DNA of 64,000 nucleotides from a virus (IMGVR_UViG_3300046779_001841:252222-316221); one strand, 5' to 3'; numbered from the stretch's first letter, positions 1-64,000 are shown. Made by a program: numbers and translations. The notes: generated from the letters alone by a model not told the origin.

Positions 1-1
1 T

Positions 2-151
2 AAATCCAGTAAAACCAAAGATGGTATTACTTTCTCATGTGAAGAAATCTTTTTCAAACCAAGTATTGTTACAGATAAAGACATCAAGAAATTTGAAAAG
101 AAGCTATCCAAATTTCTTGGAAATAAATATGAAAACCATATTGTAGATTAA
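2..151 (+). CDS. 3' end of a hypothetical protein cut by the window edge
   Basis: Open frame from position 2 (KSSKTKDGITFSCEE...HIVD) to TAA at 149-151; read by hand. Confidence 0.6.
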   Translation, partial: KSSKTKDGITFSCEEIFFKPSIVTDKDIKKFEKKLSKFLGNKYENHIVD

Positions 152-152
152 A

Positions 153-302
153 ATGTTCGCACAAGCACTCAAAGATTTACTAGAGAAAAAAATCATCGTT
201 AAATATGATCTCACTAAAGATGAACTTTTACTTATCTGGGATATTGCTTTTGCTTTAGGTTACACTACAGAAACCAAAGAAGAATTTTTAAAGAATTTAT
301 AA
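153..302 (+). CDS. Small hypothetical protein (49 aa)
   Basis: Hand translation MFAQALKDLLEKK...EEFLKNL*; abuts the upstream stop; below the ORF-track cutoff. Confidence 0.6.
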   Translation: MFAQALKDLLEKKIIVKYDLTKDELLLIWDIAFALGYTTETKEEFLKNL

Positions 303-340
303 ACTGCACTTTGTTGATTATTTGAACAAGGATAAAGACA

Positions 341-646
341 ATGGCAGTCATATTTAAACAAGGTGATACACCTACTAAATGGGATTTAAGAATTTATATT
401 CGTGATGACAAGAATAGATTTTTTGACCCTTATTCTATCACTTATGCTTTTTATTCAGTAGCTGGAAAAAATAGAATAGGTATGGCAGAAAGAACACCTA
501 TCAAGGAAAGCACTGGATATTACTTTGTAGGTGAGAAATTTAACACTGCATTTATAAAAGGCGATCATTATGTTGAATGGTCGATACAAAGAGATCCAAC
601 ATCACCAATAGAAGTTGCAAGACAAGAATTTGCTATTGTTGGTTAA
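341..646 (+). CDS. Ig-like virion protein, paralog of the N-terminal domain of 8320..9210
   Basis: MAVIFKQG..DLRIYI..SITYAFY..TGYYF aligns with MSVAFKRG..DLDIFL..SITYAIY..VGEYY; AAGGA SD. Confidence 0.65.
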   Translation: MAVIFKQGDTPTKWDLRIYIRDDKNRFFDPYSITYAFYSVAGKNRIGMAERTPIKESTGYYFVGEKFNTAFIKGDHYVEWSIQRDPTSPIEVARQEFAIVG

Positions 647-649
647 GAC

Positions 650-1384
650 TTAATATGGAGGATCAAAATCATCTTCTCTATAACCAGATACATCATATAA
701 CACTTCAACATCAAAAAGAAAATTGAGTTTATTGCCACTCCAATCTACATCTTTAAAAGTAACAAAGGCTTCCGCCAAATACTGTTCTCCTTTTTCTAAA
801 TTACGATTAAGAGATACATAATCTTTATCCAAATCATGATTCACTAAAAAATCTTCTATATCTTCACCTGTAAATTCAACTTTTGATTTCTTAATTTCTT
901 GCTTAATAAACATTGCGACTGCATTTAAATAAGAACCTTCTTTAAGACTTTTTAGAATACCAGCAGGCAAGATCTTACCACTTAAGAATGATTTGGCTTT
1001 TTCATTTAAATCTTTAGATAATTCTTCTGCTACTTGTTGTAAGTCTACACCCACATTTAATGTTAAAAATTGACCCATCGGACCCCTTTGTGTGTCTTGT
1101 TCCCAACCTGTATCACGCCAATATTTACCTTCTCCTATAAGCACTACTTCATCTTCAATAATTTCTTGCTTTACAACTTTCAAATCATAATTATAATCTG
1201 AATAAAAATGCAGAATATTAGGATAAATGTTTGCAAGACTTTCAACAATCACATCAGATACATGATCTTTAGCTTGATTGGATAATTCTTTTAATGCGAA
1301 CATTACACTGGGAAATGCAAGTAAAGAACCATTACCTGCTTGTTTTTGCATATATAACTTAGCAATCTTTTGATTTAATCTCAT
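650..1384 (-). CDS. Hypothetical protein, probably virion-associated
   Basis: 244 aa ORF with SD; N-terminal KIAKLY/KQAG motif shared with head proteins. Confidence 0.7.
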   Translation of the reverse strand: MRLNQKIAKLYMQKQAGNGSLLAFPSVMFALKELSNQAKDHVSDVIVESLANIYPNILHFYSDYNYDLKVVKQEIIEDEVVLIGEGKYWRDTGWEQDTQRGPMGQFLTLNVGVDLQQVAEELSKDLNEKAKSFLSGKILPAGILKSLKEGSYLNAVAMFIKQEIKKSKVEFTGEDIEDFLVNHDLDKDYVSLNRNLEKGEQYLAEAFVTFKDVDWSGNKLNFLFDVEVLYDVSGYREDDFDPPY

Positions 1385-1473
1385 TTTTAAAACCTTTCGT
1401 TTAGTTTCTTTAATAACAAATTTATAAATACTTTATTGCAGAGATTACTTTAATTTTTATAAAGGAATGAAAA

Positions 1474-1905
1474 ATGGCAAAGAAGAAAGCTACATTACCA
1501 CCATCACCATATACCTATTATGCAGATGTCTTAGAAGTCTATGATGGTGATACACTCACTGTTACTATTGATCTTGGTTTTAGTTTAACTGTTAAAACTA
1601 AAGTTCGTCTTATGGGTATTGATACTGCTGAAATGAAATCAGAAGATCCAGAAGTTAAGAAACTCGCTATTGCTAGTAGAGATTTTATTCGTTCTCAAGC
1701 ACTCGATAAGAAAGTTTTATTGAAAAGCCATAAGCCAGATAAGTATGGTCGTGCTTTAGCTGATATTTGGACTTTAGATGCTCAATGGCAACCAGCACCT
1801 AAGACTTTAAGTGAAATGATGATTGAACAAGGATTTGCCAAAGCATATGATGGTGGTACTAAAGATCAATTTACTGCAGATGATGCACTCAATGGTGTTA
1901 AATAA
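1474..1905 (+). CDS. Thermonuclease (SNase-like) family nuclease
   Basis: Motifs VYDGDT, VRLMGIDTAE and DKYGRALA. Confidence 0.92.
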   Translation: MAKKKATLPPSPYTYYADVLEVYDGDTLTVTIDLGFSLTVKTKVRLMGIDTAEMKSEDPEVKKLAIASRDFIRSQALDKKVLLKSHKPDKYGRALADIWTLDAQWQPAPKTLSEMMIEQGFAKAYDGGTKDQFTADDALNGVK

Positions 1906-1981
1906 AGTGTAATTCTTTTTTTAGAAAATATAAGTGTTTTTGTCTATGTAGACAAAACACATTTCTTAAAAAGGATAAACC

Positions 1982-2242
1982 ATGTCTTTAAGTTCGCATT
2001 ATGAAATCTTTTCTTATGTTAAAGAAAACTTTAGTGATATATTGAGTAATATTGACCATCTTGCTGGTGATATATTTGGATATGTAAAGAATACACATAA
2101 ACCTATTATCTTCTTTTATGCACATGATACAGATGATTGTATTGGTATTAGTCTAGTGTATGATGATAGAACTTTAAAAACTCATTTTCCATGCAATGAT
2201 TTAGAAAGTATTAAAAAGTATTTAATCGAAGAATGTGCATAA
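1982..2242 (+). CDS. Hypothetical protein, paralog of 5574..5852
   Basis: YVKENFSDILSNI versus YVKDNFSDLLINI; similar C-termini. Confidence 0.75.
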   Translation: MSLSSHYEIFSYVKENFSDILSNIDHLAGDIFGYVKNTHKPIIFFYAHDTDDCIGISLVYDDRTLKTHFPCNDLESIKKYLIEECA

Positions 2243-2260
2243 TCAAAAAAAATCATAATC

Positions 2261-2290
2261 TTGTGTAAAATTTAAGAATAAAAATATAAG
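2261..2290 (+). promoter_or_regulatory. Sigma70-type promoter for the paralog array
   Basis: TTGTGT-N18-TATAAG upstream of 2330; TATAAG recurs as the -10 box in this window. Confidence 0.5.
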
Positions 2291-2329
2291 TAAATACAAC
2301 ATTAAATCACTTAAAAAAGGATAGTAAAA

Positions 2330-2842
2330 ATGGCAAGAGCTATATCTAAAGATCTTGTTGTTCTTGAAAGATTATATCGTAGGCTTTCAGGACATAAATG
2401 TAATAAAGGTCGTGTTCATACATATCATCTAGGCAATCTTTATTGTAGATTTTGGGGTTATGGTCAATGGGCAGGATTAGGTTCAGTACAACCTATTGAA
2501 CCTAAGGAAAAACTTAGTGATGCTACTCGTCAAGAATATGAAAAAATGGCTAATGAAGCTATTAAACTCCAAAACACGATTGATACATCTGTGGTACGAT
2601 TGAACACACTCAGACAAGAAATTTCAACATACCTTTGTAGTAAAGGTGTTGAACCAGAACACATCCACAAAGATTTTTTTGTTGTTGACGATTATGAAAA
2701 CTATAAAACAATAGAAACAAAAATCAAAGATTTAAGAAAGCAACTTAAACCCTTACCTAAAGACAAAACAACACTTTCACTAAGAAAATCCTTAAAACTT
2801 GAAATTAAAAACTTACAAAACCAACTGGCAAAACTTAAATAG
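2330..2842 (+). CDS. Tandem paralog 1 (aromatic N-domain plus coiled coil)
   Basis: LERLYRRLSGHKCN..RFWGYG motif; helical C-terminus; SD. Confidence 0.85.
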   Translation: MARAISKDLVVLERLYRRLSGHKCNKGRVHTYHLGNLYCRFWGYGQWAGLGSVQPIEPKEKLSDATRQEYEKMANEAIKLQNTIDTSVVRLNTLRQEISTYLCSKGVEPEHIHKDFFVVDDYENYKTIETKIKDLRKQLKPLPKDKTTLSLRKSLKLEIKNLQNQLAKLK

Positions 2843-2853
2843 GAGCAAATATC

Positions 2854-3363
2854 ATGAGAGTTATTTCCAAAGCAAAAGCTACTCTTGAAGAAAAATATCG
2901 TCAAATCACAGGTCATCCATCTAATGATGGTTATGTCGAAAATTATATCATCAATAATATGTATGAAAGATTTATTGGATATGGTCGTAGTGTATGGTTA
3001 GGTGCATATTATTGGCTTCCCAATGATCATGGTTTAAGTCCAGAAGTTGAAGCTGAATACAATGCTCTTTATAAGAGATTTCAAGAATTAGATCGCGCTC
3101 TTGATTCTACTGTTAAAGAAATGAACAACCTTAGAATTGAAGGTGTTGAATTTCTTCAAAGACAAGATATTGATAGAAAAGACATCCACAAAGAGTTTAT
3201 TGTCATCAATGATTTTGAAACATATACTGCACTTGAAACCAAGATTAAAGCACTGAAACAAATTCTAAAAGAAACACCAAAGAATAAATCTACTCTTGCA
3301 GATAGAGAACACTTAACACAACAAATCACTGACTTAGAAACACAACTAAGACAAGTGAAATAG
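2854..3363 (+). CDS. Tandem paralog 2
   Basis: LEEKYRQITGHPSN..RFIGYG..WLG; GGAG SD. Confidence 0.85.
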   Translation: MRVISKAKATLEEKYRQITGHPSNDGYVENYIINNMYERFIGYGRSVWLGAYYWLPNDHGLSPEVEAEYNALYKRFQELDRALDSTVKEMNNLRIEGVEFLQRQDIDRKDIHKEFIVINDFETYTALETKIKALKQILKETPKNKSTLADREHLTQQITDLETQLRQVK

Positions 3364-3375
3364 GAGTTATAAATC

Positions 3376-3903
3376 ATGGGAAGAAAAAGAGGCATTACTC
3401 AAGAAAGAGCAACACTTGAAAGAGTATATCGTAATCTCAGTGGTCATAAATGTAATGATGGCTGGGTTATGGACTGGAAATCTTGGAACTGCAGTTATAG
3501 ATTTTGGAGTTTTAATCGCAGTGCTTGGCTAGGAGAATTTTATCCTATTGAAAAAGATGAACACATCAGTGATGAACTTCGTGCTGAGTATGAAGCCATT
3601 CAAAAACAAGCTACTGAACTTCAAAGAACTATCGATTATTCTATTTCTACATTAAACGATCTTCGTAGGCAAGGTGTTGAGTTTTTTACCAAGCATGGTA
3701 TTGATAGAAAAGACATCCATAAACCTTTTGAAATTCGTCAAGATCCAGATTACGAACAAAAGTACCAAGCACTTGAAACTCAAATCAAAGAGTTAAGAAA
3801 ACAAAAAAAAGCAATACCTAAAACTAAAGACACTCTTGCACAAAGAGCTGATTTAACTAAACAAATTGTTGAACTTGAAAATCAACAGAAAGCACTTAAT
3901 TAA
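3376..3903 (+). CDS. Tandem paralog 3
   Basis: LERVYRNLSGHKCN..RFWSFN..WLG; GGAG SD. Confidence 0.85.
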   Translation: MGRKRGITQERATLERVYRNLSGHKCNDGWVMDWKSWNCSYRFWSFNRSAWLGEFYPIEKDEHISDELRAEYEAIQKQATELQRTIDYSISTLNDLRRQGVEFFTKHGIDRKDIHKPFEIRQDPDYEQKYQALETQIKELRKQKKAIPKTKDTLAQRADLTKQIVELENQQKALN

Positions 3904-3904
3904 A

Positions 3905-4477
3905 ATGTCTAAAAGACGATTCATCACAAAGAAAGAAGAATTAGCTTATCCTGTACTAGAAAAAATCTCTGGTGGGAAAAGATGTAATTTTTATACAAGA
4001 GATTTTTCTTGGTATAAGGCTTATTCCGAAACAGGTGGTTGGGGTTCAGTTCATTATTACAATGATAGCATTTCTAACTATGAGTTAGATCGTGATCCTT
4101 ATACTAGCTTATTTCAAGCTATGCCAGAAATTAAAGATAAATTTATTGAAATGGTAAAACTCGGTAATCAAGTCCAAGATACTGCTCGTGTCTATGACAA
4201 GTTAAGAGAAGAGATCATTGACCAACTCAAAGATACTTTCTTTGATAGAAATGCTAATTCCGAACACGCTTTTATTGTTATGACTGATGAACAAGAAGCA
4301 CAATGGAAAGATTTAAAAGCAAATCGTGAAAAGATCGAACCACTTAAAGTTCGTTTAGGTGAATTACTTGAAGAATTAGATAACATTCCTAAAGGTAAAA
4401 AAGATCCAAAACGAAAACCACTTGAAGATGAAATTGAAAGTATCACTACTCAACTAAGACTTGTTAATGCTATTTAA
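3905..4477 (+). CDS. Tandem paralog 4 (divergent)
   Basis: Start moved to ATG 3905 after the upstream stop; LEKISGGKRCN and a matching C-terminal coiled coil. Confidence 0.75.
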   Translation: MSKRRFITKKEELAYPVLEKISGGKRCNFYTRDFSWYKAYSETGGWGSVHYYNDSISNYELDRDPYTSLFQAMPEIKDKFIEMVKLGNQVQDTARVYDKLREEIIDQLKDTFFDRNANSEHAFIVMTDEQEAQWKDLKANREKIEPLKVRLGELLEELDNIPKGKKDPKRKPLEDEIESITTQLRLVNAI

Positions 4478-4888
4478 TAAACTTTCATAGATTGCTTGTT
4501 CATCTCTTATTTGTTTCATAAATTGATCATATAACACACTGCTTGTATCTAAAATCATATTTATTGCTTCTTCAAAATTTTGATCTGCACCATTGATCTT
4601 AAATGATGATCTAACATCATCTGGATAATATATGATAGGTAAAGGCTGGATTTTCCCTTCATATACAAATTTAATGGTCTTGTCTTTATCATTTATTTGT
4701 ATTGCTATGAATGGTGAAAAAGGATTTGCTTTATACAAGACCTTTTCTTTACCTATCTCTTTTATTGTTCTATGACTTATATCATCAAAAAAATTTCCCA
4801 AGATTTCTATCATTGGTTTTTGTTCATTTATGATTTCATCATTTGGTTTAGATCTACATCTACCATTTTTAAATTCTGTATATTTCAT
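4454..4888 (-). CDS. Hypothetical protein
   Basis: 144 aa ORF; TAGATG junction with the upstream peptide gene. Confidence 0.7.
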   Translation of the reverse strand: MKYTEFKNGRCRSKPNDEIINEQKPMIEILGNFFDDISHRTIKEIGKEKVLYKANPFSPFIAIQINDKDKTIKFVYEGKIQPLPIIYYPDDVRSSFKINGADQNFEEAINMILDTSSVLYDQFMKQIRDEQAIYESLLNSINKS

Positions 4889-5059
4889 CTATCCTCCATA
4901 ATATTCTTCACAAGTGATTTGAGTTAAGAAATCATCAAATTTTTGTTCTTCAACTTTCTTTACTTCAACACCATCTTGTTCCCAAGAGAATTTATCATCA
5001 TCACAATAAAATTCTTCACAAGTGATAGAACTTAAAAAATCATCAAAGTAGTTATTCAT
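4889..5059 (-). CDS. 56-aa acidic peptide with two FDDFLxxITCEE(F/Y)Y motifs
   Basis: Hand translation MNNYFDDFLSSITCEEFYCDDDKFSWEQDGVEVKKVEEQKFDDFLTQITCEEYYGG*; AAGGA SD; conserved motif upstream. Confidence 0.8.
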   Translation of the reverse strand: MNNYFDDFLSSITCEEFYCDDDKFSWEQDGVEVKKVEEQKFDDFLTQITCEEYYGG

Positions 5060-5093
5060 AGGTTTTTTCCTTTTTTTAGGTTTTTGGTTTCAA

Positions 5094-5140
5094 TCATTAC
5101 TGACATATATATAACACTTCTCATTGAGCAACCTTTGCAA
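5094..5140 (-). promoter_or_regulatory. Conserved ~47-bp motif, copy A
   Basis: TTGCAAAGGTTGC-N8-AAGTGTTATATATATGTCAGTAATGA upstream of 5059. Confidence 0.8.
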
Positions 5141-5151
5141 CAAGAATGAAA

Positions 5152-5412
5152 TTATTTTTTATAATTTACATCTTTCAAAATGAGATATGCTTCATAAGTA
5201 GTATCATCACTGGCAAATGCACCTTGTGTTTCTTTACCATCTACATTGAGTGTATAGGTAGCATCATCACAAGTGAAACTCAAGCTATTGAGATTGGTAG
5301 TAACTCCATTTGGTGTCAATGCAAGTGAATGGTTGGTAGTGGTATGCCAGAAACCTTTGTTAAAGGTATGATCTGAAGTATTGAGCAATTTACAAATTTC
5401 ATAAGCAAACAT
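5152..5412 (-). CDS. Hypothetical protein
   Basis: 86 aa ORF with SD; motif copy B upstream. Confidence 0.75.
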   Translation of the reverse strand: MFAYEICKLLNTSDHTFNKGFWHTTTNHSLALTPNGVTTNLNSLSFTCDDATYTLNVDGKETQGAFASDDTTYEAYLILKDVNYKK

Positions 5413-5429
5413 TTGAAATCCTTTGTTTA

Positions 5430-5477
5430 GTCATTATCGACATAACCATAACACTTGATCTCATGCAATCTTTGCAA
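5430..5477 (-). promoter_or_regulatory. Conserved motif, copy B
   Basis: TTGCAAAGATTGC-N8-AAGTGTTATGGTTATGTCGATAATGAC. Confidence 0.8.
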
Positions 5478-5573
5478 CGAATGTTAAAAAAATTAAATCT
5501 TTTTTTTAAGACAAAAAGAGTGTCTTTAATATAATAAGAATGAAAACACACAACTCGCACCAAGAATGTAGAT

Positions 5574-5852
5574 ATGTTTGACATTAAAAAGTATGTAAAA
5601 GACAACTTCAGTGATCTACTGATTAACATTATGAGTTTAGATACTAATATCATGTGTATGGGTATTTTGGAATCTCATTTCTTAGAAGATGATATGATCA
5701 TCGTGTTCTCTATTAAAGAAGATGAAATGATCTTAGTAGAAAAACAATATTGGGATGAGATAGGCGATCTTGAATTGAAACCTAAAATTTTAAAAAATGC
5801 AGTTTTCCATACCAGTCATCTGAATGAGATTAAAAACTTTATATTGGATTAA
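5574..5852 (+). CDS. Hypothetical protein, paralog of 1982..2242
   Basis: Shared YVK(D/E)NFSD(L/I)LxNI N-terminus. Confidence 0.75.
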   Translation: MFDIKKYVKDNFSDLLINIMSLDTNIMCMGILESHFLEDDMIIVFSIKEDEMILVEKQYWDEIGDLELKPKILKNAVFHTSHLNEIKNFILD

Positions 5853-6243
5853 TCAAAAACACTCGCACTGGAAAACCACTTTGCCTATGTAAAATACCCA
5901 TCTTTGTTAATCGTGTATTTCCAGCTATTAGTTCATATTCATCTGCATACTTCATAACGATTGGCAATTCTATTCTTATATCTGTTTGATTAAACATTTT
6001 TGTAATTCGTCTTTGACGATCTCTTGTTATATATTTTTTAAAAGCATACTGCATAGCATCCAAAGATTGATCATAATCAGTATTCTTGATTATACCAGCT
6101 AAACATAATGTTTCTGGATCTATCTCTTTTCCATGTTGTATAGCATTTAACCATGTTTCTTTAGTAGTGAATATGTGTGGGTATCTTTTTGCTTCACACC
6201 ATTCAAAATCTGCATTTGGAGGATCAAAAATAATATTCATCAT
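5839..6243 (-). CDS. ParB/sulfiredoxin-like domain protein
   Basis: LPIVMK..YELIAGNTRL resembles the ParB-N 'P.iv....y.li.G..R' motif; start placed at ATG-ATG 6243. Confidence 0.55.
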   Translation of the reverse strand: MMNIIFDPPNADFEWCEAKRYPHIFTTKETWLNAIQHGKEIDPETLCLAGIIKNTDYDQSLDAMQYAFKKYITRDRQRRITKMFNQTDIRIELPIVMKYADEYELIAGNTRLTKMGILHRQSGFPVRVFLINPI

Positions 6244-7403
6244 ACCAAGATCATATAATTGATTGCACAAGTTTGTGGCGCACCACTTTGATTATTTAGA
6301 TCAAACTTTACAGTAGCACTTACACCATTTACTCTTGATGCGATATAAGGTGCTTTATCTAAGTTTAAATTTAATACTTCTGGATATTCTACTGTTACTA
6401 GAATTGGACTTGTTGCAGTGATCAAACTACTATCTAATTGTACACTTGTACCATGTTGTCCATTATTAATAACAAATGCTAGTCTACCATAAGGACTTGA
6501 TATAACATCTTCACCAGATACAACTAATAGACCATCATCATAATTCTTAATAACTACTTTACCATCACTTGCACCACCTACTCCAGCTACAGGTTCTAAT
6601 ATAACATCACCAGAACTATGTCCACCACCATTCCCTAAACCTGATTTAATTGTGACATCTCCACCTGTATTTACCCAACCACCTACACCAGGATTACCAA
6701 TACCACCTGCTTCTATTAAAATTGAACCACTAATACTAGCTTCTCCTGTGGTAATAGAATTACCACCATATATATTCACACCACCAGCTTCTGCACCTGC
6801 TACCCAAGCAGGTCCACCAGATATATTTACACTACCACCATTACCTGTAGGTTTATCTCCTGCATATAAAATAATATCACCTGCAGTTCCTGTACTACCA
6901 CGACCACCATATATGATCACATCACCACCATTTGTTCCCTCACCACCAGTCAATCCAATATAACCACCATTATTATTGTTTGAGTTTCCACCTTGTAGCT
7001 GAATATCTCCACCTGTTTCTTCTACAGAATTACCTGCTTTTACATTAATATTTGTACCAACATCACTATTAGTGTTATCTCTCAAATAAAAAGTATTACC
7101 TTCATAAGATACATTGAGTTTATAACTGCCATCTTCATCTGTACTCAAGAGATTTACATCTCCCATCACAAAAAAGGTTTCTATTAAACCTTGATCTATA
7201 AAAGATCGAATAGCACCATTCTCATAGCTATATTGTACTTGTTCTGTAAATAAGACAACGACTGATCCATTCGCAGGAACATATTGATAAGGTTTACGAT
7301 TATTGACACGACCATTTTGATCTTTACCATCATGTATGTCATTAATATAGAGAGAAGATTGAGAACCAACATTAGTAATTCTTAAAGATAATGAATTTGC
7401 CAT
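6240..7403 (-). CDS. Gly-rich virion fibre or decoration protein
   Basis: Repeated GGDV(I/T)I..G beta-strand units typical of phage fibres. Confidence 0.65.
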   Translation of the reverse strand: MANSLSLRITNVGSQSSLYINDIHDGKDQNGRVNNRKPYQYVPANGSVVVLFTEQVQYSYENGAIRSFIDQGLIETFFVMGDVNLLSTDEDGSYKLNVSYEGNTFYLRDNTNSDVGTNINVKAGNSVEETGGDIQLQGGNSNNNNGGYIGLTGGEGTNGGDVIIYGGRGSTGTAGDIILYAGDKPTGNGGSVNISGGPAWVAGAEAGGVNIYGGNSITTGEASISGSILIEAGGIGNPGVGGWVNTGGDVTIKSGLGNGGGHSSGDVILEPVAGVGGASDGKVVIKNYDDGLLVVSGEDVISSPYGRLAFVINNGQHGTSVQLDSSLITATSPILVTVEYPEVLNLNLDKAPYIASRVNGVSATVKFDLNNQSGAPQTCAINYMILV

Positions 7404-7453
7404 TTTTTAAACCCCATGTAAATATACAATAAAGTTTATCTATTTAATCAATA

Positions 7454-8197
7454 TTAAACCTTGATAGCTGTGAAATAAGTACCTTGACTGGTGCCTGAAC
7501 CAGATATTACATGAGAAGTAGGATTTGCACTATATGCAGTAAATTGAATATAATCTGTTGAACCATCTAAATAGACAATACTTGAATTATATAGAGTAGC
7601 ACCTATTGATGTTGGTATTGGCGATTGTGCAATAGCAACAGTATTACCATTTTTTCTCATCTGTATATTCATTTGATTTAAAGATGATGATCCTGGTTGA
7701 AACCAAACACTAAAACAAATATTATAATATCCTGCTAAAGTAGGTTGATATTTATAGGTGCTATTATTCCACCATCCTAAAGGATCAACAGAAAATGTAC
7801 GATCATTTTTAAACTGTATAACAGTATCGTCTGAAAGACTAAGAGTTTGATCGTCTGCTAATCTACCTGCACATATATAAGAAGCACTATTACTGACTTT
7901 GACCCAACCACTACTTGTAGATACTACTTCTAAAGTATCCTTCTTATCATACATGAGATAAGAATTTAAACCATCAATAGTAGAACTATTGGTAGAAGCA
8001 TTTATAGTAATATTTGAAGATAAATCACTAGGTGCTTTTATCACATATCTATAACCTAAAACAGATGATGGTGCAGGTAGATTTATTGTTTGACCACTAT
8101 ATCCTACATAAATACTATCGAATGCAGTTAAAGTATAAGTAGTCGCAGATGCAGATACTTTTACAGGCACTTTATTATTTTGATAATGAACAGTCAT
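7454..8197 (-). CDS. Virion protein with a C1q-like C-terminal domain
   Basis: YQPTLAGYYNICFSV..MRKNGN..IVYLDGSTDYIQF pattern; start at ATG 8197 with SD. Confidence 0.65.
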   Translation of the reverse strand: MTVHYQNNKVPVKVSASATTYTLTAFDSIYVGYSGQTINLPAPSSVLGYRYVIKAPSDLSSNITINASTNSSTIDGLNSYLMYDKKDTLEVVSTSSGWVKVSNSASYICAGRLADDQTLSLSDDTVIQFKNDRTFSVDPLGWWNNSTYKYQPTLAGYYNICFSVWFQPGSSSLNQMNIQMRKNGNTVAIAQSPIPTSIGATLYNSSIVYLDGSTDYIQFTAYSANPTSHVISGSGTSQGTYFTAIKV

Positions 8198-8319
8198 ATC
8201 TAAACCCTTTAAAATAAACACATATTAAACAAAGAATAATAAAAACTTTATCAATGAGAAATTTTAATATCTCTTTTATATCTTTCTTTTGTTTATATTA
8301 CTTAAACAAGGTAGATAAA

Positions 8320-9210
8320 ATGAGTGTTGCATTTAAAAGAGGTCAAACATTAAGTCGTGGTGACTTAGATATATTTTTGACTAATGCTAGTGGAAATGTT
8401 GCTAATGCTTCATCCATAACTTATGCCATTTATTTTGTAGATCAACAAGTTGATGTCTTGATTGGCGATCCTGCAAGAATACCAGAAAATCCAGCAGTTG
8501 GTGAATATTATGCTTCTTTGAGAATACCAGCTACTGCATCTTATGGTACATATAGAATAAAATGGAAAATAAAAGAACTTGTAAATAGTCCAGAACAAGA
8601 AGTAGTACAAGAATTTGGTGTGGTTACTGATAATATTATCTTAGGTGCATCTTATTCCACCAATCAAAGAACAATGATAGATAAATTAAGATTGCTACTA
8701 AGAGATCAAAATCCAGATAAATTTTATCATTTTAGACCACCTGAAGCAGAAGCTAATGTTGGTCAATACAATCGAGTATTTGGTCAAGTTTGGGAAGATG
8801 CAGAATTGTTAGAATATATTGAAAGAGCATTAGACTGGTGGAATATGATGCCACCAGAAACAGATGGTGAATATAAAAATATAGATGTTTTATGTAATCA
8901 AAAACCTGCATGGAGAACTGCTATCTTTCAAGGTGCAATTCAGTTTGCGGCCATGGCTTTACAAGCAAATTGGATTGTAGATGAATTTGATTATTCGATT
9001 GGTGGTATCTCTTTAAACATAGATAAATCATCTAAATATGAAGGTTTAAGATCGGCCGCTGAAAGCCAATGGCAAACTGCTACCGAAATGAAAGCTAGAA
9101 CAACAAAAATCATTCGTGGTTTGCAACAACCTAAATATGGTGTTGGTATTCGATCAGCATTCGGTCCCCATGTTGGTCGTGGTGTCCTTTCCCCAAGAAA
9201 TTTCCTCTAA
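8320..9210 (+). CDS. Putative head-tail adaptor with an N-terminal Ig-like domain
   Basis: IDKLRLLLRD..WEDAEL..ALDWWN..FDYSIGGISL resembles connector proteins; start ATG 8320 with SD. Confidence 0.55.
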   Translation: MSVAFKRGQTLSRGDLDIFLTNASGNVANASSITYAIYFVDQQVDVLIGDPARIPENPAVGEYYASLRIPATASYGTYRIKWKIKELVNSPEQEVVQEFGVVTDNIILGASYSTNQRTMIDKLRLLLRDQNPDKFYHFRPPEAEANVGQYNRVFGQVWEDAELLEYIERALDWWNMMPPETDGEYKNIDVLCNQKPAWRTAIFQGAIQFAAMALQANWIVDEFDYSIGGISLNIDKSSKYEGLRSAAESQWQTATEMKARTTKIIRGLQQPKYGVGIRSAFGPHVGRGVLSPRNFL

Positions 9211-9226
9211 AAATAAGATATAGAAA

Positions 9227-9541
9227 ATGACAGAACAACAAAACGAACAAATAAGAAAATGGATAAGTTGGGCAATGAAAGGCTTATCAGCCAGTGTTTT
9301 ACCACTTATCTATTGGCTTAATGACATAAGTGTTGAAAATGCGGTACTTGAAAACCAAATAATCAATATACAGAACAAAATAAATCAAATAGAATATCAA
9401 GTGTATGAAGTTAAAAAAGATGTTGTTAATGATAAAGTAATGGATGCTCGTACAGAACAAGCATTAAAAGATATAGAGAAAGATATTAACAACATTGAAA
9501 AAAACTTAAATGAGATCCAAAAGATCATTATTGAAAAGTGA
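9227..9541 (+). CDS. Membrane-anchored coiled-coil protein (holin-like)
   Basis: One N-terminal hydrophobic segment followed by heptads. Confidence 0.5.
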   Translation: MTEQQNEQIRKWISWAMKGLSASVLPLIYWLNDISVENAVLENQIINIQNKINQIEYQVYEVKKDVVNDKVMDARTEQALKDIEKDINNIEKNLNEIQKIIIEK

Positions 9542-9548
9542 GTTTAAA

Positions 9549-9845
9549 ATGAAAATATACTCTTTAGCTATTATCTTTACATCTGTTTTCTTTCTCATAT
9601 CTGGAACTGATGATTTCTTTAAACATCAAAAGATTGAGATGACTACTACTCATGCAAATGAAATGAATTTTGTTGAGATACCACCACCAAAAAATCTTTT
9701 ACCAGAAAAAGAAGTAAAAATAAATGATATTAAGAAGAAAACAGATTGTATAAATAAAACATCTAAAGATATATTACATAAACTCAAAATGAAAAAGGCA
9801 ATACAAAATGCAAAGCACAATCAAACAGATAGGGACACTCTCTGA
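9549..9845 (+). CDS. Secreted or membrane hypothetical protein
   Basis: N-terminal hydrophobic segment from ATG 9549. Confidence 0.6.
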   Translation: MKIYSLAIIFTSVFFLISGTDDFFKHQKIEMTTTHANEMNFVEIPPPKNLLPEKEVKINDIKKKTDCINKTSKDILHKLKMKKAIQNAKHNQTDRDTL

Positions 9846-10071
9846 ACAACAAATTCAAAAATTTGCAGAATTAAAACAAAATGCTATTCAACTTGTCAAT
9901 CAGCTTGGCAGTCTTGAATTGAAAAAGCATGGTGTTATTGATGCACTAAATAAGAATGAAACAGAAGCACAAAGTCTTTTAAATCAAATCAAATTTAAGT
10001 TCGATTTGAAAGAAGATCAAGCATTTCAAATTTTAGATGATGGTAAAGTTGTTATCAAGGTTGAAGAATAA
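9808..10071 (+). CDS. Small coiled-coil protein
   Basis: 87 aa helical ORF. Confidence 0.65.
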   Translation: MQSTIKQIGTLSEQQIQKFAELKQNAIQLVNQLGSLELKKHGVIDALNKNETEAQSLLNQIKFKFDLKEDQAFQILDDGKVVIKVEE

Positions 10072-10744
10072 TCTCAAAAGTATAATAATCTGTATTCTCA
10101 CCTTCCATCCATTTTAAATAAGATAATCCTGTTTCTTTTTCAAAACTATCTATAAACTTATGATCTATTCTTACTCGAATTTGATCTTGATCTTTAAATG
10201 AATTTAAATCTGTAACCCATTCACTTGGCTGGTTATCATCATTCACTTTATCTATATAAGCACTATGATTGTGTAAAAGATCAAATAAAACATCTTTACT
10301 GCATGATGCGATTTGTTCAAATGGTCTTACATAAGGTATTGTTGGTTCAGTGCCTTTAAGATATGCCATGATATGATCGTGTGCAATAGGATATTGCTTT
10401 TTATGTAGAACTTTGTGGAACTTTCTAATAAAGTTCCAGTCAAGACTGCTCAATAATAATTCTTTTGCCATATCTATCCTTTCATGTTTAAATGCACAAG
10501 CTACAAAAAAAAGGATTTCTCTTTGGCTTATGGTTTCTAAAGATATGATTTGTTCTCTTGTTAAATCCGATGTTGGATAAAACACATAAGTTGTGTGTTT
10601 TTGTTCTTTAAAAAATTCTACTTCTGCATTTTTCTCATCTAGTGAAAAAGCAAAATAATTGGATTTCATTGGTGGCAATTTATCAGTCTTTGGTATGATA
10701 TAGACAAGATACATACTTTTACTTGTAGATAATTTTTTAATCAT
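10055..10744 (-). CDS. Hypothetical protein
   Basis: 229 aa ORF; AAGGA SD; TATAAG box upstream. Confidence 0.75.
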   Translation of the reverse strand: MIKKLSTSKSMYLVYIIPKTDKLPPMKSNYFAFSLDEKNAEVEFFKEQKHTTYVFYPTSDLTREQIISLETISQREILFFVACAFKHERIDMAKELLLSSLDWNFIRKFHKVLHKKQYPIAHDHIMAYLKGTEPTIPYVRPFEQIASCSKDVLFDLLHNHSAYIDKVNDDNQPSEWVTDLNSFKDQDQIRVRIDHKFIDSFEKETGLSYLKWMEGENTDYYTFEIILQP

Positions 10745-10821
10745 TTTATGCTTTATCCTTTGTTAAGATAAAGCACTTATATTTTACTTATGAGTTTTAT
10801 CCACATGAAAGGAAGAATATT

Positions 10822-11169
10822 ATGAAAAAAGATTTTGAAATGGATGAGAGAAGTTTCTTTGGCAAAAGAGAAATAGGCGAAGATATTCCAGAGTATGAGT
10901 ATACAGATAAGAATAGTGATAGAGTACTCAAATTATATATACGAAAAATAAAACAAGATTTAAAAGATGTAATGAGTATTGATTTTTTGTTAGATGCTTC
11001 TTCGGATTTACAAGAACATAAAGAAAATATTGAAAACATAACACAAGACAAAGAGATTATTCGTGCATTTGATTATCTTGCAAGAAGTTTTGAAAAAAAC
11101 TACCAGGAATTAAATAAAGACATTCATTTTTTTAAAATGCAACTTAAATCTAAAAAGATAACTTTATAG
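10822..11169 (+). CDS. Hypothetical protein
   Basis: 115 aa ORF with AAGGA SD. Confidence 0.7.
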   Translation: MKKDFEMDERSFFGKREIGEDIPEYEYTDKNSDRVLKLYIRKIKQDLKDVMSIDFLLDASSDLQEHKENIENITQDKEIIRAFDYLARSFEKNYQELNKDIHFFKMQLKSKKITL

Positions 11170-12220
11170 CACCACGATTTTCACCATAGGTATATCCAAT
11201 ATTCTTAACACCTGTATATTGTTTAATTCTATTTAGTAATCCAAGTAATGGTTCTACATTATCATCATTCCAAAAATCTGTAATTTCCCAATAGTCCCTT
11301 AGTGTCTTGATCTTTAAAACACCTACTTGCAATGGTATATCTGTTTTTGTAATGATCAAAGTATCTACACCATTTACTTGAATGGCTTCTCTTAAACCAT
11401 CTAAATCAAGCCAACCTATCTTTCTAGGTCTACCTGTAGTTGCACCATATTCTTTTCCTATCGTCCTATATTTTTCTGATAGTTCTTCATCCAATTCTTC
11501 AAAATCACCAGTGCCTACTTTTGTTTCATAAATTTTAGCTACACCTATCACTTCATCTACTTGTTTATGATTTAAACGAGTAGAATAAAAAACTGCACCT
11601 ATCGTTGTACATGATGATGTTACATTTGGATATTCTTCACCCCAAATATCAAGACGATAACCTTGACAACCTTCAAGAATAACATTTCTACCATAAGAAA
11701 CCATATCTCTAAGAAATCCTTCTGCATCACCTACATAAGATTTTAAAATTTGTGCTTCTTCTAAATAAGAAAACTTTTCCATCCATGTATACAGATTGAA
11801 ATTATCTCTTGCGATAAAATCTTTAAGTGCGGGTCCGATACCTTTTGCAGTAGTTCCTAACCTATGCTGGTATTTAAGTTTATCTTCATCTATATGCCAA
11901 GACATGACAACAGGACAATAATTAGATACTAGCAATGTACTTGGTTGTACATTAAACTCTTTGATTTCTTTTACAAGTTGAACAGGATCTACAATAGTTG
12001 CTCTTGTAATCACATTTACTGCATCTGGAGTTAAGACACCACTTGGCAATAAATGAACAACAGATTTATTGCCATTTTGATCATATATCGTATGACCAGC
12101 ATTTGCACCACCTTGATACCTAACAACAACTGGAGTTTGTGTATTTTGACAAAGATCATCTACAACACGACCTTTACCTTCATCACCATTTTGTAATCCA
12201 AGAATAACTTTGACTGACAT
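11150..12220 (-). CDS. purA: Adenylosuccinate synthetase (short type)
   Basis: GLQNGDEGKG, GGANAGHT, EGCQG, YPNVTSS and EYGATTGRPR motifs. Confidence 0.95.
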   Translation of the reverse strand: MSVKVILGLQNGDEGKGRVVDDLCQNTQTPVVVRYQGGANAGHTIYDQNGNKSVVHLLPSGVLTPDAVNVITRATIVDPVQLVKEIKEFNVQPSTLLVSNYCPVVMSWHIDEDKLKYQHRLGTTAKGIGPALKDFIARDNFNLYTWMEKFSYLEEAQILKSYVGDAEGFLRDMVSYGRNVILEGCQGYRLDIWGEEYPNVTSSCTTIGAVFYSTRLNHKQVDEVIGVAKIYETKVGTGDFEELDEELSEKYRTIGKEYGATTGRPRKIGWLDLDGLREAIQVNGVDTLIITKTDIPLQVGVLKIKTLRDYWEITDFWNDDNVEPLLGLLNRIKQYTGVKNIGYTYGENRGAIKLSF

Positions 12221-12303
12221 AAAACCTCACTCAGAAAATAGAATTTGAATGATTATACAATAGAGATAGATCAATAATTGATTTATTTTAAAACACTTCT
12301 TAA

Positions 12304-12783
12304 ATGATCTGTAAACCTTTAAAAAGGAAAAATAAAATGAGAAAACAAAGTTTGTTTCGTGAAAAAATGGATCTTAGTAATGTTAGCAAAATACTCACTA
12401 AAGATGTTGAACTCTTAGAAGAAATTTATACTACATATTTAGATATTGAAAAATATCTAAATATTGATGTTTTGACGGTGGCACAAGATAAATTAGAAGA
12501 TGCGATAAAACTACTTTCACAATCGAATAGATTGGCAAGTTTAAAAACAAGATTGGCTTTTATTGAAACTTTCATGAAATTGAAAACACACTATGATATA
12601 TATAGTAATCTTGGTAGTCTTAAAAATATCGTCAATGATTGTATCACTGCACGAAATTTCTATTATAATAGCACCAATCCAAAAGAAAAAGAAGCCAGCA
12701 AGAAATTACAACAAGTGATTACTCTTTTGATGGACTTCTCTGAAGATTTAAAAGAAGTTAAAAAGTCTATTCCTTTAATTTAA
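12304..12783 (+). CDS. Hypothetical helical protein
   Basis: 159 aa ORF; start may be the later ATG (MRKQS) after AAGGA. Confidence 0.7.
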   Translation: MICKPLKRKNKMRKQSLFREKMDLSNVSKILTKDVELLEEIYTTYLDIEKYLNIDVLTVAQDKLEDAIKLLSQSNRLASLKTRLAFIETFMKLKTHYDIYSNLGSLKNIVNDCITARNFYYNSTNPKEKEASKKLQQVITLLMDFSEDLKEVKKSIPLI

Positions 12784-13035
12784 ATATAATTCACCTTTAT
12801 GTGTCAATATCCAGCCACTCACTGCTATGGCAACTAAACCTTCTTCTCTTAAACTTTGTAAAAGTTCTACAAGATTTAATTGATGCTTATTTTCTTCCAT
12901 GAGAACTCTTATATCCATTGGTTCATCAATAGATAACATACTCAAAACACTTTTGATTGTTTCTGTATTAAACATCTCATGGTATCTTGATCTCTTTTTT
13001 TCTTGCATCATTTCATGAAAATAAAAATTAATCAT
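12775..13035 (-). CDS. Small protein with a winged-HTH-like C-terminus
   Basis: LVELLQSLREEGLV..WILTHKG pattern. Confidence 0.5.
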   Translation of the reverse strand: MINFYFHEMMQEKKRSRYHEMFNTETIKSVLSMLSIDEPMDIRVLMEENKHQLNLVELLQSLREEGLVAIAVSGWILTHKGELYLN

Positions 13036-13168
13036 TCTCTTTTTCACTTTCTTCTTGCATTGCAAGTTCATTCAAAATGGCTTGTTTTTCTTCTTCTGTA
13101 ATTCCACTTTCACTATAAAATTCTTCACAAGTGATTTGTGATAAGAAATCATCAAAGTAGTTATTCAT
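13028..13168 (-). CDS. 46-aa acidic peptide, paralog of 4889..5059
   Basis: MNNYFDDFLSQITCEEFY...; ATG 13168 with AAGGA SD. Confidence 0.8.
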   Translation of the reverse strand: MNNYFDDFLSQITCEEFYSESGITEEEKQAILNELAMQEESEKEND

Positions 13169-13169
13169 A

Positions 13170-13367
13170 TTATCTATTTCCTTTCTTTTCAAAGAGTGCT
13201 GAAATTGTTTTGTCATCCCAAGCATCTGCAAATCTATTTTTAGATACTGGCTTTATGCCATATGCTAAAAGGTCTTGGTCTTTAAAACTCAATGCTCTTT
13301 TACTAGCAGTGGTTCTAGGTGTTTTCATGATTTTGCCAGCAGGCACATTTCTTAATGTTCTTGACAT
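13170..13367 (-). CDS. Small basic hypothetical protein
   Basis: MSRTLR..DAWDDKTISA; SD; motif copy C upstream. Confidence 0.75.
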   Translation of the reverse strand: MSRTLRNVPAGKIMKTPRTTASKRALSFKDQDLLAYGIKPVSKNRFADAWDDKTISALFEKKGNR

Positions 13368-13385
13368 TTTTTTTCCTTTCTCATG

Positions 13386-13427
13386 TCTTACATATCTATA
13401 ACACTTATCGTTTAGCTATCTTTGCAA
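13386..13427 (-). promoter_or_regulatory. Conserved motif, copy C
   Basis: TTGCAAAGATAGC-N8-AAGTGTTATAGATATG. Confidence 0.75.
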
Positions 13428-13460
13428 CCAACATGAAAAAAATTTTTATTTAGTGATGGA

Positions 13461-13814
13461 TTATTCATCATCATCTTCTTCTTCTAGTGCTTTTAAAATG
13501 ATCAATTCATCTTTTCCATATTGCACACCATTTTTAAGCCAATCATATATGGATTCTTCTAATTCTTCACCGTCCTTTGAGAACACATCATTACCTTCTA
13601 AGACTACCTCACCAGATCTTCTTCCACATCTTGTTATTTCAAGATCAGTGTGAATTTCAGTGTCTTTTACTTTTAAAGTAAAAGACACTTCAATGTACTC
13701 ACATTCAACATTTACACTGAGCATTAAGTGAATAAGATTCTCACTCCACTGAGAATCGACTACTCTCCATTCAACATTACTACCAATTAATTTTTTTAGT
13801 TTATTCATATTCAT
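13461..13814 (-). CDS. Acidic hypothetical protein
   Basis: 117 aa ORF with AAGGA SD. Confidence 0.75.
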   Translation of the reverse strand: MNMNKLKKLIGSNVEWRVVDSQWSENLIHLMLSVNVECEYIEVSFTLKVKDTEIHTDLEITRCGRRSGEVVLEGNDVFSKDGEELEESIYDWLKNGVQYGKDELIILKALEEEDDDE

Positions 13815-13831
13815 AGGTGTTAATCCTTGTT

Positions 13832-14698
13832 TTAGTGGTGGATGATCTCAAGTTTTGTCAATTCAAAATTTTTGAGTAAACTATCATAATTATCAATGTA
13901 AGGATTGCTAGAATGTTTTTTGAACAAATCATAAAAAACATGAACATTTTCATATGTTTTTGTCAAAAGATAATAGCTACTTTTGATTTGATAAAAGTCA
14001 AAAGTAGTGTTGCTTTCAAGATCAATGTCAAACTTTTTCAATAACTCATTATGAGTGTTATAATGCAATCTATTCTTTTTGTTTGCATTCTCAAAATCTT
14101 TAAGAGTTTTCTGTTTCTCAACACTATTCAAAAAAGTATCTCTCATATCATTAATAATCTTCATCTGACTATCAAGGTCATTTTTCAAGATACTTGGCAT
14201 ATACTTGAGAAATGAATCAAAATCCTTAATTTTACCATCAGAGATTTGTTTAAAATCATCTGTATTGAAAATTTCATTATCTAATGATTTGATACTAATT
14301 AGATCACTATCCATATCTAAGTCTTCATAAAGACATTCATTAAATGGATAATCTATTGAAACTAGAACATCACCATTGAGTATTGTTTGCATTTTTCCAA
14401 AGTGTAGATCAACAGCATAATTAATACCTAAATCATGAGAGATGCAAATTGAAACATCATCTGAGAGATGAAATTCCATACCATATTCACCTTTTTCATC
14501 ATCACAAATTTTATTTTTTGTGTTTTCAACAGAAAGAAATACATTTTTTACCATTTGATAGTATGCTTCTTTTACTTTATCATGATAATTGTTAAAAGTC
14601 ATAGTGGTATCCTCTTGTGTTTGAAAATCACTCATTGAAAGATCTAAGTTTTTCAAATCTGATAAACTTACTTGTGTTTTTCTTACTTCTTTTTTCAT
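13832..14698 (-). CDS. Hypothetical protein
   Basis: 288 aa ORF with SD; motif copy D upstream. Confidence 0.8.
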   Translation of the reverse strand: MKKEVRKTQVSLSDLKNLDLSMSDFQTQEDTTMTFNNYHDKVKEAYYQMVKNVFLSVENTKNKICDDEKGEYGMEFHLSDDVSICISHDLGINYAVDLHFGKMQTILNGDVLVSIDYPFNECLYEDLDMDSDLISIKSLDNEIFNTDDFKQISDGKIKDFDSFLKYMPSILKNDLDSQMKIINDMRDTFLNSVEKQKTLKDFENANKKNRLHYNTHNELLKKFDIDLESNTTFDFYQIKSSYYLLTKTYENVHVFYDLFKKHSSNPYIDNYDSLLKNFELTKLEIIHH

Positions 14699-14724
14699 AG
14701 GTGTTAATCCTTTGTTTTTGGGTT

Positions 14725-14772
14725 ATCGTTATCGACTTAACAATAACACTTGTTGATTTGCTATCTTTGCAA
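14725..14772 (-). promoter_or_regulatory. Conserved motif, copy D
   Basis: TTGCAAAGATAGC-N8-AAGTGTTATTGTTAAGTCGATAACGAT. Confidence 0.8.
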
Positions 14773-14797
14773 CAGAAATGAAAATTTCAATAAAGTT

Positions 14798-15196
14798 TTA
14801 TTTAGTGGTGGTTGTAGTTTTTTTAGGTAACCAAGATTCTAGTTTCTTCTGAATTGTTAAACAGTCTGCTTCTGTTTTTAATACTATAACATGATCTTCA
14901 ATAGGCTTATTACCACCCATGAGAAATGAATTAAGAGAATATGCTTCAAATTTAACATGAGCATATTCATTTTTATTACATGAATATCTTCTATCAGGTA
15001 AGTAGATAGATATTTCATATTTATTATTGTTTAAAAGACTACTCAAGTAGTATTCTTTTCTTGTATAATCCCAACCATATTCCTTAGTAGCTTCTACTAC
15101 TTTTTCAATTTCAGTGGCACTATTTTGGATAGATGGTTCAATCCAATTTTTTCCAATCAAGGTAGCATAGTTTTTTAAAGTAATATCCATATCCAT
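14798..15196 (-). CDS. Hypothetical protein
   Basis: Start corrected to ATG 15196 (AAGGA SD); the ORF-track start runs through the upstream motif. Confidence 0.75.
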   Translation of the reverse strand: MDMDITLKNYATLIGKNWIEPSIQNSATEIEKVVEATKEYGWDYTRKEYYLSSLLNNNKYEISIYLPDRRYSCNKNEYAHVKFEAYSLNSFLMGGNKPIEDHVIVLKTEADCLTIQKKLESWLPKKTTTTTK

Positions 15197-15221
15197 AACT
15201 TTTTTCCTTTGTTTTTTGTTT

Positions 15222-15269
15222 ATCGTTATCGACATATATATAACACTTCTCATTATGCTACCTTTGCAA
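15222..15269 (-). promoter_or_regulatory. Conserved motif, copy E
   Basis: TTGCAAAGGTAGC-N8-AAGTGTTATATATATGTCGATAACGAT. Confidence 0.8.
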
Positions 15270-15273
15270 CACA

Positions 15274-15975
15274 ATGGATTTTTTTATGAAAATTTTAGGT
15301 ATCAGCACAACTACTCATGCACCTGTTCCAGAACATCCAGAACCATCTGCATCTTTTGAAACATTAAAGATCTTATTAGATATGCTAAAGGGATTTGGAC
15401 ATGATACATCTTTTATAGATGCCAATAAATTGCATATCATTAAAAACCTATCTTGCTATTCTACAGATAAAAAGAATTGTGGATCTAAAGATGCAGGTAA
15501 ATATAGATGCTGGGCTACTCATCTTTCTCATGAAAATCCAGATGAATATGGTGGCAAAGATGAAATGACATATATATATGATGGTATCGAGTGGGCAGAT
15601 GTTATTATCTTTTCTACATCTGTTCGCTGGATGAACCATAGTGCATTATTCCAAACAATTATTGAAAGACTTAATGTTATTGAAAATGTTCATAGTGTCT
15701 ATGAAGAACCAAATTCTGTTTCTAATAAAAAAGTAGGCTTTATTGTGATTGGACAACATTATCAATCGCAACAGGTATCTAGTCACTTAATAGAAGTCTT
15801 TAGTCAATTAGGTTTCATTACAGATAGTAGAGATGGTTCTTTTACATGGCAAAGAACACTCAATAGAAATTTAGAACAAGATGGTAGCAATAGACCACAT
15901 ATAATATCATATCTTGCGACTTCTGAAGGTACAGATCAGCTTAACAATTTTATTAATTGGATTGAAAGCATTTAA
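15274..15975 (+). CDS. NAD(P)H-dependent FMN reductase / flavodoxin-like protein
   Basis: KILGIST, Cys cluster (SCY..NC..RC), DEM..IY..WADVIIFSTSVRW and KKVGFIVIG. Confidence 0.8.
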   Translation: MDFFMKILGISTTTHAPVPEHPEPSASFETLKILLDMLKGFGHDTSFIDANKLHIIKNLSCYSTDKKNCGSKDAGKYRCWATHLSHENPDEYGGKDEMTYIYDGIEWADVIIFSTSVRWMNHSALFQTIIERLNVIENVHSVYEEPNSVSNKKVGFIVIGQHYQSQQVSSHLIEVFSQLGFITDSRDGSFTWQRTLNRNLEQDGSNRPHIISYLATSEGTDQLNNFINWIESI

Positions 15976-16115
15976 ACATATTTGTGATATACATATTGTG
16001 CATAGACAAATACAGGCACCAGTATATATGGATTATCATACATCCATATAAGAGTTATAGTTAGCAAGATAAGACATAAGATGATATGAAAATAATTATT
16101 CATTTTTTGAACCTA

Positions 16116-16163
16116 TTGCAAAGATAGCTTATCCACAAGTGTTATTTATATGTCAATAATGAC
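16116..16163 (+). promoter_or_regulatory. Conserved motif, copy F (plus strand)
   Basis: TTGCAAAGATAGCTTATCCACAAGTGTTATTTATATGTCAATAATGAC upstream of 16184. Confidence 0.8.
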
Positions 16164-16183
16164 TTAACACAAAGGAAAAGAAA

Positions 16184-16471
16184 ATGGAAAATTTAATTCA
16201 AGCACTCAAAAACAGATTTAACAATAGTGAAGTCAATATCAATGGTAAAACCATTGAATTGGTGATGGATAATTTTCTTGCTAAGATTGAGATATATCAA
16301 GAAGAAGATGAATATGAATATCATTATAGTACTTATAATGTGATTTGGTTTTTTGATTGGAATAAAAAGAAAGGTTTTCTTAGACCTATAAGTGAAAAAG
16401 ATTTTGAAGCATCAATACCTAATCTTTTAGCTAGTCTTAGTTCTGATTATTATGAATCTCAAGAAGATTAA
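16184..16471 (+). CDS. Hypothetical protein
   Basis: 95 aa ORF with AAGGA SD. Confidence 0.75.
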   Translation: MENLIQALKNRFNNSEVNINGKTIELVMDNFLAKIEIYQEEDEYEYHYSTYNVIWFFDWNKKKGFLRPISEKDFEASIPNLLASLSSDYYESQED

Positions 16472-16608
16472 ATTACATTCTTATGATAAATGATTTCTTT
16501 CTTCACTTGTGGTTTAGGTTTTGAATAATGTGCAAAAATAAGACTGGCAACAATAAGAATGATCGCAGTGTAATTCGCATACTTTGAAATTTGACTATTT
16601 GATAACAT
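16468..16608 (-). CDS. Small single-TM protein (46 aa)
   Basis: Hand translation MLSNSQISKYANYTAIILIVASLIFAHYSKPK...NVI*; AAGGA SD 8 nt upstream. Confidence 0.65.
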   Translation of the reverse strand: MLSNSQISKYANYTAIILIVASLIFAHYSKPKPQVKKEIIYHKNVI

Positions 16609-16675
16609 AATTCATGTCCTTGTTGTGAGAAAGAGATACATATATGTATATCATGGGTATTTTCGCTATGCAATT

Positions 16676-17152
16676 TTAATCCTTAATAAAACCCCACTGA
16701 TTACTATTTCTCGAATATCTAGCACGATAACCTAAGCGTCCAACACCTAATTTCAAATGACTAAAAAAAGTCTTATATAAATCTTCTTTAGGTATTGGAT
16801 CTAAACTTTTCTTTCCATAAAAGAATGGAATTTTAGGATTATACTTTTCTGTTTCTACTAATACAGAATCTGCATCTTTTTTTAAAAGGTATGTTGTTCT
16901 CAAATTCGTTTCTAAATTCAAAACAACAACATAAAGATCATTATCCTTTAATCCAACAGAGAAAAGGATTGTTGCTTTTGTTTCAGAACCTATTTGAATT
17001 TGGCAACCAGTCAAACTTTGACTGAAAGAAACACCAAGATCTGGTTTTTTATAATTAGTACCATACCAACCAGATTTAATATTAGCTACTTGTTCGCCAA
17101 GTCGAACACACTCATAACTTGTATTTATACCATTTCTAAAGACTTGAAACAT
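16676..17152 (-). CDS. Hypothetical protein
   Basis: 158 aa ORF with SD; TATAAG-type 19-mer upstream also found at 62200. Confidence 0.75.
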   Translation of the reverse strand: MFQVFRNGINTSYECVRLGEQVANIKSGWYGTNYKKPDLGVSFSQSLTGCQIQIGSETKATILFSVGLKDNDLYVVVLNLETNLRTTYLLKKDADSVLVETEKYNPKIPFFYGKKSLDPIPKEDLYKTFFSHLKLGVGRLGYRARYSRNSNQWGFIKD

Positions 17153-17215
17153 TTGAAAATATCCTTTCTGAAATATATAGATATACTTATAATATTTAAG
17201 AAAGAATTTACATTA

Positions 17216-17596
17216 TTAAAACAAAGAAATGATATAAGGCTTTACAAATTTTAGCATTAAACTCGAACCTATACCTGCACCGACTGCTTGACTTAATCCA
17301 ATCACTATTCTTTGTTTATTATTCTCTGCATTAACAAAAAGAAAAGACATACACAACCATGTAATTTGACTTGAAAACCCAGTGACCATTTGAGTATAAA
17401 ACCAATCATGGGTCATTGCATAATTATCCAGCGAACTGATAAGATCTCCAATCAATACAATAAACATAGATAAGAAGATTGTTCTGTAAATGATTAGCTT
17501 ATTTCTTCCACTAAACTTTTCAAAATCTTTTTCAATCTTCTCTTGTTTTTCAAGATAAGAATTAACCCAATGTTCTTGTAAATCATCATTAGACAT
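17216..17596 (-). CDS. Membrane protein
   Basis: Several hydrophobic segments. Confidence 0.7.
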   Translation of the reverse strand: MSNDDLQEHWVNSYLEKQEKIEKDFEKFSGRNKLIIYRTIFLSMFIVLIGDLISSLDNYAMTHDWFYTQMVTGFSSQITWLCMSFLFVNAENNKQRIVIGLSQAVGAGIGSSLMLKFVKPYIISLF

Positions 17597-17650
17597 TCTG
17601 TATCCTTTGTAAAATAAACACTATCTAAATAAAGATTTCACAATTCCATT

Positions 17651-17761
17651 TGTTAGATTTGAGATTTTAAATATCTATGCAGGATTTAAACCTGCATCAC
17701 CTAAATTGGCATTTTTACAACTTAAAATAAAAGATACTTAAAATCTCATGTGGTTCTAACA
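17651..17761 (-). ncRNA. Candidate tRNA-like structured RNA
   Basis: 7-bp plus 16-bp closing stems enclosing two hairpins, one being ATGCAGG-TTTAAAT-CCTGCAT (T-arm-like); G-U pairs work only on the minus strand. Confidence 0.55.
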
Positions 17762-17838
17762 CTTTCTTTATACAAGAAATCTCAAACTCTTTTCAATTTT
17801 TTTTATATATATTCTGTGTTATAAAAAAGGAGTTTATT

Positions 17839-18327
17839 ATGTTCGATAAAGAAGAAATGGCAATTCGCATAGCGAGTGTCTATATAGCTAAAGAGAAAGA
17901 TAAAGGTTTGCCTAAAAAATATCTATCTGGACTTAAAGGCAAAGATCGTAAAAAAAGAGTAAATGAAATAGATAAAAGAAAAAAAGAAACAGATCCAAAG
18001 AAAAAATTTAAACCTTTCAAATCAGACAAAGATGAGAAGACTACTAAAAGCCAGTATTCTAAAACAGATATTGCTAAAAAGATAAGAGAAAAATTAGATG
18101 GTCAAGGTAAAGATGCTTTTATTGAAGCATCATCTAAAGCATCTGGTGTTTCTAAATCTATATTAAGTGAAGTCTATGCAAGAGGTGCGGCCGCTTGGGC
18201 TACAGGTCATAGACCAGGTGCTACACAACATCAATGGTCGATTGCAAGAGTATATAGTTTTTTAAGTGGTGGTAAAACACAATCTACTGCAGATAAAGAT
18301 TTAGCTGAGAAAGCTGGTTTGATCTAA
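17839..18327 (+). CDS. DUF5824-like protein
   Basis: EVYARGAAAWATGHRPGATQHQWSIARVYSF matches my recollection of DUF5824; RIAS motif at the N-terminus. Confidence 0.6.
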   Translation: MFDKEEMAIRIASVYIAKEKDKGLPKKYLSGLKGKDRKKRVNEIDKRKKETDPKKKFKPFKSDKDEKTTKSQYSKTDIAKKIREKLDGQGKDAFIEASSKASGVSKSILSEVYARGAAAWATGHRPGATQHQWSIARVYSFLSGGKTQSTADKDLAEKAGLI

Positions 18328-18388
18328 CCTAGATTTCTTTTTTATTTATTCTCAAATTCTTTGTATTATTCTTTTAAAAATTTTATTA

Positions 18389-19210
18389 ATGAAAGGTATA
18401 AAAATGGATTTGAGAGATAATTTTAAAAGCAAATGTCCTGTTCGATACAATACAGATGGTACTCATTGGTATTGTAAAAGACAACTTAGTGAAAAACAAG
18501 AGATCGAAAGTAAAACCTGTAATTATTCAAGATGCCCTGGCAGAGAATTGACGGCTGAAGAAGAAACAGAACGATTACTTCAAATCGAATCTAAAATGAA
18601 AGACACTAAAACAGAAAGTAAGAGAGATCCTATGGATGCACTTATTAGAAGAATGAAAAGAGAACTTGAGCGAATTGAAGCTGAAGAACTTAATTTTAAA
18701 AAGTGTGATATTAAAGTAAATGATAATAATAAATGGTTTTGTAAAAAGAACATGGATAGTCCTTTACCTATGACTGATAAAGAATGTTATCGTGATTCTT
18801 GTCCTGGTCGTAAATTGACTTATGAAGAAGAAACTGAAGAAACTCGTAGAAAAGAAAATGTTCAAAAAGAATTAAATGCTTTGGAAAAGAAAGCAGTAAA
18901 GAAGAACACTAAAAAGAAACCAATCGATATTGTAGAAGAAAAACTTATCGTAGAAACCACACCTATTATAGTAGAAACACCTATTGTAGTAGAAACACCT
19001 ATTGTAGAAATCGCACCTGTTATTGTAGAAACACCTAAAACAGAAGTTATCTTAAAAAAGTGTGAATGGCATATTTGTCCAAATTATTTTGAAAGTGGTG
19101 GTAAAAAAGAAAAGTTTTGTTGCGAAAAGTGTAGACGAAAAGACAATAGATTAAAATCAAGAAGAAGATGTGCTTTAAGAAAGAAAGAGAGTCTTGCCAA
19201 AGGATTGTAA
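18389..19210 (+). CDS. Cys-rich protein with a duplicated Zn-binding unit
   Basis: Two C..W(Y/F)CK..C..SCPGR.LT.EEE units, VETP repeats and a C-terminal CxxxxC..CCxxC. Confidence 0.7.
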   Translation: MKGIKMDLRDNFKSKCPVRYNTDGTHWYCKRQLSEKQEIESKTCNYSRCPGRELTAEEETERLLQIESKMKDTKTESKRDPMDALIRRMKRELERIEAEELNFKKCDIKVNDNNKWFCKKNMDSPLPMTDKECYRDSCPGRKLTYEEETEETRRKENVQKELNALEKKAVKKNTKKKPIDIVEEKLIVETTPIIVETPIVVETPIVEIAPVIVETPKTEVILKKCEWHICPNYFESGGKKEKFCCEKCRRKDNRLKSRRRCALRKKESLAKGL

Positions 19211-20233
19211 TTTCTTGGTCATTTTTTCTAAATGAAATCTTAATTGTCTTTCTGGAATACCAATAGATTTAGACCATACAGTTACACTTGGATAAGTTTG
19301 ATATAGCTTATCTAAATATAATTGATTATAAAATTCATAACCATCTGGAAATTTCATTTTTAAACATTCAAGGACTTTCTCATTTAGGTATTTTTCTCTA
19401 ATGCTTAAATCAAAATCTTCTTCTTCTTCATTAAACATATCTAAAACTTCACCTGTTTCATCTTTGATTTCTTTTGCCACTACTTTAGCTTCAAAGACTT
19501 GTTCAATTCCTAAACTTCTCTTCATTAATTGTGCTTGTGTTCTTGCACCTTCTTTTTCTCTTGATAAAGCATCTTTGCCAGCTTTATGACCTAATCTAAT
19601 TAACCATTGTGTAAAATGATGCCAAATTGCACCAACTTTAATAGTATTTTCTTTCTCTAAGACTGGTCTTAGATGGTCTACTTCTACCATCCATACCATA
19701 AAATCTCTTACTCTATCTACATGATCTGCAACTGCTATTTTAAAATAGGTAGCATTTTTTAAATTCTTGGTTAATTCAATCTGCAATTTTTCAAATCTAT
19801 TATGTGCAGGATGGAAAATCCATTGTTCTGTTAAATTCACATCATTTACTTTTTTAGTAAATTTTGGTCTTGCTTTGACAATAGGTTCTTCTTTTTTAGG
19901 CATCATCTCTTCTTCAATTCTTTCAAGAAGAGCATTTTTTCTTGCTTCTATTAAAGAATAATAATGATCTAATACATCTTGTTTAGATACAGATTGCCTT
20001 TGTATGCTATTTTGTCCAATCCATTCATTATAATGGTCTAAGACATCTTGAGATGAAACACTTTTTCTTTGTATGCTAGACCATTCATTATAATGATCTA
20101 ATACATCTGATGCAGTTACACATTGTCTTTGTATCTTGTTTTGTTCATTCCATTCATTATAATGATCTAACACATCTTGAGAAGATACACATTGTCTTTT
20201 AATAGGTAAAATAGTAGTATTTAGATATGACAT
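19175..20233 (-). CDS. Possible sigma70/ECF-like factor with N-terminal repeats
   Basis: FTQWLIRLGHKAGKDALSRE (region 2-like) and a C-terminal HTH-like segment; four DVLDHY repeats. Confidence 0.45.
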   Translation of the reverse strand: MSYLNTTILPIKRQCVSSQDVLDHYNEWNEQNKIQRQCVTASDVLDHYNEWSSIQRKSVSSQDVLDHYNEWIGQNSIQRQSVSKQDVLDHYYSLIEARKNALLERIEEEMMPKKEEPIVKARPKFTKKVNDVNLTEQWIFHPAHNRFEKLQIELTKNLKNATYFKIAVADHVDRVRDFMVWMVEVDHLRPVLEKENTIKVGAIWHHFTQWLIRLGHKAGKDALSREKEGARTQAQLMKRSLGIEQVFEAKVVAKEIKDETGEVLDMFNEEEEDFDLSIREKYLNEKVLECLKMKFPDGYEFYNQLYLDKLYQTYPSVTVWSKSIGIPERQLRFHLEKMTKKLQSFGKTLFLS

Positions 20234-20376
20234 ATAAAGTACTCCGTATGGGTTATGTTATAGATAGGCAATATGACAAGTTTTTTTCATTCAAAGGTCG
20301 TGCCTAATTTCTTTCAATAGTTTATCTATATTTTCTTTTTTTGTCAATAACATTCATTCAAATGAAAGGTAAAAAA

Positions 20377-21705
20377 ATGAGCCTTATTAAAAAAGCACAC
20401 TCTTTGCTTCTACAAGCAAGAACCGAAACTAATCCACAAAAAGCTATTTTATTGAAAAAAGCATCTGCTGATTACTATTCACAAATTATCACTTTTGGTT
20501 ACATTTATGGTATTGTCACGGGTGAATCTAATCCAAATGAACTTTATAGATTCATGCAACAAGCAGGATCTTTAACGGAACAAGTTGTTAAATTGATTAA
20601 AGAAAAACAACTTCTAACTGATTTTGAAACTAGACTTGCTAAAAGATTAGCAACAGAGTTCTTTAATACAAGTAACTTGGCGACCATGAATTTTCACAAT
20701 AAGATGCTAAAATCTTTTTCTATTGCACTTAAAAGTAAAGTAAAAGCGGAAGATGCAATTCACAATATTTTAGCTGGTCTTAACCCTGTGACGGGTAGAG
20801 AATATCGTAGAGTGGAAGAAAAAAATCAATTTGCATATGCAGGTCAAAGTAATGAAACTGTGAGAAATCTTTTTCTTGTTACAGTGGAAGAATTAAATGG
20901 CAATCCAAATGCACTTATTCAAAGTGCGAGTGATGATATTGCAAGAGGTATCTATTCTACCATTAGTCTTATTGAAACAAGATTAAAATATGGTAAAGGT
21001 GAAAGAACTGAATTTTTAGAAGATATTCAAAATAGAAGAAATCAACAAACAAATATTGAAAGATCTGTTGAAGATTCTTTACCATCTACAACTGAAGAAA
21101 ATTTTGAAAATCCAGTTTTTACTCTCTCTCAAGAAACTATTAATCAATTAATTGATCTCTTTCAAAAAGGGTATGGGTGGAAAAAAAAGAAATCTGCAGT
21201 AGCAAGAAAAGTTATTGCTTTCTATCTTTTTGGCATTACAATTTCTTTTGAAAAAAATGACTTGCAACAATTTGTAAGTGATGAAGAAGAACAAGAACTT
21301 TTAGATAATCTTTCTATTGATCCAGACAATTTAATGTCATCATTTGGTGTTGAAAACATGAGTAGAAAAATCGAAAGTGTACATAGTATGCTAATCGAAA
21401 AATTAAATAGTTCAACTAGCGACTTTTTAGATGAACTTGAAATTCTGTACAAAGAAATCAATCCATTTCCTGATGCACTTACTGAAACAGCGGGGCTACA
21501 GGCTTGGGATAAAGGTTGGACTAACTTTTTAAAAGAAATTGGTCAAGATATTCTTGCACTTAAGAATGATATGAAGTTACCAAATAATCCAGATGCAGAA
21601 AATGAAATCGAAAGAGCATCTTTTATTTTCAAACTAGGTTCAAAAAAGAAAGCATCTCTTAAAAATAGAGTTGCATCTTTACTTAGACGATATTATCAAA
21701 TCTAA
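20377..21705 (+). CDS. Hypothetical protein, probably virion-associated
   Basis: ATG 20377 with SD; C-terminal KKASLKNRVASLL motif. Confidence 0.75.
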   Translation: MSLIKKAHSLLLQARTETNPQKAILLKKASADYYSQIITFGYIYGIVTGESNPNELYRFMQQAGSLTEQVVKLIKEKQLLTDFETRLAKRLATEFFNTSNLATMNFHNKMLKSFSIALKSKVKAEDAIHNILAGLNPVTGREYRRVEEKNQFAYAGQSNETVRNLFLVTVEELNGNPNALIQSASDDIARGIYSTISLIETRLKYGKGERTEFLEDIQNRRNQQTNIERSVEDSLPSTTEENFENPVFTLSQETINQLIDLFQKGYGWKKKKSAVARKVIAFYLFGITISFEKNDLQQFVSDEEEQELLDNLSIDPDNLMSSFGVENMSRKIESVHSMLIEKLNSSTSDFLDELEILYKEINPFPDALTETAGLQAWDKGWTNFLKEIGQDILALKNDMKLPNNPDAENEIERASFIFKLGSKKKASLKNRVASLLRRYYQI

Positions 21706-22500
21706 TGGTGCATTTGAGAACACGATCATTATTATCTGATCTAACTTAGATTTCTTTTTCATTCTCTTATAATACTTGTTTATACTTACCATATCACTCA
21801 TTATTGAATGTGCATATTTTATTGATTTAGATGGACATGACTTACTGGTGTTTCCATAATTATAATGACATAATAATTCTACCATGTTTTTCTTATAGAT
21901 ACTCGCATAAGTTTGTATCGCTATGATACCTGCTTTTTCTAAATCACATTCCACATATTCACAATTATCTAAATTGCAGTATATCTCTTGGCATTGTTCA
22001 TCATAATAATGATTTACTTTTAACTTCTTTTTCTTTTTACACGATCTCTGTATCTTAGGTAAAAATAAGACATCTGTTTTACTATTCCAATCATCTCTAC
22101 CTGTTTGTAATTTACACCACCATTTAGGTATGACTTGTAGAACACCTAAACTTGGACTTCCTTTTATTTCTTCTTTATCCATTCTCACTATCTTATTTGC
22201 TAGTGTGTTTTTAGGTAATGGTGGTTTAGATATTTTACTTATGCCACCTACAATTTTTCTGGCAAACTTACTCTCATGCTTTGCGATAGAAATTGCTAAG
22301 ATAGGATCTACATTTTCTTTTAATGCTAAATTTCCTATTTCAACACAAGATCTTATTCGATCTCTTCTAGCTTCATTTATATTCAAACTTATCTCAACCA
22401 AAGAATTATTATAAACACTTGGATAAGTCTGTTCTATACTCATACCATTCACAAGCATCACACAAGTTAAGATGATCTCATTTATGGTATTATATATCAT
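21679..22500 (-). CDS. Lytic transglycosylase (SLT-like) with a hydrophobic N-terminus
   Basis: VDPILAISIAKHESKF, LGVLQV and HYNYG motifs. Confidence 0.8.
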   Translation of the reverse strand: MIYNTINEIILTCVMLVNGMSIEQTYPSVYNNSLVEISLNINEARRDRIRSCVEIGNLALKENVDPILAISIAKHESKFARKIVGGISKISKPPLPKNTLANKIVRMDKEEIKGSPSLGVLQVIPKWWCKLQTGRDDWNSKTDVLFLPKIQRSCKKKKKLKVNHYYDEQCQEIYCNLDNCEYVECDLEKAGIIAIQTYASIYKKNMVELLCHYNYGNTSKSCPSKSIKYAHSIMSDMVSINKYYKRMKKKSKLDQIIMIVFSNAPLDLIISSK

Positions 22501-22529
22501 TTCCTAGTACCTTGTTCATTTATCCTCCT

Positions 22530-23696
22530 TTATGAGAATAAAGGTGTTACTTTCAAACTATTCCTTTCAGCATTTAGTTTTTCCAGTAAATGCAAAATCA
22601 CTAATTGATGAAAGGGTCGCAATGTTTTTAATGTAGTGTTTTTAAATTCATATGTATTGATCTTGGTCTTGTTCAATCTTTCTAAAACAAGTTCTTCAAA
22701 ATCTATTGTATATACAATACCTTTCTTAGTGCAAAAATCTTGAACCATCTCTCTAAAGGATCTTTCTTCTTTATACAAACATAACACTGCATCACGATAA
22801 AGAATTTCACAGAAACCTTTGCTGACATCTAAAGCATCCACTGGTGTGAAATCTAAATCTTTGGTTGTTGCTGTTTTAGAAAGATACTCACTACCTATAT
22901 TGTGTTTAATCAATAAACTATTGATTGCTCCACTCAATTCTAAATATACATTTAATGGCAACGACCAATTCTCTTGTTCTCCATCTATAAGAATAGATAG
23001 TCTTTCATTTAACCATTCTTGTATTGTCATCATCTTTTGTGCTTGTGATTCATATTCTTTTGTCATGAACTTTCTCAAACCCTCTAAAAGTATCACTATA
23101 CTTTCATTGGTTTTTTCAAACACTTGTCTTGAACTTGGATAAATTGTTGTCATTGTTTGAATTGGACTACTTCTTTCATACCCACGATTTTTGAGAAGAG
23201 CATTAAGAGTACCTGATGCACCTTTCATTCTTTTATTTGCAGAAAACCAATCAACACCTATGCACATCAAAAAATCTTCAATTTCTAATCCTTGTGGATA
23301 ACTTGGATTTTGATATTCTTTTGCAAATCTTTCAATATCAAAAGAGATACCAAATCGTGTCTTAATTAAAGACCAAAGATCAGTCTGTAATTCAGTCTGT
23401 AATTCAGTCTGTAATTCAACGACCTCGGGCTTCTTTTCTTCTTGAATAGGTTGAACTTCAACTTTTTTATCTGTAACACCATTTAAATTGTTGAAAAGTG
23501 TTTCTAAATCTTTTAAGTTAAAACCTAATTCAGAAGCCTCCAAAAGATAACTCAAGATCTCATGTGCCTTTTCTACACCATGTGTAGCAACAATACCTTG
23601 ATAGCTATCAAAACCTAAAACTTTTAGTTGTCTTGCTTTTTGAATGAATTGGATCATGTCCATAGTCTTTTTCCTTTTTAAAGAAAGTAGGTGCAT
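22530..23696 (-). CDS. Hypothetical protein
   Basis: 388 aa ORF; true start probably MDMIQ after AAGGA. Confidence 0.75.
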   Translation of the reverse strand: MHLLSLKRKKTMDMIQFIQKARQLKVLGFDSYQGIVATHGVEKAHEILSYLLEASELGFNLKDLETLFNNLNGVTDKKVEVQPIQEEKKPEVVELQTELQTELQTDLWSLIKTRFGISFDIERFAKEYQNPSYPQGLEIEDFLMCIGVDWFSANKRMKGASGTLNALLKNRGYERSSPIQTMTTIYPSSRQVFEKTNESIVILLEGLRKFMTKEYESQAQKMMTIQEWLNERLSILIDGEQENWSLPLNVYLELSGAINSLLIKHNIGSEYLSKTATTKDLDFTPVDALDVSKGFCEILYRDAVLCLYKEERSFREMVQDFCTKKGIVYTIDFEELVLERLNKTKINTYEFKNTTLKTLRPFHQLVILHLLEKLNAERNSLKVTPLFS

Positions 23697-23718
23697 CTTG
23701 CTAGAGCAATATACTTAT

Positions 23719-24441
23719 ATGAAATTAAATCATGGTGGACACAAAGTTTTAAAAAAAAACGAAAAATTTATCATCAATAATCTTGAACTCACTGCTTTAG
23801 AATTTAAAAAAAAATTTGGCAAAATTCCAGAACTCTACTTTGAAATCAAATTACCACTCCATCTCAAAGGTCTTTCTTCTATCTTTGATATTATTAAACA
23901 TAAAGAAGAAATTAAATCAAGCAAGAGAAAACTCGGTGTGGATGTTGAAGCTAAATCAGAAGACATCAAATCCATCTTCTATAAACATTTTGCCAAAATG
24001 TGTATTCAATCTAAATATGATCCAGAAGAAATGCTTCAAGAAATCTATCTTGGTATTCTTCATCGCAATAAAGGTAATTGTCCTTTTGATCCAGCTAAAT
24101 CTTCATTATCTACTTATATTGTTATGGTAAGTAGATGTATTCTGTTTAACATCTTCAATAAAGAAAATAAAACAAGATCTAGGCTTTTTGAACCTAAAGA
24201 AAAAGATGATTTGTTTAGACTTATCAAAGACAATCATGACTTTGATACTAAATTCTTAATTGAAGAAGCTAGAAATCTTTGTAAAACAGAAGACATGAAA
24301 AATGTTTTTGATCAAATGTTGCTTGGATATAACATCACTCAAATCTCAAGCAACTTAAAAATTGAAAACAGAAAAGTCAGTGAAATGACTTCTAAAATCA
24401 AAAAAACTATATCACCTTTGTTTTATAAGGATACCGAATGA
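23719..24441 (+). CDS. RNA polymerase sigma70-family factor
   Basis: DPEEMLQEIYL..FDPAKSSLSTYI (region 2); GYNITQISSNLKI (region 4 HTH). Confidence 0.8.
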   Translation: MKLNHGGHKVLKKNEKFIINNLELTALEFKKKFGKIPELYFEIKLPLHLKGLSSIFDIIKHKEEIKSSKRKLGVDVEAKSEDIKSIFYKHFAKMCIQSKYDPEEMLQEIYLGILHRNKGNCPFDPAKSSLSTYIVMVSRCILFNIFNKENKTRSRLFEPKEKDDLFRLIKDNHDFDTKFLIEEARNLCKTEDMKNVFDQMLLGYNITQISSNLKIENRKVSEMTSKIKKTISPLFYKDTE

Positions 24442-25040
24442 TTACTTTCTTCTATTCCACTATTAATGCTGGCAAAACTGCTAATCTCATTTTATCTGCA
24501 CACGCTTGTTCTCAAAGAAATATTAAACATCTTATTTTTGTTCCTGCTGTTGCGAGTGGTAGAGATGGTTTTAATAAAGTCAGTTCAAGAATTGGCATAC
24601 ATCAAGATGCTATATCTGTTAATGAAAATGACAATCTCTATGAAATGGTTTCTACCGAAATCATTACAAATAAAATAGATAACCATCCTTTACAAATTAT
24701 CTTTGTAGATGAATCCCAATTCTTAACACCTAAGCAGGTTGCTCAACTTACTCAAATTTGTGATATTTACAATGTGCAAGTTCATGCTTATGGTTTGAGA
24801 ACAGATTTTAAAGGTGAACCATTTGAAGCAAGTAAATATCTTTTAGCTTGGGCTGATGAAATTAAAGAAATTGAAACTTGGGCTGAAGAAAGTGATACTG
24901 CACAAAAAGCACTTATGAATATTAAAATTGATGAATATGGCAATCGCATTACCAGTGGTGATTCTGTTTCTGTTGGTTTTGCATATAAAGCAGTTTCTCG
25001 ATCTGAATTTAACATTAACAGAAATTGGAATAGAAAATGA
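24438..25040 (+). CDS. tdk: Thymidine kinase
   Basis: YSTINAGKT, VDESQFL and YGLRTDFKGEPF motifs. Confidence 0.92.
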   Translation: MITFFYSTINAGKTANLILSAHACSQRNIKHLIFVPAVASGRDGFNKVSSRIGIHQDAISVNENDNLYEMVSTEIITNKIDNHPLQIIFVDESQFLTPKQVAQLTQICDIYNVQVHAYGLRTDFKGEPFEASKYLLAWADEIKEIETWAEESDTAQKALMNIKIDEYGNRITSGDSVSVGFAYKAVSRSEFNINRNWNRK

Positions 25041-25360
25041 CTGTATATAATAACAAGAGCAAAGGTATCAATTTCTGGATTAGACCAAATGGACAAAACA
25101 CTTTAAAAGGTGTTGAAAATGATGAATTAAATCCTCCTGTTTTACCTGCTACTCTTATTCAAGAAATGCTTAGTGATTATCCAGATGCTAGAAAAGGATA
25201 TTTAGAACTTTTGCCAACCATGTTGCCAGAAGAACAAGAACGACTACAAGCTATTATTGATGATTGTCCAAATGTTATGAAAGATAAGCCTAACCATCAA
25301 CAATTAGAAGATAGTTTTCAATCCAAATTAAACAAACCTGTTATCAGGTTTCCTAAGTAG
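25037..25360 (+). CDS. Hypothetical protein
   Basis: 107 aa ORF overlapping the tdk stop (ATGA). Confidence 0.7.
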   Translation: MTVYNNKSKGINFWIRPNGQNTLKGVENDELNPPVLPATLIQEMLSDYPDARKGYLELLPTMLPEEQERLQAIIDDCPNVMKDKPNHQQLEDSFQSKLNKPVIRFPK

Positions 25361-25370
25361 TGAATAAAGA

Positions 25371-25640
25371 ATGAAAATCCAGATAGACAAAATGCCACTA
25401 CAATCTAAAAAATTTATCGCTTATCTTATAAGTGAGATTGGCTGGAAAATCACTCTGTTTTATGTGTTTTGGAAAATACAAGGTAAGATTGATCCATCTG
25501 ATCTTACACTTCTCATTACTATTGTCTTAACCAGTGGTTTCATTCAAATTGGATATATACTTGGTCAAACTGCATTAGATAAATATGTTCAATTATCTTT
25601 AAGAGATGATGATGATGATGATAAGCCTAGTGCAAAATAG
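25371..25640 (+). CDS. Two-TM holin-like protein
   Basis: SKKFIAYL N-terminus, two hydrophobic segments and a charged tail. Confidence 0.5.
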   Translation: MKIQIDKMPLQSKKFIAYLISEIGWKITLFYVFWKIQGKIDPSDLTLLITIVLTSGFIQIGYILGQTALDKYVQLSLRDDDDDDKPSAK

Positions 25641-26187
25641 GTGATACACCTAAATCATAATGAATTAAACTTTGAAAAAATGGTGACATCATTCCTTTTT
25701 CTAAAATTTCATCATTTGTTCTTTTAATCACAAGTTTCTCTTCTGTTCTTTCTATATTAGCTAGAAAGACTTTACTAAAGTTTTCCACTGATACGAACAA
25801 CACAACAAGACCATTCTCTTTTGTCAATTCATCGGTAGCGAGTTCTTTTCGTGTATATGAAGATTCACATACAACAAGATAACCCATAGGTTTCCGATAA
25901 TCTACAAGATTACGAATGATACCACCCCAATCTTTCTTAGAATAAATCAAGTTTGACATTAAACCATCTTCAAAATCTAAGAAATATGGAACATCTGGTG
26001 ATAAGCTATTCATATCATCTATATCATCTGGAGTTAGTGTAATTAGAAATGCTGGCATTGGATTGTTTGCCGACCAATCAGCCACTCTATCCCAATTATT
26101 TAAAAAACTCTCAGCTAAATCAATAGTCCAGTCTATGGTTTGATCTACAAAATTTTCTTCTTCACTCATTTTTCTTATCCTTTTCAA
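25627..26187 (-). CDS. Acidic hypothetical protein
   Basis: 186 aa ORF; start probably MSEEE. Confidence 0.7.
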   Translation of the reverse strand: MKRIRKMSEEENFVDQTIDWTIDLAESFLNNWDRVADWSANNPMPAFLITLTPDDIDDMNSLSPDVPYFLDFEDGLMSNLIYSKKDWGGIIRNLVDYRKPMGYLVVCESSYTRKELATDELTKENGLVVLFVSVENFSKVFLANIERTEEKLVIKRTNDEILEKGMMSPFFQSLIHYDLGVSPILH

Positions 26188-26215
26188 AAGAGTTTGTTTG
26201 ATACATACTCATATA

Positions 26216-26617
26216 TTATTTGATAAAGATTATTCTTCTTTTTTCTATTTCTTTTAATAAAATATCATCTACATCAAATTGTTCTACACTTAACACTCTA
26301 GGTATTACTCTACTCATATATTCCAATCTCATTAGTTGTGGTTCTCTTTGAAATGTACTTGCATCTAATTCATACAGATAACCTATCTTGTCTTTATATA
26401 TCTTCTCATAAGCATTTGGATATTGTTCATACATATAAATAACATCATCTTTTACATATTGCTTAAAATCACTATCTTTCCACTTAGATAAAAATGTTAA
26501 TGCGAGTGTTTTATTTGGTGTGCCAAAGACAACAGGATTATCATTCGCTAGATAGTGATTTCTTAATTCAAATTGAGATATAAGATATGGACTACCATGA
26601 TAAATATGATTAATCAT
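26216..26617 (-). CDS. Possible ADP-ribosyltransferase-fold protein
   Basis: N-terminal IYHGS, then VFGTP..A and GYLYE strands. Confidence 0.4.
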   Translation of the reverse strand: MINHIYHGSPYLISQFELRNHYLANDNPVVFGTPNKTLALTFLSKWKDSDFKQYVKDDVIYMYEQYPNAYEKIYKDKIGYLYELDASTFQREPQLMRLEYMSRVIPRVLSVEQFDVDDILLKEIEKRRIIFIK

Positions 26618-26811
26618 TAGTATCCATCTTTAAACCAACCTGCACCTTTTAATGAGAAACTGCTTGGTGCTAAAATCTTTTCTAATTCACCATCACAATC
26701 AGTTTTAGGTTGGACTTCATTACAGACTTTAGGTTGTGGTGTAGAGATAGTGCTTAATCTCACATTGACTTCTCTTTCACATTTTTTGCATTTATAACTG
26801 TACATTGGCAT
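26617..26811 (-). CDS. FmdB-family zinc-ribbon protein
   Basis: MPMYSYKCKKC..C.GELEKIL..SFSLKGAGWFKDGY. Confidence 0.85.
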   Translation of the reverse strand: MPMYSYKCKKCEREVNVRLSTISTPQPKVCNEVQPKTDCDGELEKILAPSSFSLKGAGWFKDGY

Positions 26812-26995
26812 TTTTCTTTTTCTCCATTTCTTTAATGTAGTCATCAAGTTGTCTTAATATTCTTTTTAATGGTTCTGGATCACCATTCTCTAGTCTATTA
26901 ACTTTAGATTGTACAAATCGTATCTGATTTCTTATATCTTCTAAATTCTTTTGTATTATCTTTAAATCTCTAGTTTTAGTTCTATCTTCTTCCAT
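26792..26995 (-). CDS. Small coiled-coil protein
   Basis: Helical ORF; start uncertain. Confidence 0.5.
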   Translation of the reverse strand: MEEDRTKTRDLKIIQKNLEDIRNQIRFVQSKVNRLENGDPEPLKRILRQLDDYIKEMEKKKNANVQL

Positions 26996-27007
26996 AAAGG
27001 CACTCTC

Positions 27008-27496
27008 ATGTTTGTTATTGATTTTGAACAAATTTTACAACAAGTTCGGCAACAAAGTTTTGATTATTTTATAAAAACAATAAAAGAGATGCTAGTCTTT
27101 TGGTATCAAGATGCTTGTAAAGATAATCTTTTTACTTTTCCAGTGGTTTATATCTCACTCACATTCAAAGGTTTTAATGCAGATGAAGGTTCTTTAATCT
27201 TTACTACAGACCCACCTGAATTATTAAATGAGAATGGCATTTTAAATGATGATGTCTATAATAACATTCAAAATAAGATCGCAACGAATTTAAGTACATT
27301 AAGCTATGTTTATTGTTTTCAAGAGAATGATCTTTTACATATTCACTATGAAGATCTTAATGGCTTAATAGATTTTAGATTAGAATTTGAAGTGAATGAA
27401 GAAAATTCTGTTGTTTTCTTGAAAGAAGAAAAAGAAGAAAACACTGTTCGATTTAAGTTACTAGAAAATATCTTTAAAGATCATAAACCACAATGA
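27008..27496 (+). CDS. Hypothetical protein
   Basis: 162 aa ORF. Confidence 0.7.
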   Translation: MFVIDFEQILQQVRQQSFDYFIKTIKEMLVFWYQDACKDNLFTFPVVYISLTFKGFNADEGSLIFTTDPPELLNENGILNDDVYNNIQNKIATNLSTLSYVYCFQENDLLHIHYEDLNGLIDFRLEFEVNEENSVVFLKEEKEENTVRFKLLENIFKDHKPQ

Positions 27497-28447
27497 TTAT
27501 TCTATATTTCTAAAAGGTACAATCTTTCTACCATAAAAACCAGAAATCCACAAAGTTCTTAGAAGTCTTTCTTTTTGTTTTCCCTCAAGTCTATTAGGTG
27601 TTATTAACCAAAGTCTAAAAGTTTCTGCCCAATCTTCATGTGGTGAATCATGTAATTTACTAGGCACTTCTAAATCAGTTACATAATTTAAACTATTAAT
27701 ATATCTTTTCACTTGTGATGTTTCTAAGTCTTGTTTATTAAAATAAAATTTTATGCGAGTTGGAAAATCTTTAAATAGCAAATTTTGATTTGCAGGATCT
27801 GAAAAAAAATCCTTTATAACAGTACTACCTTCTATTTCATGAAAAGGTTTCATTTTTTTAAAATGATTTCTCAATTTCTCATATTCAAAATGATATTCTT
27901 CTAATCGAATATGAAATAGACAAAAGAACTTTAAATAATCATTCAAATTATCAAATTCAATTTTTGAAATATCACCTTCAACCTGAAAAAGTCTTTTGAT
28001 AACACTCAATACAAAACTATTAGAATTTTTAAATGTTTCAAAAGTATATTCGATCCAAGGGGTATTCCAAAATTGAAGTGCCTCTGGATGTAAATTTTCT
28101 TGTAGTGCATGAGAAATTTCATGCACTAAAGCATTAAAATAAAGCGGTTCTTCATTCTTAAAAAAATTAGCTTTACTTTTTTGAATTATTAAAATAATTC
28201 TGTTTACAGGTGGTCTATAATATAGACCATAATTAGATGAAGAATCATAAAACCCTTCTTTATGTCTAAGAATTATTCTATCCAAAACTTTTTCTAAACC
28301 TATAATATTTTTGACATCTAAAAAAGAAAACACATCTTTTATCATCGAAAAAAATTCTTTCGATAGTTTTTCAGTGTCCAAATAAGAAACAACTTGAATA
28401 TTATTGATCTTCATAGAACTTCTGGGTTTTTCATAATTCCTAGACAT
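27497..28447 (-). CDS. Zincin-like metallopeptidase
   Basis: LVHEISH (HExxH) and a distal PHEDWAETF. Confidence 0.7.
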   Translation of the reverse strand: MSRNYEKPRSSMKINNIQVVSYLDTEKLSKEFFSMIKDVFSFLDVKNIIGLEKVLDRIILRHKEGFYDSSSNYGLYYRPPVNRIILIIQKSKANFFKNEEPLYFNALVHEISHALQENLHPEALQFWNTPWIEYTFETFKNSNSFVLSVIKRLFQVEGDISKIEFDNLNDYLKFFCLFHIRLEEYHFEYEKLRNHFKKMKPFHEIEGSTVIKDFFSDPANQNLLFKDFPTRIKFYFNKQDLETSQVKRYINSLNYVTDLEVPSKLHDSPHEDWAETFRLWLITPNRLEGKQKERLLRTLWISGFYGRKIVPFRNIE

Positions 28448-28456
28448 TTTTATTAA

Positions 28457-29692
28457 TTAACCTAATCTTTTCAGTCTTTGATATAACTTAGCTAGTTTTG
28501 CACTACCTGGTTGAGTAGTAGGTAATCCTTGAAATACTGCATCATCATCCTGCATTACATCAGTTTGATTTAGTATATTTTTTAAAGTATTTCTTGCTCT
28601 AGGCTTAGTACCAACAAATTCCTCTTGATGTTTATTTAAAGAATAGGCATTAGACTGTGGTATTGAAATCATAGATTTTGCAAAACCATCTTTTTCATCA
28701 AATGGTTTTCTGATCACACCTAAGCTATCTGTACAAGCATTTAAACATGGCAATAAATCTTTCATTGGCAAGTTCACTGCAAAACAACCTAATGTTAAAC
28801 TTGCATCTCCACCACCTTTATTTTTTTTCAACCATTGGGATACTTCACCAGTAGCACCTACATTCCAAATATCTGTGAAAGTATTTGTAAGATCTGTTCT
28901 ACCATCATCTGTTACAACACCAATCAATTTTTCAGGACTGTAAGTGTTTAATAAACTAATGGCCGCCCATCTATGATGACCATCTACAATAAATCCTTCT
29001 TTAGAAATAATAGATGCAGTGTTTGGATCAAATTTAGTTAAACCAGGAAATTTACCAAGCAAATATGCTCTTGCCATACCAAACGCTTTATCCATATTGA
29101 TTTCTTTTTGTGTTGGTCTTAATCCAGTTGCAGGAACTTGTACTCGTTTTACAGCAACTTTCATTGGCACTATTGTTGATTTCTCATGGTATCTATAACC
29201 AGCTGATGTTTCATCAATATCTGCTTCAAAAAGATCTTCTGCATCCATTTTAGATAATTGCAATAGTTTACCCTTAAGAGGTCCCTTCATTGCAAATACA
29301 TATCTTTCTTTTAGTGCATTTTTTGGTGGATTTTTCCAATCAATAACACCTGCTTGTAGATTTTTAATAATCAATAAAAGTTTTGCTCCTTCCAACACAG
29401 GCATTTCTGCTCTTGGAATATTCTTTTTACCTTGACACAAAGAAGCATCTGCATCACAAAAATCTACTTTGTTTGAAAAATCAGCAGTTCTTGTATTCGC
29501 AGTATACATACCATCTTCTAATTGATCTGGATATAAAGCATATGCCAAAATAAGTGACTTATGACCTCTTGCATCATCATCACTAACTCTAATATTGTTA
29601 GCTTTTAATACCATTTTTGCATTTCTTAAAATACTTCTACCTTCAGATGTTTCTAAGTATGCTCTAATTTGTCTTGCTTGTCTTGATAACAT
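28457..29692 (-). CDS. Virion-type protein with a ParB-N-like domain
   Basis: LRPTQKEI..IISKEGFIVDGHHRWAA; terminal K/R-x-A motifs. Confidence 0.65.
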   Translation of the reverse strand: MLSRQARQIRAYLETSEGRSILRNAKMVLKANNIRVSDDDARGHKSLILAYALYPDQLEDGMYTANTRTADFSNKVDFCDADASLCQGKKNIPRAEMPVLEGAKLLLIIKNLQAGVIDWKNPPKNALKERYVFAMKGPLKGKLLQLSKMDAEDLFEADIDETSAGYRYHEKSTIVPMKVAVKRVQVPATGLRPTQKEINMDKAFGMARAYLLGKFPGLTKFDPNTASIISKEGFIVDGHHRWAAISLLNTYSPEKLIGVVTDDGRTDLTNTFTDIWNVGATGEVSQWLKKNKGGGDASLTLGCFAVNLPMKDLLPCLNACTDSLGVIRKPFDEKDGFAKSMISIPQSNAYSLNKHQEEFVGTKPRARNTLKNILNQTDVMQDDDAVFQGLPTTQPGSAKLAKLYQRLKRLG

Positions 29693-29752
29693 TTGGTTAT
29701 CTCCTTTTCTTTAAAGAAAACTCATTTCTATTAAAATGAAAAAATAAAAAGA

Positions 29753-30826
29753 TTATCGAAATCTTTGTCTAAGTAAATATAGATTGGTTTCATGATCATT
29801 TGCTGTTGCCATGATGAAATCATCCAATCCTAATGACATTTGTCCTTCTAATCCATCATAGACAACTTCAAAGAGATCTTGTAAAAACTCTTCTACACAT
29901 AATGCTCTATGTAATGGATCTGTTGATGCTTCACTGATTGCTTTGACTTGCATTGACATTTCTGCCATTTGTGCATTCATCTCAACTGCTTCCGCACCAA
30001 ACTCTGCTACAATCTTTTCTGCCAAAGCATCTATTTCTTCAGGCAAACTATTATATAGCTTGTCCATCAATAAATGATCTCCATAATATGGCATACCTTT
30101 GACTTGCCAATGGCTTGTCCAATGACTTAAATGTGCTGATCTTAAACCAGCTAATAACATCAATAGCATTTGCAATTTATTTACTTGCATACTTGATCTC
30201 CTTGTTTTTAATCTTTGATATTTCTGTGGATTTTTTCTTCTATGTTCATAATAAAGTTTTAATCTTGGTCTGTTCTTTCTTTGATATTCTCTTACTTTTC
30301 GTTTTATCTTAAAACGATTCTTCTGATAATATCTCTTAGCATCTCTTCTTGCTTGTCCTCTTTGTTTATGTTGACGATCTTGTCTTCTTGGTGGTCTCCA
30401 TTCTATCTTTGCCTGCTTTTCTTCTTCTGCAGTCATTGTTCGTCTTTGATTTATCATTGTTCCTTGATCTATATATGGATGTCCATATTGATCTCCTGGA
30501 ACACCAGTTGTTCTTGGACTTTGATGTAATGGCTTTCCCATTGGCTTTGGACTTACTGCATTTTGAGATCTAGGTTTACTATAATTTGATGAATTATCCA
30601 TACTATCTGATGGTGTGTTATATGCAGGTGGCCCTGGTCGCTTTTCTTCACGACCATCTGGATGTCCACTTGGTAATGGTAACACTCTATCTCTTTGTGG
30701 TTTCCCATCTGCATAATCTTCTCTACTCTTTTCTGGTTTAGTAGTATCTGTACCAGATTCTGGTTTTACCCATGTCTTAGCACCAGATAAAGATTCATCA
30801 GATCTGTATGAATATTTATTTGTCAT
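29753..30826 (-). CDS. Basic low-complexity N-domain fused to a Dps/ferritin-like domain (internal start at 30190)
   Basis: HWTSHWQVKG..HLLMDKLY..EIDALAE (Dps-like); AAGGAG SD 7 nt before the in-frame ATG 30190. Confidence 0.75.
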   Translation of the reverse strand: MTNKYSYRSDESLSGAKTWVKPESGTDTTKPEKSREDYADGKPQRDRVLPLPSGHPDGREEKRPGPPAYNTPSDSMDNSSNYSKPRSQNAVSPKPMGKPLHQSPRTTGVPGDQYGHPYIDQGTMINQRRTMTAEEEKQAKIEWRPPRRQDRQHKQRGQARRDAKRYYQKNRFKIKRKVREYQRKNRPRLKLYYEHRRKNPQKYQRLKTRRSSMQVNKLQMLLMLLAGLRSAHLSHWTSHWQVKGMPYYGDHLLMDKLYNSLPEEIDALAEKIVAEFGAEAVEMNAQMAEMSMQVKAISEASTDPLHRALCVEEFLQDLFEVVYDGLEGQMSLGLDDFIMATANDHETNLYLLRQRFR

Positions 30827-31184
30827 TTTTCATATACCTATTTGCTATTCTTCTTGCACTTGGATATGGATTAAACTTACTCGCTATATCTACTAATTCT
30901 CTATCTTCATGTGGCAATCTTTGACGATAAAACCCTTCACCTAACTTGATTAAAGCATAAGTTGTCTTATCTAATTCTCTTGCCATATTATCTGCTGATA
31001 AAGGTATTGTTAATAACACATCACCACATAGTTTTTGTAGTTCTTCTTCTAGTTCTGGATTTTCTTTTATTCCTTCTAGTAATTGTTTTACACATACACT
31101 TATTCGATGTGCTTCTACTCTAGCAGAATTTACACCTTCACTTATTAAACTCCAACTCGCTTGACTATTTGATTTCTTTTTCAT
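30816..31184 (-). CDS. Helical hypothetical protein
   Basis: 122 aa; C-terminal RRIANRY motif. Confidence 0.7.
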   Translation of the reverse strand: MKKKSNSQASWSLISEGVNSARVEAHRISVCVKQLLEGIKENPELEEELQKLCGDVLLTIPLSADNMARELDKTTYALIKLGEGFYRQRLPHEDRELVDIASKFNPYPSARRIANRYMKNDK

Positions 31185-31234
31185 TATTCCACCTTTATTT
31201 GAAACTACAAATAAAGACTTTTATAAATAAAATA

Positions 31235-31576
31235 TTAAGATAGACCAATAATCACTGCTACAAATATCAATGTTAAAGATAATATGGCTTTTGGATTAAA
31301 ACCAAAGAAATATGTATTCAATATCATCTCTATGAGAAATAATGTTACTTGCCATATTAAAGATGCTTTCCATATATCATAAACATCTCTTAAATACCAC
31401 CATGCAGTTAAACTTGCATAGGTAGTCAATAAACTTGTATATATCCACCATTCTATTGGTGTCCATTGCAAATCAAACACTTCTTTGGCATTTGATCTAA
31501 ACCAATAGACTAATGCACAAAATACAATCAAACTTAAACTATATAGCATATCTTTTCTTTCTTTCAAAAACACCAT
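31235..31576 (-). CDS. Four-TM membrane protein (SMR/DMT-like)
   Basis: Four hydrophobic helices in about 105 aa. Confidence 0.55.
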   Translation of the reverse strand: MVFLKERKDMLYSLSLIVFCALVYWFRSNAKEVFDLQWTPIEWWIYTSLLTTYASLTAWWYLRDVYDIWKASLIWQVTLFLIEMILNTYFFGFNPKAILSLTLIFVAVIIGLS

Positions 31577-31603
31577 ATAGTCGATCTATATTAAATGAAT
31601 ATC

Positions 31604-32581
31604 TTATTGTTCTGCCAATGCTTTATCAATCGCTTTTACAACACCATCTGTTTCAATCGCTTTAATTTTAGCTAAAGTTTCTGCATCATTACCATATTTC
31701 TCTACTGCTAACTTTACACGATGTTGCCAGTGCTTTGATTTATCCCATGCAAATTCTTCACTTTGTCCAATAATCACTGCACCTGTTGATGGATTTGATT
31801 CCAATGCTTCGATTGTTTGTAAATCTTCTTGAATTGATGATGTTGCTTCTACAATAGGTTCAAGATTTAATTCACTTGATGGTTCTTCACCAGCTACTGT
31901 AACTTCTTCTGCTTGATTTAAAGCATCTGTTAATTCATCTTGTGTAATTACAGATCCTACAATCTCACCACCTTGTTGATCTTCTACCACTACTGGTTTT
32001 CTTACTGCATCTCTTTGTAAGTTTTCTAACTTTGCCATCTCTTTGGTAATTTGACTACCATCAGAAATCACTATCTTTTGCTTACTTGCAGTCTTTAATG
32101 GTATCTTTACTGATTCTGCACCTTGTTGTGATGATACATTATCCATTGCACTTGATGCTCCTGCGATTGTTGCACCACTCTTATTTTCTACCTTATGCAC
32201 TGGACGAATATCTGCATCTTGACTTTCTACTTGAATTGGAAATTTCTTTTCAACAATCACTTCTTTCTTTGATACTTCGCCTACTGACTTTTCTTCATCA
32301 TAGACTTTTTGTACTGGCATTTCTTTCTTTGGCATTGCAACAGGTGCAGTTGCTTTCTTTTCTTCTACATAATCTGCTGGATCTACGATTGTTAACCAGC
32401 CTCTTTTAATGCCTGATTTAAGTTCTGGCATGACTACATCTTGATTGCCTACTCGCAATGTTACTCCATCAAATTCTACAACATCACCTTGATATAAATT
32501 TCTTTCAAGTTTTCCCAAGTGGATTGTTGTATTTGCCTTTACACGAATAAACACACCTTTATTGAAATTCACTTCTGACAT
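31604..32581 (-). CDS. Hypothetical protein next to the capsid genes
   Basis: 325 aa ORF with SD. Confidence 0.75.
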   Translation of the reverse strand: MSEVNFNKGVFIRVKANTTIHLGKLERNLYQGDVVEFDGVTLRVGNQDVVMPELKSGIKRGWLTIVDPADYVEEKKATAPVAMPKKEMPVQKVYDEEKSVGEVSKKEVIVEKKFPIQVESQDADIRPVHKVENKSGATIAGASSAMDNVSSQQGAESVKIPLKTASKQKIVISDGSQITKEMAKLENLQRDAVRKPVVVEDQQGGEIVGSVITQDELTDALNQAEEVTVAGEEPSSELNLEPIVEATSSIQEDLQTIEALESNPSTGAVIIGQSEEFAWDKSKHWQHRVKLAVEKYGNDAETLAKIKAIETDGVVKAIDKALAEQ

Positions 32582-32656
32582 TTCATTCTTCCTTTTTAAT
32601 TTGAGTTTAGAAACATATTATATATACATAAACTATAAACATTTTATCAAAAATAA

Positions 32657-32690
32657 AAAAAGACTAAGTATTTTTTTACCTAGTCTTTTT
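32657..32690 (-). terminator. Rho-independent terminator
   Basis: Minus strand AGACTAGGTA-A6-TACTTAGTCT followed by a T run. Confidence 0.6.
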
Positions 32691-32815
32691 CTCTTATTTA
32701 ATGTGCCTTAATCAATATTGACTAAGGCACAATACACAACAACAAACACACTTATAAGCAAGAGTGCTTATCTCTTTATAAAACATTCTCTTTTTTACTG
32801 CAAATTTTTTTTCAA

Positions 32816-33148
32816 TCAATTATTTTCTTCATTCTCAAGAGATTTCATATATTCATTTTCTAACTCAAGATTAGAAATTTCTTCATCAAACATATTTGAT
32901 ATTGTTTGACATAACAAAGCCAAATCATAATTATCAACATCTAATAAATCTTCCCAGTCATATCCTATATCAAATCTATATACAGATCTTTGCACCAGTG
33001 CATTGTCTGTTGTTAATGATAAAGAATATTCAATTCCTTCTTTCTCTAAAAGGACAACAAGTAATTCATCATTCACACTCTCTACTTCTGCAGTGATTGA
33101 GTGATTAGTAAGAGCATTTAAAAGTTTGGAAATCATTGAGTTCATCAT
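32816..33148 (-). CDS. Acidic hypothetical protein
   Basis: 110 aa ORF with SD; motif copy G upstream. Confidence 0.75.
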   Translation of the reverse strand: MMNSMISKLLNALTNHSITAEVESVNDELLVVLLEKEGIEYSLSLTTDNALVQRSVYRFDIGYDWEDLLDVDNYDLALLCQTISNMFDEEISNLELENEYMKSLENEENN

Positions 33149-33165
33149 TTTTCATTTTCCTTTTA

Positions 33166-33213
33166 GTCATTATCGACATATCTATAACACTTCTGGATAA
33201 GCTATCTTTGCAA
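33166..33213 (-). promoter_or_regulatory. Conserved motif, copy G
   Basis: TTGCAAAGATAGCTTATCCAGAAGTGTTATAGATATGTCGATAATGAC. Confidence 0.8.
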
Positions 33214-33229
33214 CCAACAATAAAATATT

Positions 33230-33529
33230 TTATAATTGCCAATAAGCATTTTCTGTTTTGATTAATCTGTTTATCTTTTTTGTTAGTTGAACTGGATCTG
33301 TATATTCTCTATCATTGATAGATTCAAACATATCTAAGTCTTCATTGGTATGAACTTTAAGAAACACATCATATTCATCTTTTTCACAAGAGATCACTAA
33401 ATCAATATGACTTGCTTCTAAAGCAGGGTGCTTGATCTTAATGCTCTTACAAGCCACTACTTGACTATAATCAATACCTTTGCTTTTAAGATTGAGTTTA
33501 AGAGCATTTAAAATTTCTAACTTTGTCAT
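33230..33529 (-). CDS. Hypothetical protein
   Basis: 99 aa ORF with SD; motif copy H upstream. Confidence 0.75.
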   Translation of the reverse strand: MTKLEILNALKLNLKSKGIDYSQVVACKSIKIKHPALEASHIDLVISCEKDEYDVFLKVHTNEDLDMFESINDREYTDPVQLTKKINRLIKTENAYWQL

Positions 33530-33555
33530 AGGTTTTTTTCCTTGATCTTGAGTTT

Positions 33556-33603
33556 GTCTTCATTGACATACCTATAACACTTATGACCTAGCTACCTTTG
33601 CAA
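33556..33603 (-). promoter_or_regulatory. Conserved motif, copy H
   Basis: TTGCAAAGGTAGC-N8-AAGTGTTATAGGTATGTCAATGAAGAC. Confidence 0.75.
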
Positions 33604-33689
33604 CCAAATGAAAATATTATTGTCTTTTGTGTTTTTATTTTCTCTAAATTTAGGAGAACGGAGCAAGAAAACTTGCTCTTTAAAATAAA

Positions 33690-33719
33690 AAACCCAGTGT
33701 CTAAAAAGACACTGGGTTT
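33690..33719 (-). terminator. Rho-independent terminator after the major capsid gene
   Basis: Perfect 13-bp stem AAACCCAGTGTCT/AGACACTGGGTTT, 4-nt loop and a T-rich tail on the minus strand; second hairpin GAGCAAG-AAAA-CTTGCTC at 33661-33678. Confidence 0.85.
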
Positions 33720-33751
33720 CTAAACATCCGAATAAACCAAGTAATTTACGA

Positions 33752-34633
33752 TTAACGAGTTACTGTTAAACGAGTTAAACCACGAGGATTGTAAGCCCCA
33801 ATACCCAAATTTTCAAAAACTGAAAAACCGATTGTACGAGCCTTAGGATCATCAGCAGAAAGAACAGTCAATTCAGTACGAACAGGAATACGACCAAACA
33901 TTTCAGGTTCACAACATACATATACAGTACCTGGATTTACCAAACGACTTGTAATGATTTGTGCGCCCCATAGAGTGGCTTGAAGACCTGTCTTTAACAA
34001 ACTTGCTTGACTTTCGATGTCCAAGATGTCACGACCAAACTTTCTAATATCTGCATAATCACGAGCATTGATAAATACACGAGCAACACGAAGATCATGC
34101 TTTTCAATTTGTGCATAAGCATCTGCAAGTACTGCACCATTTAAAGGTGCAATTACAGGAATATCAGGATTGGTTTGTCCAGCTACACCATCAAAACCTT
34201 GAGTCGCAACTGCATCAAGAATAGCAAATACTCTTTCATCTTCTGCGGCCTGGATTTGCGCTCTAGCTAAATCTTGCGCTCTCTCAATGAGATCAAATCG
34301 TCTTTCCTTAATTTGTGTTAAAGGAATTTCTGGATTTGATGCAATTTCAAAGAGAGGGAAAATCACTCTGCGTGGCTTGGTAATTGCAAGAATGTTTTCA
34401 CCTTCTTCACCAACTACGAAAGCTGTTACATCTGGATCTTTGTCATAAATTGGCAAAGCACCATCAGGTAATTGTTCTACCAAGAAAGTCTTACGACCAA
34501 CACTGGTATAATCTCTTCTAAGACGCAATGGTTGTGTCATAGAAGATGCTAACTTAGCACGACCTTGTGGGGTCTTGATGTAATCAGAAATAATCTTTTG
34601 TTTTACTGCATTATCGACATTTACATTAGACAT
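33752..34633 (-). CDS. Major capsid protein (HK97-fold)
   Basis: Lies after scaffold and decoration genes; strong terminator; biased codon use (frequent CGT); VGEEGE..FEIASNPEI..RRFDLIERAQ capsid-like pattern. Confidence 0.85.
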   Translation of the reverse strand: MSNVNVDNAVKQKIISDYIKTPQGRAKLASSMTQPLRLRRDYTSVGRKTFLVEQLPDGALPIYDKDPDVTAFVVGEEGENILAITKPRRVIFPLFEIASNPEIPLTQIKERRFDLIERAQDLARAQIQAAEDERVFAILDAVATQGFDGVAGQTNPDIPVIAPLNGAVLADAYAQIEKHDLRVARVFINARDYADIRKFGRDILDIESQASLLKTGLQATLWGAQIITSRLVNPGTVYVCCEPEMFGRIPVRTELTVLSADDPKARTIGFSVFENLGIGAYNPRGLTRLTVTR

Positions 34634-34654
34634 TTTAACTGTTTCCTTTCTTAA

Positions 34655-35290
34655 TTAAATTCTTTGGTCATAAACGAGTTCATCAGATGATGTATCGCTT
34701 GAAACAGTTAAAATACCAATAGTCCATGAACCACCAGCGGCGGGACCTGAACCATGATCTGCATCATGTCTATCACCAGCAATAGAATTTGTCAAATAAC
34801 CATTTAATGATGCAAATAATTCATCACCAATAGTATATTGCAAAGTATCGCCAATATCATCACCAGTAAGAACTTGTGTTTCGTAAAGGCTGTTACCATA
34901 AGTACCTTGTGCAGATACATAGGGTCCACGATTTGATGCAACACCAGGTTGATTAGTAAATGCAAGACCAACAGCTGTATTAATAAATACACCTAGTGGC
35001 TTTTCATTAACATTTGCAGGATCACTAGCAGTGGGTCCACCATGAAAATATTCACCTTCGTCATTACGAGCGAAAGCAATAGAACCACTTAATACACCAA
35101 GAACGCCAGCAGTAAAACCAGATGCAGTGGTCTTAGTTCCAGCAGTTGTAATTACAGGTGGATTAGTTTGAGTAAAAGAATCAGCAGTCAACTGACCGAC
35201 TGTATTGCGAACACCTACATGAAGGATACGCAATGCACTATTACTTTGAGTAAATCCACCACTCGCTTGTCCAAGTAAAGAAATAGACAT
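34655..35290 (-). CDS. Putative capsid decoration (cement) protein
   Basis: Gly/Thr-rich, directly upstream of the capsid gene; ATG 35290 with GGAG SD. Confidence 0.6.
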   Translation of the reverse strand: MSISLLGQASGGFTQSNSALRILHVGVRNTVGQLTADSFTQTNPPVITTAGTKTTASGFTAGVLGVLSGSIAFARNDEGEYFHGGPTASDPANVNEKPLGVFINTAVGLAFTNQPGVASNRGPYVSAQGTYGNSLYETQVLTGDDIGDTLQYTIGDELFASLNGYLTNSIAGDRHDADHGSGPAAGGSWTIGILTVSSDTSSDELVYDQRI

Positions 35291-35516
35291 AATGTCACTC
35301 CTAAATCTCGTACTCTCTGTTTTCAAGAGAATGGTTATTGTTAAAGATTTTTTTAAAAGTTTTAAAGCCCAGTTATTTTTAATAACTTCACTTATCTATA
35401 CTTTGTTTAATAGATAAACTATTAAAGATTTAATAGAAATCTACTACTTTTTAATCATCTTTTTAGCATATTTCTTAAATGCACTAAAAACATGACTATA
35501 AAAGAACACCTAAATC

Positions 35517-37589
35517 TTAGCAAAAGAACTTGCTAACATCTGGTGCGGATTGCCATAACTTTGACAATTCATTAGCATCACTTGCAGTTCTACTAATATT
35601 GCCTAAAGTCTTTACACTTGCTTGTTGTGTCTTTGGTCTTGGGGTGATTGATGCTTTCTTAGATGATGCCTTGCCTTCTTCTTTAGCAGGTGCTTCTTTC
35701 TTAGGTGCTTCTTTCTTAGCAGGTGCTTTCTTTGCTGGCTTTTCTTCTTCTTCTTCAGATTCTTCTTCTTCAGATTCTTCTTCTTCTTCTTCAGATTCTT
35801 CTTCGGATTTCTTTGCCTTAGCAAATCTTGATGCCTTCTTAGATGCAGTAGTTTCTTCTTCTTCATCTGCATCTTCTTCAGATGCAAAGAACAAACTTGC
35901 TAATCTAGGATCAGCTTCTTCACCAATTTCTTCATCTGCATTAAGACCAAATGGATCTACTTCATCTGATTCAAATTCATCTGATTCAAATTCATCTGAC
36001 ATCATTTCCATTTCATCAGCCATAAGATCTTCTTCTTCTTCTTCAGCCATCATGACTTCATCTTCATCAGCCATGAACATAGCTTTCTTTGTAGATTGCT
36101 TACCTTCACGAGCTTCGATTTCTTCTTGATAGAAATAACGAGGATCATTTTGTCCAGCTTTTTTATTTGATCTCTTAGATGCAAATTTAGATGCTTGTTG
36201 TGACATGGCTTCTTCAGCTTCAATTTCAGCTAAAAGATCAGCTAAAGATTCAGCACCATCATCGCCAACACCTTCTTCAGCCATATAATCACTTAACACA
36301 TTTGCTAAACGACCAACTCCTGCTTTTTTTTTAGCAGAAGCATATCTTTCAACAGGTTGTTCACCAGAAATTGCATAATTTTGTTCTAAAGCATCTTGAA
36401 CTTCAGTACCAGCAAGTCTTGATCTCAATCTTGCATTAGCTTTCTTTAATGCCTTGATTTCTTCTTCAAGAACTTCACTATCACTTAATTCATCATCATC
36501 TTCAGATTTCTTAGCCATTCTTAACTTGGCATTAGCTTTCTTTAATGCTTTGATTTCTTCAGATAAAGTTTCTACTTCTTCAGATAAAGTTTCTACTTCT
36601 TCAGCAAGTTGTTCTGCAGTTTCTACTGCTTCTTCAGCTAGATCTTCTGCTTCATCAGATTTCTTAGCCATTCTTAATTGAGCATTAGCTTTCTTTAATG
36701 CCTTTACTTCTTCAGCAAGTTCTTCAGCAGTTTCTACTGCTTCTTCAGCAATAGATTCTGCATCTTCGGATTTCTTAGCCATTCTTAATTGAGCATTAGC
36801 TTTCTTTAATGCTTTAATTTCTTCAGCTAGATTTTCAACTTCTTCAGCAAGTTGTTCTGCAGTAGAAACTGCTTCTTCAGCAATTTCTTCAGCACTATCA
36901 GATTTCTTGGCATAACGACTACGATTTGCTCTACGAGCCATGATGTCCATATCAGCCATCATGTCAAATTCATCAGCCATTGACATACCATCTTCTAAAG
37001 ACATATCATCTTCAAATTCGTCTGCCAACATATCCATTTCATCTGATTCAAGATCTTCAGACATGAGATCAAAATCTTCAGACATCATATCTTCAGCATC
37101 AACTTCACCATAATAACCAGTGCCTTCTTGAACAACATCTTCAGCCATAAAAGAAGAAGCGAGTTTTCTTTGAATAGCAGAATTAGGCAAATTCATATAT
37201 GACAAAGCAAGATTTTCAATAGCACGAGCAGATGCCTTGCGACCAAGTTTCTGTTCAGCTAAACGAATACACTTAGATGCTTTTCTTTCCATAGCTTGTT
37301 TGAGATTTAATTCATGTAGTTGACTACCTGTTTCATAATCTTCAACTAAATCTTGATCGACTGCTGGGTGATCTGGCATCCAACCAACACTTGCTGGTGG
37401 TGGACCTGAAAGGTAAGGACCCTTGCGAACACCTTCGCCAAAATCACTATCAATACCATATTCATCTACTTCAGGTTGTGCATAAGAAGCTGGATGACCA
37501 AAAGCATCCCAACCTTGATTATCATATCCAGGAATACCAGAATTTGCTCTTCTCTTTGCAAAAGAAGATCTTTTTGTACGGAAAGTCAT
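35517..37589 (-). CDS. Acidic scaffold-like head assembly protein
   Basis: Between protease and capsid genes; very E/D-rich; coiled-coil tandem repeats; many K/R-x-A-S motifs; start ATG 37589 with GGAG SD. Confidence 0.7.
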   Translation of the reverse strand: MTFRTKRSSFAKRRANSGIPGYDNQGWDAFGHPASYAQPEVDEYGIDSDFGEGVRKGPYLSGPPPASVGWMPDHPAVDQDLVEDYETGSQLHELNLKQAMERKASKCIRLAEQKLGRKASARAIENLALSYMNLPNSAIQRKLASSFMAEDVVQEGTGYYGEVDAEDMMSEDFDLMSEDLESDEMDMLADEFEDDMSLEDGMSMADEFDMMADMDIMARRANRSRYAKKSDSAEEIAEEAVSTAEQLAEEVENLAEEIKALKKANAQLRMAKKSEDAESIAEEAVETAEELAEEVKALKKANAQLRMAKKSDEAEDLAEEAVETAEQLAEEVETLSEEVETLSEEIKALKKANAKLRMAKKSEDDDELSDSEVLEEEIKALKKANARLRSRLAGTEVQDALEQNYAISGEQPVERYASAKKKAGVGRLANVLSDYMAEEGVGDDGAESLADLLAEIEAEEAMSQQASKFASKRSNKKAGQNDPRYFYQEEIEAREGKQSTKKAMFMADEDEVMMAEEEEEDLMADEMEMMSDEFESDEFESDEVDPFGLNADEEIGEEADPRLASLFFASEEDADEEEETTASKKASRFAKAKKSEEESEEEEEESEEEESEEEEEKPAKKAPAKKEAPKKEAPAKEEGKASSKKASITPRPKTQQASVKTLGNISRTASDANELSKLWQSAPDVSKFFC

Positions 37590-37614
37590 GTTAAACTCCA
37601 CTGGTTGTAAAGGT

Positions 37615-39099
37615 TTATTTTAAACTTAAAATCTTAGCTAATCTTACCAAGATATTTTGTTCGTTACTTGTTAAAGGTTTTTTTGAAATCGAATCAGCTG
37701 TTGCCAAATATGTATTGACATCATTATATTGTTTAGTGTTTCCAAGATAACCTGCTAAACGATACAAATGATTTGGAATATCAATTCCATATTGTGTATT
37801 TACATAAGCTATATTCTTGATCGCTGATTCATTTGATTGAGAAAGATCTACTGCCACTTTTAAATGTTGAAAATATTTCTGTTTTAAATTGGCTTCTTTT
37901 TTCTTTCCCTTAGTGTTTTCTTCATCCACTAAACGATTGACAACTTTTGACACTAAAATTTCTATATCTTCATCAGACATATCTTTTAATGTTTTTACTG
38001 GTTGTTCTTCTTGTGCATATTTAGAATTTGTCCAATTCTCAAAATTGAGATTTCCTTCTTTAATAACACTATCATTCTCATGAATACTAGATTTGGTTAA
38101 ATCTACTTTAGGTTCTTCAGGTTTATCTTCTAAAGACTTTTCTAACTTAGTTTTAATTCTATCCATTACCACTTTTGAAATTTGTTCTTCCAATTCATCT
38201 ATTGGATTTTTTGGTGGTTCTGGTGCTTTCTTTTCTTCACCACCTTCTTCTTCACCTTCTTCTTCACCAAAATCAAAAGCAGATTTTTGACTTGCAACCT
38301 TTTGAATATCTAAAGTATTTCTTGCGACTGCACCTTTAAATGCAGGTGTTGCTACCCAAGATGCTTCAATAAATGTAACACCACCATTATCACCTTCGGA
38401 TTCATGACCACATAATTCTGCTATTCTATGCTTGTTGCCTTTTTCATCATAAAACACATTACCTTTTTCATATTTAATGTGTTTGCACATTTCTGTTTCA
38501 TCTGATGCAACATTACCACACTTTGTACAGATAGTATAATCTACACTACATCCCATAGACATAGCATTCATTTGACCACTTAAAATTTGTTGAACAAGAT
38601 CACCATGTTTTTTATTTGTAGCAACTAGAATATCTACATAAAGACTATCTCCAATATCTCTTAATACTGCATCAATAATCTTACCTTTAGATAATTCTTC
38701 TACTTGGATATGTTCAACAAAATTATGCGCACCAATAAATGACTTGTATGATTTCTGTAATACACCTCTTGACCAACAATCCAAATTATTATTGATATAT
38801 TGATCGCAATCGGATTTCACTACATAATCTGCAAATCTTCTATTAATCTTTTCACCTTCAAATTGTAAAGCACCAGTCTTTACATTTGTAGGTGTATCTA
38901 CATCAACAGAACAGACGATTGTTGAATGTGTTAATAAATATTTATCAGGTGTAAAAGATTCACCTAAGATTCTTTCTGCTTGTTGTTTTAAACTTGCATC
39001 AAGTCTATTATTACCACTTGCTACTCTAATTCTATCCCATTCTCCACCAAATATCTTTGGCTTCACAATACTAGATTTTGCATATCTTAAAAATGCCAT
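37615..39099 (-). CDS. Prohead maturation protease with a Zn-ribbon insert
   Basis: NFVEH, VDILVA, MSMGC..CTKCG..C and FIEASWVATPAFKGA fit the HK97/assemblin-fold protease; lies upstream of the scaffold. Confidence 0.75.
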   Translation of the reverse strand: MAFLRYAKSSIVKPKIFGGEWDRIRVASGNNRLDASLKQQAERILGESFTPDKYLLTHSTIVCSVDVDTPTNVKTGALQFEGEKINRRFADYVVKSDCDQYINNNLDCWSRGVLQKSYKSFIGAHNFVEHIQVEELSKGKIIDAVLRDIGDSLYVDILVATNKKHGDLVQQILSGQMNAMSMGCSVDYTICTKCGNVASDETEMCKHIKYEKGNVFYDEKGNKHRIAELCGHESEGDNGGVTFIEASWVATPAFKGAVARNTLDIQKVASQKSAFDFGEEEGEEEGGEEKKAPEPPKNPIDELEEQISKVVMDRIKTKLEKSLEDKPEEPKVDLTKSSIHENDSVIKEGNLNFENWTNSKYAQEEQPVKTLKDMSDEDIEILVSKVVNRLVDEENTKGKKKEANLKQKYFQHLKVAVDLSQSNESAIKNIAYVNTQYGIDIPNHLYRLAGYLGNTKQYNDVNTYLATADSISKKPLTSNEQNILVRLAKILSLK

Positions 39100-39108
39100 A
39101 GTAATCTC

Positions 39109-42100
39109 CTAGTTGTTGAAACCAAGTATATCTGTGGTTTTGATGAGAAATAAACATTCTGGACAACATAAAAGTCTTTCAGATTTACCACCCATTCTTT
39201 TATAGATGGTTTTCTTCAGTTCTATGTTTTTGCATCTAGGACAAGTAGGTTTGTTTTCATTCCTACACATCCTATATTTACGATCTTTATCAGCCCAATA
39301 TAATGCAGTCTTTGCATTTACTGGTTTTGTGCCTAATCCACCAGGTACAGAATCATAATTTACAGGTTCTATTTCTAAATCTGCAATTTGTAAATCTTCC
39401 ACTGGGTATCTTGCACTTCCAAAAGGAAATTGAACATCAACCATACCAATAGCTGGAAAAACTGCAACTACTGTACCATGATGATCTTTACTGCCACCAT
39501 AAAAAGGAAATACCTTCATACCTACTTTGAAGTTTGAAGCTATCTCTTGATAATTGGTGATTGTTGTAGATTTCTTTTTCATATTAAAATCTAGTCCTTT
39601 GTTATTATTATTGTTGTTAATAAATACTTTATTAAAGTTTTCATTGCCTAATCTTTGAATTTTCTTAAAAAGTGGTGGATCACTATCATTTTTCTGCAAC
39701 AATTCTAAATATTCCTGTTTCTTTCTTGGATCAGGTATGTTTTTTATCGCTTCTATTAATGCTTTAGATTTCTCATCTCTTGTTGCTTCACTTGCTCTTG
39801 CCAAACTTAATTCTGTTGTGATCTCTTTGATCTTTTCTTCTCTCTTCTTAGCATCTGAAATTTTTAAAACATCTACAAAACTATCAGTATATTTCTTCAT
39901 ATCTTCTTGATGTTTCTTCTGCTTTTCTTTTTCTTCTTTTTCTTTCTCTCTTTGTAATTCTTTTGCTTTTTCTTCTTGCTTTTCTTTTTCTCTATCAAAA
40001 GTATCTGCATCATCATCAAATTCTTCTTGTGTTGTAGATATTGATACTTGTTTAGTCTTTCCTTTATCTGCATTCGTAAAAAACATTTCATTTGAAATGA
40101 CATCTATAATATGATCTCTAATTTCTTGTTTTCTTTTATAATCTAAAGTGATTTTACATTTTCCTTTATCATCATCATCATAACTCATATAGCTTTTAGT
40201 TTGTCCAGATACATTCTCTGGACAAAAATCTGGACTTAATAATTTTGCCATTGGACTTATTGATGAATTTTCCACTACACCTATTAAATCGGTATCGGAT
40301 ACATTTGAAAAAATTGTTTTTAAATTCTCTTTATATGTGGCTTGATTTTTTGCTTTAGTCATTTGCATTAATGCTTTTAATGTTTTTGGACTATTGATAG
40401 TTTGTGCTAAAGCAATAATATTCTTATCTACTGGAAACCTATTTGATTTTGGTTTCTTAGTTTTCTCTAGCTTTTCATTCTTTGCTTGTAATTCTTTTTT
40501 TGTTTTCTCTATTCTCTTTTGTTCATTATTATAATGATTTTCCAAATCTTTTAATTTTTGTTCATCATCTGGTGTCTTAGATGTTTTTTGTTTTAAACTA
40601 TTAATCTCAGATACTACACCTTGTAGTTTTTGTTCATCTGATACTACTTGTGATTGTAACACAGGCACTTCATCTATAAGTTTCTCTTGTGCATCTATTT
40701 CTATCAATTTTTCTAATTGTTTTTGTTTCTTTGCTCTCTCATTTAAAACATATTGTGCTTTCTTTGCTTTTTCTTTTATTTCCACCAACTTCTTATATGC
40801 TATTTGATCTTTTTTTAATTCTTTCTTATCTGTATTACTATCCGATTGAGAACTCAATAATTTTACTCGCAGTGTTTCTAATTCATCTTTTATATCTTCA
40901 TATTGCTTAAGATTTGCTTCTGCTTCAGTTGGGTCTTTTAAATCAAAAGTATAGTTTTCTTGTTCTAAGTTAGAAATTTGTTTTTCTAATTCAGATTTGG
41001 ATTTCTTTTGCTTTTCTAAAAGTGCTTTTAAGTTTTCTAATTTATCTTCATCTGTTTCTTCTTTTATCTTTTTTTCCAATTCTTTTATTTTCACAGACAT
41101 TTCTTTTGTCTTTGGTTTTAAATTCTCTATCTTCTTTTCGTTTTCTTTTCTTTTTGCAATTTCTTTAACATCTAATGTTTTTGAATTTACAATTTTATTC
41201 AACTTTCCAATCTCTTTTTTCCGATTATCATTCTTCTGTATTCTTTGTTCTTTTACCTTCTTATTATATTGTTCTTTTTCTGCATCATTCATTTTCTCTG
41301 TTGGATCTATATCAAATAATTCTTTCATCTCTTCTTCATTATCTTGAAACATTGCACTTGCCAACAAACCTTCATATGCACTTTCTAAGATTGCTATTTT
41401 TTCTTTATCTTTTTCTGGATCTAACTTAGACATCTCTGCTTGTAGTTTATCTCCCATTTCTTTTCTATCTTCAGCTGGCATCTTTGAATATCTTTTAAGT
41501 TGCACATCTCTTAATTCATTTTTATGTACATCTAAATCTTTAATATCTTTAATCTCATTCAAACCTAAACCATTTAGTGGATTAAAATAAAATTCTGCTT
41601 CTTTCTTAATTGCCATTGCTTTCGCTAATTCTTTTGGATTTTTGATTGTGTTTAAATCTACATCTCTATATTTCTTGTAATCTTCATGATTTTGTTTCTT
41701 CTTTACTGTATCTGTAAAAGATGTCATAAACGCATCTAATTCGTTATCATCTAAATCTACATCCATTGTCTTTAAATGCTTTTCAAAATTCTTCGCATCA
41801 AATGGCAAATTCCTAGCTTTAATCCATTTATTCACTCTTGCCATATCCAATTTTGGTTTTGCTGACATCCCTGTTTCTACCACTGGTGGTGGTGTAGATG
41901 GAATAGCAGTATCTGGTGCTTGAGTATTTGGTGATTGTGGTTTTACTTTTGGTGTTGTCTTATTCTTGTTAGGTGCTTGTGTAGATGGTTTACCTTGTGT
42001 AGATGGTTTACCTTGTGTAGATGGCTTACTTTGAGTAGATGGCTTATTCTTGGTAGGTGTTTGCACTATTGGTTGTGCTGGTGTTTTACCTTTACTTTGA

Positions 42101-42909
42101 CTTGTTGGTTGTATAGTAGATTTTCCAGATGGTGTTTTAGATGATGGCATCTTACCTTGTTGATCTACTGATGGTGTCTTATCTTGTGCAGGTGTCTTAC
42201 CTTGTGCAGGTGTCTTATCTTGAGTAGATGGTTGTCCAGATGTTGGAATATTTGTTTTAGGTGATGGTGTCTTACTTGATGGTGGTGCTTTGCTTGATGG
42301 TGTCTTACCCGATGGTGATGAAGTATCTGTTGTTTGTGAAACATCAGATTGCACAGCACCACCTAAAACTTGTTGTAATTCAGGTGATGATAATATCTGT
42401 ATCAAAGCATCAATCACACCGCGTTCTGCACCTTGTTCAATTTCTTCTAAAATGCTTTTGGCTTTATCTGCATCACGACCTCTTAATGACTTTAAAATCA
42501 TTATTGCTCTTGGATTTAAATCTTTTTCTGTATCAATCTCATTAATCTTTTTAGCAATCGATTTCTTATCATCTTGACCTTTTCCACTAGGCTTAGACTT
42601 TAATTCTTTTTCTTTCTCTTTCTTTGCATTTGCCATTTCTTTGTTGAAATCGGATTGTGCTTGTGCATTCCCCCTTGCATATGCAGTGCCAAAAGAAATA
42701 TCTTTACCACTCGCATCATCTTTATATTTTTTGTCTTTTAATCCTTGTTTTACCTTATTTGCTAAATCTGGATCGGCTTTGCTTTTTCCTTTATTATCTA
42801 CTTTCTTCTTTACTTGATTTAATCTTGAAAATAATTGAGATGCCATTGAATGAAGTTCATCCAAATCACGATCAGCAGTCTTAATAAATAAAGGATCTAA
42901 AACATACAT
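39109..42909 (-). CDS. 1266-aa virion-type protein (low-complexity, coiled coil, C-terminal SH3-like and Zn-finger module with an internal start at 39582)
   Basis: TQGKPS/QDKTPA repeats; K/E-rich heptads; C-terminal CPRC..CCPEC. Confidence 0.75.
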   Translation of the reverse strand: MYVLDPLFIKTADRDLDELHSMASQLFSRLNQVKKKVDNKGKSKADPDLANKVKQGLKDKKYKDDASGKDISFGTAYARGNAQAQSDFNKEMANAKKEKEKELKSKPSGKGQDDKKSIAKKINEIDTEKDLNPRAIMILKSLRGRDADKAKSILEEIEQGAERGVIDALIQILSSPELQQVLGGAVQSDVSQTTDTSSPSGKTPSSKAPPSSKTPSPKTNIPTSGQPSTQDKTPAQGKTPAQDKTPSVDQQGKMPSSKTPSGKSTIQPTSQSKGKTPAQPIVQTPTKNKPSTQSKPSTQGKPSTQGKPSTQAPNKNKTTPKVKPQSPNTQAPDTAIPSTPPPVVETGMSAKPKLDMARVNKWIKARNLPFDAKNFEKHLKTMDVDLDDNELDAFMTSFTDTVKKKQNHEDYKKYRDVDLNTIKNPKELAKAMAIKKEAEFYFNPLNGLGLNEIKDIKDLDVHKNELRDVQLKRYSKMPAEDRKEMGDKLQAEMSKLDPEKDKEKIAILESAYEGLLASAMFQDNEEEMKELFDIDPTEKMNDAEKEQYNKKVKEQRIQKNDNRKKEIGKLNKIVNSKTLDVKEIAKRKENEKKIENLKPKTKEMSVKIKELEKKIKEETDEDKLENLKALLEKQKKSKSELEKQISNLEQENYTFDLKDPTEAEANLKQYEDIKDELETLRVKLLSSQSDSNTDKKELKKDQIAYKKLVEIKEKAKKAQYVLNERAKKQKQLEKLIEIDAQEKLIDEVPVLQSQVVSDEQKLQGVVSEINSLKQKTSKTPDDEQKLKDLENHYNNEQKRIEKTKKELQAKNEKLEKTKKPKSNRFPVDKNIIALAQTINSPKTLKALMQMTKAKNQATYKENLKTIFSNVSDTDLIGVVENSSISPMAKLLSPDFCPENVSGQTKSYMSYDDDDKGKCKITLDYKRKQEIRDHIIDVISNEMFFTNADKGKTKQVSISTTQEEFDDDADTFDREKEKQEEKAKELQREKEKEEKEKQKKHQEDMKKYTDSFVDVLKISDAKKREEKIKEITTELSLARASEATRDEKSKALIEAIKNIPDPRKKQEYLELLQKNDSDPPLFKKIQRLGNENFNKVFINNNNNNKGLDFNMKKKSTTITNYQEIASNFKVGMKVFPFYGGSKDHHGTVVAVFPAIGMVDVQFPFGSARYPVEDLQIADLEIEPVNYDSVPGGLGTKPVNAKTALYWADKDRKYRMCRNENKPTCPRCKNIELKKTIYKRMGGKSERLLCCPECLFLIKTTDILGFNN

Positions 42910-42912
42910 TTT

Positions 42913-43497
42913 TTAATACCACCTTCTTGCTACTTTAGTTGTATGTAATGATAAATCTCTATCACCTTCTGCACCTAAATTTTCTAAATCTTTATCTTCT
43001 TCTATTAAACGATTTTGTCTTAGATCTTCTCTTTTAGGTTTTAATTTAGGTGATGGTTTTACCATTTCTGATACTTTCTCATCTTCTTTTTGATTTTGAT
43101 CTTTTGTTGCATATCTTTGATGTGGACAATGAGATGCCAATTTCTTGTTGTGAACAGACACATCCATATCCACAACATCAAAACAATATGGTGTTAGTTC
43201 TTTGCGAACATTCCTTAATAATTGTGCTATTAAAAGATAACCTTTTCTTTTCTTCATTTCATCATCTTTGATATTTAACCATGTAGATTGCAAATCTCTA
43301 ATGACTTGTGCTTGTCCTTCAAGTATATCAAGATATTTGAAATCTTTATCCAGTGAAATGGCTTCTTCAAAAAAGGCTTCGATTGTTAAAAAATGTTTGC
43401 GAATACAATCTGGACATCTTTTACGAACATTATTTAAATGATCTTCTAATAAACATAATTGCTTACAAATCTCTCTCATATTAAACAGAGGATTCAT
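42913..43497 (-). CDS. Hypothetical protein with a CxxC/His-rich helical N-domain
   Basis: CKQLCLLEDHL..RCPDCIRKHF; C-terminal KVARRWY. Confidence 0.75.
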   Translation of the reverse strand: MNPLFNMREICKQLCLLEDHLNNVRKRCPDCIRKHFLTIEAFFEEAISLDKDFKYLDILEGQAQVIRDLQSTWLNIKDDEMKKRKGYLLIAQLLRNVRKELTPYCFDVVDMDVSVHNKKLASHCPHQRYATKDQNQKEDEKVSEMVKPSPKLKPKREDLRQNRLIEEDKDLENLGAEGDRDLSLHTTKVARRWY

Positions 43498-43529
43498 TAT
43501 TGGTAGTAAGCCTAATTCACTTTCATTAG

Positions 43530-44213
43530 CTATTTTTGAATTTTTTTTTTTAATGTAGCTAAACGACTAGCTACTCTTAAATTTTTTGGTATTTGAGATT
43601 CATCTGTAATCTCATCATATCCAAATGTTTTTGCATCACATTCATATTCCAGATGCTGTTCTCTCACTTCATGAATAATACAAGGAATACCTAATTCTTT
43701 TTCAACAAAATCTTTATAGTGTTTAGTGTTCTCATTTTCCCAAATATGCACTACTGTAAAATTATGCTTTTTAAAAAGATCCTTCATTATTGTTGTCTTA
43801 AATAATTTTGCATTAATCCCTGTATTGAAAAACAAATAATCAAACATTAAACCTTTTCTTTTCAATAATGCTTTTACTCTTGGTTTATGTGTTTCTACTC
43901 GACCTGTGCATAAAATACTGACTACATTTGATCTAGTTTCACTTTCTTCTGCATCTCTTACTGTAGATTCAATCCACCATTCACTTGATGGATTTAATGG
44001 AATACATGGTTCAGTCATGGATACTGGATTTATAAACCAACTCCAATCTTTTTGAACTCTCCACCATTTAGGTTGATATTCTGGTGTCTTAAACAATGTA
44101 CCATCAAAATCATAAAGGTGTAATTCTTCACCTTTCCATTTTAAAGAAACTTCATCTTTTACAAATCTTCCAAAATCTGGATTATCATAATCTTCATATA
44201 AAAATTTACTCAT
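43530..44213 (-). CDS. HAD-superfamily phosphatase (RNA-repair 'Swiss Army Knife'-like)
   Basis: LYDFDGTLF (DxD), ILCTGR and K..VHIWEN motifs. Confidence 0.75.
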   Translation of the reverse strand: MSKFLYEDYDNPDFGRFVKDEVSLKWKGEELHLYDFDGTLFKTPEYQPKWWRVQKDWSWFINPVSMTEPCIPLNPSSEWWIESTVRDAEESETRSNVVSILCTGRVETHKPRVKALLKRKGLMFDYLFFNTGINAKLFKTTIMKDLFKKHNFTVVHIWENENTKHYKDFVEKELGIPCIIHEVREQHLEYECDAKTFGYDEITDESQIPKNLRVASRLATLKKKIQK

Positions 44214-44274
44214 CTTATCATCCTTTATTTTTAGTCTTTTATAATCATCAATAAAGAACGATATTTAATAATTA

Positions 44275-46008
44275 TTAAAAACGACCACCATCACCTTCTG
44301 GTTTTGGCTTAACATATTTTACACCTATGTTTTTAGCTATCATCTCAATCGCATCACTATTCTCTGCCAACATTCTACCTGCTTCTCCATAGATACCACG
44401 CAACACTTCATTAAATGTACTATCATTAAATGTAAAAGCATCTCTCTTTAGTTTCGCTTTAGTAGTTTCACTATCTATATTCAATAACTCTAAGATCACA
44501 TCTATATCCAACGATCCTTTTTGATACAAATTAAACAAAGCATCAAAGGTATCTTGATTATCTCTTAAACCTAATCGAGTAAATGATAATGTTGGATGCA
44601 CCACTACTTCTTCACCATCATCATCTACTTCTATAAATCCCATTCTTTCACACATAGGTTTAAGCATATTTTCTTCTACCATCTCTTGTAGTATTTCTCT
44701 CATTAACATATAGCGAGTGTTAATCACTTCTAAATGTATTCTATCTCCACTATATGCACCTTCACCACTTAACAAAGATTCTGTTACTCCTAAACCTGCA
44801 TATAATTGTCTATCAGTCATATCATATTCTGATGATAAATCTAACAAACGACTATCTGCACCCATCTCTTCCCAATTCACTTGAAAATTTGAAATAATAG
44901 AATAATCTGGATCTTGTAATGCTAAATCTACTTGATCTCTTAATGCTTCTACATCCATTGCATCCATATCTTCTGCATACACTAAACGAATTGGTGTTAA
45001 GTGTCTTGATGCAATACTTGTTTGTGCTTGTCTTAACTTATCTCTAAATACTAAAATTCTTAAACATCTTTCCAATACACTATGCCCTCTTGGTTCATAT
45101 TGTGATTTCTTTCTTGCCATATAAAACACAAATGAACCTAAATTTGGATCTGTATTTAATGGTATATTTCTACCTTCTTTAATTGCTCCTACTACATCTG
45201 GTGGCATTGACTGTGCAATTCGCAATGCTTCAGGATCATCCATTCCTGCTCTTTCCACTACATCTTTTGTTTTACTATCTGGAATTAATTGGATCATCTT
45301 CTGATCTGTAAATGGAAAACTTTCCATGTGTACTTGTTCTGGTGGCAAAATACGAATAGCAGTCCATCCTTTATAATTCTTTTTCATCCATTCGTATGCT
45401 CTTTCATTACTATCATCATATTCTTCCCAAAGTTCTTCTATTTGATCAGTTGTACCTTCTTTTAAAGAGATTCTTTTCTTATGTGTGATTTCTTTAGGCA
45501 TATCTGGATTGTTATCTTCACAAAATACAAACACTTCACCAAGTAAATTATATTCATGCACGATCTCAATAAGACGATGTAGCAATCCTACTTTCTTTGC
45601 CCATTTTTCACAAAAATTTAATGCTTTTCTTGCCAATTCACTATCTTTGGCTTTTGGCATACCTAGTCTAATTTTAGACAATGGTAGTTCTGTATGCAAA
45701 TCAATAGCTTGTCCAACAAATGGATCTGTGCGATAGAAAAATCTAAAGTAGTTTCTTTGTTCATCTTGAGATTGAGGTAATTCCAAAAAGTCTGTTGAAA
45801 GTTCTGGTGAATAAAAATTACCACCACCACCTAATTGAGTTCCACCTGTTGTCATCGCAACTTTTACTCTGGATTTCATTTCATTAGGTGTTAATTTCTT
45901 TGCAGGTTGTGTTTTGACTTTTTCTCTTGGTCTTACTTTACTTACTACTTTTACATCTGGATCTTCAATCGTTGGTGTCTGTTGGTTTGATTGCTTTGCC
46001 ATTTTCAT
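44275..46008 (-). CDS. Portal protein
   Basis: FYRTDPFVGQAID, EYNLLGEVF and PRGHSVLERC portal-like segments; lies between terminase and head genes. Confidence 0.85.
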   Translation of the reverse strand: MKMAKQSNQQTPTIEDPDVKVVSKVRPREKVKTQPAKKLTPNEMKSRVKVAMTTGGTQLGGGGNFYSPELSTDFLELPQSQDEQRNYFRFFYRTDPFVGQAIDLHTELPLSKIRLGMPKAKDSELARKALNFCEKWAKKVGLLHRLIEIVHEYNLLGEVFVFCEDNNPDMPKEITHKKRISLKEGTTDQIEELWEEYDDSNERAYEWMKKNYKGWTAIRILPPEQVHMESFPFTDQKMIQLIPDSKTKDVVERAGMDDPEALRIAQSMPPDVVGAIKEGRNIPLNTDPNLGSFVFYMARKKSQYEPRGHSVLERCLRILVFRDKLRQAQTSIASRHLTPIRLVYAEDMDAMDVEALRDQVDLALQDPDYSIISNFQVNWEEMGADSRLLDLSSEYDMTDRQLYAGLGVTESLLSGEGAYSGDRIHLEVINTRYMLMREILQEMVEENMLKPMCERMGFIEVDDDGEEVVVHPTLSFTRLGLRDNQDTFDALFNLYQKGSLDIDVILELLNIDSETTKAKLKRDAFTFNDSTFNEVLRGIYGEAGRMLAENSDAIEMIAKNIGVKYVKPKPEGDGGRF

Positions 46009-46225
46009 CCTTCCTTTGCTTTATTAAATATTTGATTATTGTTTTTAATAACTTAACATGGTCAGGATGTCCTTCATAAAACTGCTTCCATGTTCCACCT
46101 TTCTTATTATACAACAAAGCGATCTCTTCTATTAAATCTATATCTTCTTTTTCTTTTCCATAAGATATTTCTAATATTCTTGAAATCACTCGCTGATATG
46201 CTACTTCTAATTGTCTTGGTTTCAT
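45965..46225 (-). CDS. Small hypothetical protein overlapping the portal start
   Basis: 86 aa helical ORF. Confidence 0.55.
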   Translation of the reverse strand: MKPRQLEVAYQRVISRILEISYGKEKEDIDLIEEIALLYNKKGGTWKQFYEGHPDHVKLLKTIIKYLIKQRKDENGKAIKPTDTND

Positions 46226-46276
46226 AATTCATTTAACCTTTCTTTCTTTATTACACACAATCAAAAGGAATATCAA

Positions 46277-46555
46277 ATGTTTAATGAAATTGAAAACTCA
46301 CCTTTCTATTCTCTTTGTCTTTTCTTTCTTCAAGACTATCTTGAACTTGGAAAACCTTTTACTCATTGCGAACATAAAGATATTCTTATTGCTGAATGGT
46401 TTGAACATGATGTCAAACTACAAATTAATATCAAGAATTTAGATACCGATGTTTTCTTTAAAAATATGTTTGACCACCGTACAAATTTATATAACTATGG
46501 TAAAAGATACATACTCAAAAAACACATTCATTCAGGACTTAAAACACATGGCTAA
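46277..46555 (+). CDS. Hypothetical protein coupled to the Panacea-like gene
   Basis: ATG 46277 with AAGGA SD; stop overlaps the next start. Confidence 0.7.
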   Translation: MFNEIENSPFYSLCLFFLQDYLELGKPFTHCEHKDILIAEWFEHDVKLQINIKNLDTDVFFKNMFDHRTNLYNYGKRYILKKHIHSGLKTHG

Positions 46556-46946
46556 TCTTATTGATGTTTCAAAATATATTCTTGACACTTACCGCACCAC
46601 CACTGGCATAAAACTCCATAAACTTCTCTACTATTGCCAGCTTAGACACTTCATCAAACATAACAAAGTGCTTATTGATGATGCAGATTTTTCTCTACAA
46701 AATAATGGCATCATCTGTACAAGTTTATACAATAATATTTCCAATCTTGTTTCTGGTAATCCAAATAGACTTACAAGTGATGAAATTCTTTCTATCAATA
46801 TGACAATGAGTAAATATGGCAAATACACTATCCATGAATTAACAGAACTCAATAAGAAAGAAATTCCTGTAAACATTCCAATTTCTTTTCCTGCTATTCT
46901 TGAATTATATCAATCATCTGGATCTACCAATCATCCCACGAATTGA
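46548..46946 (+). CDS. Panacea (DUF4065/SocA)-like antitoxin-domain protein
   Basis: VSKYIL..TGIKLHKLLYYCQ..YGKYTIHELTELNKKE; ATG 46548 with AGGA SD. Confidence 0.7.
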   Translation: MANLIDVSKYILDTYRTTTGIKLHKLLYYCQLRHFIKHNKVLIDDADFSLQNNGIICTSLYNNISNLVSGNPNRLTSDEILSINMTMSKYGKYTIHELTELNKKEIPVNIPISFPAILELYQSSGSTNHPTN

Positions 46947-48752
46947 ATGTTTAGGTACTTTAGGTGCTGTTCGATTTACTGCACTCATTTCTGGAACTGA
47001 TCTACCGAATAATAAACCCTTACCTAATCTTGATGTACTTAAACTACTAGCACCACTTGTCATATATTTACTTTTTCCTACATTTTGACTAGCAACCCAA
47101 ATCATTCTCACTATCGCATCACTCATATCATCATGTTTGCCTTCTACTTGTGGTGCTTCTACTGTTATTAAATTCTTACTATGCACCGTCTGTTGCAATT
47201 CCAATAATTCTTGTAAATATGGTTCATGTCCATCTACATCACTATTCTTTCTATTATATAAGACCAATCGTTTATCCCACATCATATCTTTGAAATTTTG
47301 AAACATCTGACTTGTTAATTGTTTTGTCATCTGTTGTGTCTTTAATTGTGTCAATCCTCTTTTATTCAATGCTTGTTCAAATGGTATACCTGCCCACTGG
47401 TCAAATATACCTTCTGTTATATAGAATTTTTTCGCATAATCTGATACCCAATCTGCAACATCATCAAATTCTAATCTTTCTTTATCTCTATATTTACCTT
47501 CACCTGCTTTAATCATATCTACTTTATCTAACACTAATTTATCACCATCTAAATGTCCAATAGCTACTGCACTACCATCGCCTACTAAAGCAACATCTAT
47601 TCCCATAAAATATGGTTTTCTTGCTATTCCACGATCTACTGGTTTATGTTTTTCATCTACACAACCTAATAAGTCTTTACTATCTTCTATCCAACCACGA
47701 GTTCTATCTGTAAATTCACCACCATATTCTGTAAAGAACACTGCAGGATTTTTTAAATAATGTTTTTCAAATTCTGTTGCAGGTACTGTTGGATTTACTT
47801 CCCATGTAGGTGCTTGAACACATAACATATTTTCACTAGCTTTTCCACCTTGCATACCTATATTAAATAACTTATAAAACAAGCCTTGTTTTCCTAGTGG
47901 TGATGAAATTGATATAACACGACCTTCCACGGGTCCGATTGGCAATCTACGATCATTTGGATCTTTTGGTGAATATGCTGATGTAGATGGTACAACTGCA
48001 TTATATACTTCTTCTGCACCACTTTGTCCTGTTTCAGTAAAGTGTGCGATCTCATCCATGATAACACAAATATTACCAGCACCACGAAGCCCTTTGGCAA
48101 CACAACTTCTAAATGTTACTTTTAATGTTGCTTTGGCACTTGGATCTTCTATATATCTACCATATCTTTCTACATCTTTAGGTGTTTGAAATCTTGCATA
48201 AGATTGAGTATTGTTCGCAGTATAGGGTCCAAAGAAGGCACAATTTCTAAAATGTCCTGAAACTTCATTATATAGCAAACCTGCTTGGTCTTTATCAGTA
48301 GCTACTGATATGATTTGAATATTATTACTTGCTGGCAAACCATAATATTCTTGTGGATCTTGTTTTCGGATGAGTTTGTATGTTTCATAGGCCGCAATAC
48401 AAGCAGAAATCGTGGTCTTACCAGATCTACGACCAATAGATAAAACCATTTCTCTTCTTTCTTTACCTGGAATCACTTCTCCAATATTACATCGACCTTC
48501 ATCATATAAGAGTTTTAAATAATCTTTTTCAGTGACTTCTCTATAATGTTGCCTACGCCAATCCGATATTTTAAACTTTTTAGTATCATCAAGTTCTAAA
48601 CCATAATGTGCTTTTAAGATAACTTTTTGCACTGGGAATAAAGTCATACCTAAGCCCCATGGTGCTTCAACAAAATCTATAATATCTGCATCTTCTTTAG
48701 ATTGCACACCTGCTTTTGCACTAGCAGATATTGCTATGGTCGATAAAGCCAT
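46914..48752 (-). CDS. terL: Terminase large subunit
   Basis: Walker A GRRSGKT, Walker B VIMDE, RNaseH-like GID and HDDMSD. Confidence 0.92.
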   Translation of the reverse strand: MALSTIAISASAKAGVQSKEDADIIDFVEAPWGLGMTLFPVQKVILKAHYGLELDDTKKFKISDWRRQHYREVTEKDYLKLLYDEGRCNIGEVIPGKERREMVLSIGRRSGKTTISACIAAYETYKLIRKQDPQEYYGLPASNNIQIISVATDKDQAGLLYNEVSGHFRNCAFFGPYTANNTQSYARFQTPKDVERYGRYIEDPSAKATLKVTFRSCVAKGLRGAGNICVIMDEIAHFTETGQSGAEEVYNAVVPSTSAYSPKDPNDRRLPIGPVEGRVISISSPLGKQGLFYKLFNIGMQGGKASENMLCVQAPTWEVNPTVPATEFEKHYLKNPAVFFTEYGGEFTDRTRGWIEDSKDLLGCVDEKHKPVDRGIARKPYFMGIDVALVGDGSAVAIGHLDGDKLVLDKVDMIKAGEGKYRDKERLEFDDVADWVSDYAKKFYITEGIFDQWAGIPFEQALNKRGLTQLKTQQMTKQLTSQMFQNFKDMMWDKRLVLYNRKNSDVDGHEPYLQELLELQQTVHSKNLITVEAPQVEGKHDDMSDAIVRMIWVASQNVGKSKYMTSGASSLSTSRLGKGLLFGRSVPEMSAVNRTAPKVPKHSIRGMIGRSR

Positions 48753-48828
48753 TTAGACACACTCCTTTTTTTTAATTTATATATATTCATATTTTATAAT
48801 ATCATAAACATAAAGAAAGATTTTTAAA

Positions 48829-50469
48829 ATGTATTCTAAACTCTCACTCTCATCTGATTCACCTATCGTAAAAAAACTTAGAGAATCCATTTATGATGGT
48901 GTAATCAAAGCACAAGATGTGCATAAAGATAGTCGTTATAAGTATAACAAAGAAGCGATGTTATTTCTACTAAAGACATATAGTGGTAGTAATGTAGATA
49001 TATCTAAATGGGTTGATAGTTCTTTTTTATCTAATAAAGAGTTTCTTTTAGAAGCATTTCAAATAGTGCGGATTGAATATAGCTTTCAAAACTTGCCTAA
49101 AGAAATGCAACAAGATAAAGATATTTTAAACTTGTTACTACAAACAGATTTAAGAAACTTCCCAAGTTATGACATCTCAATTAGAGATACCGAAGCATTT
49201 GCAAGAAAAGCAGTAAAAACCCGATTGACAAATTTGGAATATGTTTCTGATCGTTTAAAAAATGATAAAAAATTTCTACTATCAGTATTGATAGCATATC
49301 GTAAAAATCCAGATCCACTATTTGATTTTTATGGATATTTGCCTGAAACTTTAAAAAATGATGATGACTTTATTTTAAATGCTGTTGCTCAAAATGAAAA
49401 GATACTTTCTCTTGTGAAAACAACTATTCGTAAAGACAAAGCCAAAATGAAACAAATTTTGGCTTTGAATGGTTTAGCTTTAAAGTATGCAAGTAAAGAT
49501 ATTCAAAAAGATAAAGAACTTGTTTCTATTGCAGTCAGTCAAAATTATCAGTCTTTTGAATTTGCTTCTAGTATTTTAAAAAGTGATAGAAATTTTGTCA
49601 ATGAACTCGAACAAATTAATCCAGATATTTTAGATCTTGCAGATCCTATATTTACAGATGAAAAACTTAGACAAGAAGAAAACATTTTCTTTGAGAACCA
49701 ACCAGATTCTACTGAAGAAGTGATTTTAATTAAGTGGGGTGTTACCACTCTTAGATTTCAATCTAAAGGACTATTAAGTCAAGTCTTAAAATTCAAAAGT
49801 GCATTAAACAAAGCAGTAGCTAAAATAGAAAGTTCACCTATTCCACAATTTAAAAAAATCTTAGACATGACAATCGATGTGATCACATCTAAAGACTATA
49901 AAAAGAAATTTGGAAAATCACCACCTGCAAAAGCGGCCGCTTTTTATACAACTCATTACGATACAATCAAGATTTTATTAGATGTTCAAAATGATCCAAA
50001 TTATATTGGTGCATCGATAATACATGAACTTGCACACAGATTTCACTATTTGCATATCAGAAATGGTGCTAATAATAAAGAAATTATCGACTTATTTAAA
50101 ATCGCTACAAATAAGAGATATTGTCAATATGCTAAAGTACCACAAGTAGGTGATCCAATAACAGATTTGAATATAAATGAACTTTCAAAAAAATGGACTT
50201 GGACAAATAAAATGGCAAGTCTTAGTGATTATTTTCTCAAAGAAAAAAATAATTGGGTGTATCTATATGAAAATAGTGCTGGTGATAAAATAGAAATAAC
50301 TAATAGTGAAATGCCACATATTCTTAAATGTCCTAGTCAATATGGATCGCAAGACGCGATAGAGTTTTTTGCAGAAATGATGACTTTAATTACTATTAAT
50401 AAAGTGAAACCATCTCAAAGAATGGTTGCAGATAAGTTTTTAGAAATCGTTCTTAGAAATATTAAATAA
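48829..50469 (+). CDS. DUF4116-repeat protein with a C-terminal zincin domain
   Basis: DKELVSIAVSQN..FAS..LKSDRNFV repeats; HELAH; SQYG..EFFAE. Confidence 0.8.
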   Translation: MYSKLSLSSDSPIVKKLRESIYDGVIKAQDVHKDSRYKYNKEAMLFLLKTYSGSNVDISKWVDSSFLSNKEFLLEAFQIVRIEYSFQNLPKEMQQDKDILNLLLQTDLRNFPSYDISIRDTEAFARKAVKTRLTNLEYVSDRLKNDKKFLLSVLIAYRKNPDPLFDFYGYLPETLKNDDDFILNAVAQNEKILSLVKTTIRKDKAKMKQILALNGLALKYASKDIQKDKELVSIAVSQNYQSFEFASSILKSDRNFVNELEQINPDILDLADPIFTDEKLRQEENIFFENQPDSTEEVILIKWGVTTLRFQSKGLLSQVLKFKSALNKAVAKIESSPIPQFKKILDMTIDVITSKDYKKKFGKSPPAKAAAFYTTHYDTIKILLDVQNDPNYIGASIIHELAHRFHYLHIRNGANNKEIIDLFKIATNKRYCQYAKVPQVGDPITDLNINELSKKWTWTNKMASLSDYFLKEKNNWVYLYENSAGDKIEITNSEMPHILKCPSQYGSQDAIEFFAEMMTLITINKVKPSQRMVADKFLEIVLRNIK

Positions 50470-50479
50470 GGAGTTCCAA

Positions 50480-51898
50480 ATGGGATGGGATATTAAAGAT
50501 TTTGTTTTAGAACAAGTTAAAAATCGTGGTCAAGATTTAATGTATGCAAGTGATGAACTTAAAGACGATATAGAAGTTGTTATCACTGCATTAAACAGTG
50601 ATAGAAGAGCAATTAAATATACAAGTGAAAGATTAAAAGACAATAAAGAAGTAATAAAAAACATCTTAAATCAAGAAGGTCTTCTCATTAAATATGCAAG
50701 TAAAAGACTTAGATCAGATAAAGAATTAGGATTACTCGCTGTTCAAAAGAATCCTTTAGCTTTTCAATATCTTGGAGGTTCTTTAAAAAATGACAAAGAT
50801 GTTGTTCTTACCACTTTAAAAAAAAAAGATGCAGATTACAAACTTTTAGATTTCATACCCCAAAGAATGTTTTCAGATAAAGAGATACTAGATATTCTTA
50901 TAAAAAAGAAACTAGAAGTATTAAAGTATGCACCAGAAGAACTTAGAAACGATCCAGAATTAGCTATTAAAAGTATATCTCAAAATTATAGTAATCTTAA
51001 ATATGTAAATAAAGAGTTAAGAGATAATGAATCGTTTATGGATAAAGTTCTAAAACTACAGAAACCAAATTCTTTTTTGAATAATCACCTAAAAACTTTT
51101 TACAGTCCAAGATTAAAACTAGAAGAAAAGAATCGTAATAACTTTTCTGTTAAGATTGGTGATAAAACAATCTTCTTTGTAGATATACCTACAAAAAAAG
51201 AAATCTTATTTTTTAAAACTGTATTATTTAAAGCAATCATGAAGATCAATAATTCTAAAGTACCTTCATTTTCTAAAGCATTGAAAAATTTAGATATTGT
51301 TTTTGGAGAATCAGGTGAAGCAGATAAACTTTTTTCAGAAAATTCAAAAAAGACTACACCAAATGTACAGGCTCAATATTTTTCAACAAGAGATGAAATC
51401 ATATATTATACAAACACAATAGGAAGTGGTAGAGATGTCTACATGACAATTATACATGAAATAGCACATAGGTTGCACTATTTACATATCAAAAATGGTT
51501 TTGAAAACAAAGAACTCAAAGATTTGTATAATAAAACAACATCACAAGTGATGTGTAGATTAAGTCAATTTCCAAAGATAGGCGATCCGTTATCCGATCT
51601 TAATGTTAATGAGAAAAATGAATGGGAATTAGTCACTAGAAAAGCCAGTGCTGAATTTTATTTAAAAGAAATAACTGATGATGGAATCTTTATTTATAAA
51701 GATAGCTTAGGAAAAGAAATCAAATTTCCAAGAAATAAAATTATGAAGATGATTAGATGTCCAAGCGAATATGGTGCTGAAAATGTTATGGAATTTTTTG
51801 CTGAAATGTGTACCATGATTACTTTAGGAATTGTCAAACCCAATCAAGAAATGATCGCCAAGATCTTTATCAATATTGTTGAGAAGAACCTAATCTAA
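50480..51898 (+). CDS. DUF4116-repeat protein with a C-terminal zincin domain (paralog)
   Basis: YASDELKDDIEVV-type repeats; HEIAH; SEYG..EFFAE. Confidence 0.8.
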   Translation: MGWDIKDFVLEQVKNRGQDLMYASDELKDDIEVVITALNSDRRAIKYTSERLKDNKEVIKNILNQEGLLIKYASKRLRSDKELGLLAVQKNPLAFQYLGGSLKNDKDVVLTTLKKKDADYKLLDFIPQRMFSDKEILDILIKKKLEVLKYAPEELRNDPELAIKSISQNYSNLKYVNKELRDNESFMDKVLKLQKPNSFLNNHLKTFYSPRLKLEEKNRNNFSVKIGDKTIFFVDIPTKKEILFFKTVLFKAIMKINNSKVPSFSKALKNLDIVFGESGEADKLFSENSKKTTPNVQAQYFSTRDEIIYYTNTIGSGRDVYMTIIHEIAHRLHYLHIKNGFENKELKDLYNKTTSQVMCRLSQFPKIGDPLSDLNVNEKNEWELVTRKASAEFYLKEITDDGIFIYKDSLGKEIKFPRNKIMKMIRCPSEYGAENVMEFFAEMCTMITLGIVKPNQEMIAKIFINIVEKNLI

Positions 51899-52176
51899 AG
51901 ATATTCTCTTAAATATAAAATTTGATTTAAATTCAATGGATTGTTACCAGGTTGCAATTCTATCTTTAACACTTCTTTTCTTGTTTGCCATTCAAGAATA
52001 CTAAATTCAATTCTTTTATCTTTCTTCTCATATTCCAATACATATTTTTTCCTACTCTCTAAACTCTCAGTAGTATTCCAAAACATATTATTGTCTTTGG
52101 TTCTTAGACTGTGTAATGGCATCAATGACAAAAATTCACAAATCTTATCATTCACTCTTTTTATGTGATCACTCAT
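51895..52176 (-). CDS. Hypothetical protein
   Basis: 93 aa ORF; degenerate motif copy J upstream. Confidence 0.65.
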   Translation of the reverse strand: MSDHIKRVNDKICEFLSLMPLHSLRTKDNNMFWNTTESLESRKKYVLEYEKKDKRIEFSILEWQTRKEVLKIELQPGNNPLNLNQILYLREYL

Positions 52177-52199
52177 AGTGATTTACCTTTCTGTAAAAG

Positions 52200-52239
52200 C
52201 TACATTCTTATAACACTTCACACACTGCTTTTATTGCAA
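52200..52239 (-). promoter_or_regulatory. Conserved motif, degenerate copy J
   Basis: TTGCAATAAAAGC-N8-AAGTGTTATAAG; same spacing as the other copies. Confidence 0.6.
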
Positions 52240-52270
52240 TAGAAATTAAATTTTTTTCATTATTTTTATT

Positions 52271-52501
52271 CAGCTAGTCCCAAAGAAAGATGAGTATGTC
52301 TATGAAAATAGTAAAGGTGATAAACAAGTCATACCTTATGATCTCATGGGTAAAATAATGAATTGTCCAAGTGAATATAGTAACACTAATTCAATAGAAT
52401 GGTTTGCTGAAATGGTAACAATGATTACTATCAATAAAATACCACCACATCTCAAAAATCATGCAAAGGAATTTATAGATGTTATTTCTATAAACATTTA
52501 A
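52271..52501 (+). pseudogene. 5'-truncated relic of a third DUF4116-zincin paralog
   Basis: 76 codons with no start codon ahead of the homologous segment (in-frame TAA at 52247): YVYENSKGDK..CPSEY..EWFAEMVTMITINK matches the C-termini of 48829 and 50480. Confidence 0.85.
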
Positions 52502-52502
52502 A

Positions 52503-52652
52503 TCATTCTTCTTCTGGCAATGTCATATCATGCACTTTTTGAGATAATAAATCTAATCCTAAAAGATGAAACACTTCACTTACTGGATGTGCAATTATAT
52601 TGTGTATAGACCACTGATATTTTTTAGGTAACTTAGATATGAATTTTCTCAT
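52503..52652 (-). CDS. Small His-rich protein (49 aa)
   Basis: Hand translation MRKFISKLPKKYQWSIHNIIAHPVSEVFHLLG..VHDMTLPEEE*. Confidence 0.7.
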   Translation of the reverse strand: MRKFISKLPKKYQWSIHNIIAHPVSEVFHLLGLDLLSQKVHDMTLPEEE

Positions 52653-52657
52653 TTTAA

Positions 52658-53368
52658 TTATCCTTTTTCCATTCTGGCTTTAGCTTCTTTTAACCATTCA
52701 TCTGCATCTATCATTTTACCAAAATTTGCAAATATACTTTCTGTCATTTCTGGTCTTACTTTTGCTTCATCACACGCTCGTCTAAATGTTTCTGCTAAAA
52801 ATCCAAACAAGATTTTAAATGCTTTACCATCCAAATCGATTGTCTGGTTTGATAACATTTCTTTTTTCTTTATCCAAGCATCTCCTACCGCTTTTAAGGC
52901 ATTTACTCTACGAATGGATAATTGACTAGTGTTTTCACCTTTTCTTTCAGCTTCTGTTCTTTCAAATTTCAAAGATGCTGATTCTTCAGCTAGACCTTCA
53001 ATTACAGAATTTAATACATCACCACTTTCGATATTGTTTAAAACATTTCCTAAGATCTTATCACTCATCAATGTACTGATCTTGTTCATTTGTTGATTGG
53101 CAATATTAAGTTGTGTGGATGACATTGCTATTTGTGCTTGTTGAATTGTAGGCACTGGTGTGGATGATATATTTGTTGGACTACTTGTTGTTGTTTTATT
53201 ATTGTTATTTTTCCTACCAGGTTCATTGTTCATTGTGATTGGCAAACCTGTTGTTGGATGAAACATAATTTGATCAGATGGTTTTACTTCATCTGGTTTT
53301 CTCCAAACAAATTTACCAAATTCATCGACTACTTTTACTCTAGCTACATTAGGATCTACTACTGACAT
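52658..53368 (-). CDS. Possible terminase small subunit
   Basis: Helical C-terminal half, about 240 aa, upstream of terL on the same strand; positional inference only. Confidence 0.35.
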   Translation of the reverse strand: MSVVDPNVARVKVVDEFGKFVWRKPDEVKPSDQIMFHPTTGLPITMNNEPGRKNNNNKTTTSSPTNISSTPVPTIQQAQIAMSSTQLNIANQQMNKISTLMSDKILGNVLNNIESGDVLNSVIEGLAEESASLKFERTEAERKGENTSQLSIRRVNALKAVGDAWIKKKEMLSNQTIDLDGKAFKILFGFLAETFRRACDEAKVRPEMTESIFANFGKMIDADEWLKEAKARMEKG

Positions 53369-53414
53369 TGTTCTTTCCTTTTTAAATCTTATCTACATTA
53401 TATATATATCAAAT

Positions 53415-54401
53415 TTAAAAAGGTGCAATCATTTCTCTTATTGTTTGTTTATTCTTTTCCAAAGAACCTACTACTCGCATACTATCTGATGCAGGTGCTA
53501 CTAAACTTTCTATTGTTAAATTATCCACTGCAATTTCTGTTTTTACATACACACCATCGACTAAATTATATGTGATATTGTTTTGTGTTAGTGGATTATA
53601 TACCATTTCTACACCATTTCCAGATGGTGCTATAAATCTTACAATTTGATCACCAGTCTTAATGTTGGTAGAAACATAAGTTGGTACATATAATAAAGTC
53701 TTGATGAAATTACTAAAATCATTCGCAACAAATGTTTCTTTTAATTCCACTATTGGACTGATTGCTTTCTCTCTTACAATTTCTTTCCTACCTAATTTAT
53801 GATCTGTTGCAGGATCATATAATAAATTTCCATCCAAATCATAAACTAGAAATGGTGGATTACCATTAAACAAGTCATAACTAAATTGCATGAATTGGAT
53901 CACCAAATTATCAAATAGTGATACAGATTGTACGATGATTTGAGTATCATCGTCTGGATCTATGATTGCAATTAAATTGAAATCCTTGTCATTAATGAGA
54001 TTACATAAATCTTGAGCTATCTCAGCTAAAGTCATTCCATCCGCATCTTCACCACCTGTTCTTGCAAAAGAATCGCCTACTTTCATTGTAGGTAACAATT
54101 CCATATCTGCTAGATTATCACTATATATTTGAAATTCATCTGGTCGTCTTAAATTAGCAGGTGCTAGTGCATTATTTCCATACTCATCACTATTGACTTT
54201 AATCTTTACAGATGGTCGATCTGATGTATATGTACCTAATTGACCTTGACCATGATTTGTCACAATTAACTGTGCTTCAAATCCATATCTTATATATGAA
54301 GGTGCTTGATTTGTAAGAGAATAATCTGCACTGGGTTTATGTGCGACCAACATCTTAAATGGTTCAAACAAACTTGTTTTTTTATACATTTGAGTTAGCA
54401 T
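53415..54401 (-). CDS. Hypothetical structural protein
   Basis: 328 aa ORF in the virion gene string. Confidence 0.7.
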   Translation of the reverse strand: MLTQMYKKTSLFEPFKMLVAHKPSADYSLTNQAPSYIRYGFEAQLIVTNHGQGQLGTYTSDRPSVKIKVNSDEYGNNALAPANLRRPDEFQIYSDNLADMELLPTMKVGDSFARTGGEDADGMTLAEIAQDLCNLINDKDFNLIAIIDPDDDTQIIVQSVSLFDNLVIQFMQFSYDLFNGNPPFLVYDLDGNLLYDPATDHKLGRKEIVREKAISPIVELKETFVANDFSNFIKTLLYVPTYVSTNIKTGDQIVRFIAPSGNGVEMVYNPLTQNNITYNLVDGVYVKTEIAVDNLTIESLVAPASDSMRVVGSLEKNKQTIREMIAPF

Positions 54402-54416
54402 TTTAAAAAATCTTTC

Positions 54417-57320
54417 TTAAAACTCAAAACCACCAAACAAAACATCTTTTAAACCATCAGGTGTTTTATTGGTATTGGTTTCAAAGTCTATGTCATTGTT
54501 TGTAGTTAAGTTGAACTCATCTTCATCATAATTATTAACAAATAGTGATGCAGTCTTTTCTTGATCACTCGCATTTGCCAAACGAATACTTTCTTTTTGG
54601 TATTTCTTTACATTATCTATTCCCAATTCAGATAAACTCGCTACCACTGGCTTATTATACTTTTGACAATAACCATCCGCATTTTTAAATACACAATTCT
54701 CACACTTATTCATTTGCAATACTGCAGGTATCATATTTGATCTATGTTGTAAAGCACCTTGATCACAACCCACTTTTTCATAAGCACCTGCATCTACATA
54801 TACTTGACCAGATAAACCTTCATGTGCAACACGAACATTTTTAATATTATCTGCATAATGATCTAAGACATCACTGGCAAATCTTGCTTTAAGCATAACA
54901 TCTAAATCGTTACCTACTGCACCTTCAGTCATCTTTTGTCTTACCCAAGATTCAACACTTTCTACACTGGCAAGTCTTGAACTTTTATTTTTATTGGTAA
55001 GAATGTGTGCAGTGTATTTAGTATCTTCATAATCTTTAGATGATGCGATATGTTTCTTACTAATATGATCTAACACTAATGCCAATTTCTTGTTTGGATT
55101 TTCATGTTTAATCTCATTCACTTCGGATTGACTAATCAAATTAGCTTGAACAAGTTTTGCTATCTTAGTTTCTATTACTCTTTGATTAACTTTAGCTTGT
55201 CTTTGTTCTTTCCCATCAAAACCATCAAAACTATTTTTGGCTTCTGTTAAAAGATTGTTCGCAGTATAGATGGTTTTCTCATACAACTTTTGAGAACCTT
55301 TTAAAACTGCCAAATACATTTCTTGTGGTGTTTTTCCTTGTGATGCAAATTTATATGCTTGTTCTTTATCCAAGATACCTGCTTGGATTAAATGCTGAAC
55401 ATTTTCTAATGTCTTTTTTGCACTTTCTTTATTTAAAGAATTTTGTTCTCTTACAGAATCTTGTGCAGTCTTGTTTGACAATTTAATGTTTTCTTTAAAT
55501 TCTGCCAAACTATAATTACTGATCTTGATTAGCTGGTTTTCTAAATATTGAACTACTTTTGCTAACTTCTCTTTTGCAGTCTTTACACCACCTGTAATAT
55601 TTTGCAATTCTCTTGTGTTGATATAGTTTGATTGTGCAAGTCTTGATATTTTATTTTCTAATGATTGATTGATCTCAATCATAGCTTTTTCCTTTTGTGT
55701 TAAAGGCAAACTACTCGCTTGTTTCAATCTTGCACTGATTTCTGTTTCTACTGACTTAAAATCATTTTGATATGTCTTGATCTGATTTAAGACTTCCCAC
55801 TTTTGTCCTGCATATGCACTTGTCTTTGGCATATTCTGTTCTGCAATATATGCCAATATATCTTCTACTTTAAGTTCTGGTTCTGATGATGAACATCCAC
55901 AAGCTATTTTATTCGCTTGTTTTTCTGTAATCAAACCTGCTGATATAAGTCTTTGGATTTTTATATCAGCATTCGCAATTCTCTTTTGTAATTCTCTATA
56001 TTCTGGAGTATCTATTTTTACATTACTAAAATCTTGTGCAATTCTAGTTGTCATTGTAGCTACACCAATACCTGAACCTTGATATTCAGATTTAATGTCT
56101 TTTATAGATGCAAATCTAAACAATAAATTCATTTTCTTGGTGTTAGAAAATTTACTATTGAGAATATCACTCGCTTCTTTTTTATTGATCAAACCTGCTT
56201 TAACTATTTGTTCTGCAGTCTTTTCAACTTTTGCTTGTAATAGTCTTGCTTCTTTTTCTTCTTTACTCTCATAAGTTTCTACTTCTGGAGTATACTCAGC
56301 AAATTTTGATTGTGCTTCTTCTCTGGAATATTTTTTAGTTAAATCTTCTTCATAAGAATACCATGTTTGTGGTTGCACTTGTGCAGGTGCTTGAGATAAA
56401 AACGCTTGTTTCAATCTAGCTTGATAATTTAAACCACTACCAAGTTTAATACCTATTGTCTTTAGTTTAGGTGCATAATGTTCAAATGCTGATTTCCAAT
56501 TAATGTTTGATACAACTTTTCTACCTTGATGATAATCAAATACACAATCTTGAGATGCTGGTATAATATATTTTGCACTTGCACATCTTGCTTTAATTTG
56601 TTTATCCCATTTACCATTGAACAAACCTTTAAATGCTTCTTCTCTTATATAGACTTTTCCATGTAATCCATGATCACTCGCAATACGATTGCCTACTTCA
56701 TCTGTATATCTACTACCTAAGTCTTTTTTAAGATCTGCAAGAATAACTTTTAATGGTTCACCATAAGCAGATCTTCGCATTGCCTTTTCAATCTTTTCTC
56801 TATATTCATCACCTGGCAATTCAGCTTTTGGTTTATTAGTTGGATTAACAACTTTAATGTATTCTCTATTTTTATTTGGAACTAAACCTAAACCATTTGT
56901 ACTTTCATCCCACATTTCACTTAATTCTTTTAATGCACTATCTTCATAAAAGCTATTTTCCATCTGTTCATAAACATCTTTCTTGTTACGAACACCTTCA
57001 AGATTAGCTTGTGTTTCTTGTGCTAACCATGAATGATCTACAATAGGTACATATTGAAAAGAACTTTCTTTAATGAAATCACCTAAATGTAATCCACCTT
57101 CTTCATCTACATGGCTGGGTAAAACACTTGATTTAGGTGTATCATTTGGCAAAATACCACTAGGTAAAGAAGATAGACCTTTGGCTTCGGGTAATCGTGC
57201 TTTTTCTAAAACACCACCATTATATTCGGTATCATATTGAAAACCATCAAGCATATAATTTGAACCATTGGTTAAAGTATAACCACCATTAGGAAGATAA
57301 GAACTAGATTGTTTTTTCAT
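54417..57320 (-). CDS. 967-aa virion-type protein with five internal helical repeats and a C-terminal Cys cluster
   Basis: Repeats of the LIxAGLI type; many R/K-x-A-S motifs; C..CENCVF..C. Confidence 0.75.
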   Translation of the reverse strand: MKKQSSSYLPNGGYTLTNGSNYMLDGFQYDTEYNGGVLEKARLPEAKGLSSLPSGILPNDTPKSSVLPSHVDEEGGLHLGDFIKESSFQYVPIVDHSWLAQETQANLEGVRNKKDVYEQMENSFYEDSALKELSEMWDESTNGLGLVPNKNREYIKVVNPTNKPKAELPGDEYREKIEKAMRRSAYGEPLKVILADLKKDLGSRYTDEVGNRIASDHGLHGKVYIREEAFKGLFNGKWDKQIKARCASAKYIIPASQDCVFDYHQGRKVVSNINWKSAFEHYAPKLKTIGIKLGSGLNYQARLKQAFLSQAPAQVQPQTWYSYEEDLTKKYSREEAQSKFAEYTPEVETYESKEEKEARLLQAKVEKTAEQIVKAGLINKKEASDILNSKFSNTKKMNLLFRFASIKDIKSEYQGSGIGVATMTTRIAQDFSNVKIDTPEYRELQKRIANADIKIQRLISAGLITEKQANKIACGCSSSEPELKVEDILAYIAEQNMPKTSAYAGQKWEVLNQIKTYQNDFKSVETEISARLKQASSLPLTQKEKAMIEINQSLENKISRLAQSNYINTRELQNITGGVKTAKEKLAKVVQYLENQLIKISNYSLAEFKENIKLSNKTAQDSVREQNSLNKESAKKTLENVQHLIQAGILDKEQAYKFASQGKTPQEMYLAVLKGSQKLYEKTIYTANNLLTEAKNSFDGFDGKEQRQAKVNQRVIETKIAKLVQANLISQSEVNEIKHENPNKKLALVLDHISKKHIASSKDYEDTKYTAHILTNKNKSSRLASVESVESWVRQKMTEGAVGNDLDVMLKARFASDVLDHYADNIKNVRVAHEGLSGQVYVDAGAYEKVGCDQGALQHRSNMIPAVLQMNKCENCVFKNADGYCQKYNKPVVASLSELGIDNVKKYQKESIRLANASDQEKTASLFVNNYDEDEFNLTTNNDIDFETNTNKTPDGLKDVLFGGFEF

Positions 57321-57937
57321 TTTGATTTATTTCCTTTCATATATAGTTCTGCTATTTTTTGTGCAGATACTTTATTAGAAGATGCTGTTCTCAACATAGG
57401 TGGAGCAATATTTTCTGTTATAGCTGGTGCTTCTTCTATTTCTTGCGCCCATGCTTCTGGATCATCTTTTACTTCTTCTACTTGATCTAAAACTATTTCA
57501 GTTTCACGAGATTTCATTGCCCAATGTGGTGCTTTGATTTCATCATATAAAGTATCTGTTAAAGAAGATAATGCTTCGACTATATTCATATATTGCTTTC
57601 GCATGGTCTTGATTTCTTGAATATAACCTTTACCACCTAAGTTACCATCTGGAGAAACATCTCTTGATTTAAGTTTAGCAAATATTGTGTATGCTGACAT
57701 TGCATGACCCAAACTAAACAAAGTAGCTTTTAACACTCTTGCTAAAGATTTACTGCATTTAACATTAAAATCATATTCAGATATATTTTTTCTTTCAGAT
57801 GGTGTAAAACCGCCCCAAGCCCAACCATCCGTGCTATTGCTATTATCTTTAACAAAACGAACTTCACCAGCTAGTTTTTTCATCTTAGCTTGTTTTTTTA
57901 ACATCGCTTGTTTTATGATTTTTTCATTTTCATCCAT
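57317..57937 (-). CDS. Virion-type hypothetical protein
   Basis: KKQAKMKKLAG and RTASS..KIAELY motifs. Confidence 0.75.
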   Translation of the reverse strand: MDENEKIIKQAMLKKQAKMKKLAGEVRFVKDNSNSTDGWAWGGFTPSERKNISEYDFNVKCSKSLARVLKATLFSLGHAMSAYTIFAKLKSRDVSPDGNLGGKGYIQEIKTMRKQYMNIVEALSSLTDTLYDEIKAPHWAMKSRETEIVLDQVEEVKDDPEAWAQEIEEAPAITENIAPPMLRTASSNKVSAQKIAELYMKGNKSK

Positions 57938-58010
57938 GATATTAAATCCTTTGCATTTTATTCATATATCGCAAAGCTATTTAATATTTATTAAATCACA
58001 TTCTATATCT

Positions 58011-59285
58011 CTAAGAAGAATATTGTGTAATTCCAATATGTTTGTATATTGCTTTCAAAACAGGCACTGCCATACTATTTCCTGCTTGACCATATAAAGT
58101 TTCTTTATTAGTAAAAGGTGTCTTATCTGTAAGAAGTGTTTCAAAACCCATTAATTTAAAACACTCATCTGCAGTTAAATTACAAAGAACTGCATAGATA
58201 GTTTCACTATCTTCTAATGGTAGAACATTATCTTGTTCTGTTATAGGATGATAAAAATAATAGTTATCATTTTTTTTACAAAGTTTTATTTTATGCGCAA
58301 GACTAAGATCTGCTGTTCTTTTAAAATAAAAGTTACCAATCAAATTTTGTTGTTGTTTTTTAGTTTGACATTGAATGACTTGATTTCGATCATTCAAATG
58401 ATCTTCTAAAAAAAGAGAATTGTAAGAACGAATAAAACGACTTAGAATAAAATAAATTGGTTTAAGTGTTTTAAATTCTTTATTTGTATGATGTGGATCT
58501 AAATAAGATCCAATAGTTCGTTGTAATTCTATTTTAGATGGTGGTGTTTTTGGAAAATTATCTTTTTTCTTATTTTTTAAAACACCTACTAAATAGAAAC
58601 GACTTCTACTTTGTGATAAACCATAGTATTTTGCATTAAGAATGTTTTCAACACCATCCCAATAGTTTAAGTCTTGATTAGAAATCATATATTCATAATC
58701 ACTTTGCAAATCTACAAATTCTTTTTTAGAGTGTGAAAAAACATCTTTTGATATAAAACCTCTTACATTTTCAAAGATAAAAATAGTTGGTTTAATATCT
58801 TTTACTAATTGAATGTAATCAAAAAATAATTGACCTCTTTCATCTTCAAAACCTTCTTTTTTACCTAAAGAAGAAAAAGATGGACAAGGACTTCCACCAA
58901 CAAATAAATCTACTTTACCTGTATAACTATGAGAAGGTGCTATTCCATGTTCATCTCTTTTTACGATAGCTTTAATATTCGTATAAAAGTTTTCAACTTT
59001 CCCATGTAACATCTCATAAGAAATTTTAGCGTGTTTATCTATATCACAAGCAAAAACAATTTCATGATCTATATCTAATTGCCTCAATGCTTCTTCCGGC
59101 GCACCTATACCACTAAACACGGTTGCTATTCTAATTTTGGCATCTGCTACTTTTTCAATCTCATTTTTTTGATCTCTTTCCTCATAATAAGAAAATAAAG
59201 TATCTTTAGAGATGGTATCTAAAGGTGGTGATCCAAATCTAGGTAGTTTAATCCAAGCATCTTTAGTAAAATATTTTGAATACAT
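58011..59285 (-). CDS. dcm: DNA (cytosine-5) methyltransferase
   Basis: FSGIG (I), GGSPC (IV), ENV (VI), QSRSR (VIII), ECFKLMGF and QAGNS (IX-X). Confidence 0.92.
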   Translation of the reverse strand: MYSKYFTKDAWIKLPRFGSPPLDTISKDTLFSYYEERDQKNEIEKVADAKIRIATVFSGIGAPEEALRQLDIDHEIVFACDIDKHAKISYEMLHGKVENFYTNIKAIVKRDEHGIAPSHSYTGKVDLFVGGSPCPSFSSLGKKEGFEDERGQLFFDYIQLVKDIKPTIFIFENVRGFISKDVFSHSKKEFVDLQSDYEYMISNQDLNYWDGVENILNAKYYGLSQSRSRFYLVGVLKNKKKDNFPKTPPSKIELQRTIGSYLDPHHTNKEFKTLKPIYFILSRFIRSYNSLFLEDHLNDRNQVIQCQTKKQQQNLIGNFYFKRTADLSLAHKIKLCKKNDNYYFYHPITEQDNVLPLEDSETIYAVLCNLTADECFKLMGFETLLTDKTPFTNKETLYGQAGNSMAVPVLKAIYKHIGITQYSS

Positions 59286-59316
59286 AAAAACCTTTCTTTT
59301 TGTTTTCTTATATTAT

Positions 59317-59541
59317 TCAAATAATGTATTCACAAATATATCTAAATCTTTCATATCCATCATCAAAATCATCATCATCAAATAACTTTTCTGCTACTGC
59401 TATTGGTACTAGCATTTCAATGATAGTATCTTCTGCAGTTTTAGTAAACTTAAAAGCATCTTCATTTAAATGAACACTATCTAAGTAGTCATCATTCATT
59501 ATGTTTAAACCATAGAGATAAATAAATTCAGTCATTTTCAT
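59317..59541 (-). CDS. Small acidic protein
   Basis: 74 aa ORF with SD. Confidence 0.7.
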   Translation of the reverse strand: MKMTEFIYLYGLNIMNDDYLDSVHLNEDAFKFTKTAEDTIIEMLVPIAVAEKLFDDDDFDDGYERFRYICEYII

Positions 59542-59559
59542 TTTTCCTTTCTGTAAATG

Positions 59560-60117
59560 TTAAACACCATATTTAGTGAATTTTGCCAAAACTATTTCTT
59601 TTTGCTTATCACTTAGTTTTGCACCACCTCCTACTTTATTGATCATATCAATAATGCCAGTGGTAAATTTGCTAGTAAATTCATCATTTACACTTGCACT
59701 TTGCAATGCTATTAATCTTTCAAAGAACTTTGTTTGTGCTTCATTCAAGGGAAGTTTTTCTACTTTCTTAAATGGTGTAAATGGTTTTCTTGCTGGCTTC
59801 TTTTCTACTTGTGCTTTCTCAATCCAAAAAGTCATAGCATTGAGAATATTCTCTAAACCATTTTGTGATAATGTAATGTTCTTGTCATCACCAACTCCAC
59901 TTAAAAACTTCTTGTTCTTGTAAGACCAAAGACCTGTACTTTGTAAATTGTCATTCATAAACTTAAAGATAATTGCACAAGTTGTATCTTTAACATTTAC
60001 TGCATAGGTGCTATCACTCCACTTGCTAAGTGTGTTTTGTGTAGCAGTCATAAAAGAAACAAAAGAAGAAATAGAAATTTGACCATAAATGTTTGTCATA
60101 ATACTCAATCCTTTCAA
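59560..60117 (-). CDS. Hypothetical protein
   Basis: 185 aa ORF; true start probably MTNIY; motif copy I upstream. Confidence 0.75.
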   Translation of the reverse strand: MKGLSIMTNIYGQISISSFVSFMTATQNTLSKWSDSTYAVNVKDTTCAIIFKFMNDNLQSTGLWSYKNKKFLSGVGDDKNITLSQNGLENILNAMTFWIEKAQVEKKPARKPFTPFKKVEKLPLNEAQTKFFERLIALQSASVNDEFTSKFTTGIIDMINKVGGGAKLSDKQKEIVLAKFTKYGV

Positions 60118-60131
60118 GATTGGTTAGGTTA

Positions 60132-60179
60132 GTCATTACTGACATACATATAACACTTATGACTTTGCTATCTTTGCAA
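60132..60179 (-). promoter_or_regulatory. Conserved motif, copy I
   Basis: TTGCAAAGATAGC-N8-AAGTGTTATATGTATGTCAGTAATGAC. Confidence 0.8.
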
Positions 60180-60196
60180 CGAATGATAAAATTATT

Positions 60197-60652
60197 TTAA
60201 ATTTTTTCTAGCTTGATACCATTGCTTTTTAAATATTCCAAACCTTGATTATGAACACCATTCTCATCCATTGGACAAAAGACTTGTTTTATACCTGCAT
60301 GATGAATGGCTTTTGCACACATTAAACAAGGATCACAATTTACGATCATTATCTTATTATGAGTACTTTGACCAATCCTACAAGCATTTAATATTGCATT
60401 AAGTTCTGCATGATGGCAACCAACATCATTTTGAGTTCCACTCGCTATATTTTGTTCTGTTCTCAAACATACTGAACCACCACAAAGATCCCCTGTTTTA
60501 CAACCTCTTGGATTTCCATTATAACCATCAGAGATGATACTATTTGTAAGATCATCTAAAATCATAGCAGAAACTTTTCTACGAGTACAGGGACTTGTTT
60601 CAGCCAGCAAATTGCATTGTTTAATTCTTATTTCTAAAAGATGTTTTTTCAT
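60197..60652 (-). CDS. dCMP deaminase family protein
   Basis: SPCTRRKV, GYNG, HAELNA and PCLMC motifs. Confidence 0.92.
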   Translation of the reverse strand: MKKHLLEIRIKQCNLLAETSPCTRRKVSAMILDDLTNSIISDGYNGNPRGCKTGDLCGGSVCLRTEQNIASGTQNDVGCHHAELNAILNACRIGQSTHNKIMIVNCDPCLMCAKAIHHAGIKQVFCPMDENGVHNQGLEYLKSNGIKLEKI

Positions 60653-60696
60653 GTCTTATTCCATATAGATGAAAGATAAGACATGATACAACAAAT

Positions 60697-61578
60697 TTAA
60701 TTGTTCGCATTATCATTATACATAAGAGATAAAAGTTCGCCCATCCAACCTTCAGGTCTATGACCAACTAAACCAATATAAAACATAGTGCCTTTAGATG
60801 GATTTAAAGAAACATAATCGCCAATACCTTCTGCAAAAGATCTAGTCTTATTTGCTTTCATAGTACAATAAGTTTCACCTTGTTTATTCTTAGTGAATGT
60901 ATTGATATATCCTTGATAGTAATTCACAAGATACTTCTCACTGTTTGTCAAAACTGAATCAATATTTTGTACTGCTTGTGCTACAAAATTTGTACTTTGT
61001 TCAATTCTATATTGTGGACTTGGTCTTGCGGATCTATCTTTGAAATAAATAACTTCAAACAATCTCATTTGACCACCACTTTCTTCATTTTCAGATGGCT
61101 TTACAAACTTGAAACGATAAAGACCAACTTTCTTACCAGAAGGTGCTTTACCATTATAACCATTAAAACTTAATTCATGTCCCATAGGTTCGCCTTGTAG
61201 ATTTACTTTCTTTACAGAAATAACACAATCTGAACCATTTGAAACAATCTTTGTAATGATCGCAATTTGTAAATGCAATTCACTACATACTTCTTGATTT
61301 TGTGGATGTTCGCAGTTGTTCTTATCAATCTTAACATATTCACCAACAGTCAAATCACCTGATGTTCTTACGATTGATTCTGGATCAATATATGTTGCAC
61401 CGCTTTTAGTGAGTTTTTGTGCAAATTCACTTTCAGTCATTGGATTATCACCACCCAAAGATGACTTTAAAATTGCCCAAGATGCAAAATCTGCTTCTTT
61501 ACCTGTTTTAGGTGATGGGATTTTTTTAAAAACTTGTTGCAAGTTAATATCTGCAAGACTTGATTTTTTCTTAGCCAT
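60697..61578 (-). CDS. Hypothetical protein
   Basis: 293 aa ORF with AGGA SD. Confidence 0.75.
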   Translation of the reverse strand: MAKKKSSLADINLQQVFKKIPSPKTGKEADFASWAILKSSLGGDNPMTESEFAQKLTKSGATYIDPESIVRTSGDLTVGEYVKIDKNNCEHPQNQEVCSELHLQIAIITKIVSNGSDCVISVKKVNLQGEPMGHELSFNGYNGKAPSGKKVGLYRFKFVKPSENEESGGQMRLFEVIYFKDRSARPSPQYRIEQSTNFVAQAVQNIDSVLTNSEKYLVNYYQGYINTFTKNKQGETYCTMKANKTRSFAEGIGDYVSLNPSKGTMFYIGLVGHRPEGWMGELLSLMYNDNANN

Positions 61579-61635
61579 TTAAGAAGTCCTTTCAAAAAAG
61601 AAATTTTTGAAAAAGAACTTTTAATAAATAAATTA

Positions 61636-62181
61636 TTAATCCAAGCCAACGGACTTGAACAACACATTATTCATACAATTTGCTAGATCATCTTTTAATG
61701 AATATGAATTATTAAAATATAAACATGGCAAGTTCTCATTACGAACTGAATATCCAAATCCTTTTTCTGTTAAGACACCTGCTTTTTCATATTCTAAATC
61801 TTTACCAGCAACATCAGATAAATCCTTTAAGACTTTCTTATATAGAACTCTATTCTTGACTTTGGTTATATAAAATTCACCAGTCAAATTATTGAACTCA
61901 TATCTCAATCTTGGATTTAATTCAAAATATGGCATTAAGATTTCTATCTCTCCATTTGGAAATTGTAATCCACGAACATCTTTAAAGATGACTTTCTTAA
62001 TTCCATAGTTGCCAAACTTCTTGTTTAGAAATCTCATCTGATAACTTACTGCTTCAGACATCTCTAATAATAGATCATCTAATTCTGTTCTTGCCTTTTC
62101 TTTTAAGACTGGCATATCAGATAATCTTATTCTGTTGTTCATTGGTGAACAGGTTAGTAAATTTGATAGATTCATATACAC
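61636..62181 (-). CDS. Hypothetical protein
   Basis: 181 aa ORF; TTGTTT-N17-TATAAG promoter upstream. Confidence 0.75.
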   Translation of the reverse strand: MYMNLSNLLTCSPMNNRIRLSDMPVLKEKARTELDDLLLEMSEAVSYQMRFLNKKFGNYGIKKVIFKDVRGLQFPNGEIEILMPYFELNPRLRYEFNNLTGEFYITKVKNRVLYKKVLKDLSDVAGKDLEYEKAGVLTEKGFGYSVRNENLPCLYFNNSYSLKDDLANCMNNVLFKSVGLD

Positions 62182-62246
62182 TTTCCTTATGTATTGACGA
62201 ATATATAGATATACTTATATCTGTTTTCGATTAAAAAAACAAGTAT

Positions 62247-62591
62247 TTATCGTATAGAAATTACACGATTATTTAAATATTCATCTTCTACTTGCTCAAT
62301 AAATGAACTCAATTCACTTAATGTGAATAAATTCTTTTCTCTACAAGTATCACTACCTACTTTTACCTTAACCCTTAAACCTATTTCAAGATCTCCTTGA
62401 TCTTCAAAGGTACACCAACTCACATCCAATTCCACTTTATAGCAAACTGCACTTTTTAAGTGTGCTTTTCCTATCGGTGAATAAAAGATTTCTCCTCTAA
62501 ACACTTTGGTTTTGCTAAATTCACTTTCCCAATTCCCAATCACTTTAAAACCACTTTCTGTTAAGTGATTTTTGATTTCCTGCACTTTCAT
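62247..62591 (-). CDS. Hypothetical protein
   Basis: 114 aa ORF with AAGGA SD. Confidence 0.75.
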   Translation of the reverse strand: MKVQEIKNHLTESGFKVIGNWESEFSKTKVFRGEIFYSPIGKAHLKSAVCYKVELDVSWCTFEDQGDLEIGLRVKVKVGSDTCREKNLFTLSELSSFIEQVEDEYLNNRVISIR

Positions 62592-62649
62592 AAAAAATCC
62601 TTTTCAAAAGAAAATAAAATATCTGTAAAGATTTTACAACCTTTAAAAA

Positions 62650-63417
62650 AGAAATTCCTATGTTTTTTCGCTTGATCACTTTTATCCAGATAAAAAAATA
62701 CCTGTTAAAGATTTTTTCATCTTTAAATAAAGTCGTTCTCTTGCTCTTATCCTATATTTACCATGCACGAAAAGATACCATCAACAAGCATTACTTTCCA
62801 CATTCGCAGACCAAGTAAACTCTATTCTCTCTTTCAACACTACACAATCTGGAAACTAAGATATTACCAGTGCCTATGATCAAGGGATCTGATTACCTTA
62901 TCATAGGTCTTTTGTTTCTCCATTGTCCGAAGACGAAGAAACCATCTCTTTGCATCGTTTCAGATGCTAAACACAAAACCCCTACGGATTTTACTTATAC
63001 TAGATGTATAAATAGAATATATAGAAGTATTATATGTATTGGAAGAGATGTTGGAAGCAATAGGAAACACCTTAATGGATTTCTTTCAGTCCTAACCCCA
63101 TGCTCTATATTATTTCAAAGGTAAGCACAGATGGTGTCCTGACATCTATCTAAGTATCATTTTCATTCCCACTTAAAAAAGTGATCAAGAATTACTTTTG
63201 AAGTCTTAAACTATGCCTTAAAGGATTCTTCTTTATCGAAGTAATCATAACCTAGCACGAGTTTCAGTAAAGTTACTAGATACCTGCTATATCTAAAGAA
63301 TTTCTTCTTATAAGTATTCTTTCTAATCTTAGACTACCTTTACATCTAAGACTTTATTTACTTGATCGTAACCAAGCAGAACCTTATCTACATTTAAACT
63401 TAAATGTCTTTACCTAT
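62650..63417 (-). ncRNA. Candidate large structured non-coding RNA (~770 nt)
   Basis: More than a dozen stems, a 13-bp perfect long-range helix (62671-62683/63177-63189), UUCG and UACG loops, G-U pairs consistent with the minus strand, no minus-strand ORF, and a promoter upstream. Ends are approximate. Confidence 0.65.
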
Positions 63418-63424
63418 GGATTTT

Positions 63425-63453
63425 CTTATAATGATTTCTTTTCTGGAGTGCAA
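63425..63453 (-). promoter_or_regulatory. Sigma70-type promoter for the candidate ncRNA
   Basis: TTGCAC-N17-TATAAG; the nearest downstream ORF is about 830 nt away. Confidence 0.65.
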
Positions 63454-63494
63454 ATTTTTTTTCTTCTTTTAAAAAAGCCTTTAGAAAAAGTCGC

Positions 63495-63682
63495 CAATAA
63501 ATCTTTCTTATTTTCCGATAAATCCTATCTTCTTTGACAATAAAGAAGTTCTTTATTCTCTAGCAATAAATCTTATCTTCTTTGACAATAAATCTTATCT
63601 TTATTCTCTAGCAATAAATCTTATCTTCTTTGACAATAAATCTTATCTTCTATCTTATTCTTATTCTCTTTGACTATAAATC
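63495..63682. repeat. Iteron-like array
   Basis: Eight (C/G)AATAAATC-like units spaced 21-26 bp (last gap 40); exact 48-bp tandem duplication at 63551-63598/63599-63646. Confidence 0.85.
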
Positions 63683-63718
63683 TCTTTCACTGCCTTTATA
63701 TTATATTATTCTTTCTTT

Positions 63719-63739
63719 ATGTTTTGCGAAGCAAAACAT
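63719..63739. other. Perfect hairpin with a GCGAAGC mini-hairpin core
   Basis: ATGTTTTGC-GAA-GCAAAACAT, a 9-bp stem with a 3-nt loop. Confidence 0.8.
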
Positions 63740-64000
63740 CTTCTACCATAATCTCTTCTTTGTCTGTTTACTTATACTAGATGTATAAATAGAATATATA
63801 GAAGTATTATATGTATTAGATATAAGATATATCTTATCTAAAGATAATCTATATTAGATATACCTATCTTGAGATTTTGATTTTTGAATTTTGTTTCTCT
63901 TACTTATACTAGATGTATAAATAGAATATATAGAAGTATTATATGTATTGGATATAAGATATATCTTATCTAAAGATAATCTATAAGATAGAATAAGAGA

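What the first reader, a model, noticed from the sequence alone, without database searches (positions are those of the whole stretch)
62650..63417. Candidate previously undescribed large structured RNA (~770 nt) with its own promoter
In an otherwise wall-to-wall coding genome, 62592-64000 has no credible ORF. The minus strand starts from TTGCAC-N17-TATAAG (63453-63425), using the -10 box seen at other promoters here. It then folds nearly continuously: 63390-63407 (7 bp); 63360-63377 (7 bp, two G-U, UACG loop); 63327-63351 (8 bp, G-U); a domain closed by 63191-63197/63239-63245; and a perfect 13-bp helix 63177-63189/62671-62683 that closes a ~520-nt domain. Inside that domain are 63127-63149 (G-U); an 8-bp helix 63043-63050/62943-62950 enclosing hairpins 62992-63014 (9 bp, G-U), 62975-62992 (7 bp, G-U) and 62952-62967; then 62914-62942 capped by C(UUCG)G; 62873-62907 (8+4 bp); and 62706-62725 (7 bp). 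At least seven pairs are G-U on the minus strand but A-C on the plus strand, and both UNCG loops read correctly only on the minus strand. I found no RNase P, tmRNA, group I/II intron or hammerhead signature. Established: phages carry large ornate ncRNAs of unknown function (GOLLD, ROOL). Inference: a new RNA of that scale, which unusually contains one copy of the 49-bp repeat from the neighbouring putative origin.
Basis: partly seen in the sequence, partly recalled or inferred. Interest (0 to 1): 0.85.

Follow-up and report, generated by a model that had tools for sequence, protein, structure and literature searches.

The report
New large structured RNA in jumbo phages
A 316-kb freshwater phage and its close relatives carry, beside their likely replication origin, a gene for a roughly 670-nucleotide RNA that makes no protein, folds into about two dozen conserved helices and matches no known RNA family, so it is a rare new large structured RNA whose function is unknown.

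Summary
The finding holds, with corrections. The window is the end of a circularly assembled 316-kb, 31% GC phage genome. The stretch lies in a 1.65-kb divergent intergenic region at the genome's cumulative GC-skew minimum.

Seven distinct full-length homologues, plus 3' halves, came from freshwater metagenomes. The core (window 63424 to 62744, minus strand) is 81-94% identical between four of them. The adjacent genes are only 70-86% identical.

The consensus fold has 212 pairs. Of these, 98.9% of cells are paired and 28 pairs show compensatory double changes, against 2-6 in slid controls. About 34 G-U pairs would be mismatches on the plus strand.

A TTGNNN-N17-TATAAG promoter is conserved upstream, and TATAAG is enriched fivefold upstream of genes in this genome. 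There is no conserved ORF and no Rfam match. Metatranscriptome contigs from three studies cover parts of the RNA.

The 13-bp "closing" helix and two others are not conserved, one hairpin lies outside the core, and the 3' boundary is about 62748 rather than 62650.

The family is confined to one narrow phage clade. Function is unknown. Most likely it is a trans-acting folded RNA, possibly linked to the origin through a shared 49-nt element. The scan had noted only this same stretch before, on no other DNA.

The parts
63425..63453 (-). Promoter of the RNA gene: -35 TTGCAC (63453-63448), 17-nt spacer, -10 TATAAG (63430-63425). The predicted 5' end is about 63418.
   Evidence: Read from the sequence. 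Both hexamers are kept in all 7 homologues (TTGCAC, TTGCTA, TTGCAA, TTGCCA, TTGACT; TATAAG, TATAAC, one TTAAGA) while the spacer varies. TATAAG is 5-fold enriched 30-50 nt upstream of genes, often with TTGCAA or TGTAAA at -35. The start site is inferred, not mapped.
62744..63424 (-). Conserved core of the structured RNA (681 nt in the window, 676-701 nt in relatives).
   Evidence: Alignment A2 of 7 distinct sequences has 90% mean column identity. RNAalifold gives 202-212 pairs, 28-29 of them compensatory. Conservation stops at about 62748 on the 3' side.
63390..63407 (-). 5' terminal hairpin, variable in sequence and length.
   Evidence: Each homologue folds a hairpin here of 5 to 9 or more bp with different sequence. 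There is a 12-nt insertion in the L002/L005/L023/L024 group.
63224..63387 (-). 5' domain. Helix 63378-63387/63310-63320 encloses the UACG-capped hairpin 63360-63377 and hairpin 63325-63353. Then come hairpins 63296-63309, 63277-63295, 63247-63276 and 63224-63246.
   Evidence: Per-helix counts: compensatory pairs in 63378-63387/63310-63320 (2), 63325-63353 (3), 63296-63309 (1) and 63224-63246 (2).
63057..63219 (-). Central domain, the most conserved part (87-98% identical between homologues). It has long invariant paired and unpaired runs.
   Evidence: Alignment A3 and model R1. 100% of cells are paired but only 3 pairs are compensatory, because little varies.
62991..63040 (-). Copy of the 49-52-nt repeat inside the RNA. 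It forms a long imperfect hairpin arm within the three-way junction closed by 63043-63050/62943-62950.
   Evidence: Repeat family D2. Present at the same RNA position in all homologues, and identical to the two upstream copies within each genome except L023. Pairing is; the pairs are invariant, so covariation says nothing about them.
62756..62944 (-). 3' domain: UUCG-capped helix 62914-62942, hairpin 62872-62909, hairpin 62849-62870, and the compound helix 62760-62848 enclosing 62783-62825.
   Evidence: Alignment A5 of 10 sequences: 99.5% of cells paired, 18 of 61 pairs changed on both sides, 0 of 500 shuffles reach this, and slid controls give 0-3.
62750..63065 (-). Proposed long-range helix 63060-63065 with 62750-62755 (UCCUAU/AUAGGA) that closes the 3' half.
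   Evidence: RNAalifold. Five pairs are invariant and one has a one-sided U-A to U-G change. It is consistent with the data but weakly supported.
62626..62730 (-). Context, not part of the core: two units of a hairpin-plus-U-rich motif (AAAGRUUGUAAAAUCUUUA..AUUUUAUUKUCU) between the RNA and the 114-aa gene. Relatives have 1-4 units.
   Evidence: Repeat D3. Copy number varies. The motif occurs nowhere else in the genome. It could be a terminator, a promoter (TTGTAA-N17-TATTKT) or a binding site; this is undecided.
63506..63985 (.). Context: iteron array (63506-63671) and the two further copies of the 49-nt repeat (63768-63816, 63900-63948), upstream of the RNA promoter. The cumulative GC-skew minimum of the genome falls at window 63777.
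   Evidence: The contig ends overlap by 20 nt, so the region runs on into genome 21-248 and then the DNA polymerase III delta'-like gene.

Best explanation
This is an independent gene for a roughly 670-nt non-coding RNA of a previously undescribed family. It is transcribed on the window's minus strand from a conserved host-type (sigma-70-like) TTGNNN-N17-TATAAG promoter. It folds into a multi-domain structure of about 23 helices: a 5' domain, a nearly invariant central domain and a 3' domain, with UNCG-capped hairpins and multiway junctions.

Shown: conservation, a strand-specific conserved secondary structure, a conserved promoter, absence of coding potential, and presence in RNA libraries.

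Inferred: the RNA acts in trans through its three-dimensional fold, as an RNA-only particle or as the scaffold of a ribonucleoprotein made early in infection, in the manner proposed for the large phage RNAs GOLLD and ROOL. Its nearly invariant central domain would then be the functional core.

Its place next to the origin-like iterons, and the 49-nt element it shares with them, suggest but do not show a link to replication control.
For: - Homologues: 7 distinct full-length sequences and 4 distinct 3' halves, always between the delta'-like gene plus iterons and the 114-aa gene.
- Conservation: between four of them (window, L005, L009, L025) the RNA core is 81-94% identical and the central domain 87-98%. 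The two flanking small genes are 70-83% identical and the delta' gene 81-86%.
- Covariation: 212 consensus pairs, 98.9% of cells paired, 28 pairs with compensatory double changes against 2-6 in slid controls and at most 21 in 1000 shuffles.
- A non-circular check: single-sequence MFE folds projected on the other six keep 90-93% pairing, with 17-22 compensatory pairs.
- The 3' domain alone: 18 of 61 pairs changed on both sides, 0 of 500 shuffles reach this.
- Strand: the same pairs are only 82.7% paired on the opposite strand. The minus-strand MFE is 42-50 kcal/mol lower. The UUCG and UACG loops read only on the minus strand.
- Promoter: both hexamers are conserved while the spacer varies, and TATAAG is 5-fold enriched upstream of genes.
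- No conserved ORF under code 11, TGA=W or TAG=Q; there are non-triplet indels.
- Variable spacing to the next gene, through 1-4 repeat units, argues for a separate gene rather than a fixed leader.
- Contigs from four metatranscriptome libraries of three studies cover parts of the RNA at 88-100% identity.
- No Rfam family matches.
Against: - Function is not shown by anything here.
- The sequences fall into about three lineages at 79-97% identity, so the compensatory changes stem from few evolutionary events. No R-scape-type test that accounts for phylogeny could be run.
- The central domain barely varies, so its fold rests on energy and on 100% pairing only.
- The thermodynamic z-scores are modest for the core (-2.9, from 20 shuffles).
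- The RNA-library evidence is from assembled contigs. It gives no strand and no ends, and DNA carry-over is not excluded.
- The 5' and 3' ends are not mapped, and no canonical terminator was found, so read-through into the downstream operon is possible.
- Unlike GOLLD and ROOL it is not near tRNA genes.
- It was found only in one narrow clade.
Confidence: 0.6

Rival explanations
1. Origin-linked RNA. The transcript serves replication itself. It could be a structured pre-primer or R-loop-forming RNA, as ColE1 RNA II or the T4 origin transcripts are. Or it could regulate initiation by carrying an RNA copy of the 49-nt origin element.
For: - The gene starts about 50 nt from an iteron array and about 350 nt from the genome's cumulative GC- and AT-skew minima, at window 63777 and 63905.
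- It is flanked on the other side by replication genes: delta'-like, delta C-domain-like and ribonucleotide reductase-like.
- The 49-52-nt element inside the RNA is identical to the two copies in the origin region within each genome and differs between genomes, so the copies evolve in concert.
- The size, own promoter and elaborate fold resemble RNA II; this comparison rests on my own knowledge.
- On the plus strand the repeat carries a sigma-70-like TTTACT-N17-TAGAAT, so an antisense transcript is conceivable.
Against: - The RNA is transcribed away from the iterons, not into them.
- Long invariant single-stranded segments and many peripheral UNCG-capped helices are more than a primer needs.
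- The skew minimum also coincides with the switch in gene orientation, so the origin itself is inferred.
- Relatives that share the replication genes lack the RNA, so replication in this phage group does not need it.
Confidence: 0.2
2. A very long structured 5' leader. It would act in cis to regulate the downstream operon on the same strand: the 114-aa and 181-aa proteins, dCMP deaminase and C5 DNA methyltransferase.
For: - It is on the same strand as the 114-aa gene and directly upstream of it.
- No canonical intrinsic terminator lies between them.
- The RNA, the 114-aa family and the 181-aa family have the same narrow distribution.
- One RNA-library contig of a relative spans the start of the 114-aa gene and the motif upstream of it (record 11).
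Against: - The distance between the core and the start codon varies by about 250 nt, through 1-4 copies of an interposed motif that itself looks like a promoter or terminator.
- At 670 nt it is several times longer than known bacterial leaders.
- The last 150 nt before the gene are the least conserved part.
Confidence: 0.1
3. A DNA-level feature. The conserved pairings reflect folded single-stranded DNA or cruciforms of the replication origin, and no functional RNA is made.
For: It lies next to origin-like repeats, and G-T wobbles can also form in single-stranded DNA.
Against: - A conserved promoter of the genome's own type sits exactly at the 5' edge.
- C(UUCG)G and UACG loops are stability motifs of RNA; this rests on my own knowledge.
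- No 670-nt structured single-stranded DNA element is known.
- RNA-library contigs cover it.
Confidence: 0.04
4. A divergent member of a known catalytic or housekeeping RNA class (group I or II intron, RNase P, tmRNA, GOLLD, ROOL) that the Rfam models miss.
For: Its size is in the range of those classes, and Rfam models can miss divergent phage members.
Against: - No hit at gathering thresholds. Only noise at E up to 10 in the window, and nothing at E up to 5 in four homologous loci.
- ARAGORN finds no tmRNA.
- It has a promoter at its 5' edge and no flanking exons.
- No intron-encoded ORF.
Confidence: 0.04

Closest known systems
GOLLD RNA (Rfam RF01998)
   Same: A large (more than 600 nt), elaborately folded non-coding RNA encoded by phages, with no protein partner or function known. 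GOLLD members were first found in lake metagenomes, and its expression rises during phage lysis (PMC12286853).
   Different: - No match to the Rfam model.
- Not near tRNA genes; the only tRNA is 85 kb away.
- It lies at an origin-like region and contains a repeat shared with it.
- Known only from one narrow clade.
- Its quaternary structure is unknown.
ROOL RNA (Rfam RF03087)
   Same: A phage or prophage RNA of about 580-660 nt with many helices. It can be very abundant, its function is unknown, and it forms RNA-only cages (PMC12286853).
   Different: No model match. The genomic context differs, with no tRNA island. The habitat (freshwater) and the phage type (316-350-kb genomes) also differ.
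ColE1 RNA II (pre-primer) with antisense RNA I
   Same: A structured transcript of about 550-700 nt with its own sigma-70 promoter at a replication origin, whose fold matters for function. This comparison rests on my own knowledge and was not tested here.
   Different: Here transcription runs away from the iterons. There is no evidence of an RNA-DNA hybrid, of RNase H processing or of an antisense partner. The replicon is a phage with its own replisome genes.
phi29 pRNA
   Same: A phage-encoded structured RNA with its own promoter near a genome landmark. It works as a homo-oligomeric structural component (cited in PMC12286853, ref. 35).
   Different: pRNA is about 174 nt, has a defined role in the packaging motor, and is limited to phi29-like phages. 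There is no sequence or model similarity.

Membership tests
GOLLD (RF01998) | Match to the family covariance model (conserved 3' domain). | tested here: not met
   cmscan of the window at gathering thresholds gave 0 hits. At E up to 10 on 62400-64000 there was no GOLLD hit. At E up to 5 on four homologous loci there were 0 hits.
GOLLD / ROOL | Usual location next to tRNA genes or tRNA islands in phages and prophages. | tested here: not met
   No tRNA in the 64-kb window. The genome has a single tRNA-Met at 230478, about 85 kb away.
ROOL (RF03087) | Match to the family covariance model. | tested here: not met
   no hit.
GOLLD / ROOL | Homo-oligomeric RNA-only cage. | not testable with these tools
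   Needs native gels, mass photometry or cryo-EM of the transcript.
Group I / group II introns | Catalytic core detected by Rfam models, and insertion within a host gene with flanking exons. | tested here: not met
   No hit inside the RNA. The only intron-type match (group-II-D1D4-3, 14 bits, E 5.8) lies in the 114-aa coding region. A promoter sits at the 5' edge and there are no split ORFs around it.
RNase P RNA / tmRNA / 6S | Match to the family model, or ARAGORN tmRNA detection. | tested here: not met
ColE1-type RNA II pre-primer | Transcript runs into the origin, forms a persistent hybrid there, and is controlled by an antisense RNA. | tested here: inconclusive
   The gene adjoins the iterons and the GC-skew minimum but is transcribed away from the iterons. 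A plus-strand promoter-like site lies inside the shared repeat. Hybrid formation and antisense RNA cannot be tested with these tools.
Conserved structured ncRNA (generic) | Compensatory base changes that keep the helices across homologues, above controls. | tested here: met
   28 compensatory pairs against 2-6 in slid controls and at most 21 in shuffles. 18 of 61 pairs in the 3' domain, with 0 of 500 shuffles reaching this. Projection of single-sequence folds also holds.

The most novel reading that the evidence does not exclude
A new class of large ornate phage RNA that is functionally coupled to the replication origin. The RNA carries, as a folded hairpin arm, the same 49-52-nt element that occurs twice as DNA in the origin region and that co-evolves with those copies. 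The abundant early RNA could therefore compete for, or deliver, the factor that recognises this element. That would set the timing or copy number of phage replication. It might also assemble into a higher-order RNA particle, as GOLLD and ROOL do.
Probability: 0.15. Interest if true: 0.88.

Novelty: new variant of a known kind. Interest (0 to 1): 0.72.

Why it matters
Very few classes of natural structured RNA longer than 500 nt are known outside ribosomal RNA and self-splicing introns. OLE, GOLLD and ROOL are the main ones. Their recent cryo-EM structures showed unexpected RNA-only assemblies, yet their functions remain open (PMC12286853).

This RNA adds a further class, with clear covariation support and a defined promoter. 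Unlike GOLLD and ROOL, it sits in a telling context:
- It lies at the origin-like divergent region of a jumbo phage.
- It shares a co-evolving sequence element with that region.

That context gives a concrete, testable lead to function, which the other large phage RNAs lack. The RNA is also short enough for direct structural work.

The narrow distribution and the uncultured host limit its immediate reach.

Tried and rejected
**Homologue searches that gave chance hits or nothing**
- Phage GenBank records, blastn of 62592-64000: no match.
- 17-22-nt pattern scans gave chance hits in coding DNA: L003, L027 and L028 in tape-measure genes, and L118 in a Woesearchaeota MAG contig with no other similarity.
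- More distant relatives (TerL 55-93% identical; 24 records, five at least 90% complete; also the 485-kb LR745208): models R1 and R2 found nothing at E up to 1. Both models hit the own genome once, as positive controls.
- With filters off, the syntenic regions upstream of their delta' genes gave only weak, repeat-driven hits of 16 bits or less, judged to be noise.

**RNA-library controls**
- An adjacent coding stretch of equal length (61900-62580) was searched as a control: no RNA holder was listed.
- In the laid runs X1-X3, the flanking genes 60500-62590 had no true cover. By the tools' own rules, neither blank counts as evidence on expression.

**Flanking proteins**
- The 114-aa and 181-aa proteins have no Pfam or PHROG family and only weak Atlas leads.
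- The AlphaFold models were too poor for fold searches, with pLDDT 49 and 35, so no RNA-binding partner could be proposed.
- The 114-aa ORF beside the delta' gene of relative G009 is unrelated.

**Other ideas dropped**
- T4-type late promoter: TATAAATA inside the repeat is not clearly enriched upstream of genes (6 against 2.2 expected), so this reading was dropped.
- The downstream motif AAAGGTTGTAAAATCTTTA is not a genome-wide promoter or terminator motif.
- A pseudoknot between GUAAAG (loop of 63325-63353) and CUUUAC (63267-63272) was considered. The one variant, L025, is uncompensated, so it was rejected.

Full report
**Setting**

The window is the last 64 kb of a single-contig virus genome of 316,221 bp and 31% G+C. 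The first and last 20 nt of the contig are identical, so the assembly is circular. The non-coding stretch 62592-64000 continues into genome positions 21-248, which gives a divergent intergenic region of about 1.65 kb.

To its right lie plus-strand replication genes: a DNA polymerase III delta'-like gene starting at genome position 249, a delta C-domain-like protein, and then a ribonucleotide reductase-like gene, the last read from the translated sequence. To its left lie minus-strand genes: a 114-aa protein, a 181-aa protein, a 293-aa protein, dCMP deaminase and a C5 DNA methyltransferase.

The cumulative GC-skew and AT-skew minima of the whole genome fall at window 63777 and 63905. That is inside the repeat block just upstream of the candidate RNA's promoter. 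This point is also where gene orientation switches, so an origin here is plausible but inferred.

**The observation**

- No ORF longer than 84 aa exists in 62592-64000, and none is conserved.
- For 62650-63425 the minus strand folds to -197 kcal/mol (z -4.6) and the plus strand to -147 (z -3.4).
- For the conserved core the values are -168.8 (z -2.9) and -127.1 (z -1.9), from 20 shuffles each.
- On its own this is a moderate signal. The decisive evidence is comparative.

**Homologues**

The flanking 181-aa and 114-aa proteins each have only seven clusters of relatives among 5.8 billion proteins, at 64-98% identity. Fetching their contigs, one IMG/VR relative and one pattern scan of metagenome contigs gave seven distinct full-length copies of the region:
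- the window;
- L002, identical to L026 and L112-L117 and recovered from JGI, NCBI, ENA and Logan samples;
- L005;
- L009;
- L023;
- L024;
- L025.

Four distinct 3' halves were also found (L015, L017, L021, L111). Many short contigs end exactly at the 49-nt repeat inside the RNA, as expected at an assembly breakpoint.

Synteny is constant: delta' gene, repeats and iterons, promoter, RNA, 1-4 copies of a short motif, then the 114-aa gene.

Between four of the genomes (window, L005, L009, L025), the RNA core (window 62744-63424) is 81-94% identical and its central domain 87-98%. Where compared, the 114-aa gene is 70-81%, the 181-aa gene 74-83% and the delta' gene 81-86% identical. Conservation drops abruptly 5' of about 63407, where only the two promoter hexamers persist, and 3' of about 62748.

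**Structure and covariation**

On the seven-sequence alignment A2 (709 columns), RNAalifold predicts 202-212 pairs.
- 98.9% of cells form standard pairs.
- 62 pairs vary.
- 28 pairs keep pairing through changes on both sides.
- Only 17 cells are broken.

The controls are clearly lower.
- Sliding the 3' partner by 1-3 columns gives 36-49% pairing and 2-6 compensatory pairs.
- 1000 within-column shuffles give at most 21 compensatory pairs, and never reach the observed pairing.

Because RNAalifold itself uses covariation, I also took each single-sequence MFE fold and projected it on the other six sequences. This kept 90-93% pairing with 17-22 compensatory pairs.

For the 3' domain (10 sequences, structure from model R2), the counting tool gives 99.5% pairing and 18 of 61 pairs changed on both sides. 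No shuffle of 500 reaches this, and slid controls give 0-3. The central domain is 100% paired but almost invariant, so it has only 3 compensatory pairs.

The strand is settled. The same pairs read on the plus strand are only 82.7% paired, with 256 broken cells, because about 34 G-U pairs become C-A. The C(UUCG)G and UACG loops also exist only on the minus strand. One relative has UACG in place of UUCG, still a UNCG loop.

Caveat: the sequences form about three lineages, so the changes reflect few events. No phylogeny-aware test such as R-scape was available.

Supported:
- 63360-63377;
- 63325-63353;
- 63043-63050/62943-62950;
- the hairpin inside the repeat, about 63000-63018;
- 62952-62967;
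- 62914-62942;
- 62872-62909;
- the 5' hairpin 63390-63407, which every homologue has in a different sequence and length.

Undecided: 62975-62992. It has one compensatory change, but a competing pairing fits equally well.

Not supported:
- The 13-bp helix 63177-63189/62671-62683 is absent in relatives, and its 3' arm lies outside the core.
- 63191-63197/63239-63245: U-to-C changes at 63243 are compensated in the local hairpin 63246-63239/63231-63224 instead.
- 63127-63149: the 3'-arm changes are uncompensated.
- 62706-62725 is part of the downstream motif.

A 6-bp helix, 63060-63065 with 62750-62755, may close the 3' half instead. It is consistent with the data but nearly invariant.

**Promoter**

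All seven homologues keep a TTGNNN hexamer and a TATAAG-like hexamer (TATAAG, TATAAC, or TTAAGA in L005). These are 17-18 nt apart and the spacers are unrelated.

In this genome TATAAG occurs 54 times in the 80 nt upstream of predicted genes on the sense strand, against 10.2 expected. It peaks 30-50 nt before the start codon, often with TTGCAA or TGTAAA about 17-18 nt upstream. The start site near 63418 is inferred.

**Expression**

Five metatranscriptome runs from four studies hold words of the RNA. I laid four of them.
- Two freshwater runs of one study each hold a contig of 184-185 nt at 99-100% identity, at 63132-63351.
- A riverine run and an estuarine run hold contigs of relatives' RNA, at 62751-62951 and 63020-63326.

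These are assembled contigs. They show presence in RNA libraries but give no strand, no ends and no level, and DNA carry-over cannot be excluded.

**What it is not**

- Rfam 15 gives nothing at gathering thresholds in the whole window.
- It gives only unrelated noise at E up to 10.
- It gives nothing at E up to 5 in four homologous loci.
- ARAGORN finds no tRNA or tmRNA nearby; the only tRNA is 85 kb away.
- There are no flanking exons, no intron ORF and no nearby transposase, reverse transcriptase or Cas gene among the genes examined.

It is therefore not a member of GOLLD, ROOL, OLE, the group I or II introns, RNase P, tmRNA or 6S.

**Distribution**

Covariance models of the central domain (R1) and the 3' domain (R2) each hit the own genome once, at E 2e-37 and 4e-68. 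Neither model gave a match at E up to 1: R1 was run on all 24 records of more distant relatives (TerL 55-93% identical; five at least 90% complete; including the 485-kb LR745208), and R2 on four of the near-complete ones.

The relatives' regions upstream of the delta' gene are 0.5-1.2 kb and lack the RNA, the 49-nt repeat and the 114-aa gene. The RNA, the 114-aa family and the 181-aa family thus share one narrow, roughly genus-level distribution in freshwater to estuarine samples.

**The shared repeat**

A 49-52-nt element lies once in the RNA (62991-63040) and twice upstream of the promoter (63768-63816 and 63900-63948). In the RNA it forms a long imperfect hairpin arm.

Within each genome the three copies are identical, while they differ between genomes by a substitution in the L005 type and by several changes plus a 3-nt insertion in the L009 type. 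L023 is the exception and may be a chimeric contig. Such concerted evolution points either to frequent gene conversion or to one factor that reads all copies. It is the best lead to function.

On the plus strand the element carries a sigma-70-like TTTACT-N17-TAGAAT. On the minus strand it ends in TATAAG, but without a -35 element of the genome's type.

**Interpretation**

It is well supported that this is a gene for a conserved, strand-specific, multi-domain structured RNA of a new family; I put this at about 0.9.

How it works is inferred.
- I favour a trans-acting folded RNA or RNP scaffold made from a host-type promoter (0.6).
- The main rival is an origin-linked role, as a pre-primer, R-loop former or regulator through the shared element (0.2).
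- Next is a giant cis leader of the downstream operon (0.1).
- A DNA-level structure or a missed known class is unlikely (0.04 each).

The flanking small proteins could not be characterised. They have no family, and their AlphaFold models have pLDDT 35-49.

**Comparison and novelty**

The closest kinds are the large phage RNAs GOLLD and ROOL, whose functions are also unknown and which assemble into RNA-only cages (PMC12286853). This RNA resembles them in size, complexity and phage origin. It fails their defining model matches and lacks their tRNA context, so it is a new class within that kind, not a member.

Three literature searches found no description of it. Earlier notes of this scan concern only this same stretch and its neighbours.

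Noticed in passing
window 62626-62650 and 62706-62730; L015:300-566: A motif lies between the RNA and the 114-aa gene: a hairpin AAAGGUUGUAAAAUCUUUA followed by AGGGAUUUUAUUGUCU. It is present in 1-4 tandem copies depending on the genome. The hairpin stems differ between units but still pair. The motif occurs nowhere else in the 316-kb genome. It reads equally well as a weak promoter (TTGTAA-N17-TATTGT), a weak terminator or a protein-binding site.
   Followed up: partly
window 63768-63816, 63900-63948 and 62991-63040: The three copies of the 49-52-nt repeat are identical within each genome but differ between genomes, so they evolve in concert. In L023 the RNA copy differs from the two upstream copies, which may mean a chimeric contig. 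Each upstream copy is preceded by the perfect 16-bp palindrome ATAAGATATATCTTAT.
   Followed up: partly
window 63777-63905 (genome 315998-316126): The global minima of cumulative GC skew and AT skew of the 316-kb genome fall inside the repeat block next to the iterons. This fits an origin, but it also coincides with the switch in gene orientation.
   Followed up: partly
whole genome (G000): TATAAG is a -10-like box. It occurs 54 times in the 80 nt upstream of predicted genes against 10 expected, mostly 30-50 nt before the start codon. TTGCAA or TGTAAA often lies about 17-18 nt upstream. TAATATAAG occurs 16 times against 1 expected. The genome has a single tRNA (Met, 230478-230551).
   Followed up: partly
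L110:3497-4225, L107:3640-4179, L109:3469-4228 (relatives G002, G008, G009): More distant relatives that lack the RNA share a conserved non-coding block of about 190 nt (69-73% identical), 80-300 nt upstream of their delta'-like gene. It may be their origin or promoter region.
   Followed up: no
window 62247-62591 and 61636-62181: The 114-aa and 181-aa proteins just downstream of the RNA have no Pfam or PHROG family and are found only in the genomes that carry the RNA. Some gene calls extend the 114-aa protein to 132-137 aa through an upstream start.
   Followed up: partly
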